A stretch of DNA of 64,000 bases, taken from Podarcis gaigeae (lineage: Eukaryota). The notes beneath the pieces were generated by a model, which did not search any database, was not told where the DNA came from, and was given only the letters and a program-made list of their open reading frames with translations. A program made the position numbers and the translations under genes. Below are positions 1 through 64,000 of this stretch, one piece after another (positions within the stretch are counted from its first letter, which is position 1; each line of letters begins with the position of its first letter). Location of the stretch: the NCBI GenBank assembly GCA_964106915.2, contig OZ066927.1; one strand, written 5' to 3'.

Positions 1-154
1 AAACACAAATCACAATGCTAAACTGAGACCCATTGAATGAGTTTTCTGATGACAAAAAGGATGCCTATTCCCCTCTGTGGACACAGGTTGCTATGCATGG
101 CTTTCAATAAGTATATATCCATAGAAATCCATCCATCTACAGATGGATGAAATA

Positions 155-396
155 CAGTGGTACCTCTGGTTAAGTACTTAATTCGCTCCGGAGGTCCGTT
201 CTTCACCTGAAACTGTTCTTAACCTGAAGCACCACTTTAGCTAATGAGGTCTCCTGCTGCCGCCGCGCCACCGGAGCACAATTTCTGTTCTCATCCTGAA
301 GCAAAGTTCTTAACCCGAGGTAATATTTCTGAGTTAGCAGAGTCTGTAACCTGAAGTGTATGTAACCTGAAGCGTATGTAACCTGAGGTACCACTG
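155..396. mobile_element. Tc1/mariner-superfamily (Tigger/pogo-like) MITE, 242 bp
   Basis: TA on both sides; TIR cagtggtacctc...gaggtaccactg; subterminal taacctgaag repeats; second copy at 54162-54403. Confidence 0.88.
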
Positions 397-2572
397 TAAA
401 TCCATCCATTGAATAGGACACATGTCATTACAAAAGAAAACAGAGGGAGGGAGGGAGGGAGGGAGGGAAAGAGAGAGAGAGAGCATCAGTATTAAGTTTT
501 TCACCTAGCACAGCTTAGTCCATAAGACAGGGGAGGAAAAAACCCTTTAATTTTATTCTAAAGCCAATCTGGTGCCCTGCAGATGTTTTGGAATTCAACT
601 CCAATTAGCACCAGCCATCGCAGCCGTGACTAGTCTAAAACATACAGCATGCCCCAGGTCGGTGAAGGAACGCTGTAACCGTAGCAGGTCTTGAGGGCAT
701 TGAATTAAACTCTTCTATACAGACAAGTTATATCCTTAGGTTCCAACGTAACTACAGAATACTGATGGAAAACCAGTACATAGTCCCTGTTTTCTAGCAT
801 GACAATGGAAGCATTGTCAAATTGTTCTTACTGGCTGCTGGATTCTCTCCTTGACAAAAGCAGGCATCTTATAACCACGCTCACTAAACAGATAAAACCA
901 GCTCTCCCAGTCCATCAGTGCAACGAAAGGCACACAAACATAACTGGACTCATATCCTTGCAAATAGGTAGAGGTATTTTGTTTTTGTTTTGGCATTATT
1001 TCCCTACTTTAGCATTTCGACAATTCATGCTTCCTGATTCACATTCACGGGAGATGACCTCAATCTATTCCCAAAGCGCTTCAGTCCGCGATTAAAATCT
1101 GGAGCTGGGAATCATCTGCCAGTTCCAACTCCCGCCATGGCAGGGACGGTAAGAATAGGCCGGAAGACAATCACATACAGTCTCAAAACACACTTATCTC
1201 CCTCCCAGAGTAGATAAAGTTGACTTTGAAGTTAAATGCTAAATGGAACAGTTTTCTCACTGAAATGAGAGAAAACGTAGCAGGCGGGAAGGGAGAAATA
1301 TTCACACTAGAGAGAAAGGACGAAACACCGAAACAATCTGTCCACCTGTCTTCCCTCATGCACAGGCCCATTGTTCTAACAGATCTCAGCAATATTATAA
1401 CACAATTTTGTTATCGAGGGGGGGAAAAAAGATGGATTCAGTGACAGGCATCCTTGGCAGAAACATAATCCCATCAAGAGGACGTTCCCAACAGCCTGGT
1501 TTTAGAAAGCCAATTTACATAAAATAAAAAGAAGGCGATGATGTTATACGGCCCTTATTGGACTGCGACAGAGTCACAGAAGTTGGGTTGCTGGGAAATC
1601 ATATATACTCTCAGACAGGGCTTCTCAATCTTTCTACTGCTGGGGCCCACTTAAGGCAGCTGAAAATTAAAAAGTCCACCCCACCCCCAGTCACAAAATG
1701 GTGGCACTGACAGAGTCGGAGTTTGGCATGGTCAGCTGACATTTCTGGCATCGCTTTCTATGAATATCTAATACATATTCAGAAATGGCTGTTTTCCCTC
1801 ACCCCCTTCACAGCAGTGGCAAAGAGTTCCATAGGTCAGCATTCCTCAAGGTGTTTGCTTTGGCGGTTTTGTGACACAGTCTCCCCATTTCAGGCTGAAT
1901 TTGTTGACCCAGAGGCTCTAAGTGAGGAAGATTTTTCCTCTGACGTTTCCTGCTTCCTCTCCACAAGCCTCTCAAACTATTTTTTGTTAGCCATCTCCTC
2001 TCATTCTCCTCTCATACTTAGCATGGACCTTATTCCCATCCCTACCCCCTTAAGTGCCAGTTTCTTTCATCTGTCGTCTCTGGTCATTTTACATTTACTT
2101 CTTGTTGCTATGACAGCTTTCTTCTCTTATCTTCTTCCTTTCTATTCCCAATTCATTTGTTGATTATTCTTAATAATAAGCATTATATTTCTCTCTTTCT
2201 TTTTTAAAACAGAGGCACAAGTGCAGAGGCACAAGTGGCTACACCCCCTTTGGATGGGTTAACCGAGAATGGACGATCTGTTTCAGATGGATCTGTACTC
2301 AATATCCACACTTCATTTTATGATAGAAAACTGACTTGCTGCTGACATGACAATGGCCCAGTTTGCACATCATGGTAAACCATGGAACACAGATGACTTT
2401 TGCTTTGCTCTTCCCCATAAGCTAGTGGCTGAAACAAACTATGCTCTCTGCCTTAGTGTAATGTCCAAACCAGTGGTCGTAGTTTGTTTCAGTCAAAAAA
2501 GACAAAACACAACTATGGGAAAGCCAACTTCGATTAACATTGTGGATTTTGTTTTGTTTTGTTTTTTGGAGC

Positions 2573-2942
2573 TGGGGATAGGAGGAGATGCCAATTTTGG
2601 TTTCTCTGTTTCTCATTTTTCATACCTTAAATTCAGTTCTCCACAATGCTGTAGCAATTTGCATTAAAAAAACAAACCACATGAAAATTCTTTAGCATTT
2701 CACGGCAGATTCCTCCCAATAACATTTGTATGCAGCTGTATGTTATATTCACAATTTTTTTTTTTAATGCACACATTTCTGTAAGAGTTACATTTCTGTA
2801 AACAGGTTGGAGATCTGCACTGCAAAATTCAAATACAGGCAAATTCTGGAGGGTGGAAGCATTTTCATTCGCAGGCTCCTTTCAGAAAGTGCAAATTTGA
2901 GAAATTCAGCTTTAAATGTGAACTGAGTCAAATTTCTCCCCT
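2573..2942. mobile_element. Degenerate non-autonomous DNA-transposon-like repeat (inverted relative at ~44494-44850; fragments near 8300-8550 and 43200-43265)
   Basis: Shared blocks such as cttaaattcagttctccaca / gtggagagctggatttaag and aatttctcccc / gggggagaaatt recur in the window. Confidence 0.55.
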
Positions 2943-4345
2943 GTTTGGAGCAAAACAAGCCACAGTCCTCAGTTTGGATGTAACACTAAACTAGAAAATG
3001 TGGCTTTGTTGCTCCTGCGGGGAAAGCATGGATCTTTTCTGCTTTCACACTAAACCATGACCTATAGTTTTCCTTCAACAAGCCTTCTAAATCCCAGTCT
3101 GTTATCTGCATTGGATCTGAATAGTTTTAACATAATAAATTATTTAAATTGTTGATGTTATTACCGTCAATCACTTTGAGACGTTTCATAGGTGATGATT
3201 CATACATGGGATAAATAAATATAATAAATAGTGTTGACCACGACATGCAAATGCTGTCATTAGACTGACATGAACTGCAATGCCCTTCTGGCTGGTAAAA
3301 AAAACAGCAACCCAGAGTGCATTGGGAACCTGGTAGTCCAGAACCTGGAAGTTTGATTGGTATGGTTCTGATGCAAGTCAGCCTCAGATGAACAAAACAC
3401 TGTTGCACATTTCATTACCTATGAAGCCAAAGGCTGAACAATTTGAAAAACAAGTCAACTCAATCATATAATGGGATATATATGATATTGTGAGGTACAT
3501 TTGCCTGTAAAATGTTTACTATATATCTTCATTTTCCAAGATTCTCTGAACTGTGAAGGGGGGAAACAACCCATTAGAACCATTTTCAAAAGTGAGTTGT
3601 TTACACTTCTTAGAGCTTATTAAGATCTTCACTGAAGCTGCAAGCATTACGCACAAACAATAGTTAAATGGATCTGAGACATTTTGAATACAGAAAAGGG
3701 TAATAATGCTTTCTGTATTAGGAATACAAGGAGGTAATTGCCATGTTAATTAGTTATTAGAGCTCTGAAGGGGGACTACTCCAAACCCCTGCTGAGATAT
3801 CAGCTGTTTTCTGGCAGCTATAATTCGTTATCAATCCAAGCTGCTTGTATTCCTATTAATGGTAGAGGATCCTTAGCTTGGCTTTGGCCTCCCATTGCAT
3901 AAATCCAGATTAGGGTTCAATGACCCCCCTTGGTGAGCTTATAAAGATGTCATTGACCACAACCCAAATTCTTAGGAATGTAAACGGAACTAAAAGTGCA
4001 TCCAGACTTCCTCTCTTCCTGATGCTTTCTGCTGAGAAATCTCAATCTTTATAGCGGAATAGGAACAAACCTCAATTGATGTTTGGACTGATTCAGCGCT
4101 AAAGAGCAAATTTTCCCAGGGAAAGTGGTGGGGCAAACAGAAAATTGCTTGGACCCATGGCTAGAAAGCACAGGAAAAGCAAAAAACTGCTCAGACATGT
4201 GCATGGGAGAAGCAGAAGTGTGGGGAAGCCTTCTATCAAGAGAAATCAATATATAATCAACTCCAGTGTTCAAAATCTGCACTGGCTGCCTATACACTAC
4301 TGGGCCAGGTTCAAGGTTTTTGTATTAGTGTACAAGGCCCTTAGT

Positions 4346-4612
4346 GGTATGCGGGTGGCGCTGTGGTCTTAACCACAGAGCCTAGGGCTTGCCGATCGGA
4401 AGGTCGGCAGTTTGAATCCGCGTGACGGGGTGAACTCCCGTTGTTCAGTCCCAGCTCCTGCCCATCTAGCAGTTCGAAAGGACGACAAGTGCAAGTAGAT
4501 AAATAGGTACTGCTCTGGCGGGAAGGTAAACAGCATTTCTGTGCGCTGCTCTGGTTCACCAGAAGCGGCTTAGTCATGCTGGCCACATGACCTGGGAGCT
4601 GTCTGAGGACAA
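4346..4612 (+). mobile_element. Sauria SINE (Squam1), 3'-truncated
   Basis: gcgggtggcgctgtgg...aagtagataaataggtac...ggcttagtcatgctggccacatgacc; matches the full copy at 43275. Confidence 0.85.
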
Positions 4613-4620
4613 ACTGAGCA

Positions 4621-4695
4621 CCTCAGTTTAAGAACGGTTTTGGGTTAAGAACGGACCTCCGGAACAAATTACATTCGTAACCCGAGGTACCACTG
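4621..4695. mobile_element. Single end of a Tigger-like MITE
   Basis: ...ggaacaaattacattcgtaacccgaggtaccactg followed by TA. Confidence 0.75.
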
Positions 4696-4742
4696 TAGAT
4701 CAATTAATCATATACGTTCTGGCTGATGAATCTTTCACTGCA

Positions 4743-4863
4743 AGGTTGCATCCAGCTAAGTGCTACTCAGAGTATAGTAGACTGAAAGGAATCAATCGAA
4801 GTTAGTCATGCCTGTTAACTTGAATGGGTCTACTCTAAGTGGGGCTAGCAATGGATGCAACCC
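4743..4863. mobile_element. Short palindromic MITE-like repeat
   Basis: Inverted ends ggttgcatcca...tggatgcaacc with internal agagtatagtagac / gtctactct symmetry. Confidence 0.5.
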
Positions 4864-6624
4864 TATACTCGCATAAATACAGGTAAACAGTGTATTTCTA
4901 GAGCAAGAAAACCCATTTCCTTTGTTTCTAAGATGATGCACTCTTGTGAGGCATCATCGTAGGAAAGGGATTTCCCCTACGGCCAAGAGGGAAAAGGGAG
5001 AAAGACCCACTGAAGATGTTGCTTGCCGCTGACAGTTTTTATTAGCGCTTCTAAACATGTATCTCAGGGGTGCCTATTCAGTTGATTAAAAACATTTTTA
5101 AGGCTGACTGATCTCACCGGTTAATCGATTAAAAATTGCAGCCCCGATTCATGTAGTTTTACTTGTTTACTTTGTTATGCTACGGTTGCAATAACTTGTT
5201 TTAAATTTCATACTCCGAGCTGCCCTAGGAAATAAATATTTTAAAATCAATAAATAAAAGAAGAGGAGATGAAATCCCTGCTAGAATCCTATCAGCCAGC
5301 AGCAGGAATTAGGTGGTCCGCTGGAAGATGGCTGGCGAACCACAACATCCCTTTGGACCACCCTGTGGCCATCAATTTTTCAAGAGCCCAGAAACCATTT
5401 GACCCCTTAGTACAACGCAGGGCCCATCTTCCAATCCAAGGTATTGCCCCCCCCTTTACTCACATATACCATTTAGATGGGTCCTTTCCTCTTCTCTCTT
5501 GTTTTCTCCCTCCCCAAGAAAATGGATCGAGGAGGTGTGACCCAAGACACAGGTATGGGCCATAGGACAACCCTCTGTAAAGGCTCTCTCTCTAGGGCTG
5601 CTAGCACAGAGAGGAGTTTTCTTCCTCTCTGCTTAGCTCTAAATAATCTTTCTACTTAGCGAAAAAGTAAAGCACCTGCAATAATAGCTGCATTCTGAAA
5701 ACAGCAATATTTGCACCGAGTTAGCCTAAAATAAATTATTAAAATGCATCCTTCTTCTCTTCTTTCTCATTTTTTATATTAAAGAAAAGCATATATATCA
5801 TATCATATGCTCGCAACATTATGACAAATTGCAACACCGACTGCCTTTAATTAGAACATGAATATTTTATGGCAATTCTGCTGGGTGGATCAACATTTCA
5901 AAGGGAAGGCAGGGACGCTCAACAGATTGAAATCAAGAAAACAGGGTTTTGCTTAATGAGATAATTAGGCCTGCTTCAGACTGTGAAAACTAAGTTGGGT
6001 TTTTTGCATTGAGACAGACACATCCGCCGAAAAGGGGAAAGTAAAGTGCTTGCTCTCATATTAATTGCTCTACATCTTGGTGGTGAAAGTGGCAAGGAGA
6101 AAAGAAAACATATGTTTCTACTTAATCTATGTTTAATTATTTTTGTCTAAGTACTGCCTATAATCTGTACCTTGCGGGAAAGCACGGCTTTAAAAAAAGA
6201 GTGAGTTCTATTTTTTCCTTCAAAACTCCCCCAAAGAAACAAAAGATGACGACCGAACAGGCAAATGCCATGCAGCATATTATCTGTTAAATCTACACAA
6301 CGGCCTCCCCCAACCTACTGTCCTCCAGATGTTTTAGGCTACAATTCCCTTCAGCCAGCATGCTGCCTGAGGGCTGATGGGAATTGTGGTCCAGGGTGGC
6401 CTTAGTCTCCCATTTTGCCATGCCACTTTGCATTTTGAGAATACGGTAAATAAACAAATCCCACAGTGGTTTGCAACCTAACTGAAAACATCAAAGGAAT
6501 CATTATGAAATAATAAAATAAAACATTGAAGATGACACCCGAATAAGAAATATACATTCACTAGGGCTGGGCGATATCTGGTTTTCAACACTGCGATATA
6601 TCACCAGCTAAACGTTGCAATATA

Positions 6625-6852
6625 CAGTGGAACCTCGGTTGTCGAACGTAATCCGTTCCAGAAGACAGTTTGAGTTCCAAAATGTTCAACAACTGAGGCG
6701 CAATTGCTGGCTGGCAAAATACATTGAAAAAACGGAGAGATGTGTCCCAGAAGCCATTCAACTTCTGAGGCGCGTTCGAAAACGGAAGCATTCACTTCTG
6801 GATTGTCAGTGTTTGGGTTCCAAATAGCTCGGCTTCCAAAGCGTTCGACAAC
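6625..6852. mobile_element. Tigger-like MITE, one end missing
   Basis: TA + cagtggaacctcggttgtcgaacgtaatccgttcc; repeated ttcgacaac-like motifs. Confidence 0.75.
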
Positions 6853-6989
6853 AATGGTGGGACTTGTAGCCCAACAGTGCCGGTTTACACTAGCTGGCAG
6901 CCATTCTCCAGGGTGCAGTCTTTTCCATGCTGGGGATTGAACCTAGGACATTCTGATATTGCAAATGCAGGTGTTCTACCAGTAAGCCG

Positions 6990-7410
6990 CTGAGACCATA
7001 TAACACCGGTCTTGAAAGTCCTACACTGGCTCTCAGTACGTTTCCGAGCACAATTCAAAGTGTTGGTGCTGACCTTTAAAGCCCTAAATGGCCTCGGTCC
7101 AGTATACCTGAAGGAGCGTCTCCACCCCCATCGTTCTGCCCGGAGGTCCAGTGCCGAGGGCCTTCTGGAGGTTCCCTTGCTGCGAGAAGCCAAGTTACAG
7201 GGAACCAGGCAGAGGGCCTTCTTGGCAGTGGCACCCGCCCTGTGGAACGCCCTCCCACCAGATGTCAAAGAGAAAAACAATTACCAGACTTTTAGAAGAC
7301 ATCTGAAGGCAGCCCTGTTTAGGGAAGCTTTTAATGTTTAATAGGTTATTGTCTTTTAATATTCTGTTGGAAGCTGCCAGATGGGCGGGGTATAAATAAT
7401 AATAATTATT
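6990..7410 (+). mobile_element. L2-clade LINE 3' fragment
   Basis: ORF 7012..7341 LHWLSVRFRAQFKVLVLTFKALNGLGPVYL...RAFLAVAPALWNALP is the L2 ORF2 C-terminus; ends gggcggggtataaat(aat)n. Confidence 0.88.
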
Positions 7411-8035
7411 ATATGGTTTATAAAGTTGCTTTTTTGCTGAGAAAGGCCCTTGGTCCATCTTGTCCAATGTTGACTGCCCCACCCCACACCACCCCCAGCC
7501 CCAGCCCTGAGGTCTTTCCTAGCCTGGGGTGAAACCTGGGACTTTCAGTATGGACAGCAAGAGCTCATTCACGATGTTCATCTCTCAGCTATCGGCCAAC
7601 CCAAACAAGATTTCAGAATTTCATTTTTAAAAGTTCCTGCCGGCAATATGTACTTGCCTGTGTGTGCAGTCTGTACTAACTGACAAGTACCTTTTACATT
7701 TAATTAACAGCACAACTTACAAGTGCCACTGTGTGCCTGAGATCCTCTGGGTTCTGACAGTAAAGAGATGTGAGCCTTGAGTAGCCGGCTGCATTTGCAA
7801 CATCTGCCACATTTTATTTGCACTTCTGTCCAAAACTAAGGAATTGCCTTACTTAAGCATGTTAGCATACAACTTATTTACAAAGGGGAGACTAAGTGCT
7901 TATTTGCATTTCTGCCTACAAAGGAAAACAGGTTTTCTTTCCCCTGCTGCTATCTAGAACCTCAAAGGCTTACAAGAATAATAATAGTACAAAAAGGCGA
8001 GCTTTGCCCAGAAACCTTTCCATTGGCTTCTATCA

Positions 8036-8275
<240 letters not shown>

Positions 8276-8702
8276 CTAGTCCTCATCATTACTACAGTTA
8301 TTTGCAACAATGCATGCAGTTTACGAAGAAAGCACCATACAGTTTAACCACTCGACTACATTTTTTCTTAATTGAATGCATTTTTATAAGTTGTTTTCAT
8401 GAATATATCTTTTTAATGCACACCTTCCTAAGCCTATATATTTTCACACCCATTATTTGGCTGGAGAACTGCAATGCAAAATTTGGATTCCGAAGGATGG
8501 CTATGTTTCATTTTTTGTATTCTTTCGGAAAGCACAAATCAGGAGGGGGTTTGCATTTAAATCCTATGCCCTTTTAAAATGTGTGGGGGTATTAGGTTGT
8601 TGTTTTTATTTTGATTATGTATTTTGTGGTTTTTATATTCTGGTTTTATTCTGTGAACCAGCCTGAGACCAGCGGGTATAGGGCTTTATATAAATAAGAT
8701 AA

Positions 8703-8764
<62 letters not shown>
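8703..8764. repeat. (AAT)n microsatellite, ~20 units
   Basis: Read directly; sits between two tail-to-tail LINE 3' ends. Confidence 0.97.
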
Positions 8765-8766
<2 letters not shown>

Positions 8767-9206
8767 TTTATTTATATCCCGCCCTCCCCAGCCGAAGCCG
8801 GGCTCAGGGCGGCTAACAACAATCAAATAATCAAACAGTCAAATAATCACACATTCTAAAAATATTTCATTATAAAAATTAATTAAAATCAAATTGATGG
8901 CAGCCGATTAAGGAGAATTCTGTGCAGGTTGCCAGAGGAGGGAGTCAGGCTGCGCCCTGACCAAAGGCCTGGTGGAACAACTCTGTCTTGCAGGCCCTGC
9001 GGAAAGATGTCAGGTCCCGCAGGGCCCTAGTCTTTTGTGACAGAGCGTTCCACCAGATTGGAGCCGCAGCCGAGAAGGCCCTGGCTCTAGTTGAGGCCAG
9101 CCTAACCTCTTTGAGGCCTGGGACCTTGAGGATGTTATTATTTGCAGACCGTAGGTTTCTCTGTGGGGCATACCAGGAGAGGCGGTCCCGTAGGTCCCGT
9201 AGGTAG
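8765..9206 (-). mobile_element. L2-clade LINE 3' fragment
   Basis: ORF 8945..9271 LRDRLSWYAPQRNLRS...RAFSAAAPIWWNAL...FRRACKTELF; 3' UTR runs into the microsatellite. Confidence 0.87.
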
Positions 9207-10431
9207 TAATAATAATAATAATAATAATAATTGGAAACAGAATCGAATTTCTCCTCCATCTCTATATTCAAGACACAAATGAACTATCAGAAGCAAAGAA
9301 AGGAACAAAAGCAACAAGACCCTCCATAACTGTCAGGCCTAGTGAGGAGAAGCAGCAACTTGAAATATTGAAATATACAAGTTCAGTTCAGAGACGGATC
9401 TGATAACGAGGGATACTTAGGGGGCAGGTGCAACTCCTGGCGTAATGAGGCCGCCGATAATGGAGGAAGGAAGCCAAGCTCTCTTCAAGCAGACCACCTT
9501 GGGCTATACAGCCTGATTACATGGATAAGATGAAGGCACTCAGATGCCTGTGCACCACCAACCGATAGAGCTAACCTGTTATTTCTCTCCTCTCTCTGGA
9601 AAAGTTTCAATTTCCTCTTGTCACATTCTAAACCCTGGGGATATAAAGTTTGCAAAAAGAGAGAGGAAGAACCCCCCCCCCTCCCTTGGTTCCACTTTGA
9701 GGGCCTCTTTCGAGGGTCTGGAGAGCAGTTTTACAGCCAGAGAGAGAATTGCCGTGAACTCGCAGGGAAAGAGGGTTTTTGTAATTGAAATGCACAAAGG
9801 CCGTGGATGGCAGCCCTGGCCCAGGTCAGCACCGTAATGGCTTTAAATAAAAAAGAAAAACAGCAGCTGCAAGTTATTTGGGGGGAAAGGAGCTTTTGCC
9901 TGTGCCAAGGCTGACCTGAGAAATTCGGGGCTGGGGAACGAGAAGTGAACTGGGAATTTTGCGTGTGTGCAAAAGTTATTTGCAGAGTTAAAGACACTGG
10001 TTCTGTAAAGAGCCACTCTGAGTTTAATCGCACAATTCCAGTATAGACTCAGTAATTGTGTTTGGATGTTCCCACCATACAAACTGCAAACTTGAGGATG
10101 GGATAACTGGGTCAAGCTCAATTCCACAACCTCTGTTGTGGATCCCTCAATCCAGGTCTTTTTTTGCAGGGCAAGGGGATAACTTAAATAAAATATTGGT
10201 TTGGGGTGGTGGTGGTGGTAAGCCCTGCCCTGAATAATCGGTGTACTGACACCATTTGAATGGCAATGCCCATCAACTTTGCCCCCCTGGCCCCTCAAAT
10301 ATTTTATTGGGGTGTCCGAGACCCCTCAGCCCCTAGGAGTTGGCTCCTATGGCCACCTGCTTCCCTGTAGTCTCCTCTCCACGTAATGGCTGAGGAGGAA
10401 TTAGGGATGGGATGAGGCAGGTATTTGACTA

Positions 10432-10659
<228 letters not shown>

Positions 10660-11042
10660 TCACAACTGAAGTCTTTTTGTGACTGTAAGTTGTTTTAAAC
10701 TGTTTTTCAGTTAATTGTTAATTACCCGGAGCCCTAGGGTGAAGGCATTGAGGTGTAGGTGGGTTCCCAAGAGGTTATCACACACAGTGATAACAACAAG
10801 AACCATTATTGAACTAACAGAACTGGGCAACTGCTTATATACATTTCTGAAGACCTGGGCCACTCCCACTCCCAATGTGATTGGCTGTCTAAACTTCCCA
10901 GCTGCGAATCATGACTCAGAATGGCAGAGGTCCAAATCCTGAAATGTTCTGTGATTGGATATCATGTATCGAATCAGAACACAGGGGCTCAGAATCCTTA
11001 GACTCAAGCTTAGGCAAATACAGACCTCTGAATACATAACAG

Positions 11043-11190
11043 CAGTGCTTTTTTCCCTAAAAAAAATGTTTAGGGGTACTCTCATTTTCCTACTCATGTT
11101 GAAATACTGCCCCTCAATTAGGCCAAACTTAGATTCACAAAATGTTTAAGGGTATGCGTCCCTCTGCGTCCCCCCCAGGGAAAAGTGCTG
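11043..11190. mobile_element. hAT MITE, 148 bp
   Basis: Perfect 8-bp TSD cataacag (11035-11042, 11191-11198); imperfect TIR cagtgctttt / aaaagtgctg. Confidence 0.85.
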
Positions 11191-13222
11191 CATAACAGAC
11201 ATGATAATAAAATACTAGCAGAAGGACATCATTGCAATAAGTTGTCTCATACCAGTTAATTTTGAAACAAAATATAGCAATTCATTTTAAGGCTAGCATC
11301 ACATTTTAAATTTGCAATAAAACTGGCAAAATAATAAAATGCCTGATATTATTTATGTGAAGTCATACAGGGTAGAGTCTAATAGGGTGATGGGCATGGC
11401 TGCTGTGATGGTGGCACCCTTTGTCTTGGCACCCAGGCTGCTTCATGCACTTTAGGAGACATATGTCAGAAGCAGCAAGAGGATGGGGGTGGTGGAGAAA
11501 GGCAGCAACCCTTCCCCTGAATTTGTAGCTTCAGTGTGGGCTTTCAGGAAATAAACTTCCAGGTAGAAATGTCAAAAGAATTGCAAAGGAGATAGAAAAG
11601 GAAGTGGGAATTGTTGCAGTTTGCATGCTCATCTGTGGTGAGGAGCTTAAATCTGTGATTTTGGTGCTTAAATTGTATACCGCCCTTCATACATGGATAA
11701 AATGGAAAAATAAATGTTCTCTGATTATTAGGACACAGGTTATGTCCCCGCTCTGCAGAGCACTTAGCATAGCGGGTAGATCCTACCCTGGACTCTCTCT
11801 TTATCCACATAAATTTGTATGCTCTGCAAACGTGCAGAGATGCAAATCCAGGCACCAAATGGCTCCCAGGACAATAGTTTGGCATTTATTATGACGTTCA
11901 AATCTACCAAAGTGCACTCTGTGTGTGCAGAGACTCTTAGCAGGTGATTTAAAGGCTCTGTCCTCCAGTATTCTAATTAGTGACATTTAAATAAGGGCTC
12001 CTGCTCTTTCACTTGTCAACAAATGAATTAAAATAAACCAGGGCCCAATCCTGCAAGCCCACGGGGGGTCTCTAAGGAGCTGTCACTCATCTGTGTAAGA
12101 CTCACGAGGGCAAGACTTTATTTTACTCAAATTAATGGGAGTACTCCTGAGAATCGTATAACCTGGTCAGATTTGAGCTGGAGCAAGGTTGCCTGTGCCT
12201 TTAACCAGTTGCAAAAGAGAGGGATTCTCACGTGGACAGGAAAAAGGCATTGATCTTTCCCGTGAGCTGAATTGGTGAAACCTTCTGAAATCTGATGAGT
12301 CTCCCCATTTTTTGCATTTGAGTGAAGGGGAGTCCCAGGGCAGGATGGGGGAGGGGATTCCTGGGGTGGGGGGGGTGTCTGTGCAGTTGAGCCACCCAGG
12401 ATTCACCACAGCTGCAGGGTGCTGCGGTTGCTAACACATTCACATTTTGTTTAGAAGTTTGAAACACTCAAAAAGGAAGTTTATGTATCCCCCATATCAA
12501 ACAGTTGTATGTCCCTGGACCCCAAAATAGACATTAGAATACCCCATAGGATACACCTGCACAATTGCAACAATAGTTGTTCAAAGCTATCATCCTTCCA
12601 AAATACTTGTAAACACATGATCATAATGCACAGTTTTCACACACACACCTAAAAGTTAGTTGTATTTATTGATTTGGGGTTTTCTTTCCTCCCCAGGCAA
12701 TACATACATTTAAAGATTTCTGTGCTTAAAATACTGCCGTTTTGTGTGTTTCCTCTAATAACTTTTTTACTTGACCAGGAGGAAATGCTTAAGCAGTGAT
12801 ACTGACGTAGAATAAAATGTCCCTATTTTCATCTGAGGAATGGTAGAGGATATGCATCTGAACTAATTCAACTCCATAAAGTTTGTTTTGTGGAATGGCT
12901 TTTAATCACAGTCGTAATGTGTGGTAGGGTTTTGGTCTTTCAGACTGTGCAAGGGCAGCACTCTTGGTACTCTCTGAACTGTATCATGGGGCTGCAGCCA
13001 GTTGAATTACGTCTGCAGTTTAATTGCTGAACCTGCTTCGTGTGAATGTCTGTGGGCTTGACCTTGCCCAAACTAGCATGGAAGAAACAGCATTTTTCAC
13101 ATGGTTGGGTTTAAACATGACTGAAAACACCACAACACTTTCTTGATGGATGCACTGGGACCTTGACATTGGCAAGGTAGATTTGGAAAGAAAATCAGCC
13201 AGTAGTTTGAGAATGCTGTTCT

Positions 13223-13532
13223 CAGGGGCGTAGGGGGAGCGGTCTGCCCCGGGTGCCATCTCTGAGGGGGGGGGGTGACAAAAAGGCACACTGTGGGGGG
13301 CTAGGCCTGTCACCCCAGAACGCAGCGGTGCAAGCTGCCACCGCATGGAAAATCACACCGCCGCAGCCACATGTGGAGGATCACACTGCCACTGCTGCAG
13401 CTGCGTGTGGAGGATCGTGCCGCCGCAGCTGCAGCCGCGTGCAGATTGCACTGCCACTGCACAGCAGATCGCCCCCCCCCCAGGTGCACGGCACCCATGC
13501 TCTGAGCACCCATGCAGCCAGCTCCGCCACTG
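13223..13532. mobile_element. GC-rich hAT-type MITE with internal degenerate tandem repeats
   Basis: TIR caggggcgtag...ctccgccactg; 8-bp TSD gctgttct/gctatttt (6/8); related inverted copy at 19466-19790. Confidence 0.7.
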
Positions 13533-14537
13533 GCTATTTTGCTTTGAAGAAGTAGCAAGTTTATGCTCCGAGTCTCCACTTTTGATAAACACTAACCACC
13601 ACTTAGTGCATTCCATGTGGCTAAAGGCATGGGAAAGAAAAGGAAGAAAAAGGATTGGGAGGTGTGTATTGTGCAAGGGAATAAATAATCATATATTTTG
13701 CAAAACCTCTCCTTCACTGCCTTCTGTATATTTTAGTTCAGTACCCGCAAAGCAGAATGCACCCCACCAGCTATGTATGGCAACCCAGCCAGGGGCTGAT
13801 AAACTTCCGGTTTTTAATGTCTGCCTGGCCCTGCAAAACCAGAAGGGTTGTCATTGCACTGACAGGCCACACACTACACGCCAGGAGGCGGCGGCTGCGT
13901 TTGGCTCCGCAGGTCACATGTTGCGCAGGTCCTGTTAAAGCACATGAGCATCAGACTGAGAGCTCAGGAGTTTGCTGCCTCAGTGTGCCTTGAGATCTGA
14001 TACAGACCTCATTTAAGCCAGCAATCCCTACACCATCCGGAAGTTCTTTATCAGCCAAGCGCATGTTTCTCGCGGATAAAAGGATAAGCGCGGGCGATGA
14101 CTCCAAAATACCTGAACTCAGCCAGAGTTTGGATTATATGTGCTGCCATGGATAAGCTTCATTTCAGCTCATTTCCTGCTTTTTGATGGCTTCATTAGGC
14201 TGCCATGAGGAACATGCCATGTTGGTGGACTTGCCACCCACTCGGACATCCTGCTTGGAGGATTATTAAAACTGACAGAATGATCAGTGTCGAGCATACG
14301 TGCAGGGCAGTTTTCAAAAATATCTGTGGATAGTGCACTAAAGGAGCATAGCAGGACTCATCCCTCCACCCACCTCTATTCAAGTTCAGAAATAATTACA
14401 TATTTCAGAAGGGATGTTGTACAAAAGCCAGAGGCATCTTAACATGAGGTTCAGAAGCATGTTGAAAGTAAAGAAAAGCACAGCTTTATATTGCATTATA
14501 TCATGGACTGACTATATTACTGACACATTACTGATAA

Positions 14538-14665
14538 GCTCCTGATGAAGTGGACATTGGTTCATGAAAGCTTACTGCCCCAATAAAATTATTAGTCTTT
14601 AAGGGGCAACAAAACTCTCTTTCTTTTGGCTGTATTAGCGCAACACAGCTACTCCCCCTGGAAAT
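14538..14665 (+). mobile_element. Penelope-like element terminal fragment (second fragment ~35222-35325, minus strand)
   Basis: ctgatgaagtg...tgaaagctta...aataaa...ttagtctttaaggggcaaca resembles reptile Penelope ends as recalled. Confidence 0.6.
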
Positions 14666-14844
14666 TATTACCGATATAAACGTACACTATAAGGAAACAA
14701 GGCACCATAAATCAATTCCCTTTCAATTCAACCACAAACCTAAAAATAAATAAAAGGTGAGTAAAATAAAATAGAAAAGAAAAAAATAAGTAACGATAAC
14801 AGAATATCAGAATTGCTCTACTGGGCCAGGTGGAAAAGTCCATT

Positions 14845-15248
14845 TGTTGCCATAGAGACAAATGGGTGGGCCTTTCCACACCTCACCTGGCTGGATGCCA
14901 CATCACCAAGATGGAGAACAATAGGTCAGGAGAGTTAGTGCTGGAAGGAGAGTTTGGTTGATGCTGCAAGCTAGAGAGACAGAAGCTGGTCTTGTTCTGT
15001 GCAAGACCAATAGATATGGTTTGGAGAACTCCCTGGGAATTGAGTGGAGAGGCAAGATTCATTGAGTGTTAATGCTGTGACTGAGACCCTCCAAGCTATA
15101 CTCAGGTTGTATATATGTGTAAATAAAACCATATATCCTAAAGACACCACATTCTCCACTGACCTTCATTCTAAGGAAACCAAACTCTGGGCAAAGCGCT
15201 ATAACCTCTGGAGTTTCCTGCCACTTGGAGATTAGGGTGTGTGCAACA
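14845..15248 (+). mobile_element. Probable solo LTR
   Basis: tgttgc...gcaaca termini, TATA-like tatatatg and aataaa at ~15122; no TSD found. Confidence 0.5.
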
Positions 15249-15990
15249 ATATGATTTGGGAGACTTTTGCTAACCATGCTTGCTACATTTCAGTTGTGTT
15301 AGCGGTCTTGATTCATAAAAACCCAGCAGGCAATAAATGACAGGGGGAGGGCACCAAGTGGCTTAACCCACCATGGACCTACTTGTGCAATTAGAATGCA
15401 TAACCTAATGATGGGTTGCCTCCCCTCATTTTAAATACTGCCAACCCAGACTCCTGGAATTAAGTGCAAACGGGGATTAAGGGAAGAGTTGTCACGTTGC
15501 TCCCTCCATTTTGACAGCAATATTTGGACTAGAATTCTTTCATTGTAAACCGGGCTATTTATAAATGGAGACAATTAAGGAACATTATTTCTTGTCTTGA
15601 GTTTTTCAGAGAATGACACCAGCTCCTTTCTTTTAAAAAGGCAGGAGCATTAAAATGCATCTCCGTTTCCCCCGGCAGAGAAGTCACCTCTAGCTGAAGA
15701 CTAATGAGGCAGTATCTTCCCAGGACTAAATAAAGGCAAGATGATTCCTGATGGGGATACTGACTTAGCACAACGCAGAGGTGGTGGAAGGGAAGCCTTA
15801 ATCACATCTAACAGATGAGAGCAGGATCACACCTTTTAAGCATGTTTAGATTCCAAAGGTTAGCAAAGAGATAGATAGCAAATACATGGAGTGGCCCTTA
15901 TTAGAAGCTTTTCACTTACACAACTCTCCATGTTTACTTGTAATATGATAAAGGCAGAACTCAGCTGTATCTATTTGACATGACAATTAC

Positions 15991-16026
<36 letters not shown>

Positions 16027-16652
16027 CGCACATATTTATTTTAAACAAACCGTTTTACCTGAAATCTGAAACAAAGAAATGACAGCAACAGAAAATGCAG
16101 TGGGTTCTTTTGCTCTGTTACATTAAATCAATTTTTAATTAGCTCTACAACACTCTTTCATTTAAGTGCTTTCAAACTAAATTTTAATATCTTCTTTTAG
16201 AAATGTAGGCAAAGAACAGTTATGGTGCTCATTAAAAGACAGATGGCTGGATAGATGGATAGAGAAAAAACAAAAATGCTGATAAAATGACACCAACCAG
16301 GAAGGTATACAGGGGCGATATTTTCACCTGCCTTATTCTACCATGAACATGTCAAAAGTGTGCCTCTTAGAAAGCAAGGAAGGGCTTCACTAAGGCAATC
16401 TACAGCTGTAGCAAACATCCACATTCTTTCTAAAAAAGTTAGATTTAAAAGAGAGAGAAGGTACACGGGGAAATGAAAGAGGACAATGAATTGATGGCAT
16501 CATGGAGATGCCCTGGGGGGGGGGGGATTGAGTAAATAAAGCATGGCATTTTCACCCTCGTGTTTGGAAAGATTCTGGATCTCTTCCTGGGACCACCATA
16601 GTCTCAACTCACACAAGCCAACAAGTCCCAAGAGAGAAACTGTGAGTCCTTT

Positions 16653-16760
16653 GCAGTGCTATATTTTTCTAGAAAAAGAGGTGCCGGAACTCACAACGCC
16701 ACCCTTGTTCTCTTATAATGGCAATGGCGCCCACCTGAGAGGTACCAGAACGGGGGGAAA
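16653..16760. mobile_element. hAT-like MITE end (related inverted fragment at ~63140-63244)
   Basis: cagtgctatatttttctagaaaaagaggtgccgg vs ccggcacctctttttctagaaaatagcactg. Confidence 0.65.
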
Positions 16761-18079
16761 GTCCTGGTCCTATGTGCACTGGGATTGCTTTAAGGTGTAT
16801 TTTAATTTAGTAATGTTGTGTATTTTTTTGTATTTTTTTTTACATTTTGTAAACCACAGAGACACCTATTTTGGTATAATGATGGTATAATTGAGCAGTA
16901 TAATACAAATTGACAAATAAGCATCATCACAAAGGATGTTAACATGTTTGTACTCTGCCATTTCTCCGCTCTGCCTACGGCACAAAATTTCTCTTGTCGA
17001 GGAGAAAGGAAACTGCCCCCTGGTTTCGGCCCTTGCTGTGTTTCCATCCAACTTGGCTGAACTGCAGCTCCTGCTCCTAATGAAACCAGTTGTTCATGCC
17101 TCTAGACAATACAACCACACTTCTCCAAATTGCAGGAAGAAAGGAAGGAAGAAGGTGGATTGGAATAAATGAGAGCTGGAGGCTTCGGCCTGGATCTGCT
17201 CCTCCTATCCCCTTGACTGTGGCAGAGTCTTGGGGGGGCGGGGTTCTTGCTACTGAACTGAATCTAATTATTTTCTAAGGGATGTAAGACCTGGAGAAAT
17301 TACAGGATGTAGCTTCCTTTCCTCTTGTTTCAAAGTGGGGGAAAGGAAAGAAGGATCTGTGGGGAGATGGATAGATCAATGTATAGGCTGTAATTATTTT
17401 ATTATTGGAGCGTGTTCTCTCTCTCTCTGCACATTAAAAAAAACAACACACCACACATTAATCGCCATCTCAAAGTACAGAAATTAGTTTTGACAGGACT
17501 TCAATAGACATGGTGGATCTGACGCTAAACACCCTGCTACTCTCCTCTGTCTTCTCAGCATGGCACAAAGACATAACAGCCACTTGTCTCTGACATTTGG
17601 ATAGCAGTTCCTGGAGTGCAGAGAGAGATTAGGTCTGATTCACTGCAGGCCATGTGAGCCTGTCAAAGCTGCAGAATTGGTGCTGGGTATCAAGGAGATT
17701 TTGAGGCACCTGGGAGCTCCCGAGCTCAGCCAGACCAGCACCCAGACAAAAGGGAAGGCAATCCTTCTGTCTGCTGTGACCCCGAAACCCCGGCAGCGGC
17801 CAGGACACTGAGTTGGGAACAACAGAGAGTAAAATGGAGAGAATAAAAGTTTTCCTTCCTCTCTCATAATACTAGATACTAGTGGAGCCGAATGTTGGAA
17901 GATTCAGGAAATTTTTTTAGAAGGGCTTCTTCATGTTGCAGAGTTAAACTATGGAACTTGCTCCTGCAAGAGGCAGTGATGGCCACTAATTTGGGTAGCT
18001 TTAAAAGAGGACTGGATAAATTCCTGGAAAATATTGTCAATGGCTACTAGTCATGATAGCTAAGCTCTACCTCAAAGGT

Positions 18080-18539
18080 AGTAAGAAGGATATTGATGAG
18101 CTGGAATGTGTGCAGAGGAGGGTGGCCAAGATGGTCAAGTGTCTTATGAGGAACGGTTGAGGGAGTTGGGTACGTTTTGCCTGGGAAAGAGGAGACTGAG
18201 AGGTGATAGGATGGCCATCTTTAAATATCTGAAGGGCTGTCATGTGGAAGATGGAGCAAGCTTGTTTTCTGCTGCTCCATATGGTAGGACTCAAACCAAT
18301 GGAGTCAAATCACAAGAAAGGAGATTCTGACTAAACATGAGGAAGAATTTTCTGGTGTAAGAGCTGTTGAACAGCGGAACGAACCACCTTGGAAGGTGGC
18401 GGAGTCTCCTCCATGGGAGTTTTTAAAGCAGAGGTTGGATGGCCATCGGTCAGGGATTCTTTAGTAGTGATTCATGCTTTGTAGGGGGTTGGGCCTGATG
18501 CCCCTTGGGGTCCCATCCCACTCTACAATTCTATGATTC
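18080..18539 (+). mobile_element. CR1 LINE 3' fragment
   Basis: YEERLRELGTFCLGKRRLRGD..AIFKYLKG is the CR1 ORF2 C-terminus; ends caattctatgattc. Another CR1 tail at ~48090-48160. Confidence 0.9.
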
Positions 18540-19099
18540 CAGTTAATGCTTCTGAGTTCCAGCATGCGCTTCTTATGCTCTTATTGCCAGCTAAGGAGCT
18601 GGACTGGGTCCTGGCTCTGAGTCAGATGTTGGTGATCAGGGGACCATTGAACTTGAGGCAGGAACTCACTGAACCAGATGCCACAGCACCTGGGCCTACA
18701 GAACCAGAGCCAGGACCAGAGCCAGGAACCAGCCCAATAGAGCAATGAGTGTACTACTGCTACTGGGAAAAGACTATAAGCTCAGTGGTAGAACATTTGT
18801 TTTGCATGCAGGGGTAGACAACCTTTTCCCCCCTTGGGGAAAATCCATCATGTTTCATGTGCCAGCTCTGGGCAGAACCAGGCAGAGACTAAAGTGTGCC
18901 GGACTGATTTATCCAGAATAACACCACCCTGCTTCCATTTTCACTATGGGAAGTCTCAAACTGGAACTCCCAAACTGAAAGATGTGCAACTGATACAGCC
19001 CAAATTTCTTCCCAGATGGCATTCACCTTCCTCAGTTGAAGGGGAATTTGAAATTGTAAGCTCCTTTGGGGTAGGAACCTGTCCCCTTACATACTTTGA

Positions 19100-19347
19100 T
19101 CTTCTCATGAAACCACCAAGCCTCTTGAAAGCATACCAGCACGAGTAGATACACGGGTACCAAGGCGGCGGGAAGATAAACAGCATTTCTGTGCGCTATG
19201 ACTTCTGTCACGGTATTCTGCGCGCCATAAACGTCATGCAGGCCACATGACCTGGAAAAGCTGTCTGTGGACAAATGCCGTCTCCCTTGGCCTGAAATTG
19301 TCAAATTCGGCTGGACTTATCTATCCTGGGGTCCTTTACCTCTACCT
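19100..19347 (+). mobile_element. Diverged Sauria SINE fragment
   Basis: gagtagatacacgggtac...gcgggaagataaacagcatttctgtgcgct...ggccacatgacctggaa...gtcctttacctctacc. Confidence 0.65.
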
Positions 19348-19465
19348 GCCTTGATGGGGGAATGGCAAACTGCTTTGCATACGTAAGGGACAAGATTCAA
19401 TCGCCAATGGCATCTATAGGTAGTAATGGGAGAGACCCCTGCCTGAAACCTTGGGGAGCCACTGC

Positions 19466-19790
19466 CAGCGGCGGAGCTAGCTGCTTGGGGACCCAGAATG
19501 AGGATCCGCCAATGGGGCGAGGACGGGGTGATTGGTGCAGCTGCATGATCCTCTCAGCGGGAGTCCGATCGCGGCATGGCCACACGATCCTCTCAGCAGG
19601 AGGGCATGGCCATGCAATCCTCCCGCTGGGGGCCCCATCGCGGTGTGTTGGCACGATCCTCCTGGCAGGGGTCTGATCGCAGTGCAACGCTGCCTGGGCA
19701 GCTGGTTGCGGCGCTCCTCCCAAGGTGGATTTTCTCACCCCCCTCTGGGATGACACCTGGGGTGACCTGCCCCCACCGCACCCTGACCAG
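19466..19790. mobile_element. GC-rich hAT-type MITE inserted into a tRNA-derived SINE (SINE parts ~19360-19465 and ~19791-19856)
   Basis: Starts cagcggcggagc; internal gatcctc repeats; flanks rejoin into the SINE body gagccactgcc...gagctagatgg...aaggcagcttcct. Confidence 0.65.
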
Positions 19791-21894
19791 CTAGTGTGGA
19801 AGCGCTGAGCTAGATGGGTGATCTAACTCAGCATAAGGCAGCTTCCTAAGTGCCTAGAAGAGATTATTCTGCAGAGATGCCAATGCAGGATGGCATGGGG
19901 GCTTACTTATATCTTATAATCCGGTGCCTGGTGATCTGTTTGTCCTTCCCAATGACTCTGCTGTTTTACCTCTACCGTCGCACTGTCCTCTTAGTGCCCA
20001 ACAGCTTGTACCTTAATCTACTCATTAGCAATTACAGAAGCACGCTCGGTTGTGTGTGTACCTAGCATGCCACTGCATCCATTCTGGGCTGGATAAAGGG
20101 GAATACAACAGGGCCGTTTGAAGGAATAGCATCTGATTAGCTCCATCTCAGCTGCCCAGGAGGAACAGATGGGAGTGGAGGCATACTGAAGCTGTCATTC
20201 CTGAACTTAGTGCTGGGGCACATTAGGGTGGTGCGAGAAAATAATTAAAGGGCCCAAGAGAACCCACGCACAGAGGAGGGGGCTTGCTGTTTTCTCAGAA
20301 CAAGCCACTGGACTTCCATGTCATCAGCTCTTGTTTGGTGGCGGAGGAAGCTTAATTCTGCCACATCTTAGCACCGGGTGCTGTTGGATCATTAGATCAC
20401 CTGTGAAGCAGACATGAGAGCAGATGGCAGAGGAATCTGCCTGCTGAGGCTTTGTTTGCATCACAGTTCTGGCCTCTGTCCAATTACGAGTCATGCACAG
20501 AATAGAAACATTGGGAGGGGGGCTTCCTATAGGGTGGTTTATTGTTGGCAGCCCTGTGTGAGTGTGTTAAATGCTGGCCTGGGCCCTTGCTTGCTCTATG
20601 TGCTTTGGAGTTGGGTGAGATTCAGGAGAAAGGCCCATGCATCCCTTGTTAGTGGTACTTTGGTGCAACTATCTCCAACTATCACTTCCCCATAAGATGG
20701 AGCAGGTTTGTGTGCCCTCTAATGTACTGCCTGCTGCTCTCTGCCTATGCCTTGTGTCTTCTTCAAATATCTTTGTCTGGCAGCTGGTTACATAGATGGT
20801 GTACCTTTTCTAGGTTCCTAGCTCTTTCTGGCACGCGTGTAGAAGTCTGGGGAGTGTCTATCTGCCTGCACTGAGTCATGGCCTCTGACTGTGACTGTGT
20901 AGCTCAGTGGCTGAGCATTTGCTTTACCTGCGAAAGGTCTTTGGTGCAACCCCAGACATCTCCTGTAGAACCACTGCCAGTCAGTGTAGACACCAAACAC
21001 ACTCACATATTATCTTCATCACCAAATGCAGTGGTGTAACAGTCTGGGATTGAAGATGCATTACTATTTCTGCAGCACGGTCCCTGTCTCCAGTAACCTA
21101 CAGCCACCCAATCAGTATGAAAAGGGACCTTTTTAGCCCCTGTATGCTTCAAAGATGAGCATTTAGCAACACCGAAAACACAAGGTGCTTCTATTTCAGG
21201 AGAAGTTCTGCTACGTACGATGGAACTTCAAGGAAAAACACAACTTAAGCCACTCTGATAGAAGGTGCTGGAGCACTCCAAATCATTTGCCCATGTATAT
21301 GCACAGAAAAGAGCAGATCTAGCTGAAAGGCCAGATCTGCATTTATTTTTGCAAGCATCCCTAATTATTATTATTATTACTGTATAATTCTAAGGTTACT
21401 GTGACCTTGGAAAGTTGCATCACCTTGCAATGGGCATGGCTGTGAGAATCATGAAGGTACCCAGCACTTCTGAATATATTACTGGCCAAATGAGTTCATG
21501 GTGGAGGTGAGATTTGAACCGGGAACTCTGATCTTCCATCCCTTGCTTACCGGTTTGTAGTACCAGCCTTCCCCAATATGGAAGGAAGGTTGTGTCAGCT
21601 GGGGCTGATGGTGGCTGCAATCCAGAACATCTGGAGGGACTCAAGCATGAGGAAGGGCTGTGCTCTATGGCAGGGTTGGGGCATCTGTGGCCCTCCAGAT
21701 GTTTTTGGGCTGCAGTGCGCACCATCACACCTCAAGCTGGCTGGGGCTGATAAGAAATGGAATCCAGAAACAACTGCAGGACCACAGGTGCCTCATCACT
21801 ATGTTAAGGTGTAAGTAGACTTATAAAGTATAACACTTCCACATTCATCCCACTCCCATTTTTGTCCATTTATTTGAGAAGGTATGGTATATTC

Positions 21895-22030
21895 CAGTGT
21901 TTCCCAACCTTGTGCCTCCAGATGTTTTTGGCCTACAACTCCCATCATCCCTAGCTAGCAAGACCAGTGGTCAGGGATGATGGGAGTTGTAGGCCAAAAA
22001 CATCTGGAGGCACAAGGTTGGGAAACACTG
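21895..22030. mobile_element. hAT MITE, 136 bp, with perfect 58-bp inverted arms
   Basis: Perfect 8-bp TSD gtatattc (21887-21894, 22031-22038); arms exactly complementary around a 20-nt spacer. Decayed relatives near 565-670, 6300-6400, 21565-21800, 29720-29850, 35875-35985, 40985-41030 and 49190-49440. Confidence 0.93.
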
Positions 22031-23727
22031 GTATATTCTATTTTTAAAAATCTCCCTTCTCCTTTAAAAATAAAAAAATAAAAAAATCCGGTTCATGCCC
22101 TAAAAACATCTTCTTGGACTATCTTTTGGGTAAACAAAAAATAAACTTGACTAAGATACTGATCTAGTTCTACTGAGTTGGGCACCTCATCAATAAGTTC
22201 CAGAGGCTCAATTAACATGAGGACATCAGTGGAGCCTTTGATAACTTAGCAAATGCAGATTAGTTTTTTCCCCTTTAAAAAATAGCCTGCTATCAGCAGG
22301 AGCCATCCTGAAAGGTTCCCCATCAAAAGAGAGAATTTTTAAGCAAAAGGAGGACATTAAAATCTTATCATCTCACTTGAAATTAAGCCAATGAAAAATT
22401 AAAGCTGATTTCTAATAGGCTTATGGTACATTTTTAAGGGCTTAGAGGGCACTGATAGAAGCCAGAAAGCTAAGTGCTCCCCTTTCAGATGGGAAAAGAC
22501 ACTTCCCTTTTCAAAAACGCCCAGTGGAGGCAGGTAAAAGGGGAGAATGATAACTTACCCATCCTGCTGAAATGTCCCCGTTCCATCCTTCCTTTAAAGA
22601 TAATGTACGGATGCAGGAATATCACACAACTAAATTATTAACTTCAAGAGCTAGGATACAGTAACTAAAAGTGATTAAATGGAAATTATGGCAGAGATAA
22701 CGGGAACAGCCAGCCAGAAAATGGTAAGCTAATGTGAACGCAGGAATGTTTCTATCTAATGTTTTCTACGTAGCATAGCAGCAGAGGACAAAAAGGAATC
22801 CGCGAGGGATAACGGTCCTTTTAAACGCAACAATGCACTAAGATGCACTGTGAAACTCTCAGCATGCTGCCTGGAAGTCTGTTTATTGAACATTTAACCT
22901 GATTTGTTTGCAGTCAGGTTAGATGATGTTATGTCAAAGCAACTGTTATCTCACACTTTCTAGTACACCCCCCCAACACTTTCCTGATCACAAATAATAC
23001 AATCTTTTTGGGGGAGGGGATTTGTCACACAAGACCTCCCAAAGGAACAACCTAAATTAGCCAGTATGTGATAGAACCCCACCTGTAAATAGTGACAGGT
23101 TGCAAGCGCCCTTTGCTTAACGTTCAGGAAAGATATCACTTGTTTGATATCCCAAAAGATGAGGGAAAGTCCCCTAGAAATGAAGCTGTTTATACTCTGC
23201 CCTTAAAAGAAAAGTAAGTTGTGTGCCAAGGTAGTCTAAACTTTGCAGCAGGAGCAGCAGAATCCAACCTTCTCCACGAGTGCCACACATTCAGAACATT
23301 TGCATAAACTTGCTTATGTTTTGCGATATTTATTTAGCTAGTCACAGGAAGGCAAGCGCTCTTATACACATACTGCCTTAAGAAATTTATACCAAAGGAC
23401 AGCTCATAAATCCACCAGGATGTTTCTAAATCAATATTTCCTAATTATATTCCAATAATATATTCTTGGTGGAGGGATATCTTTGTTAACAAATTTTCTA
23501 ATAAATAAATAACCTCAGTAACTAACTAAAGGGCATTGAAACCCTGCCCCTGGAAATTACACTTGACTCATGTGCATGCATACACACTAATTCCATAGGT
23601 CGGTTTACACATGAATGGACATTGCCTGAGTTCTCTACCTCTGTGGACTGGCATGCAAATGAGCAAAACTGGTTCCACTGAACAGCCCTGCACCCAATGT
23701 GACCTGAGCATTCTATTTGTAGCTAGG

Positions 23728-23991
23728 TAAAGGTAAAGGTAAAGGTAAAGGTAAAGGTAAAGGGACCCCTGACCATTAGGTCCAGTCGTGGCCAACTCTG
23801 GGGTTGCGGCGCTCATCTCACTTTATTGGCCAAGGGAGCCGGCGTACAGCTTCTGGGTCATGTGGCCAGCATGACTAAGCCGCTTCTGGCGAACCAGAGC
23901 AGTGCACGGAAACGCCATTTACCTTCCTGCAGGAGTGGTACCTATTTATCTACTTGCACTTTGATGTGCTTTTGAACTGCTAGGATGGCAG
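23728..23991 (-). mobile_element. Sauria SINE, 5'-truncated, with (TTTACC)n tail
   Basis: (ggtaaa)n tail at the left; 13-bp TSD atttgtagctagg (23715-23727, 23992-24004). Confidence 0.92.
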
Positions 23992-24012
23992 ATTTGTAGC
24001 TAGGAGTACACA

Positions 24013-24202
24013 TAGGAACATAGGCAGCTGCCTTATACTGAGTCAGACCACTGGCCCAGCTTGTCTACACTGATTGGCAGCAGCTCTCCAGGGTTTCAGG
24101 CATGCAGTCTATCCCAGGCATCTGGGGATGCTATTGAGGACTGAATCTGGGACCTTCTGCATGCGAAGCAGATGCTCTGCCACCAAGCTATAGTCCTTCC
24201 CC
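24013..24202 (-). mobile_element. tRNA-derived SINE (Squam2-like)
   Basis: Reverse complement of tagct..gtggcagagcatctgct..gcatgcagaaggtccca...tgactcagtataaggcagct.cctatgttccta. Further copies at ~20898, 29245-29419, 41887-42074, 47230-47410, 51880-52058 (minus) and 57928-58090. Confidence 0.8.
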
Positions 24203-25099
24203 ATGTTCTTTGCTGCCTTCTTCCACCAAGTCCTCCTGCCCTCTGTTCAGGGCAGTCAACAGAATGCAGGAAGAGCCTCTGAATCATGGAGCTCTTCTCT
24301 GTCCATCAGAGCACTGAGGGCGGGGCTCTGCTTTCAGTTCATGTCAAAGCCCTTGGAATGCAAAGTAGCAGAGGTTAGCTGCGTTAGATGGACCAATGAA
24401 CTGACTTGGCAGGAAGCAACTTCCTCCGTTGCTATGCTAAATCTGTGATGGGTCCATGAGCAAGCCACCACTTCATGCTGCTGTCCCATCAAATGATGGT
24501 ATGTGAACCAACACTTGACAATTCACAATGGAACATGTCAGGTTCCACCAAAATGCACTGGGTTTCAAGCACAGGGAGGTGATCATGCTAACCCTTTACA
24601 AGTTGTTTGATTTGCAGTGGCTGACCACAGAAACAATAACATAGTCCCCACACATGTGTCTTCACAAGGCATTGCCCACATGCTGCCTTCGCCATAAGGG
24701 TTAGAAACTTGCATTTTGCACAAAAAAACAAATCATACAATGAAAGCTGCAATTGTTAGGAGGCTGAACTCCATGCCTCGTACTAACTTCTGTGCTACAC
24801 AATAATCCCAGAATAAAACACATCCCCGACTATTTAACATTAATTAAGTGCCAACCATATGCCAGCTCTGAACACAATACTAACTACCTCAAGCTAAGCA
24901 CTACAACAGCTGAGGGGGACAGATTCAAATTAGTAAAACAATGATGTTATAGAATAACTTTGTTTCTCACAAAGCCGATCAAAAGCGACTCTCTTTTGGC
25001 TTTCTCTCCTCTATCAACTGTTCACAAATCCAAAGTTAAAAATACCTCCTAGCTCACAGTCAAAGGGACTGCTTCCCTCAGAATTAAAAAAGGCCTTCC

Positions 25100-25101
<2 letters not shown>

Positions 25102-25136
<35 letters not shown>
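25102..25136. repeat. (TG)n microsatellite
   Basis: Read directly. Confidence 0.95.
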
Positions 25137-25139
<3 letters not shown>

Positions 25140-26324
25140 CACCTTATCAGTTCTCCTGAATTAATGTGTCCACAGGAGAGAAGAAACAGGATTCGCTGTT
25201 TGAGTGACAGTAAAGGATGTTGCTCTCTGCTTCCCAAAGCGCCTCCCCGCACTCGAATTTCCCTTTCTCAAAGCCAAGCTTATCTGTGCCCAGCCAGTTA
25301 CTCGTTTCTCTACGCCATTAACTCCCTTCGCCAGGGGCACAGAGGCTCTCACAAAAAGTTCAAATCTACCACGACTGCTCTGTTTTGGACACCGGAAAGT
25401 CATAGCCCCAGCTTAGCCCCAGCTTAACCCCACTGAAGATTTATGGGCATGTTTACATCCATGACGTTTTTAGTGGTACTTGCTGCTAGCACTATTTCTC
25501 CATCACCTGGTGGATCAGGCAGGAGGTAGAAAGAGGGCAGGAGAAGAGGCAGCTGCAACTCTGGGGTAGCATCTCTGAACACTGTCTTAGCAAAGGCAGA
25601 GGGAAGTCCACACTGTTACCAAAAACTACAGAAATACCTGAGGATCCAAGGCTACCATGAAAAATGTAAACTCAACGCAGAAGGGAACGGGGTGAGCAAG
25701 GTTGTTTTATGAGTCCACTCACTCTACCTTGAAGAGGGCAACATTATGAGGAGGCAATAACAAGCTGCTCCACTTGGAGGGGGCCCCTCAACAGCTCCAC
25801 CTGGATCCTTCTGGTTTTCTCACCTTACTCAGGGGATTGACACCACTTTCATAGTGTAGATGTCAGTGACTGCTGAGTTAGACAAAGGAACCTTGAAGTC
25901 AGCAGTGGTGGCTCCTGGTGGTGGAGGGGTCAACTGTAATACTAGCCTTGCCAGCCTCCATAAGGCCTCAGTTGGCTCCAGGTTTTGGCTGAGATAACAT
26001 CTTCTAGCCATCAGGATCCACTGGAAGCTGATCAGAGTCCATAATTCCTTAGAGAGACCTGTCTTGACACTGCCTGGCTTGGCTTGATCAGCTTGTTCCC
26101 TGAACTTCCCTGGCAGGTTCCAGCTGTGATAGGCAATATGAAGTTTCTGGGTTAACCAGCCCTGGTATAAATAGCTTGAGTCTGGCCTGGTGCTCTCCTT
26201 GTTCGCTGTGCAACCACAGAACCTTTTGATGGCCACCAACTTGGATGACTTCAAAGGAGGATCAGACAAATTCATGAATATAAAGTCTATCAAAGGCTGC
26301 CAGAAACGATGGCTGTGCAGTCAT

Positions 26325-26565
26325 GTGTGGTGTAGTGGTTAAGAGCGGTGGACTCGTAATCTGGTGAACCAGGTTTGCGTCCCCGCTCCTCCACATGCAG
26401 CTGCTGGGTGACCTTGGGCCAGTCACACTTCTCTGAAGTCTCTCAGCCTCACTCACCTCACAGAGTGTTTGTTGTGGGGGAGGAAGGGAAAGGAGATTGT
26501 TAGCCGCTTTGAGACTCCTTAGGCTAGTGATAAAGTGGGATATCAAATCCAAACTCTTCTTCTTC
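26325..26565 (+). mobile_element. tRNA/CORE SINE (Squam3-like) with (CTT)n tail
   Basis: gtgtggtgtagtggttaagagc A-box; CORE-like gggtgaccttgggccagtcac; imperfect TSD cagtcatgt/cagtaatgt; second copy at 35986-36278. Confidence 0.85.
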
Positions 26566-26597
26566 AGTAATGTTGAAGGCAAGAATGCTTCTGAATA

Positions 26598-28086
26598 CAG
26601 TGATGCCCCGCAAGACGAATGCCTCGCAAGAGGAAAAACCCGCAAGACGAAAGGGTTTTCCGTTTTTTGAGGCACTTCGCAAGACGAATTTCCCTATGGG
26701 CTTGCTTCGCAAGAAGAAAGCCCATAGGGAATTCTCCGGGGACCTCTTTTAAATACTGGCGGTGGGGAGCAAAGCCTTCCCCCCTCCGGCCTTCAGAAGA
26801 GGTCCAGGAAGGCCGGCGGGGGCCGAAAGGCTTTGCTCCCCACCGCCAGCATTTTAAAAGCAGTCCGGGATAGCAGGGAAGCGCTTCCCGCTATCCTGGA
26901 CGGCTTTTGAAGGCAGGCGGGGGGAGCAAAGACTTTTGCCCCCCGCCAGCCTTCAGAAGAGGTCCTGGACCTCTTCTGAAGGCGGGCAGGGGGCGAAAGT
27001 CTTTGCTCCCCCCCGCCTGCCTTCAAAAGCCGTCCAGGACAGCGGAGAAACACGCTGCTTTTCTCCGCTCTCCCGGGAAGGCAGGCAGGGGGGAGCAAGG
27101 ACTTTTGCCCCCCGCCAGCCTTCAGAAGAGGTCCAGGACCTCTTCTGAAGGCGGGCGGTGGGCAAAAGTCTTTGCTCCCCCATGCCTGCCTTCCCGGGAG
27201 AGCGGAAAGTCTTTGCCCCCCCCGCCAGCCTTCAGAAGAGGTCCTGGACAAAGGTCTTTGTCCCCCCGCCTGCCTTCCCGGGGGCTTTTAAGAGCGGACG
27301 GCTTTTGAAGGCAGGCGGGGGGGAGCAAAGACTTTCGCCCCCTGCCCGCCTTCAGAAGAGGTCCAGGACCTCTTCTGAAGGCTGGCGGGGGGCAAAAGTC
27401 TTTGCTCCCCCCGCCTGCCTTCAAAAGCCGTCCAGGATAGCGGGAAGCGCTTCCCTGCTATCCCGGACTGCTTTTAAAATGCTGGCGGTGGGGAGCATGC
27501 CTTTCGGCCCCCGCCGGCCTTCCTGGACCTCTTCTTCAGAAGAGGTCCTGGACAAAGGTCTTTGTCCCCCCGCCTGCCTTCCCGGGGGCTTTTAAGAGCG
27601 GACGGCTTTTGAAGGCAGGCGGAGGGGAGCAAAGACTTTTGCCCCCCGCCAGCCTTCAGAAGAGGTCCAGGACCTCTTCTGAAGGCTGGTGGGGGGCAAA
27701 AGTCTTTGTCCCCCCTGCCTGCCTTCCCGGGGGCTTTTAAATCGCCCCGGGACAGCGGAGAAGTCCTCCGCTGTCCCGGGGCGATTTTTAAATGCTGGCG
27801 GGCGGCAGCGAAGCCTTCGCTGCCGCCCGCCAGCATTTTAAAATGCTGTCCCGGGGTTTTTTAAAATGCTGGGGGTGGGAAGAAAAGCCCTTGTCCCCCC
27901 CCCTCAGCCTTCAGAAGAGGTTGGGGGACAGACTGTCCCCGGACCTGGTCTGAAGGCGGTTTCCATAGGAACGCATTAATTGATTTTTAATGCATTCCTA
28001 TGGGAAACCGTGCTTCGCAAGACGAAAAACTCGCAAGACGAAAAAACTTGCGGAACGAATTAATTTCGTCTTGCGAGGCACCACTG
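26598..28086. mobile_element. 1489-bp non-autonomous Tigger/pogo-type element with palindromic GC-rich interior
   Basis: TA flanks (26596-97, 28087-88); 22-bp TIR cagtgatgccccgcaagacgaa vs cagtggtgcctcgcaagacgaa; repeated subterminal cgcaagacgaa; no transposase ORF. Confidence 0.9.
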
Positions 28087-31000
28087 TACCAGTTGCTGGA
28101 GGCTACAGTAGGGGAGAGTGCTACTGCATGCATGTCCAGTTTGAAGACTTTCCACAGGGATGTCAGTGACCACTGTGAGAACAGGATGCTGCTCTTATTA
28201 TGCTCTTATGTTAAGTGAACAGTGAGGCAGGAGGTCACACAAAGCTTTAGGAAGTAAGGGCAAATGTGAGATAGCGATACGTCCAACACACCCACAGGGG
28301 TGCCTCTGAATACTTTCTGGGAATCACCAGTGGGGAGAACAGGAAGTATTGTGCTCACTTCCTGCTTGTGGGCTTCCCAGAGGTCATGGTGACCATTTGG
28401 TGTCCCCATAGGCATGATGTTGATGTTTGTTCTCTCTCTACTACCCTATCTGTCTGTGCCTGCTTATTCTGTGGTTGCTACCAGTATGGATTTATCACAG
28501 GGTGGGGTTGTTCAGTAATGTATGTTGCTGTTACCTGACTTGATAAGATGGATGACAAATGTTAAGGAAACAATTAAGACACAGATGTCCTGTACAAACC
28601 CCTTGAAGACTTTTATCCAAGTTCTCTCCCCTGTGCTTCCTGTCTGCCTCACCCATATTATTAGTTTCTGGGAGGTTGTTTTTTTTAATGAGTAGTATCT
28701 TGAGAACCTACTTTAAAGAGGAAAGAAAACCCAGTTTTTCCCCCTCCCATTGATCTCTTGCACTCAGCTCCTGACATCAATGCAAATTCCTTTTTTTGGG
28801 GGGGGGGCGGGTGAACATACAGAATAACTTTTTTTAGATCAGACTTTCGTTGGCCATTAGCATCAGAGAGTCATTTGAATTGGCTTACCCTCATGAGCTG
28901 CAGAGAGCAAAACCTTCAGAAATTCCTGAACTTTTCTGATCTTTTCTAGGCCATCTCTAATTAGTAAAAAAATCAGGACAGCAATTTCCCCCCTCGCCAC
29001 CCCCAACGAGTTTGGCACTCTATTATTGATAATGTCATGTTTGCAAAACGGACAACATGATACAGTTCACAACTTCAAACAATAATATGAAAGCCATAAG
29101 AATCTGACGTCTGATCCCTGTGACTTGAAACTGCAAGTATAATTTCTTACAAGGGTCTTGCTCAGTTTCAAGCTTTGTAAATAGGAAGAGGAAATTTCAC
29201 AGCACGCCAAAAGCATCGCGTCAAACAGCAAACCATCAAGAGTTGTTCAGTGGCAAAGCATCTGCTTTGCATGTAGGCAGTCCCAGGTTCAAACCCCAGA
29301 TTCTCCAAGCAGGGATGGGAAACGTAAAACCTGGAGAGCTGCTGCCAGTCAGTGCAGGCAATACTGAGCTAGATGGACCCACGGTCTGATTCAATATAAT
29401 GCAGCTTCCTATTTTCCTAACAGGATTTTAAAATGGTTAAGATGTTTCTCCAAGCACACTAATACACAAACTTCAAAGCCAGAAATATTGCAATTCACAA
29501 ATATTATGTGCTACTAGCAACACACCACTTCAGAGTGCAAGGACTGGAAAGCGTAGATTTAAAATAATGTTTCCCAATTAAAAAAAAATAAAAATCCAAG
29601 CTGGGCTAGCATTCCCCTATAGATGCTGATTTTCTACATACAGGAAGTTTGCTTGCTTGCTTGTTTTTTTAACCAGTGTTCATCCGCAAATAGTTTCAGG
29701 ATGAACATTATGCTTTTAAGGTAGCCTTCACCAACCTAATGTGCTCAACTACAGCTCCCATCAGCCCCAATACATATGGTTGTACCATCTGGGGTCAACT
29801 TGAATTGTAGTCGAAAAGATGTAGATGCACCAGGTTGACTAAGCCAGCTTTAAGGAGTTCAAAATGATCACCCAAACACCCTCGCTTTGGTCTTTTTTAA
29901 AGGCCACATTCACTGCTATTTATTGTCATTAATTTCTCAGGGTGGATGCCATTTTCCCTTCACTGATCCCGCTCCTTTGGAGTGTTCCCAGCCAACCACG
30001 GACTACATAGAAATTGGAACAATATCACAGAGGGCAATGCTTGTTGGACTGGTCACATGAATGATCCTCTTTAATCGGGAGCCACATGGTCTCTTTTCTA
30101 AGTAGGCAAGGAGGCATCCGCAAGAACGTTTAAGAAACAGGTGGTCTAAAGCATGACCCCTCCTCCATTTCCCACAGACATCTGACTGGCCAATGTGAGA
30201 ACAGGAATCTAGACTAGAAGGGCCACTTGCCTGATGCAGCAGACTCCTCTTATGGGTCTAGATCTTCTGGCCTATTTTGCTGACAGTCCCTGTTTATGTC
30301 ACAATAAATTTGGTAATAGTCCAGCAAGGCTGTTTGTTGTTTCAGTGACAACAACCTTGTGCAGTTGCCCTTATGGAGTTCACCCCTGACAGCAAGAGGC
30401 CAGTGAGCACCTGGCACCTCAGAGGGATGACTGCAAGGGCCGCCAATCAAAAGGGCAGTGGGGGAGCTTGGCCGGCGGATGGATCTGTGCAGCGCCAAAG
30501 CCCCGCTACAAATGGTTCCTAAGCAACGCAACTCCCATCTCTCACTCTCCTCTCCTTCCCTCCTTGCTTCCTTCCTTCCATGCTGTTTAATTATAAAAAG
30601 TTGCCTTTTGATTTGGGAGCCCTTCACATCGCTTCCTCTGCAACCCCATTGTTTTCTTGGGAGGGCTTGCTGCTGTGATGATGACACTGCACGACAGAGG
30701 GAAGGCGGCAAAAGTTGTCCATCGCCAGTAATTAAGGCTCGGCGCTCCAGAACCCAAAACTTGGTAGCTGGTTTTAATGCTGGTCCGTATCTCTCCTGTT
30801 GAGGGGAGCAGCCAAATTTCCCAAGAAATCCTATCACTGATGTATCTTCAGAGCCACAGCTGTTGCTCAGTGTGACTCTGCAGTCACAGCGGCAACGTTG
30901 AACCAGCATTTCTAAAAATAATGCCATTAGCGGCAGAAACCGCTGGCTGTTTGAATTAAACAGAGCCATTGTTGGCAAGTGATTCCCACCTCAGACACAG

Positions 31001-31148
31001 TCTTAAATGGGCAACCTTACTCTGCCTTTCAGCTTCAGCCTCAGTAAAATGTGAATAATAAAGTGTGCTGCAATATTTGTCCATGTGTAACAGTGGCAAT
31101 CAAAACAGGAGGGCAGCATCTGGGAGAATTTTGGGCTTTACTCTAGAC

Positions 31149-31400
31149 CAGTGCTTTTCAACCAGTGTACCGTGGCACCCTGGGGTGACTTGAATGATGG
31201 TCAGGGGTGCCATGGGCAACACTGGCCTCTGTCTGATTTTCCTTCCCTCCCTCCTCTGATGCCCTCTCACATCTCTGCCTCCCAAAGACTTGCACAACTG
31301 TTTGTTGCAGCACCCCTGCTGCTGCCCCTGCTGCCTCTCAAGGTAAGATCCTGGCCTCACATTCACATTTGGCCAGTCTCTGTTGGGATCACCTTCTGCC
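31149..31400. mobile_element. hAT (Charlie-like) element left end
   Basis: ctctagac-type target followed by cagtgcttttcaacc; other end not identified. Confidence 0.5.
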
Positions 31401-31769
31401 CAGGCCTCTGTGGGGTGACATGCTTTCAGTATTGTTTGTGCTTGCAAATGTTTCAGGATATTTCTAATCAGTGCATGTGCCATCAGTTGCTGCTGAAGTC
31501 CTGTAACCCTTTATGCCGCAAATGGTCCAGGATGTGTGTGACAAATACGATGCTGTATCATTTGGGAAGCACCACAGAGCATCTGATAAAGCAGAATGAT
31601 CTGTGGTTGATCCAGTACAAATCCATCACTAATGCACTATTACTGCATCAATGACATGTTCCAGAAGACACTTGCAAAAAACAAAACAAAACACACACAC
31701 AACCCACCAGCAGTCTGGAGGGGCCCTTAAGGTATCAATGAAGATCTCACTGGCCTCAATGGGATTTTA

Positions 31770-31994
<225 letters not shown>

Positions 31995-32679
31995 TTATTT
32001 ATATATATATAACTACATTTTCCTACTGGCCACTCTGGTAGTTGTGATTGTAATTAGACCTAAATGACTGCCTTTTCCAAGTACCAACCATCTCAGACCC
32101 TACAAGCAGCAAGTGAGGCCTTGTTGGTGGTTCTGCCACCAGGGCCTGCCTGGTTAGCACTCATTCATGGCAGGGCCTTTTCAGGGGTGGCTCCATGGTT
32201 GTGGAATGCCCTCCCTTTTAAAGTGCTTCTCCATCATTATTAACTTTCAGGAGGAATTTGAAACCTTTCCTGTTTGCCCAGGAATTTGGTGGCTGAAGAA
32301 AAGTGTTTTTGGCAGCCATAAGATCAGTGGATGGAATAATGTTTTTAATGATAACATTGCTTTTAGAATGTTTTAACTGTAATAGTTTTTAGATTTTTTT
32401 ATTGTAATAGTTTTTAGATGTTTTTAACTGTAATTGCTTTTCAAACATTTTAACTGTTTTAGGATGTAGATCTGAAAAGCAAAGCAAAAACAGAGTTGTT
32501 CTGTGTACAGATGTCTCCTTTTGCAAAAGTTGGAGGGACCTTGCAGCCTTCATGAGGTGGGGTGGGGTGGATGTCCTAGCATAGATGTTAACCACTGATC
32601 TGGGCATTTTCATGCGCAACACTGAAAAGATGTTTTGTTCCCTTCGTTTCGATGCTGTTATTAGGTCAATGGCACCCTA

Positions 32680-32901
<222 letters not shown>

Positions 32902-33493
32902 TCAGATGTACCAACCATTACCCCCGTTAGAGCAGACCCTGCTATTAGGAAGGACAAGGAAGCTGCCTCAGGTGGCAGAAGCTGAGGGGTGTGGAGCAGA
33001 CAGGGGTGTGTATGTGGCTCAAGTGAAGTACAGTACGCTGTCCAGTCACCAGTGCTGAAATAGGAGTCAATTGCCAGTTATTTAATGCATGGAATAGGCG
33101 GTACCATCTTGTCCTTTGCCCTTGGTCATCTTGGCTTCCCTGCCCTGCAGATCTTTCTTGGAGAAGGCACCCATTTTAGAGATTGTAGCAGTTGTGCGTG
33201 TCACGCACCCACAGCAACCGTGCCGTCTGGATTTCTTGTCATGTTTCCAATCAGTAGGGCAGAATGTGCTTTGGAACATATGGTGACGGCTGGTGTTTTG
33301 GGAAAGGCTGTGTTAACCACACAGGAATGGCCAAGCCAAAAGCAAGAACAGGAATCAATCGATCGGAATTCAACTTTCACAAGTGAAGTGTGTGAGAACA
33401 GTCAATTGAGAATCTTCATGGTCTGAGGGGACGTGAAATTTCTACCTAAGTGCCATAGATTTGTGCAGAGTCAGTGCAGACAATGCCAATCTT

Positions 33494-34831
33494 CTTTTTT
33501 TGTGTAAATTTTTATTCCAAGTAACATTTTTACAGATCAGTTTCATTTGCTGAGACATTTGTGTTACATTAGGAAGGAAAGGGGGAGAGAGGTGGAGGGG
33601 GGAAAGGCGAGTAGGGGTGGGGTTAGGTGGCGATGTTTCTATTTTACTTAATGTATGTGTGGGGTTTCGTGTCAGTGTCGCTTGTGCAGGTTCTCTGCTA
33701 TTCGCTTGTGCTCCTTTGGTGGTGAGGGAGGTTGCAGGTTAGCCATATTGATTTGTATGCTGTTGGTGGATTCTTGTCTTGTTGGGCTGTGTATGTGATA
33801 AAGGGGAACCATACTTGGGTGAAGGTGTCTTCTATTTGTCCCCGTGCCAGTTTCAGTTTATTGGTTAATTTTTCTAGTACGGCCATTTCCCATACTATTT
33901 GGTACCATTGGTCCATGCTTACTCCTGACAGGTCTCTCCAGTGTCTGGTTATGATGTTTCTGGCTGCTGAAAGTAGGTGGGTTATGAGTTTTTTGTGATG
34001 TAAATGGGCATTATTGTCTTGGAAGATGTTTAGTGGGGCTAATTCTGGGGTGATTTCTAATACTTACTTAGTTATTTTACATATTTCTCGTATGGCTATT
34101 GTCCAGAATAGTTGGATTTTGGGGCATTCCCACCACATGTGGAGGTATGTGCCTGTGGTGGTGCACCCTCTCCAGCATTTAGGTGAAGTTCCTGGGCGCA
34201 TTAGCACTAGTTTTCTGGGTGTTAGGTACCATCTGTAGGTGAGTTTCAGAGTGAGTTCTTTCATTTTCGTTAATATGGATTTAAAGCGGGGTTTAGACCA
34301 TATTCTGGTCCACTGGGCGGAGTTAATCTCATAGCCTATGTCGTCCTCCCATCATTTTTTAATTGCATCTAGGGACTTCATGGGATTTTGGAGTAGTATT
34401 TTGTATATTGTGGATACCATCCCTTTCGCCATATCCCTTTGTTGTTAGGAGGAGGTTTATGAAGGTTTTCAGGGACCTAGTTGCTGCTGATTTTACTACT
34501 TGATTGTTTAAGAGGGCATGTAATTGCTGGTGTGTTAACTAGGGCATTTGGGTGTCTTCTAGTTTGTCCTGTATTTCTTGTGTTGACGAAGTTTTTTTAT
34601 TTTTATAGAAGTCTATTAGGCAATGTAAGCCTTTGGTTTGCCAGGTTTTAATCTAGAGGTTTTGTGCTGTGTGGTGGAATAATGGGTGGTACACCAGGGG
34701 AATTAGTGGGGATGGGGTTGGAGATAGTTTGCCTATTTCTGCTTTCCATGCTTTGAGCATGATCTGTGTGTACCTGTTAAGTGTTGTGGGTATTTTCCTT
34801 AGTTTGTTTGGGAGGAGTGGGTATGCTATGG
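33494..34831 (-). mobile_element. 5'-truncated L1-clade LINE (~1.34 kb) inserted into a SINE remnant
   Basis: 15-bp TSD gacaatgccaatctt (33479-33493, 34832-34846); ORF2 C-terminal knuckle RWYLTP...KCWRGC...TYLHMWWECP; AATAAA and A-rich tail at the left end. Confidence 0.92.
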
Positions 34832-35501
34832 GACAATGCCAATCTTGATGGACCAGTGATCTGACTTAGTGTAAGGCTGCTTCTGATGTTCCTGTGTGCT
34901 GCTGAACATTCACTCAGAGAACTGCAGCCATCCCTGATACTTGTACCTACATGATATGCAGAGTAATACACAATTTACTGTGTGATCAGAGATCACAATG
35001 TTAAATAATAAATACTGCTACTAATAATAACATACAAAATGAAATATTGTTAACATTTTTAGGTGTACAGTGTGTGTGCGCGCACACACACACACACACA
35101 CACACAAGTATTTGGAAGTAAAAACACAATGTGACTCAGGCATTTGCTCTATGACAGCCCATCAACATGTGAAAGCCATCACTTATTGTCAACTGACAGA
35201 CATGCATGTGTCAACTATATCATAGCAGCAGGATAAAATAATTCCTTCCAGTAGCACCTTACAGATCCACCAAGTTTGTTATTGTTATGAGCTTTCATGT
35301 GTATGCACACTTCTTCAGATACACATAATAGCAGGAGTACACCAATGTTACCTGATTCCTGGAAAAACACAAACATCGACCCCGAAGGGCAGCATAGCAC
35401 TCCATGTTATGATTTACTACCAACTTGAGAGATCCTAACCTGCTTCACAGCCTGGAGCCATTTGGTGAACATTTTAGCACAGGAGAGTATGATTTCTGCT
35501 A

Positions 35502-35729
<228 letters not shown>

Positions 35730-35985
35730 CTAATAAGAGGATCGTAGAACTTGTCCATCTCTACTGAGAAGGCCCAAACTCCTTGCACTTCCCTCAAGGA
35801 TGATACAGCTGAATACCTGAGGGCATCTGGAAGAATGCTCAGAAAGAGTAATTTCCTAAGGCAGCCTTCTTCAGCTTGGTAACTTCCAGATGTTTTGACA
35901 ACCACTTGCATTAGCCCCAGGCAGCATGGTCATATACGGTAACGCTGGGGCTGATGAGAGCTGTGGTTCAAAGCAACTAGAGGGC

Positions 35986-36278
35986 GGAGGAGGAGGAGGA
36001 GGACGAAGAAGAAGAAGAAGAAGAAGAGGAGGAGGAGGAGGAGGAGTTTGGATTTGATATCCTGCTTTATCACTACCTAAAGGTGTCTCAAAGTGGCTAA
36101 CATTCTCCTTTCCCTTCCTCCCCCACAACAAACACCCTGTGGGGTGAGTGGGTCTGAGAGACTTCAAAGAAGTATGACTAGCCCAAGGTCACCCAGCAGC
36201 TGCATGTGGAGGAGCGGAGACGCGAACCCGGTTCACCAGATTACGAGACTACCGCTCTTAACCACTACACCACACTGG
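35986..36278 (-). mobile_element. tRNA/CORE SINE (Squam3-like) with (CCT/CTT)n tail
   Basis: Reverse complement is roughly 90% identical (by eye) to 26325-26565. Confidence 0.87.
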
Positions 36279-36449
36279 TAAGCTTGGTTCAGGCTGTCCC
36301 TAAGGTATAACGGAACAACACAGTGGCCTGCAGCATCTCAAAACATGTAAATGGACACAGAGAAAAAAAATACACAGAACAATCTGCATGTTGCTTCCAG
36401 CATCCTGTGTAGGTAATGAATCACACCCGAAGTTAAACAGTACACAGTT

Positions 36450-36755
36450 AATCCATGGAACTCACTCCCACACGAAACTGGGATAGCCACCATCTTGGAT
36501 GATTTTAAAAGAAGATTGAACCAATTCATGGAGAAGAAGGTTGTCAATGGCTACTAGTCATGATGGTTGTTGCTCTGCCCCCACAGTCAGTTTTTCTGAA
36601 TACTGGTTTCTGGAGAATGCAGGAGTGTGGCGCGTGTTATTGTGCATGAAATATGTTTGTGAGCTTCCCACAGGCATCTGGTTGGCCAATGTGAGAATAG
36701 GATGCTGGACTAAATAGCCTGTTGGTTTGACCCAGCAGGCTCTTATGATGTTCTT
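36450..36755 (+). mobile_element. CR1-type LINE 3' end
   Basis: gccaccatcttggatgattttaaaagaagatt...ggccaatgtgagaataggatgctggact...ctcttatgatgttctta. Related pieces at ~17890-18060, 30170-30250 and 42555-42840 (minus). Confidence 0.7.
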
Positions 36756-37871
36756 AAGTGACCCTGAAATACTGCAGAAGTGGGAAACTGCTATGAATCT
36801 TGTTGAAACCCCTTTCAGGTTTTGCATCACATTTAAAGTTATCCTTGAAAGGTTGAATCATCATAGCAGCAAAGCTGAGATTCTCAACATTCTAAGGAAG
36901 CATCTCCGGGTCTGAAAAGCAGCCTGGGCTATCCAGCCATTGCCATCTCCAGTTTAGACAAAGTCCTTCTACACAATGTCCATTGTTTCCCAGGAACTGA
37001 CAGCATCACAATGGTTTCTTTTAGATTGGTGCAAAAGGAGAACAGGGACAAATTATTGGCAGCCGTACAGCGGGAGGTAGGAAAGGTAAAATGGCAAATC
37101 TCTCTGAACAGCTGTTTGCTCATTAAGAAAAACATCACGGACAAAGCGCTAATCACAAAAGACGACAAGGGCTTAATGTCGTGCGAAGCTTGGTCTCCTC
37201 GCAGAGGCAAAATAAGCAAACAAACAAACAAACAAACAAGGCCCCAAAGAAGTGATATTTTCAAATCCCAGAGAAACTGCTGAGCATACATAATGATGTA
37301 TTATTTATATTGCAAAATCAATGTATGAGATGCTCTGCAAATTAGCACAAATAAAAGGGAGGGGAAATGCCTGTCCCCTAAGAAAGTTGCAAAACTGAAG
37401 TTCATCTGTGCAATGGAAAGGCCGGAATATATATGCTTTACGGAATCTCAAAACATTAAGTCAGACAGTTACATTATTGCATTTGTCTACTGAACCTGGA
37501 CTGAAGCACTGAGCTAACAATGGAAATCAGCGAACATACTGGATCAGGCCAGGGGCCCATCTAGTCCAGCATCTTTTTCTCACAGCGGCCAGGGAAAACT
37601 TGTACACGGGCGGACCTTTTTCGTTGAGAAGGATGGTGCCCAAAGGAATGTGTGGTAGGAAATGTTAAGGTCAAGGGGTGTGTGGAGAAACTTCAGGGGG
37701 GGGGGGGGAGAGAAAGGTTCCATCAACCTTCGCATGATAATAATCCTCAAGGCCACTCCTTTAGTTCAGAGACAGAAGAGCTTGTCATTCACTGAGCAAG
37801 AAATGAGGGATAAGGGAACTTCCCCTCTAAGGTCAACACTACATGGCTTTGTGATAAACACACATATTTTT

Positions 37872-38288
37872 TTTAATATTTTTTTAAAAATGATATTTAT
37901 TGGAGTTTCAAAAATACATAAAAAAGTAAAACAAAAAAGAAAAAGAAAAAAAAGAAAAATTCAACGTTTGCAATCCATATTTTCAGTACCTTATTTCCGC
38001 AACTCCCCCTCGCCTCCCCTTCTTGTATTCCATATCCAGAAGTTTGTTCAGCAAGTTCTTATCCCTAAATTTTAACCTTAATTTGTTGTTATGTTAAATT
38101 CAATTTATATATCAACTTTTAGCTTATATACATCAATCATTATACTTAAAGACTTTTTCTAAGATCGTCCCAGTTTCCCTTCCACGAATTCCCCATTTTA
38201 CTACTAGTGGCAACACAAAAAGAAAAAAAAGATAGAAAAAATCAGAGTATTTTTGTACATCCTTTGGATTTCCAAACCCCACCCCTCC
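37872..38288 (-). mobile_element. 5'-truncated L1-type insertion (3' UTR only)
   Basis: 17-bp TSD taaacacacatattttt (37855-37871, 38289-38305); TT/AAAA target on the minus strand; AATAAA at 37896-37901 before an A-rich tail. Confidence 0.82.
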
Positions 38289-41200
38289 TAAACACACATA
38301 TTTTTAAAGTGTGCTTAAACCGGTCACTTTTGTTTTGAAGAAAGAAAACAGTCGTGGCCCCACCATTCTGGAGTGTACTCTTGATCTGATCAGGGTCTCT
38401 CCCTGGTTTCCTGCCACCCGCCACAACTGCTATTTGTCCCAACTGTTTAGCATTAAGATGAAGCAGTTCGAAATATGGTGATATTCCATGGCCACTATGG
38501 CTTTTTATCAGGCAGACTGCCAAGCATTTCCTCTGAAAGGGCCGGCCCTACCATTAGGCAACATGAGGTGAGGGATTGTGTGAGGCAAGCAGCAGCAGCA
38601 TGTGCTGCTTCCTCTAAGCTAGTCTGCTACTCTCAGGTATGGTGGAAGGCCAGGATGAAGATGTGTGTCTTCGACATCTGCTGAAAACTGCATAATGAAG
38701 GTGCCACACACATCTCCATAGAGGTGGCCACAGAGAATGCCCTCTCCCAGGCCACCATCCCACAGAGCTTTTGCAGGTGGTGGGACTGCTAAGAGGGCTT
38801 CAATCCTATGCACAGTTGCCAGACTGCAAGGCCTACTGAACACAGTGGGGCTTACTTCTAAGTAGACAGACATAGGATTGCCCTGTTAGCTTCTATACCA
38901 GAAAACATATGACTCAAACCAGCTGCAGCCACTCCAAGCAGGGATTAATTCTAAATGCAAAAATCATTAACATTTTCACCTCAATTTGGGGAGCCTGGCT
39001 CACGGAATGAGAAGCACGTGGGCACTTCTATCCAATTGACGCACCCGCAACCTCCCCACCTCTGACGATGATTGCAACAGGCTCTCTTCCTTGCCAGTCA
39101 TTAATGAGTATATATTCTATTAGGCTGGGGATCAAGTGTTAGCGGATATTTTCTCTTGCAATATGGTGTTTCAGATTCCTATCCCATTTACCGAAATTAA
39201 TCAACATCTGGGCTCCATATGGTGACCGTTCTCTCCCTCCCTTCTCTCCGACCCTTTTCCTTCTGGGCAGTTTGGCAACTTAATCAGTACGGAACATTCC
39301 AGCGGAAAGGGTACCGCTGGAGGCAGCATGAAACGAGAAAGAATAGTGAATTAAATTCAAAATGTATAACCCACCCACCCCATGGGAAGTGGGGGAAAGG
39401 TGTTATGGCTATATTAAGGAATCTCGCCATAAATAGACTGATATTTAATGCCTCTTTTTCCCACAGCTGAGGATTCCATATGGACCACGTGAAGATTCAT
39501 CGGCAGTTAATTGTTTGCTGTGGGATTTCAGCTTAAAGGGCTGATTTGAAAGGGCTGTTCTCCGTTCCTGAGCTCAATGGAAATGCTTGCTTCCTTCTCC
39601 CCACGTTAACACCCCCCCCCCCCCCGTGCAAGCTGCTCTTCGCCACAATGTTGGGGGGGGGGAGATGAGGACAGGTTACTCTCCCACCAAAAGCTGGCTT
39701 CTGGATCTAATTCTCGCTCCCACTCCGCTGGCTGATTTTAGCCAAAGAACAAAACTTTGATCAATCCCAGAATGAACCACTGTCCCCGCTCTCTCTCTCA
39801 TTGATTTTCTTTTGCTGTGGTTTTATACCTGTATTTTCTCATTGAAATAATCAAAATTGTCATATTAGCAGGGTGGGGGCAGACACAATATGGATACCTG
39901 ACTCTTTCCACCCTTCATGGTGAATGGCAGCTTGCATGGACTGCATCAGGCTTCAGGTGGGACAGCTGCACATTTGAGGGGTCCCCTGCAGAGGTGTAGA
40001 GGTCAAGGGTCACAGGTAGTAGGGGGAGGATGAAGACCTGTTTGTGTTTCTACTGCAGAGTCCCAGTCTCCAACATCCTAAAAATGCCCAATCATCATGA
40101 AAGGTGAACTTTTTAGTTGCGGAGAAGCAGTCTTTTTACCCCTTGTACTGAATGGTGCCAAGAAGAGTAAACGAAGATGAGTTAGCTATGGAGGACGGGC
40201 TCCTAGGGTCTCAAAAGGGTTGCAAAAAAGAGAGAGAAAATGGGGTTGCTTCCCCCACCTTGGGCTCAGGCCCCACCCACTGCCCATGATGTGGCCCCCA
40301 ACAGATAACTCCCAAGGGAATGTGGCCCTCAACAGGAAAAAAAAGGTCACCCACTACTGATTTAGGGAGAAGGTTGTATTTATTTCTTCTTTTCCTGTTT
40401 CTCTTTCAAAAATGTAAAATGCACATTTTTTTTGTGCCCCCCCCAGCATCATGAGTAAGGCAAGGCTATGAAAGAGTGCATTAAAAGAGACACAGAGGGA
40501 ATTTGGTGAAATAAAACCCATTGCTCCCCATCAAGGGAGGGTGTTGTAGGAAATGTACAATTTGCAGGGGCCACAGATGTTTACAAAATCCAGAGAGTAG
40601 GTGAAAGGTACCAATAGACACCTTTATCTCTGCAGGTCTGAGTGACAAAAATACAGGGGTTGCTTGATCCCAGAATCTGCTATGCCAGATAAGCCGATTT
40701 ATTTCATAAACCGTGGATGTATTTAAATGCTGCGGGATGTCCTCCTCAAACATTCCAGTGCACTGATGCAGATCCTAGATATGGATGTGTGTATTTGCTA
40801 ACTTAAGGGCAACATTTACAATTAACCCACCTCAGCTCCTGACAAGCAATCCCCCGCAAGGGGAACATATGGCTTCCCATACCAAAGTGGGGAGAACAGA
40901 CTGAGTTTCCTAATTGGGTTCCTGTGGAAATTAAGAGGGGTGTTTCTCAGGTACACACACAGCAGATCTAAAACTCTGAATCAGCCTTCCCTCCAGATGT
41001 TTTTGGACTGCAACGCCCATCAGCCCCAGGCAGGACAGTCATGTCTTTAGCCTTCCAAAAAGAATGATGATCTCTGGAATGATGAGTTTCCTCTTGGAGC
41101 GCTGCTAATAGCTCTCTGCAGGTGCTGTTATTGGTGCTAATGATAAAATACTGGGCAGGGAGGACGGGTCATGATGTGAGATAAACAGCCCCAGGGATCC

Positions 41201-41886
41201 TGTTGCATGGATGAGAACTTGCAGGTCTGCTGAGGGAGGAACTACGTGAGATCTCAGCAAACCTGAACATGCTGAGATAATGCAAATGTGGGAACATTTG
41301 GCAGGGTGGGGGTGGGTGGGAAGAGAGAATGGGCCCATTTGTAGGAGAAGGTAGCCAGGCAAGAGAAGTAATAATTTATCCTTTGTATACTTGCTGATTT
41401 CTCCTTGCAAATGCCCACCTCCCCAGAGTTTTCCCTCAAAGTTTAGTGGGCAGAAAACAAGTTAAGAGCAGTCAGAGGGGCATTTGCAGGGGAGACTCCA
41501 TGGGTGGGAGCTGGAAGGGGAAGGGGTAAGCACCCCATCCTGGCTGGCAATACTCCCCTACAAATGTCCACTTCCTGGCAAACATCTGCACAGTGCAAAA
41601 AACTGTGCTGTTGCCTAACTGTCTCATACTGTGTGTCCATAAGCTGACATGGGGCAGCAGACTAGCTGTTGTTGCCTGCCACTTGGAATCTCTCATCTGA
41701 AGCAGCTGCCTCACCCTGCCTGTTGATAGGGTTGGGCACTCAAGAGGCCACTCAAGGAAATGTTTGCTAGTCTGGCAGATAAAAACCACAGAGCCCATGG
41801 AAATCAGCGTGAGCACAGACACTTGAGCAATGCAAAACAGGGTTTTTTTTCCCAGGAGGGTTATTTCTTTTCTCAGGGCAATAGCA

Positions 41887-42074
41887 GGGAATGGCCATAG
41901 TTCAGCAGTTAGAGCATCTGCCCTGCATACAGAAGGTTCCAGGTTCAATCCCAGGCATCTCCAGCTAGGGTTGGGAGACACTCCTTGTCTGTAACCCAGG
42001 AGAGCTGCTGCCACTCAGTGTGGATCTAGATGGATTCAATGATCTGGCTCAGTATAAGGCAGCTTCCTATTTCC
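41887..42074 (+). mobile_element. tRNA-derived SINE (Squam2-like)
   Basis: A/B-box-like head ccatagttcagcagttagagc...ggttcaatccc; tail gtataaggcagcttcctat. Confidence 0.8.
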
Positions 42075-43274
42075 AGTGGAATGGGTTTAGCTGGAAATAT
42101 CTCCTCTGATTAAAACTCTCTTTTAGTGTGCCCTGGCAGGAGGACCTGGGTGGACGCAACCATTTCAGCCATGAAAACATTCATAAAGGAAAGGGTGAGG
42201 AGGAGCGAGAGTGCAGTCAAGCGTTTGACTGAACCGCATTGTTATTCAGACTCCTTGCCATGTAAGATCAGTTTGTTATTTAAGGTCAAAGCGGTAAAAC
42301 AAACTCATTGAGTTGTTCAAACAGAAAACCGGCGACTTTGTTTATGCCATGAATATTTAGTAGGAAAAGGAAGGACTGCAACTATCCAGGTACCAAGTAA
42401 CAGGGCAAAAGGGGCCCTGTTTTGCATGCAGGTGTAGGTGCTTTGTGGCTGCCCTAAATTACTGAATTGCTGAATGCCCTGTTGTAAATTATTCCCAGGG
42501 CGTAGTGAACTTCAAGGGCTGGATAAGAATCACCATCCACTTTCCACTGCTATGAACATAAGAAGAGTTCTGCTTGATCAAGTCGAAGGTCCATCTAGCC
42601 TATCGTCCTGCTCTCACAGTGGCCAACCTGATGCTCCAAGTGGAAGCCCAGCAATGGAGGTAAAACCTAACCATTGTGGCTGGTAGCCATCATCTTGTAA
42701 AGTAATCCAACTTGATGGTCAACACTCTCCCTGGTAAGGATGAGTTCTAACTCTGTGCTGTATGTAGAAAGTACTTTCTATTGCCTGTCTCGAATCTTCC
42801 AACATTCAGCCTCACTGGATGCCCCCCAATTCTAGCATTATGAGAGAGGAAAGAAAACATTTCTGCAACTTACTATTAATACAAGTTTCTGGAGTGCTTC
42901 CAGAGGCCATGGAGATAACCTAAGAGAAGGAGCTCCATAGATGCCCAAGCACAGCTCGGCAAAGTTTAAAGATCTGCTCCTGGAAGCATTCAAAATTAAC
43001 AAGGACAAACAAATGAAACCCCATTCCAATTGGATTATACTCTAAGAGCATATGTTGTTGCTGCTTTTAATGATCTAACAGATTATTATCAGCACTTAGG
43101 CGAAGGTTCAAGCTAAGTGATGGGACACTGGCTTTGCATCCAGAAGGTCCCAGTTTCAATCCCTGGAAGTATCTCCAGCTAGGACTGGGAAGTAGAGGTG
43201 GAAGTTGGGAGAGCTGAATTTAAGACTGGAAGATTGAGGAAGCGAGAATGGCAGATTTGTCTGTACCTATAGCA

Positions 43275-43626
43275 GGGACGCGGGTGGCGCTGTGGGTTAA
43301 ACCACGAGCCTAGGACTTGCCAATAAGAAGGTCGGTGGTTCGAATCCCCGCGACGGGGTGAGCTCCTGTTGTTTGGTCCCTGTTCCTGCCAACCTAGCAG
43401 TTCAAAAGCACATCAAAGTGCAAGTAGATAAATAGGTACTGCTCTGGCAGGATGGTAAACGGCGTTTCCATGCGCTGCTCTGGTTCGCCAGAAGCGGCTT
43501 AGTCATGCTGTCCACATGACCTGGAAGCTGTATGCCAGCTCCCTTGGCCAATAAAGCGAGATGAGTGCTGCAACCCCAGAGTCGGCCACGACTGGACCTA
43601 ATGGTCAGGGGTACCTTTACCTTTAC
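43275..43626 (+). mobile_element. Full-length Sauria SINE (Squam1; lacertid POM-like)
   Basis: gggacgcgggtggcgctgtgg A-box, ggttcgaatccc B-box, 3' end ...ggacctaatggtcaggggtacctttacctttac; CpG-rich. Confidence 0.92.
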
Positions 43627-43672
43627 AGCAGGACAGCATCCATGCAAGCCCTGTTCGCATGTTATTCTTTAC

Positions 43673-43675
<3 letters not shown>

Positions 43676-43718
<43 letters not shown>

Positions 43719-43741
43719 CCTCCCTCCCTCCCCCCCCCCCC
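43676..43741. repeat. (CT)n/(CCCT)n/poly-C polypyrimidine tract
   Basis: Read directly. Confidence 0.93.
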
Positions 43742-45438
43742 TGTAGTGGTCAGAAGGCTGCTTGGAGGCTATTTGTGAGGCATGGAATTAAGTTCTAAGA
43801 TTTGCATACATTTCTTTCAAAGGGCCCCTGAGGAATGCAGCTAAATAGAAAGTGAAATAAAAGGCTTTAATTCTATTGTAGAGGTTTTCAATCATTTCTC
43901 AGGTCGTTACCCCCCCTCCCATTCCCAATTTGGAATCTGAACCACAAACGAAACCAGCTCCCTGCTCTTGATATGCAAAGAGCCAGACGGGTCTCTAAGC
44001 AGGTGCCTTTGACAAAGCAATATAAAAATTCCTAAGTGTTAAAAGTGGATGAAAAGGAAGGAAGGAGATTGGTGAAGGCTAGATTGCCCTGTGAAATGGA
44101 GATGAAATAAACTCAGTCTGAAGTCTAAAGTTAAGGTACCGGGCCCCTGCGGTACCGAAAGGCAGCGGCAACGGAAATGCAATGCGACATGCCCACATTG
44201 CCAATTAAGGGAGCCAAATGGAAGGGACATGTCAACAAGTTGCAAAGAGGCCCTGGCACAAAGCCGAAACCCAGGGACGTCACTGCAAAATCCCACCAGA
44301 CTGCCACAAATATGAACACAGGGGAGACGCAGAGGAAGGACAAGGAGGAGGAGAAGCAAAGGGCTGAAGGCGTCCTCTCCCTCCGGTGACTTTTAAATAT
44401 TCTGTGTAACTGAATGAGATCTGGGAGGTCAAGGAGCAGCAGGAGGATACAGTCAGGGTCTGGGTCTAAAAATACAGACAGTTTGACATGAGTAGGGATG
44501 GGGGAGAAATTCAGTTCTGTTCACATTCAAAGGTGACCTTATCTATCTCTCACTTTCTGAAACAATGTGAGAACCCAAATACTGCTGCCACCCTCTGAAA
44601 TGCACCCTTCCTCAAGGAAGAACTCTAACCAATGTTTACAAAAAATGCATCATTTTAGGGAAAATGTGTACAGTACATTAATCAAGACAGCATGTGTTTA
44701 TTAGGAGAAATAGTCACTGAAATGCTGACAAGTTTTCATGGGGGTTAACAAATAAATTCACAAATTGCTGCAGAAATGTGGAGAGCTGGATTTAAGAATT
44801 GAAGAATGAGGAACTTGGAGGACCCAAACCAACAGTTTCATTCTTTCCCTAGGTACCAGGGGGAAGTATGCAGACATTGTTAAAAGGGAGATAGTTAGTT
44901 TTTGGGTTGTTGTTTTTTAAAAAGCTCCTAACAAAACTGTGACAAAGTACTTTTGGGTTGCTTGGAAGCAATCCTCTGGGCATGTGTCAAATGTTTTCTC
45001 AAGCATAGCCATCAGCAGTGAGATTCAGATGCTTTCCCCTCTGCACCAGATTTATTCAGGCTAAGGAAGGAACCTCAAATTAAAGAACACAAGAGGAGCC
45101 AATGACCCATCTAATCCATCATCATCATCTTGTTCTCACAGTGGCCACCCAGATACCTGTCGGAAAGCTGTGGGAGCAAGTTCCATAGTATGCGCAGGGT
45201 GAAGCATTATGATAGTGATGATTACTATGGCTACAATTTATTATCCAGCCTTCATCCTAAAGTCCCAGGGCAGTTCCTGAATCATTGCGAAATGAAACTG
45301 GAGCAACAAACCCTGAACAACTTGGAATGTTACATACAGAAAGGAACAGGACACAAGCAATACATGCAAAGATCTCTTTCCACCCTAAACTCGAGCTCAG
45401 ATGAACTGAGAGTATCTTGATTACCAGACATAGGAAAC

Positions 45439-45799
45439 GGTTGTGGTTCGAGGACCCGATCCCCGCGTAGTGGAATGAAAACACAAGGACACGTGATATA
45501 AGGTTAATGGGCAAGAAAAGGCCACAACTTTATTGATTACAGCAAGTGAAAAGGTATTGGCTTAGGCATTGGATTACGTCAGCCGACTCCACCCCCTCTG
45601 AGAGGGGTGAGTCTAAAACAGGGGGGTTTAGACGGGACGACGAAAAGTGAGGTCGGAAGGCTGGTGCCGCAGCAATTTAGGCTGCTAAACACGCCCCCTC
45701 GCAGGCACCTGCTTGGGTGCCTGCCCGTGGGCGTGGGCGCCAGCCAGGTGAGTGGGGAGGCAGGCGGCTTGAGGCGGAGTCCGGCTCCCGACCACAACC
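45439..45799 (-). mobile_element. CpG-rich LTR-like or TIR-bounded element of unknown family
   Basis: Inverted ends ggttgtggt...accacaacc; minus-strand AATAAA at 45529-45534; no TSD found. Confidence 0.5.
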
Positions 45800-48700
45800 A
45801 CTCCCCTCTCTTGCAGGAAGAGAGTCTTTATCTTCCTAGGAATATACTCGCCCTCTCTCTTCATATAGAATTCTACCACCCATTGGTCTACCAGATAAAT
45901 GATTTAAACATGGGAGGATCAAACCCTTCCTAATTGCAGATTATTTCCAGTGAATATTTTCCCCCTCTCCAGACCACCAGTCCTGACACCCCATCACTTC
46001 TATTTTCTAAACAGGGCCAAGTGCACACTTGACCTTGTCATCTAATGGGCACTAGGCAAGCAGTGTTTCATCCTCCCACAACCTTGAAACATTTTAGCTC
46101 TCATCCTGCTCTTTTAAACTTTTGTGCTGTTTTCTTGTGTGTGTGTTTTAATGCATATTGTGTATTTATTGTAAATGTCCCTGGGATCTTTCTCAATGAT
46201 CTATCCAGTTTGAATTCTCCCTGATAGGTGTGAAAACAGATTCTACAAAAGTAGCTCTCTGTTATTGGTATCTTTTAACTCTTTTTTTTTTTAAAAAAAC
46301 CCAAAACCCTGTATGAATGTTTGGCTTTCTGGGGAGGAAAAGGCACCTTTCTTTAGGAGAAAACGGGTTCCTTTTATCTTCTGTGTTGCCAGCAGTAAGA
46401 GATCCACAGCTGGTTAAATAGCACAGGATAGAAGATGTTCCTAGTATAATGGGGGGGGGGGGGAATCACACTGTATGGTCTCTTGCGCCCATAGATAATG
46501 TGCAAAATGAAAATCACACACACACGCACACACAAAGTCCTCTTGCGCCCATAGATAACTTGCAAAATGAAAAGCTGGCTTTTTTTTTGCCAGCGATGCT
46601 CCACTTAATTGGACAACTGCTGTGCCGTAATACCTACCCCAATCTCACATAGCGCAAAATTTATGCTGGTGATCGCTAACAAAAACAGCCCAATAAAATA
46701 GCTGGATTTATTTTACAAATGAAAAGGGCTGTTAACAAAGCGGAGCATCTGATATGCTCACTAAATCAAGGATAAAAGGACAGGAGCTCCATTGAACGTC
46801 ACCCCCTCCCGAGTTTTCTTCTTCTTCCAGAAACTTCAGACAAGAATAGTCCCCCCCCCCCGCACTAAAAGTACATCTGGAGTCATATCAAAGGGAAACC
46901 GATCATTTAAATGAGTTAAATTGCCATCACAGCCCCTCAATGGATCCGACAGTCTCAGCTCCAGGTTCATTTCTGACATTAAAAGGAGAAGCCTTTTTTG
47001 CAAATTTTATAAACTCCCTTTCCCCTCATTCTCTAATCAATAGCTTAAGGCCAAGGGAAGTTTTGTTCATTATGTGAAGAACACGGATACATTGTGCAAT
47101 TGTAATATGGATGATAAAAATATGTTGAATATGGTCCCCTGCAAGGTTGAGATGTGAGGCAGTGTGGTGTAGTGATCAAAGCAGGTGTGGGTTATAGTTT
47201 TGGAAGGTTATAGTTTTGGTTATAGTTTTGTAGCTCAGCAATAGAGCAGCTGCTTTGCATGAAGAAGGTCCCAGTATCAATACTGGGAATCCTCAGCCTT
47301 GGCGGGGAGAAACTCCACATCTGAGATCCTGGAGATCCACTGCCAGTCAGTCTAGACAATAGTGAGTGAGACAGACCAATGGCCTGATTCAGTAAAAGGC
47401 AACTTCATAACCTCTGGTCTATGGGCCAGATTAGACCCTTCAGGAATCCTAATTTGCTCCACAATGCTGTTTCCCCCAAGATACATCCACCTGCTCTACA
47501 TCTGATGTAAAAAATGGCATCTGGGCAGATAAATATATGGCTGCAAAACAACAAATTTGGAGCCTTAAGGTGCATTCCCGCTTGTTCCTCAGCAAGTGGA
47601 CCTTGCAATCAGCTTTCAAATGCAAGGCAAACACAGATCAGTTGCACTTCAGAGTTCCTGAGAGCAACTCATCCATGCTGGAAGCAAAGCTTGAAGTCAT
47701 CACTAATGACCAGCTGATTGACTTCAAGCCTCATTGAGGTCAGGCACTCTGGAGCATAGCTGATCCTTGCTTAAAAACAATGGTCTCCCAGCACCACCTT
47801 CTGAGACCTGTCTTTTAGGAATGGCCAGAGCCAACTGGAGCATAGTAACCCCATTGGACCATTCCTGCAAGGTGACCAGAAGGATATGATGACGATTGAT
47901 GACATAGTTCATTGACCCCCTGAGTAACTGGCATGCACAGAATGATGAAACCTAAGGAAATACATGCACATATCTTTAATCTGCAAAATGTATACAGGCT
48001 GCAGAATATTTAGTTCACCAAATTTATTTATATAAAAAAGCAGAATATGCACCATCCACTTAAGCTGAAGTTTCTTTCATGGATGCTTTAGTTGAGATTC
48101 CTGCATTGCAGGAGGTTGGACCAGATGACCCTCGGGGTCCCTTCCAACTCTACAATTCTATAAGCTATGTAAACTCTAGTCAAGGAGGGTGACTTTGGGA
48201 GACGAACATATGCAATAGGGCATTCAGGGTTAAGGACCAGGAGGCAGCAAGCACCAGGCAGTGGTGAGTGCTGAGTGCCAGGCACCTGGCAGGGGTGAAG
48301 GGCAGGAGGCGGTAGCATGGGCACTGCCTCAATCTGAGTGGGGGAGGCATGGTGGTGTGGGGAGTGGTGGCACTGCTGCTGCTGGCGAGGCGGCAGGAGG
48401 TGCAGCCTCCCAACTAACCTCTTGCTCATCTTGCCACTTTGGGTGGCAGCTTCTCCTCCTCCTCTCAGGGTGCAGCTTGCTTCTGACTGCTTCATGGATG
48501 GGGCCCGGCTGTGCACCAAAGGAAAAAGACTTCCGCTTTGCCCCACCCACTTTTGCCTCTGGCCCCACCCACCTCTGGCATACTGTGTCCCGAAGACTTT
48601 CTTTCCCCTGTCCACCAAAGAACATTCAGACTAGGTTCAAGAGCTAAAAGTTCACTCCTCTCTTGAAAACCTTGCTCCTTTCAAATCCCCTCTGGATCAT

Positions 48701-51700
48701 AGATAATCTTATTATTGGACGTCTGTGACATATGGCTTTGCTGTCTGAACACGGCAGGGGGATGGGAATGGAATTATTCTGTCCTGGAAAATACATTTTT
48801 ATCCTCATATTGTACAAGAGCAATCTCCCCAAACTGTCAAAACAGGTGTGTGTGGGTGTGTGTGTGTGTGTGTGGAGGGGAGAGAAAGTCAGGTTGACTC
48901 CTTTCATATCAAATCCTTTCGTATTGGTGATGAAGTGCTAGTTTTGCTCGACACCACTCTGAGTTCGATAAAAGTGGACAGGTCTCCAACAAATTGGAGC
49001 TTAAAGAGATGAACTCGTTAAAGCAATAGAAGTTCTGTCACCTCGCTATGATGTATCGACACGAGGGCTGACCGAGGTGGCAATCGCTGGAAGGACATCA
49101 TGTCAACCAAGAACTCAACTGCATTACAAGCTTCCCACAGCTAAAGTGGTTTAACTAGGTATAGCTGGTGGCACAGGTTGCTCTAACACAGTCTTTGCCA
49201 ACTCCATGCTCTCCAGTTGTGCCCTCATGCAGGCCAGGGCTGATGGGGCTTGCAGTCCAAAACAGCTGAAGGGCACCAGGTTAGTGGAGGCTATTCCAAC
49301 GGGTTAGAGCAGAGGTAGTCAACCTGGGGCTGTCCAGGTGTTCTGAAATACAGCTTCCATCATTGCTTCCCATTGACATGCTGGCAGGAGTGGATGGAAG
49401 TTGCAGTCCAAAATACCTGGAGGGCACCATATTAGCTATCATGGTTAGAGTTACCTGCAAATACAGGTAAAACCACCAAAGCCAATCAGCACTAAGGCAA
49501 GACAACACAGGAGCTAACTCCTAGAGGCCAAGGTCCCTTTGGCCCCCACAACTAAATATTTCACCCCCCCAGTTGATGGGCACATGGGGCAGGGCTTACC
49601 TGCCCCCCCCATATTTTATTCATGTTGGCACCTCGTTTGACAGCCAGCTTAAAAGTATGCATGGTAGATTCTGAGTCACCAAGGTTTATTTCCCCCTTGT
49701 GAGAGAGGGAGAAATAACTCTGAAATTCTGGAATTGAGAGGAGGCATCTCATTTGGTAGTGCTTAGGTGGCAGTGTGGCTTAAGAACCAGATGTGGTATT
49801 TGCAGTTTCTGGTTCAAGCCTCACCTCAGCCATGAACTCTGCTAGACTAATCACCATAATTCCTGGCCTTTGCTGGCTGGGGTTGATGATATTAGTAACT
49901 TTGCATTAATATCATGTTTTTATATGTAACTGTATTTTGGTAATATTTTTTGTTGTTGCTTCAGTTTTCTGTACACCGCTTATAGATATTTTAAACATAT
50001 TGAGCGGTATAGAAATTAAATCATCATTATCACCATGATGTGAGGGACTGATGGGAGCTGTAGCACAACAACAGCAACGGAAGGGCACCATATTGGCTGC
50101 TCTCATCTCTAACCAACACACCACACTGACCCTCAAAATAGTTGGGAAGATACAAAGACCCAATTAGTGATATTTATCAAAACTACCAAGAGCTAAGTCC
50201 TGAGTAGACTGAGACCATCATAGGATGAATTAGTCCCTACTTCTATCTTTCCTTAACACCTAGCAGAACTAAGGAATCCAAACCCAGGTGTGTTCTGCAA
50301 AAGAAAAACACAATGAGAGGAGCCTGAGGCTCCCCTGTCCTGAAAAAGGAACAAAGAGCCATCAGTGAATGTTGACTCAGCATCTTACTAATGATCCTCT
50401 CTGAGAAAGTTGCAATTAGTTGTGGGCTGAGCAGTGAAAACACACCAGCCATGTTTCAAGGGCAAATCTAATGATGCTCTGAGCTAACAAGTGAGCGCTG
50501 GAGCTTCTTTGCAAGACTTCCCTGCAAGGCAGGTCAAGAATCCCACAGTCTCATGCTATGCTTAATTAATGAACCAGACCCTCCCTTTTGACATTTTACA
50601 GAATTACAGGAATGAAAATCAGAAGCAAACAGAAAATCCCAGCCCTAAGGTCTTGCTGGTGATGTATTCTGAAAACCTTCAAACAATATATTTCTGTTGC
50701 TTTGCAGTGGCATAAATGAGCACGTAACTCCAGTATTCATGGGTTTGGAGGTTTTTTCCAGCTCTGATGGAAAGACATTATAATCCTGGAAAAGACAATA
50801 CAGTAGGTTTTTGCAGCAGCTCTGCTTCTGACTCTTGGACTTTGGTCCAAGTCTGTTTAATAGCATCTATAGCTTGGCCATGGTGATTTGTGCTATGGTA
50901 ACCTCATGGCTGAACTACTGTAACATGGGCTATGTGGGGCCTCCCTTGGGATTGGTCTGGAAGCTGCAGCTGGTGCGGAATATTAAAGCCAGTACCAGGA
51001 TGCACTGGCTGCCAATCATCTACCAGGCTAACTATCATTAAGTAATTTATATAAATGCTTTAAAACAAACAAACAAACAGTGAAAAACTGAGATGCTCCT
51101 TAAAGTTACACAGCATCCAACTTGTTCTTCAGCATCTCAGTTAATGCTGATCTGCTTGGTATACTTGGAAACTCCTGCTTCCAAAATTTGAAAACTTATG
51201 TCAGCCACTATGAACTTTGGACAGACAGCACACACCTGTGATCAAGATGTCCCAAACGCATTTTCAGCTAACGCTGAAAACTCCACACTGAAGGTGCCTG
51301 AATGCAGTTTCAGGGTTAAGAGGTTCCACAGAGTTCCACCACAACAGAGAAAGTCCTCTCAGAGGTCGCAGCCAGCTGGGCAGCCCCTGTTGGTGGAACC
51401 CCAAAGGTCCACCCCTAACCCACCACACAGCAGCAATCTCAGTTACAGAGCTAGCAGATATGTGTAGAGACACTCTTTCAAGTATTCCTTATTTAAGGGG
51501 GAAAAGTACTTTTAATTCTTAAAAGCTCTTGAGAAATTCTGACTGCTTTCAACTTCATTTCTCAGGAAGGAGGCACTCAACTTCCCTCTTATCAGTGCAG
51601 GGAGCTGAGGCTGAGTTATAATGGCCTGGTTTGCACAACACATACATTTAAGCCATGGTTTACTGGGACCTCATGAATGTGTGGAGTCCCAGAGAGGAGT

Positions 51701-54161
51701 CATTCTGCAGTGAGCTAAGTAGCAGTTTGGCTTAGCATGTTGTCCTAACCAGGGCTTGTGGTTACGCTTTCTCCTCCCTAACTATGAGCCAAGGTTTATG
51801 CCATGTATAACTAGATGAAAGACTTTCCCAAGGCTATATGATAGGTCTGTGGGACTGAAACCCAAATAACATCATTAATAGAGGAAGCTGCCTCATACTT
51901 AGCCAGCTCACCAGTCAACTTAGCTCCGTTTTGTCTACACTGCCTGACAGCAGGAAACCAGGGTTTTCCCCCCAACCCTATCTGCATTTGCGGGTGATTG
52001 AACCTGGGACCTTCTGCTTGCATGGTCGAATCTCTACCCTTAGCTATGGCCCTTCCCCAAGTCTTCCACAATGTTTATCAGGGACTGTTGTTTTTAAAAT
52101 CTAAACTTGTGAATTGAATTACAGGTGACCCCATTGTCATGCAGAGGCTGCTCTCTCCCTCTCTTCCCCCCTCAATTATGGCAGTCAAAAGATGCTGCAC
52201 CCTCCCTGTTTAAAAAGTACAATAGGAAAATAATTGGAATTTATTCTAGCAGGAAGGCAGATTCTGACCTCATTTCAGCATAAATCTGAACTTTACCTGG
52301 CAAGGGCAAAATTAAAGAAAAGAAGCATTTGAACTTCCTAACCTCTCATTGCTAAACTCAGCTCAGGCACACTTAGGAATGCAGAGGCATCTGGAGACCA
52401 AGGATGTTTTTCTCTTGCTCTCCAAATGCCTCTTCCGAAGGCATATTTGTGCCTATTAAGAAGCCCATTTCACCCTAAATGCTTTGGTCAGGAAACTAAG
52501 GAAGGATCTGCACAGAAGGCTGTGTGTGTTTGATAAAGGTGCAAATCTGCTTGTAATCACTTTCCCCTCCTCGCAGCTGCATCTTCTTCAGCTTCTTCTA
52601 TTTTAAAATAGATGCTGGTCCATTGAACAAAAAGGCCACATTGCCCTCCCACCCCTCTTTTCTCTTGGTGCCGTTCACAGTCGTCTTGGCTTTGCTGACA
52701 GCAGAATCCAACTCTGCTCGGTCATACATTGGGGCGATGGCCCTTTTGTAGATAAGTTACCCAGGATATGAAATGCTCAAGGCTACCCCTCTGCGCCATC
52801 CCCCTTTATAAACTCCCACACACTCTGAGATGTGCTTTGTGACTTTGGTGTCACACTCCTGAAAGAAATGGTCAAACAAGATCCTCTTTCAGGTCAGCCT
52901 GCTGCACAGCACCTGGTTATTTTATTTCTCTCTCATTATTTTATTTTTTCAACAGTTGCATGTCATGGCCACTGAAATGTTGGCAGCTTCTTGGATAACA
53001 CCACAATTAGAGAAGGAAGAAAGCAAACACTCTGTTTCTTTGGAAAAAGCCACAGCAGACTGTGCGGTGGAGCAGTGATGCTCACCTGAGCTTGGGATAA
53101 ACAAGTTACGGATACTTACCAGGGAGGAAAAGGTGGAGGTGCCAGGGAGGTTGGCATGATGCAAATGCATTGTGTTGAACTGTGCCAACCTCCCCACAGC
53201 CTCGTCCCTCCCCTTCTCCTTCCCAGTAAGTAGCAGTGATGCAACTGTTGGGAGGTTAAGTGCATGTTGCTGCCCCAAGCCAACTGCTACTGGGGGGGAA
53301 AACAGCTCAGTTGGGTTGGGCAGCTATTTTCAAATACTAGAAACACAGTAGATGAAGAGCAAGAACCTAACTGGGAAAGCTGAAGGGAAGTCAATAAATA
53401 CTTTGAGGATTTGGGCTGAGAGGTGTGTTGATTGCAGCTGAAAGGTGCAAGCCCATACATGCAGCAGAACGAGGTGATATAGTGGATTGTACCACTTCAT
53501 CCGGCTGGTGGGATATAAAAGGACTGGGCTGGTAGGCTCTCACAAGTAGGACTTGCAACAAAATGTTGTGGCACAGAGTGCTCCTGTTCAGGATTCCAGC
53601 TGGCCACTCACCCATGCCCTTTCCAGGATGTTGGAAAGAGATGCATGGGCATATGGATTGCAAATCCACTGCAATCAATGGGGATTATTACAACTTTAGC
53701 AGTGGGACGACTTTCAAAAATGGTAATGAAAAGCAACCATTTTTGGGAGCCAACACTTTGAGTCTTCTGTAACATTTACATATTTTTTTCCCTTCTTATT
53801 TTTGCAGCAATCTTGTCTTGTTCCAATCACCTTAGCCAGGGAAGCTGTCCAGCAGATTGCTGGTACCGTGGTCCTGAACTCTAAGTCATCAGTCTCAGAG
53901 TCTCCAATCATTAGTACCTCAGAAGAGGGGATGAATCCCCTCCCCAGCTCTATCCTGTATAGACCTACCAGCACCATATTCTGCACCTAGCTCCCTGTCC
54001 CCTGGCCTATGGACTTGGATATTACAGAGGATCAAGAAAGCCCTGAAGAGCATCCAAAGATCAAGTCTTCACTGCCAAAAGCACACCATCTAGGAGAAGC
54101 CAATGGCTGCAAAGGACACTGGCACTTTAACTAGCAGGTCTGAATCAACTAAAAGGTGGTA

Positions 54162-54403
54162 CAGTGGTACCTCGGGTTACATACGCTTCAGATTACATAC
54201 GCTTCAGGTTACAGACTCCGTTAACCCAGAAATAGTACCTCGGGTTAAGAACTTTGCTTCAGGATGAGAACAGAAATTGCGTGGTGGCAGCGCGGCAGCA
54301 GCAAGAGGCCCCACTAGCTAAAGTGGTGCTTCAGGTTAAGAACAGTTTCAGTTTAAGAACGGACCTCTGGAACGAATTAAGTACGTAACCAGAGCTACCA
54401 CTG
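54162..54403. mobile_element. Tigger/pogo-like MITE, 242 bp, same family as 155-396 in opposite orientation
   Basis: TA flanks, TIR cagtggtacctc...gagctaccactg, same length, reverse-complement similarity along its length. Confidence 0.88.
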
Positions 54404-55504
54404 TAATTCAGTCTGGGTCATCCAAGTCCAGTATATAAAGCTCTGGCCATTGCAGAAAGCCAGTGCCGAGGCAACTTGCTCCCAGCTACAAGATTGTTGT
54501 CCATGGTCCTGAACTATTGCTTCTGTGCTCTGATGCAGCTTCCCGGGCTCCAACCAAGTCCTGACATTGATCCAGCACAGAGCTGGTTGGGGCAGTCTTG
54601 AGCCTGCTTCCATCGTCTTGTTGGGGTTGTTGCCTTTTAGTAGTGATGGAAGGAGCTATGGACCAAGACTGTTGGGCTAGGAGCAGGCCTATGGAAGCTG
54701 CTGTATCAGTGGCTTTCAGGCAACAACCTAGGATTCAAGAACTCAGCCTGGCTGCCCTATCCTTCCTAGCGTAGTTATGGAGCCCTAATCCCAACCATCT
54801 CTGGGATGGAATGCCTTGTGCTGTCCTTGAGACCGAACTTCATTTTGGGGCTCATTGCCACCACTGTTCTTGAAGACATGGTGGTGGCTGCGGGGAGATG
54901 CAGAGTTGTCAGATGAGTGCACTCAGGGTCCTTAATGTTCCCCAATTCCACCAGTTCCCTGGGGGGCACACTGTCCTGGGGAATAATCTCGAGGTTTCCC
55001 TCTGTCTCCCCCTGGTCATGGGAAATGTTGGGGGTCCCCTCTGATTCAGAGGCCGTGGCTAATTCTAGCTCTGAGAGTTAGCAGTTCCTGACAGCTCAGT
55101 AACTCTGTGTAAGATGATGTCTTGTGTTCCAACTCATCCTATGCATGACAAACACACTTCCACCACAATAAATTAGCAATTCCCAGGCTTAACAACCCCT
55201 CCTGGACTAATTGCCAGAGATTATTGTATATTATGAGAGCGCAATGATACTAATGCCTAAATATGCTCCAGTGATTATGGTGCTATCTTCAATAACCAAG
55301 CTGTTTAAATGTCAGTGCGGAGAAAGCTCTTTAGTGGGAGATGAAACGTTATTTTCAAAATGGGCCAGAAGAGCCTAATCAACCTTTTCAAGAATGTTGC
55401 CTTGAAACAAACGTGTTGTTATTTTGACTATCTGATAAACATATGCAAAAAGAACCAAAGTGGGAGGTCCTATGAGCAACACTTACATTTAACACCAGAA
55501 GGGA

Positions 55505-55529
55505 GATGATGATGATGATGATGATGATG

Positions 55530-55576
<47 letters not shown>

Positions 55577-55738
55577 TTATACCCCGCCCATCTGGCTGGG
55601 CTTCCCCAGCCACTCTGGGCAGCTTCCAACTAAATATTAAAATACAGTAATGCATCAAACATTAAAAGCTTCCCTAAACAGGGCTGCCTTCAGATGTCTT
55701 CTAAAAGTTTGGTAGTTGTTGTTCTCTTTGACATCTGG
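55505..55738 (-). mobile_element. L2 3' end with compound (GAT)n(AAT)n microsatellite tail
   Basis: Reverse complement matches 7258-7410 (ccagatgtcaaagagaa...agacatctgaaggcagccctgtttagggaagctttt). Confidence 0.88.
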
Positions 55739-56945
55739 TTCCACCATACAGTACCTTCCCTCCTAGCAGCTGATCACCCCATCTCCTTTCCCACATGCCA
55801 TCTAGATACCAGAAGTGATCCTGGTAACACAGATATAAGCGGTGGAGCATGGGCAGCCTAGGTAGCAGGGTATGTGTGTGTCAGCTTCTAACATCCATGC
55901 CCCTCCACTTTTCATATAACAAGGTGTTATTTTTGCTGTTATTTGATTCTCATATCCCACCTCCCAAATAGAGCCCAAGGCAGCTAATCCAGGAAAAAAT
56001 AGCATAAAAGCAACAATACAGAAAAACAATAAAATGCAACATGATGGGCAGCAGATAGAAGGCTCTCCCATCCAGACATGTCCCAAAGGCCTGAACAAAA
56101 GGTCTTAAGCAGCCACCTAAAGTAACATTCATGGGGGACAACTGGATCTCCATCAAGAAGGAGTTCTGCAGCTGGGGGGCCACCACTGAGAATGTCCTGC
56201 AACATGTCACCGCCCCTGTTTAAAATATGAACAGTAAAGAAATGGGACAGACCCAATAAAAGTAAACATTGGTCCCTCTCCTTGGTAGTCAGACTCTTCT
56301 GACAGCTCTCCTTTCTGGAGATGCGGAGAGTTAGAAGCTTCTCTTACACCTGGTGTATTGGAGCTGAAAGGTAATTTGTGGTTCTGGGAAAGATCTTAAG
56401 CAGCAGACAATCATTCTCATTTGTTCAGTTGGTGCTTGGTTATGTTCCGGCCCAGTGATGCACGTGGCTTGGATCTGATGTGCAGTCTGAGTTGCTAAGC
56501 AACCGGTATTATGGGATTGCCACCTGATGCTGCTGAGAAGTGGGTAGCGGAACCCCCTAGAACTGTTATCTCAAGAGGGAGCGACATATATATATGTAAG
56601 GGTACCCTTGCACATATTCAATGGCATATAGGGTGGCTTGAATGCTTTCACTAAAACAACATTGCCTTCCCCCACAAAGGAACACTATGTGCTGTGACCT
56701 AGTGAGCTCACTTCTAGCCCAGTTAACAGCCACACAAAAATTATATACCCCCCCAAAAACACACCTCGTCCTTCCCACCCAGTTTCCATCTTCTTCTATC
56801 TGCTTTGATTGAAAACAGGAGACCAGAGATCCAGAATTTTGCAGAGGCCCCACAGATATAACAGCACAATTCAATTTAATAATCACAAACCTCTTTCCTC
56901 CCCAATAATTTCCTCCCCAAAGCACAACATATTTGTGTGTGTCCC

Positions 56946-57369
56946 TGTCAGGGAACTGCCATCGGAGCCAGGAGTGGAGGTAAGGCTCCCCAGCGATGCC
57001 GGAGAAGGGCCCAGCAGGGAGAGAGGGAACTCATCTACTGAGGAAGGAAATCAGCGTGACACCAGGAAGAAAGGGGAGCAGGGGAGGGCTTCGGAGAGAT
57101 GTCTCCAGGACTCTTCCACAGAAACTAGCGGGGAGAGCACAGGTCCTCCGCTGACCACGCCCACCCTGCACAGAAGAATGCCGCGCAGGGAGACTTGGCG
57201 TCAAAGAACTTTTATGCTAGAAGAAGTTCAGGAAACGCCCACTGACAGATTCTGCCAGTGACTGACATAGCCACAGAGTAAGGGCTGTGCAGCCAGGGAA
57301 AGGTTTAACCAGGCAACTTTGCCAAGAGTAGAGGCAACTTACGCACGAGCAACCCCAATTCCCATTACA
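56946..57369. mobile_element. Solo LTR, 424 bp (Gypsy-like)
   Basis: TG...CA termini (tgtca...ttaca) and perfect 5-bp TSD gtccc (56941-45, 57370-74). Confidence 0.82.
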
Positions 57370-58216
57370 GTCCCCAAAAACTTTTTCAAGTTTTTGTTCT
57401 AATTTCAGTTTAAAACCCTTCTCCTATATTTCTATTATTGCTATTATTGCAAGTATCCGAAGCAGTGATCAGAGGAGGAATGACCACTGGGCAGAACGCA
57501 GAGAGAAAAAATGCCATGGTGCATCTGCAGCAGCACAACTGGACGCCTTCATCTGCCCCAGGTGCCACAATACATGTCTCTCCTGCATTGGTCTCTACAG
57601 CCACAGCAGGCACTGCAACCGCCCAACAGTCTAACCTCACCCCCAAAGGTGCTCCTCCACTGTCTCCCTAGAGAGACGGATGCCAACATGTAAGTAAAAA
57701 TACTGATTACTGATTTAAAACAGCAACAGACAAACATAGAAAACACAAGCAGAGCTTTGGGGGAAAGCTGCAGTTAAGTGGCAGAAAGTCGCTGGTATTT
57801 CAAGGGTGAGGATTCTCTTTGAAGCCCTGTAAAGCTGCTGCCAGTCAGTGTTGACAGTACTGAGCTAGATGGACCAATGCTTTGACTTGGTAGAAGTTAG
57901 ATTCCTGTGTTTTGAAATACGCCACAAGGAAGGGCCATAGCTCAGTGGCAGAGCACCCGCTTTGAATGCAGAAGGTCTCTAGCTCAATCCCTGGCATTTC
58001 CAGGCAGGTCTGAAAAGATGGAGAGCTGCTGCCGGCCAGTGGAGACAATACTATCTTAGAGGGACCAAGAGTATAAGGTTGCTTCTACGGTTGCTCCTGC
58101 CATTAATAGCTTTCCGTATTTATCGCCCTCTCCTTCCCAAGGGGCTCAGATAGAACTCTGAGCTGGAATAAAAAATACTGACAATATCAGGGGAAAGTTC
58201 TCCATTGTTCTGATCA

Positions 58217-58831
<615 letters not shown>

Positions 58832-58954
58832 CTAAGGGCTGGGCAGACACACAAGCAGAGACCACAAAAGCAGCATAGATAAAGCGGTCAAAGAAGTAGG
58901 GGCCTGGGCCGAATATGGGTAGGAGATAGTGGCTCTACCAGGTAATCCCTATAT

Positions 58955-59272
58955 CAGACCCTCCAAGTGTTCCTATTTTCCAGGAACAGTCCGAGATTTA
59001 CTGAAGCTGTCTCGGTTTCTGATTTGATCCCTCATTGTCCTATTTTTCCTTAGGACGTCCCTATTTTCTGTTGGAGAGTATGGAGTTATCCAATCCCCAA
59101 GCCATCTGAAGGCAGCCCTGTATAGGGGTGGTTTTTTAATGTTTAATGTTTTATTATGTTTTGTATATATGTTGGAATCAGCCCAGAGTGGCTGGGGCAA
59201 CCCACTCAGTGGTATAAATAGTCAAATTATCATTATTGGAATAGGATGTCCCTATTTTCATCGGAGGGTATG
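58955..59272. mobile_element. Composite MITE carrying an L2 3' end
   Basis: TIR cagaccctcc / ggagggtatg; the right-end motif occurs twice (59051-59082, 59242-59272) around an L2 tail (~59103-59237). Confidence 0.7.
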
Positions 59273-59281
59273 CTATGTGCA

Positions 59282-59823
59282 TAGACAGCATACCTAGACA
59301 GCATCTTAAAAAAACTAGATAGCATCTAAAAAAGCAGAGACATCGCCTTGCCAACAAAGGCCTGTATAGTCAAAGTGATGGTTTTCCCAGTAGTGATGTA
59401 TGGAAGTGAGAGCTGGACCATAAAGAAGGCTGATCACCGAAGAATTGATGCTTTTGAATTATGGTGCTGGAGGAGACTCCTGAGAGTCCCATGGACTGCA
59501 AGAAGATCAAACCTATCCATTCTTAAGGAAATCAGCCCTGAGTGCTCACTGGAAGGACAAATCCTGAAGCTGAGGCTTCAGTACTTTGGCCACCTCATGA
59601 GAAGAGAAGACTCCCTGGAAAAGACCCCGATGTTGGGAAAGATGGAGGGCACAAGGAGAAGGGGACGACAGAGGACAAGATGGTTGGACAGTGTACTCGA
59701 AGCTACCAGCATGAGTTTGACCAAACAGTGGGAGGCAGTGGAAGACAGGAGTGCCTGGCATGCTCTGGTCCATGGAGTCACGAAGAGTCAGACACGACTA
59801 AACGACTAAACAACAACAACAAC
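59282..59823 (+). mobile_element. 5'-truncated Bov-B (RTE) LINE
   Basis: ORF 59348..59809 VFPVVMYGSESWTIKKA..RRIDAFELWCWRRLLRVPWTARRSN...VHGVTKSQTRLND; (CAA)n tail; 12-bp TSD atgctatgtgca (59270-59281, 59824-59835). Confidence 0.95.
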
Positions 59824-59847
59824 ATGCTATGTGCACATCCTTTATAC

Positions 59848-60197
59848 CAGCAGTAAGGAACCTTTTCAGCCTGAGGGCCAAATTCCATCTCAGGCCTTCT
59901 AGAGGCCACATGCCATGGAAAAAGGATGGCTGGGCAATGGGTGTGGCTTTTAGCTTTGGACTGCAAGCTATATTACAGTCATGAAGAACCCAGAGGTTTC
60001 TATATCCTGCCCATATCTCCATTGAGACAAGCAAGAGGCACAATTAAGTCCGAATATACATTTCAGTCAGGCAAAAGTACTGAAGGAGGGTGAGGAGGGC
60101 TGTTGGCAGGCTTCAGCCTAAGCAAGCTTCCTGAGGGCCTGATAGACAAACCTCAAGGGCCGCATCCCTTCCCTGGGTCTGAAATTCTCCACCCTTG
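59848..60197. mobile_element. Decayed hAT (Charlie-like) MITE
   Basis: 8-bp TSD ctttatac/ctttatgc; gagggcc/gggccgcat subterminal motifs. Confidence 0.6.
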
Positions 60198-61389
60198 CTT
60201 TATGCACACAGACTGTCTCGCCCACACCCTCTCTGTTGGAAGAGACCCTCCTTGACAATCTGGGACAGAAGTACAATGTGGAATCCTCACCAAAAAACAT
60301 TTATTTGGCTTTCCTAATTTCCCCTCCCTCCCTCACCGCCTTTGTTTTGTTATCAGCAGAAGCGATTAGTGTATAATGTTGTGACTAAAAATTGCCAAGT
60401 TCTGTAGCTGTCATGTGCTTCTTTGGAGGATTCTGGTAACTAATTAAAACAATTCATCAGCTTAATAAAAAAAATCACCAGGTTTCCGCTTGACAAAGCA
60501 CTCCTCGGAATTATACGCTGCTCGGTTCACACCTCTTAACATTGATGAAAAAGTAATAAAAAAGCTGGAACTGCAACCCCCCCCCCATCTCTGCATCTAT
60601 TAATCTTCAGGTAATGGGAACAGAAAACTAAACAGCACAGAAATAGTTTAGTTTCTCTCGTTTTGCGTTTTTCCTCCTGGCGCGCAGAACCGTACATTTC
60701 CAACCAGCTTTGCATTGGAAAGCTAAATTAAATCTTTCAAAACTAATATATGTTCCCAGCAATCTGAATTGGCCTGTTACAATTCAATTGAAAAATACGG
60801 CATCTGGTAAGCATTTCAACCGCAAGGCGGAGTCTTTTATAAATAAAAAAGAGGGGTAGGTTCCCCCCCCCCAAATCTCCTCATGAAATATGAACACTTC
60901 ATGAATGGTAAAAGATATGCCCCAACCAAAACAAGGGCTGCATGAGATGTAAACTGCAAGGAAAATAGAGTTAAAGCAAATTGACTGAATTCAGAAACAG
61001 GCCGAGGGTCCCTCTCCCATTTCAAGTCCACTTTACGTCCGGTGATATCCCCATGTCTTTTGTTTCTCACTCTCCCCTGCACAAGCTCGCTTCCCAGGAA
61101 GATTTATGTTTGCGATTTCATGTGCTATTTACTTAATGCAACCTTCTCTTTGCTTTGCTTTTATTCCAACATCTACCTATCACTGATATAGCAGGAGAGC
61201 TACTGAAAGCCATGTTTGCTCCTGTCTGTGGATCTTGATCCTATATTGTTTGGCCACACCACAGCATGGATAGCTGGTGTAGTGCCCTCCAGCTGTTTAT
61301 TATTATGATTACTATTACTGTTATTACTATTATTATTGATTTATTAAACCACCACCTGAAAGCAATGAAGCAGTTGTTGGTGATGATGA

Positions 61390-62035
61390 TGTATTTATTA
61401 ATCATCTTCTAAACCATTGTCTCAAGGTGATTTGCGCATAAGATAATTAAAAACAGCTAAAAACACAAAAACAGCAAATATGTTTAAAATAAGACACTCC
61501 CTGCAAAGACCCATTTATTTGCTGGGAAAGCCTCTCAGAACAAAAATGTCTTCAACTGTTTCTGCAAAGTGCAGATAGTGAGTTTCTGTCATATCTCGAC
61601 AGGAATGCTATTCCCCAGAACGGGGTGAGCCACACTAAAAACCCTGCTCTTTCACATTACTGTGGAAAGGGCTTCTGAAATCTTTGGAACTTACAGGAGA
61701 AAGTCTCCCACAGACTGCAGCAATCTATTGGGCGTGGAAGGGGTAAGGCAGTCTCTCAAGCAACCTGGTCCCAAGCTGTATAAGGACTTCTATGTTAGCA
61801 TCAACACACTGAACTTTGTCCAGTAGCAGATTGGCAGCCAATGCAACTCCTGCAAGCAAAGTGATATACACTGGCGGTACTTTGCCCCCACAAACAACCT
61901 AGCTGCCACATTCTACATCAGCTGCAGCCTCTGGACCAACCCCAAGGCTATCCCCACACAGAGTGCATTGCAGTAACCCAGCTGTGAAGCTGCCAATGCA
62001 TGATCAATTGTGCTCAAGCTATCGTGATCCAGAAA
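61390..62035 (-). mobile_element. Old L2 LINE 3' fragment
   Basis: Minus strand reads HALAASQLGYCNALCVGIALGLVQRLQL (with a stop after), resembling the L2 SRLDYCN...LQLVQNAAAR motif. Smaller L2 scraps at ~4270-4340, 32100-32290, 38600-38800, 50840-51060, 56050-56200 and 63540-63640. Confidence 0.72.
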
Positions 62036-63640
62036 TCGTATTCTTGGACTACAGCTCTCAAGATCCCAATGGAAGTTGTTGTGCAAGAGCATTTGGAGGG
62101 TGCCATGATGGCTAGAATGTGCCAGAACCCTGGGAACTGGTTGTACATAATTTAAAGAAGAGAACTTAGGTGGGAATGCTAGTACTGTACAACTTCATGG
62201 ATGGAATTGAACGCATGTGGGAGTTGGGGGGAGGCTTATGGATTTGTTTTGTTCTTGTTTTTATTATGCATTTTGTGTTTCTATTTTGCATTTTTATGCT
62301 GTAAATCGCCCCGAGATCTTTGGATGAAGGGCGGTATAATTAATTGATTGATTGATTGATTAAATCCCTACATTTCAATAGCCACAAGGCTGTTTTCAGA
62401 GAAGGTGAGCTCTCCTTTCTCAACTTAGATGCCCCCTTTGTCTCGAAACTTTGACAAGCTGCTGAAGAGTTGCTTGGAAAGTCAAAAGCTGAAATGCCAA
62501 TGGGATGAATGAAAATAACATCTACGGATCTCTGCCTGCCGCTATCTCTTTTGTTCCACCGTGGTTGAGATAAGACCAAGTAGAATGACAGATTTTTATC
62601 AACGGGGAGAGACTAGACTCATTTATTAAGAGGAGCAGATACCATCTGGAGACAAGAATGCTTGAAGACAGTACAAACAGATGGGATGGGGGGAAAGAAA
62701 ACCAAGGCGAAGAAACAACCTGGCCAGATCAGAAGCAGTGCAAGGTGCAAATATTCTCTTGGGAGAGTAAATGTTCAGAGGGGCATTTCCCCATTAAATT
62801 TAAAGTCTTTCTTTGAAAAAAGCTCAGTCTCTATCCATCTAGATGGCAGTCTTATCACATGATTTTAAATGGGGAGAAAGGCTAAAGACAGAGTATCCAT
62901 TCTATAGAGGTTTGGCACCAATATTAATATTTTTATATAAATGCTAATTATTCAAGCAGGACAATATTAGCCTCACATGAGAACTGATACAGAGTTTGTG
63001 CCTGGAATGAGCTCTGAAGTCCAAGCTCTGGTGCATATGACACTACAGTCTGTTTGTTTAGAAGACTTACAGCCTGCCACGTGGGTTCTTTTGCACTATG
63101 CAAAAACTTTAATATTTCCCCAGAAGGGCAGATGATGACCCTGGAGCCAGAACAATTTTTCAGCAGGAACTCAGGGGAATTCAGCTCCAGCACTTCTCAG
63201 ATGGGTGCCATTGCCGGCACCTCTTTTTCTAGAAAATAGCACTGCTAGGAGCCATAGCAAAAGAAGAGAACAACAGAACTAAGACTACCAAGTTACCTCT
63301 ACAGAGTAGTCAGCAAGGAGAGGGATATGGAACAGCCTTGCCAAGGAAGCTCGCTTGGCACCATTCTATTGTCCTTTCATCCCAAGGCGAAGACACCTCT
63401 GTTCAGCCAAGTTTTCTTTTTTTAAAAAAAACACTTGTGCAGTCTACTTCTCAGTTTTCAAACCTGTGGCTTTAATCTGTGTGCTCTGTTTTCGTAGCAT
63501 TTATTTAATTTGGAAGTTATGCTAATGTATGTTTTGGTTAGCTTCCCTGTATTGGGAAAGTTTTTATGTTTGATGTTTTATTATGTTTTTATATGTTCTG
63601 GAAGCTGCCCAGCATGGCTAGGGAAACCCAGTCAGACAGG

Positions 63641-63641
<1 letters not shown>

Positions 63642-63701
<60 letters not shown>
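63642..63701. repeat. (AAT)20 microsatellite (L2 tail)
   Basis: Read directly; gives the poly-N run in ORF 63510..63833. Confidence 0.97.
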
Positions 63702-63702
<1 letters not shown>

Positions 63703-63821
63703 TAAGCCATACAAATAACTGTGTTATGGGACAGCTTACAAATCAATCAATTAATCAACTTTTAAAACACTTTCACCCATTATCTTCTCTGATGTTCAGG
63801 ATCTGGACACCACACATGGGC

Positions 63822-64000
63822 GGTAAAAGGTAAAGGTAAAGGGACCCCTGACCATTAGGTCCAGTTGTGGCCGACTCTGGGGTCGTGGCGCTCATCCCAC
63901 TTTATTGGCCAAGGGAGCCAGCGTACAGCTTCTGGGTCATGTGGCCAGCATGACTAAGCCCCTTCTGGCAAACCAGAGCAACGCACGGAAACGCCGTTTA
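63822..64000 (-). mobile_element. Sauria SINE 3' part, running off the window edge
   Basis: (ggtaaa)n + gggacccctgaccattaggtccag..., closely matching the copy at 23728-23991. Confidence 0.9.

Follow-up and report, generated by a model that had tools for sequence, protein, structure and literature searches.

Nested hairpins and interiors that differ between copies in a non-autonomous Tigger-type transposon family of Podarcis gaigeae

Classical MITEs are uniform in size. According to the available text of PMC3573991 they are usually shorter than 600 bp, and in the coral CMITEs the interiors are conserved, which is the opposite of the case presented here (PMC2872659, available part). Tandem-repeat MITEs of Xenopus, namely the Xstir-bearing ones and miDNA4, are named in the accessible part of PMC9659126. 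In lacertids, the Tc1/mariner-like fragment Zv817 is degenerate and has other ends, and we set it apart by this description (PMC10058329, available part). Tigger elements are defined by a TA target site, terminal inverted repeats (TIRs) of 8-33 bp and a DD29-36D transposase, and have been reported as young in reptiles (PMC7386202 and PMC9219625, as far as the accessible portions go). A DD36D signature is also that of Mover, which the consulted portion of PMC7386202 confines to red algae and Chromista and describes as having no detectable DNA-binding domain.

The element in the window and its relatives

A first-pass annotation of a 64,000-nucleotide stretch of Podarcis gaigeae (contig OZ066927.1, hereafter the window) had proposed a Tigger-type element with a GC-rich interior made of self-complementary modules. 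The ends are as described there: a TA is found at 26596-26597 and at 28087-28088, and the 22-bp TIRs that they flank have two mismatches (Table 1). The TA target-site duplication is present at this element, and 78 of the 82 complete copies of the census described below start and finish with TA. The assignment to Tigger was borne out by an autonomous partner with the same ends, Tigger domains and DD36D. The right end of the element recurs at 17 of the best 30 DDE_1 loci, and a DD36D signature is read at 14 of those 17; L038 combines both ends with the Pfam domains HTH_Tnp_Tc5 and DDE_1, and L043, L047, L048, L050, L055 and L056 contain one open frame each, which measured from the first Met is 565-572 aa long. 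The end-sharing loci are 1.6-6.3% apart, which points to a young autonomous family that is perhaps still active. On these grounds the element is almost certainly a non-autonomous Tigger-type (pogo) transposon, and the shared ends suggest that it is mobilised by the DD36D transposase of the partner, for which the four subterminal GCAAGACGAA-type motifs of the left end are putative binding sites.

Table 1. Parts of the element, in window coordinates
Feature	Position	Strand	Remarks
Non-autonomous Tigger-type element, both TA dinucleotides included	26596..28088	+	youngest hairpin subfamily
Left end homologous to the autonomous element	26596..26719	+	four subterminal GCAAGACGAA-type motifs
Left TIR	26598..26619	+	22 bp; one private G>A
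First fold-back hairpin	26690..26731	n/a	at the limit of the homology to the autonomous element
Source arm of the private 241-bp inverted duplication	26795..27035	+	switch points 3 to 2; holds core hairpin 1
Core hairpin 1	26888..27045	n/a	core at 26951-26981
Core hairpin 2	27064..27206	n/a	core at 27120-27150
89-nt exact direct repeat, copy 1	27230..27318	+	points 4 to 1; has a variant exclusive to the window element
Inverted copy of 26795-27035	27296..27535	-	core 3 inside, at 27350-27380
Return junction	27525..27551	+	genome-unique; 2-nt microhomology; 11-bp hairpin formed
89-nt direct repeat, copy 2	27534..27622	+	
Core hairpin 4	27624..27714	n/a	core at 27654-27684
Two more hairpins typical of the family	27737..27843	n/a	
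Subterminal imperfect hairpin	27905..27960	n/a	core half-site match in the left arm
Right end homologous to the autonomous element	27964..28088	+	right TIR at 28065-28086

Homology between the window copy and the partner is confined to the first ~124 and the last ~125 bases. Just past the left boundary, the sequence repeats in inverted form the bases before it, so that the interior opens with a preserved fold-back. As this homology stops ~124 bases from each end, derivation of the interior from the autonomous element is ruled out. Nor is a core captured from host DNA supported: nine core sites outside the census were checked, and all of them lie in family copies, eight with both TIRs. The subterminal imperfect hairpin is the likely seed of the core palindrome.

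The family is large. The right 129 bp of the element retrieved 1,739 genome candidates, and the 40 that were scored were all identical; the left 28-mer, which marks a wider clan, has 2,648 exact matches in the genome. The hairpin subfamily is represented by 1,028 exact matches to its marker, so it has at least that many copies, and the full core palindrome has 1,002 matches.

The interior has a GC content of 0.62 and an observed/expected CpG ratio of 0.56, against 0.23-0.27 in the flanks, in agreement with the GC- and CpG-rich composition noted initially. The core half-site matches the window 14 times with up to two mismatches (0.25 expected), every time within the element and on both strands. 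The four full cores stand where they had been placed, as do the half-sites at 26791, 27230, 27534 (annotated as ~27535) and 27909, and the small hairpins at 26865-26899, 27747-27779 and 27787-27843 fold as predicted. The first core hairpin exists, with a length of ~138-158 bp that is slightly above the ~135 bp originally given. The description of the interior as fractal was right about the nesting, which amounts to three levels: a 26-bp hairpin within the arm of a core hairpin, and this within the 241-bp arm. The inverted duplication extends over 241 bp with one indel, one adjacent substitution and a 260-bp spacer, and the direct repeat of period 304 is exact over 89 nt. Stop-to-stop frames of 103-164 aa run through the interior.

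When the minus strand was folded as RNA, a value of -1236 kcal/mol was obtained against -638 +/- 7 for 12 dinucleotide shuffles, with a longest predicted helix of 202 bp. Local hairpins pair ~80% of the interior bases, against ~55% in the flanks. The long dsRNA, the ADAR and Dicer substrates and the cruciforms suggested for this element are predictions from such folding. A search of Rfam with the element gave no matches.

Minus-strand EGF exons lie on both sides of the element, at about 10.4-10.7 kb and 31.8-32.0 kb, and their protein matches are MEGF10-like with 68-85% identity, a range that does not separate the paralogues MEGF10 and MEGF11. An RNB-domain gene is located ~260 kb away, head-to-head with the host gene, an arrangement that fits the MEGF11-DIS3L synteny of human; because of this neighbour, MEGF11 is favoured over MEGF10. 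The insertion had been assigned to a MEGF11 intron: it is intronic in a gene of the MEGF10/11 family, but the choice of the paralogue follows from synteny. A regulatory role of the element on this gene is possible but hypothetical.

A SINE-like repeat with a tRNA-like head and a TTC tail, which is presumably Squam1-like, occupies 26313-26570 and ends ~25 bases before the element. The right flank is multi-copy by contig depth at 28089-28206 and 28330-28392, so the element may have inserted into an older repeat. In X3, X5 and X7, the alignment of single-copy flank contigs ends at 28087 and leaves 9, 8 and 16 letters unaligned in the record coordinates (X4 does not cover the flank). These contigs hint at an empty site, although no contig joins across it, and we do not count them as evidence. 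All four runs examined contain the end sequence of the family at high depth.

Interiors among the copies of the family

The census comprised all 89 marker sites of contig C1 and two of C2, that is, 91 copies. Nine of them were left out of the counts, eight for having no right end and one that is complete but was missed by the parser. An extended sample of 111 copies joined the 82 remaining ones to 29 others chosen for an identical right end. As proposed initially, interiors were compared among copies, and they differ: the 82 complete copies are 289-1533 bp long (median 844), show 79 different lengths, contain one to eight core half-sites and represent 70 architectures, of which 65 are singletons. 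One fixed interior for all copies is thus ruled out. It should be noted that the share of singletons is overestimated, because the census covers less than a tenth of the hairpin family. An interior in common with another copy was seen in 17 of the 82. The groups recorded with a shared interior are five copies of ~700 bp, five of ~540 bp, three of ~1,110 bp and four pairs.

Colinear pairs number 25 among the 3,321 of the census, compared with 79 of 153 for a control, another TA-flanked MITE of the same genome and loci, of which 18 copies were taken; this control is ~9% diverged and its harvest was limited to 900 bp. In the youngest subfamily (40 copies of the extended sample, with ends 1% apart), four of 780 pairs are colinear and lengths go from 378 to 1567 bp; eight copies with identical ends have eight different lengths. 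Conversely, the five copies of the ~700-bp group, which are 2-4% apart, retain one common interior, so that the change is not clock-like. The median length is 1,115 bp in the youngest subfamily (n=11) and 828 bp in the others (n=71; p=0.016).

Private junctions average 0.88 per census copy, and in the extended sample 75 of them are in the interior and 17 in the ends. Their count correlates with the divergence of the ends at rho 0.23 (p 0.04), misaligned outliers included. Strand-reversed tracts are present in 21 of the 111 copies, direct repeats of at least 100 bp in 19, and a sample-private 20-mer carried twice in 16. The arms of long inverted repeats in other copies have 0-3 differences per 100-165 bp. 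By a permissive test, deletions alone are enough to match 51 of 110 copies to a longer one in the sample; the other 59, which include all the longest, do not fit such a scheme, and the top single parent explains at most six copies. The earlier idea that the interior grows by fold-back or template switching is therefore partly sustained. Fold-back is visible in the window copy, at the left boundary of the element and in the reversed tracts, but growth was overstated, since deletion is at least as common.

Exchange between copies is also apparent. L094 has the left end of one subfamily and the right end of another, and in L063 and L081 a second type of hairpin is joined to the right half of the type of the window. 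This second GC-rich type, with distinct modules, is found in L063, L081 and L085. Outside the census, L185 (1,006 bp, TA on both sides) has two right ends, which form a 161-bp inverted match with two mismatches. A sister subfamily with the same ends (L065-L090, 257-498 bp) has short AAGCCGCTAAT-like repeats as its interior, which is also variable, with 41 of 210 pairs colinear, and two of these short copies, L087 and L089, hold several hundred bases of foreign sequence. In eight of the 91 census copies (L190-L197) the right end is absent within ~9 kb and the element breaks off inside hairpins; either a deletion or a long insertion may account for this. Such loss was seen in none of 23 short sister copies, a number too small for comparison.

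Possible origin of the changes in the interior

The inverted and the direct repeats of the window copy had been described as two overlapping structures. Both are present, but one switch-and-return explains them, and not two events. Synthesis ran forward to ~27318 and switched there, by a 23-nt homology, to 27035; it then continued in reverse for 241 nt as far as 26795, from which a 2-nt microhomology brought it back to 27230. The return junction occurs once in the whole genome, as does each of the left-end variants of this copy. The variant within the direct repeat is found at two places in the genome, both in the window copy, so it preceded the duplication. Outside the duplicated tracts, this copy departs from the subfamily at 10 of 860 sites, of which one is poorly covered. 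At this rate, a duplication dating from the insertion should have left ~7 differences between the arms, and one event is observed (p 0.006-0.027); the template switch hence appears to be younger than the insertion, a claim that concerns the window copy alone. The variant common to both arms is weaker evidence, because three other copies have it as well; these are built differently, and no sibling with the layout of the window copy was found among the arm-variant sites.

We lean towards error-prone repair synthesis over the hairpins, after excision, as the main trigger of these changes. A resident copy would be excised and the gap refilled from the sister; the displaced new strand would fold on its own hairpins, of which some would be skipped, giving deletions, and others copied again, giving inverted or direct duplications. 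Another copy would at times serve as template, giving chimeras, and the new strand would finally be joined to the other end. When the piece is excised again it would take its interior to a new site, which would give the few shared interiors. Such a process predicts old private changes in the ends together with a younger rearrangement, many unique and few shared interiors, no clock-like accumulation and occasional templating from other copies; L094, L063, L081 and L185 fit the latter. The evidence consists of the outcomes of rearrangement, and no pair of donor and new insertion was found among the copies compared. Against repair after excision count the private change at position 6 of the left TIR, which may affect excision, and the loss of the right end in eight copies, which goes beyond what excision repair alone requires. 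The divergence of the arms in other copies is also close to the expectation for the age of insertion and does not separate this process from change in place.

The main alternative, which we consider less likely, is that the interiors change in place without the transposase. Hairpins would stall replication forks, or extrude cruciforms that are then cut, with template switching or break repair as the outcome and a rate that depends on time and on hairpin length. The event of the window copy is later than its private mutations, and the dense local hairpins of the interior agree with this proposal. The copies that end inside hairpins do so too, although the only set available for contrast, the short sisters, is an inadequate control. 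The correlation between junctions and age leans weakly to time-dependent change. Nevertheless, older copies, 2-4% apart, hold identical interiors while very young ones nearly all differ, and chimeras require a second copy as template. In addition, the switch points of the window copy follow the order 3-2-4-1. The accessible part of PMC5453318 gives no events with point 4 before point 1 among human-chimp template switches and states that such events need newly made DNA to be reopened, so that this order is atypical for switches at the fork level. In gap repair, the overlap of two independently extended ends would naturally yield it.

Repair after excision can also be taken further, in a tentative reading that we think unlikely as a whole: the transposon would build its own body from bare Tigger ends, with excision repair adding, flipping and dropping hairpins, the products being mobilised again and the active lineage ratcheting to longer hairpin stacks. 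Were this so, more than 1,000 loci would have been seeded with distinct long-dsRNA and cruciform cassettes, and the family would be a genome-wide record of germline repair synthesis.

Amplification of a few long masters, with diversity arising mostly by deletion between modules and fold-back growth being rare, seems improbable to us. The copies that align by deletions only and the existence of shared interiors are what it would give, and the window copy could then be an outlier, its inverted pair being the longest of the 111. Yet this scheme leaves the 59 misfits, the longest copies included, without a parent and does not produce the reversed tracts, long direct repeats and doubled private 20-mers; furthermore, the masters themselves needed inverted copying to arise. 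Finally, an assembly or library fold-back artefact at the window copy is hardly credible: its junction is unique in the genome and no piece spans it among those listed from the short-read contigs of X1, X2, X3 and X7 (224 are unlisted), but the arms carry an indel and a substitution of their own, the same event also duplicated 89 nt directly, and like changes occur in 21 of the 111 copies.

Comparison with described elements

We found no description of this hairpin family in the literature searched, although the partner may be listed in supplementary data, for instance in the Tigger tables of PMC9219625, and repeat libraries may hold a consensus. The family is real, its features extend beyond the window copy, and it constitutes a variant of repeat-bearing MITEs. 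It bears on two open questions, the source of MITE interiors unrelated to the parent and the birth of long palindromes in vertebrate genomes. What makes it valuable is not the locus of the window but the whole set of copies, a natural experiment in how hairpins are repaired and how MITE interiors originate. More than 1,000 outcomes, young and anchored by their ends, are available together with an autonomous partner, so that the rules of fold-back, deletion and copy exchange can be counted. One library consensus is inadequate to represent such a family.

With Tigger elements it shares the TA target site and a TIR length inside the range of 8-33 bp (PMC9219625, available part), as well as a partner with HTH_Tnp_Tc5 and DDE_1 and a DD36D within DD29-36D (PMC7386202 and PMC9219625, consulted portions). 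Unlike Tigger derivatives, its interior is unrelated to the partner and GC-rich, consists of hairpins within hairpins and changes from copy to copy in most cases; no interior of this kind is described for them in the accessible text of these two papers. High copy number, as in classical MITEs, is found in the hairpin subfamily, whereas their size rule fails here.

The switch of the window copy fits exactly the four-point model, with one switch and its return, but its tract of 241 nt and its order belong to a class unobserved among the human-chimp events (PMC5453318, accessible part). Galileo/Foldback of Drosophila is similar in its strong structural variation, its chimeras between subfamilies and its large fold-backs (PMC3573991, available text), and the lengthening of the TIR to 161 bp in L185 is a further likeness. 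Galileo belongs to the P superfamily and varies in long TIRs of 18-1,250 bp, according to the same text, whereas the TIRs here have 22 bp and the variation is internal; the long, internally repetitive TIRs of Foldback/Galileo are absent, since the long inverted pairs are internal, with L185 as the exception. In DTC84 of Donax, conserved ends likewise form a cassette around a variable array with a palindrome per unit, the copies are almost all unique, and shortening of a longer array by deletion has been invoked (PMC3879986, available part). The units of DTC84, however, are arranged head-to-tail in one orientation and in whole-number counts, as the same source presents them, whereas in the family of P. 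gaigeae the modules occur in both orientations and are nested three deep, inverted duplications are gained, and the partner is identified.
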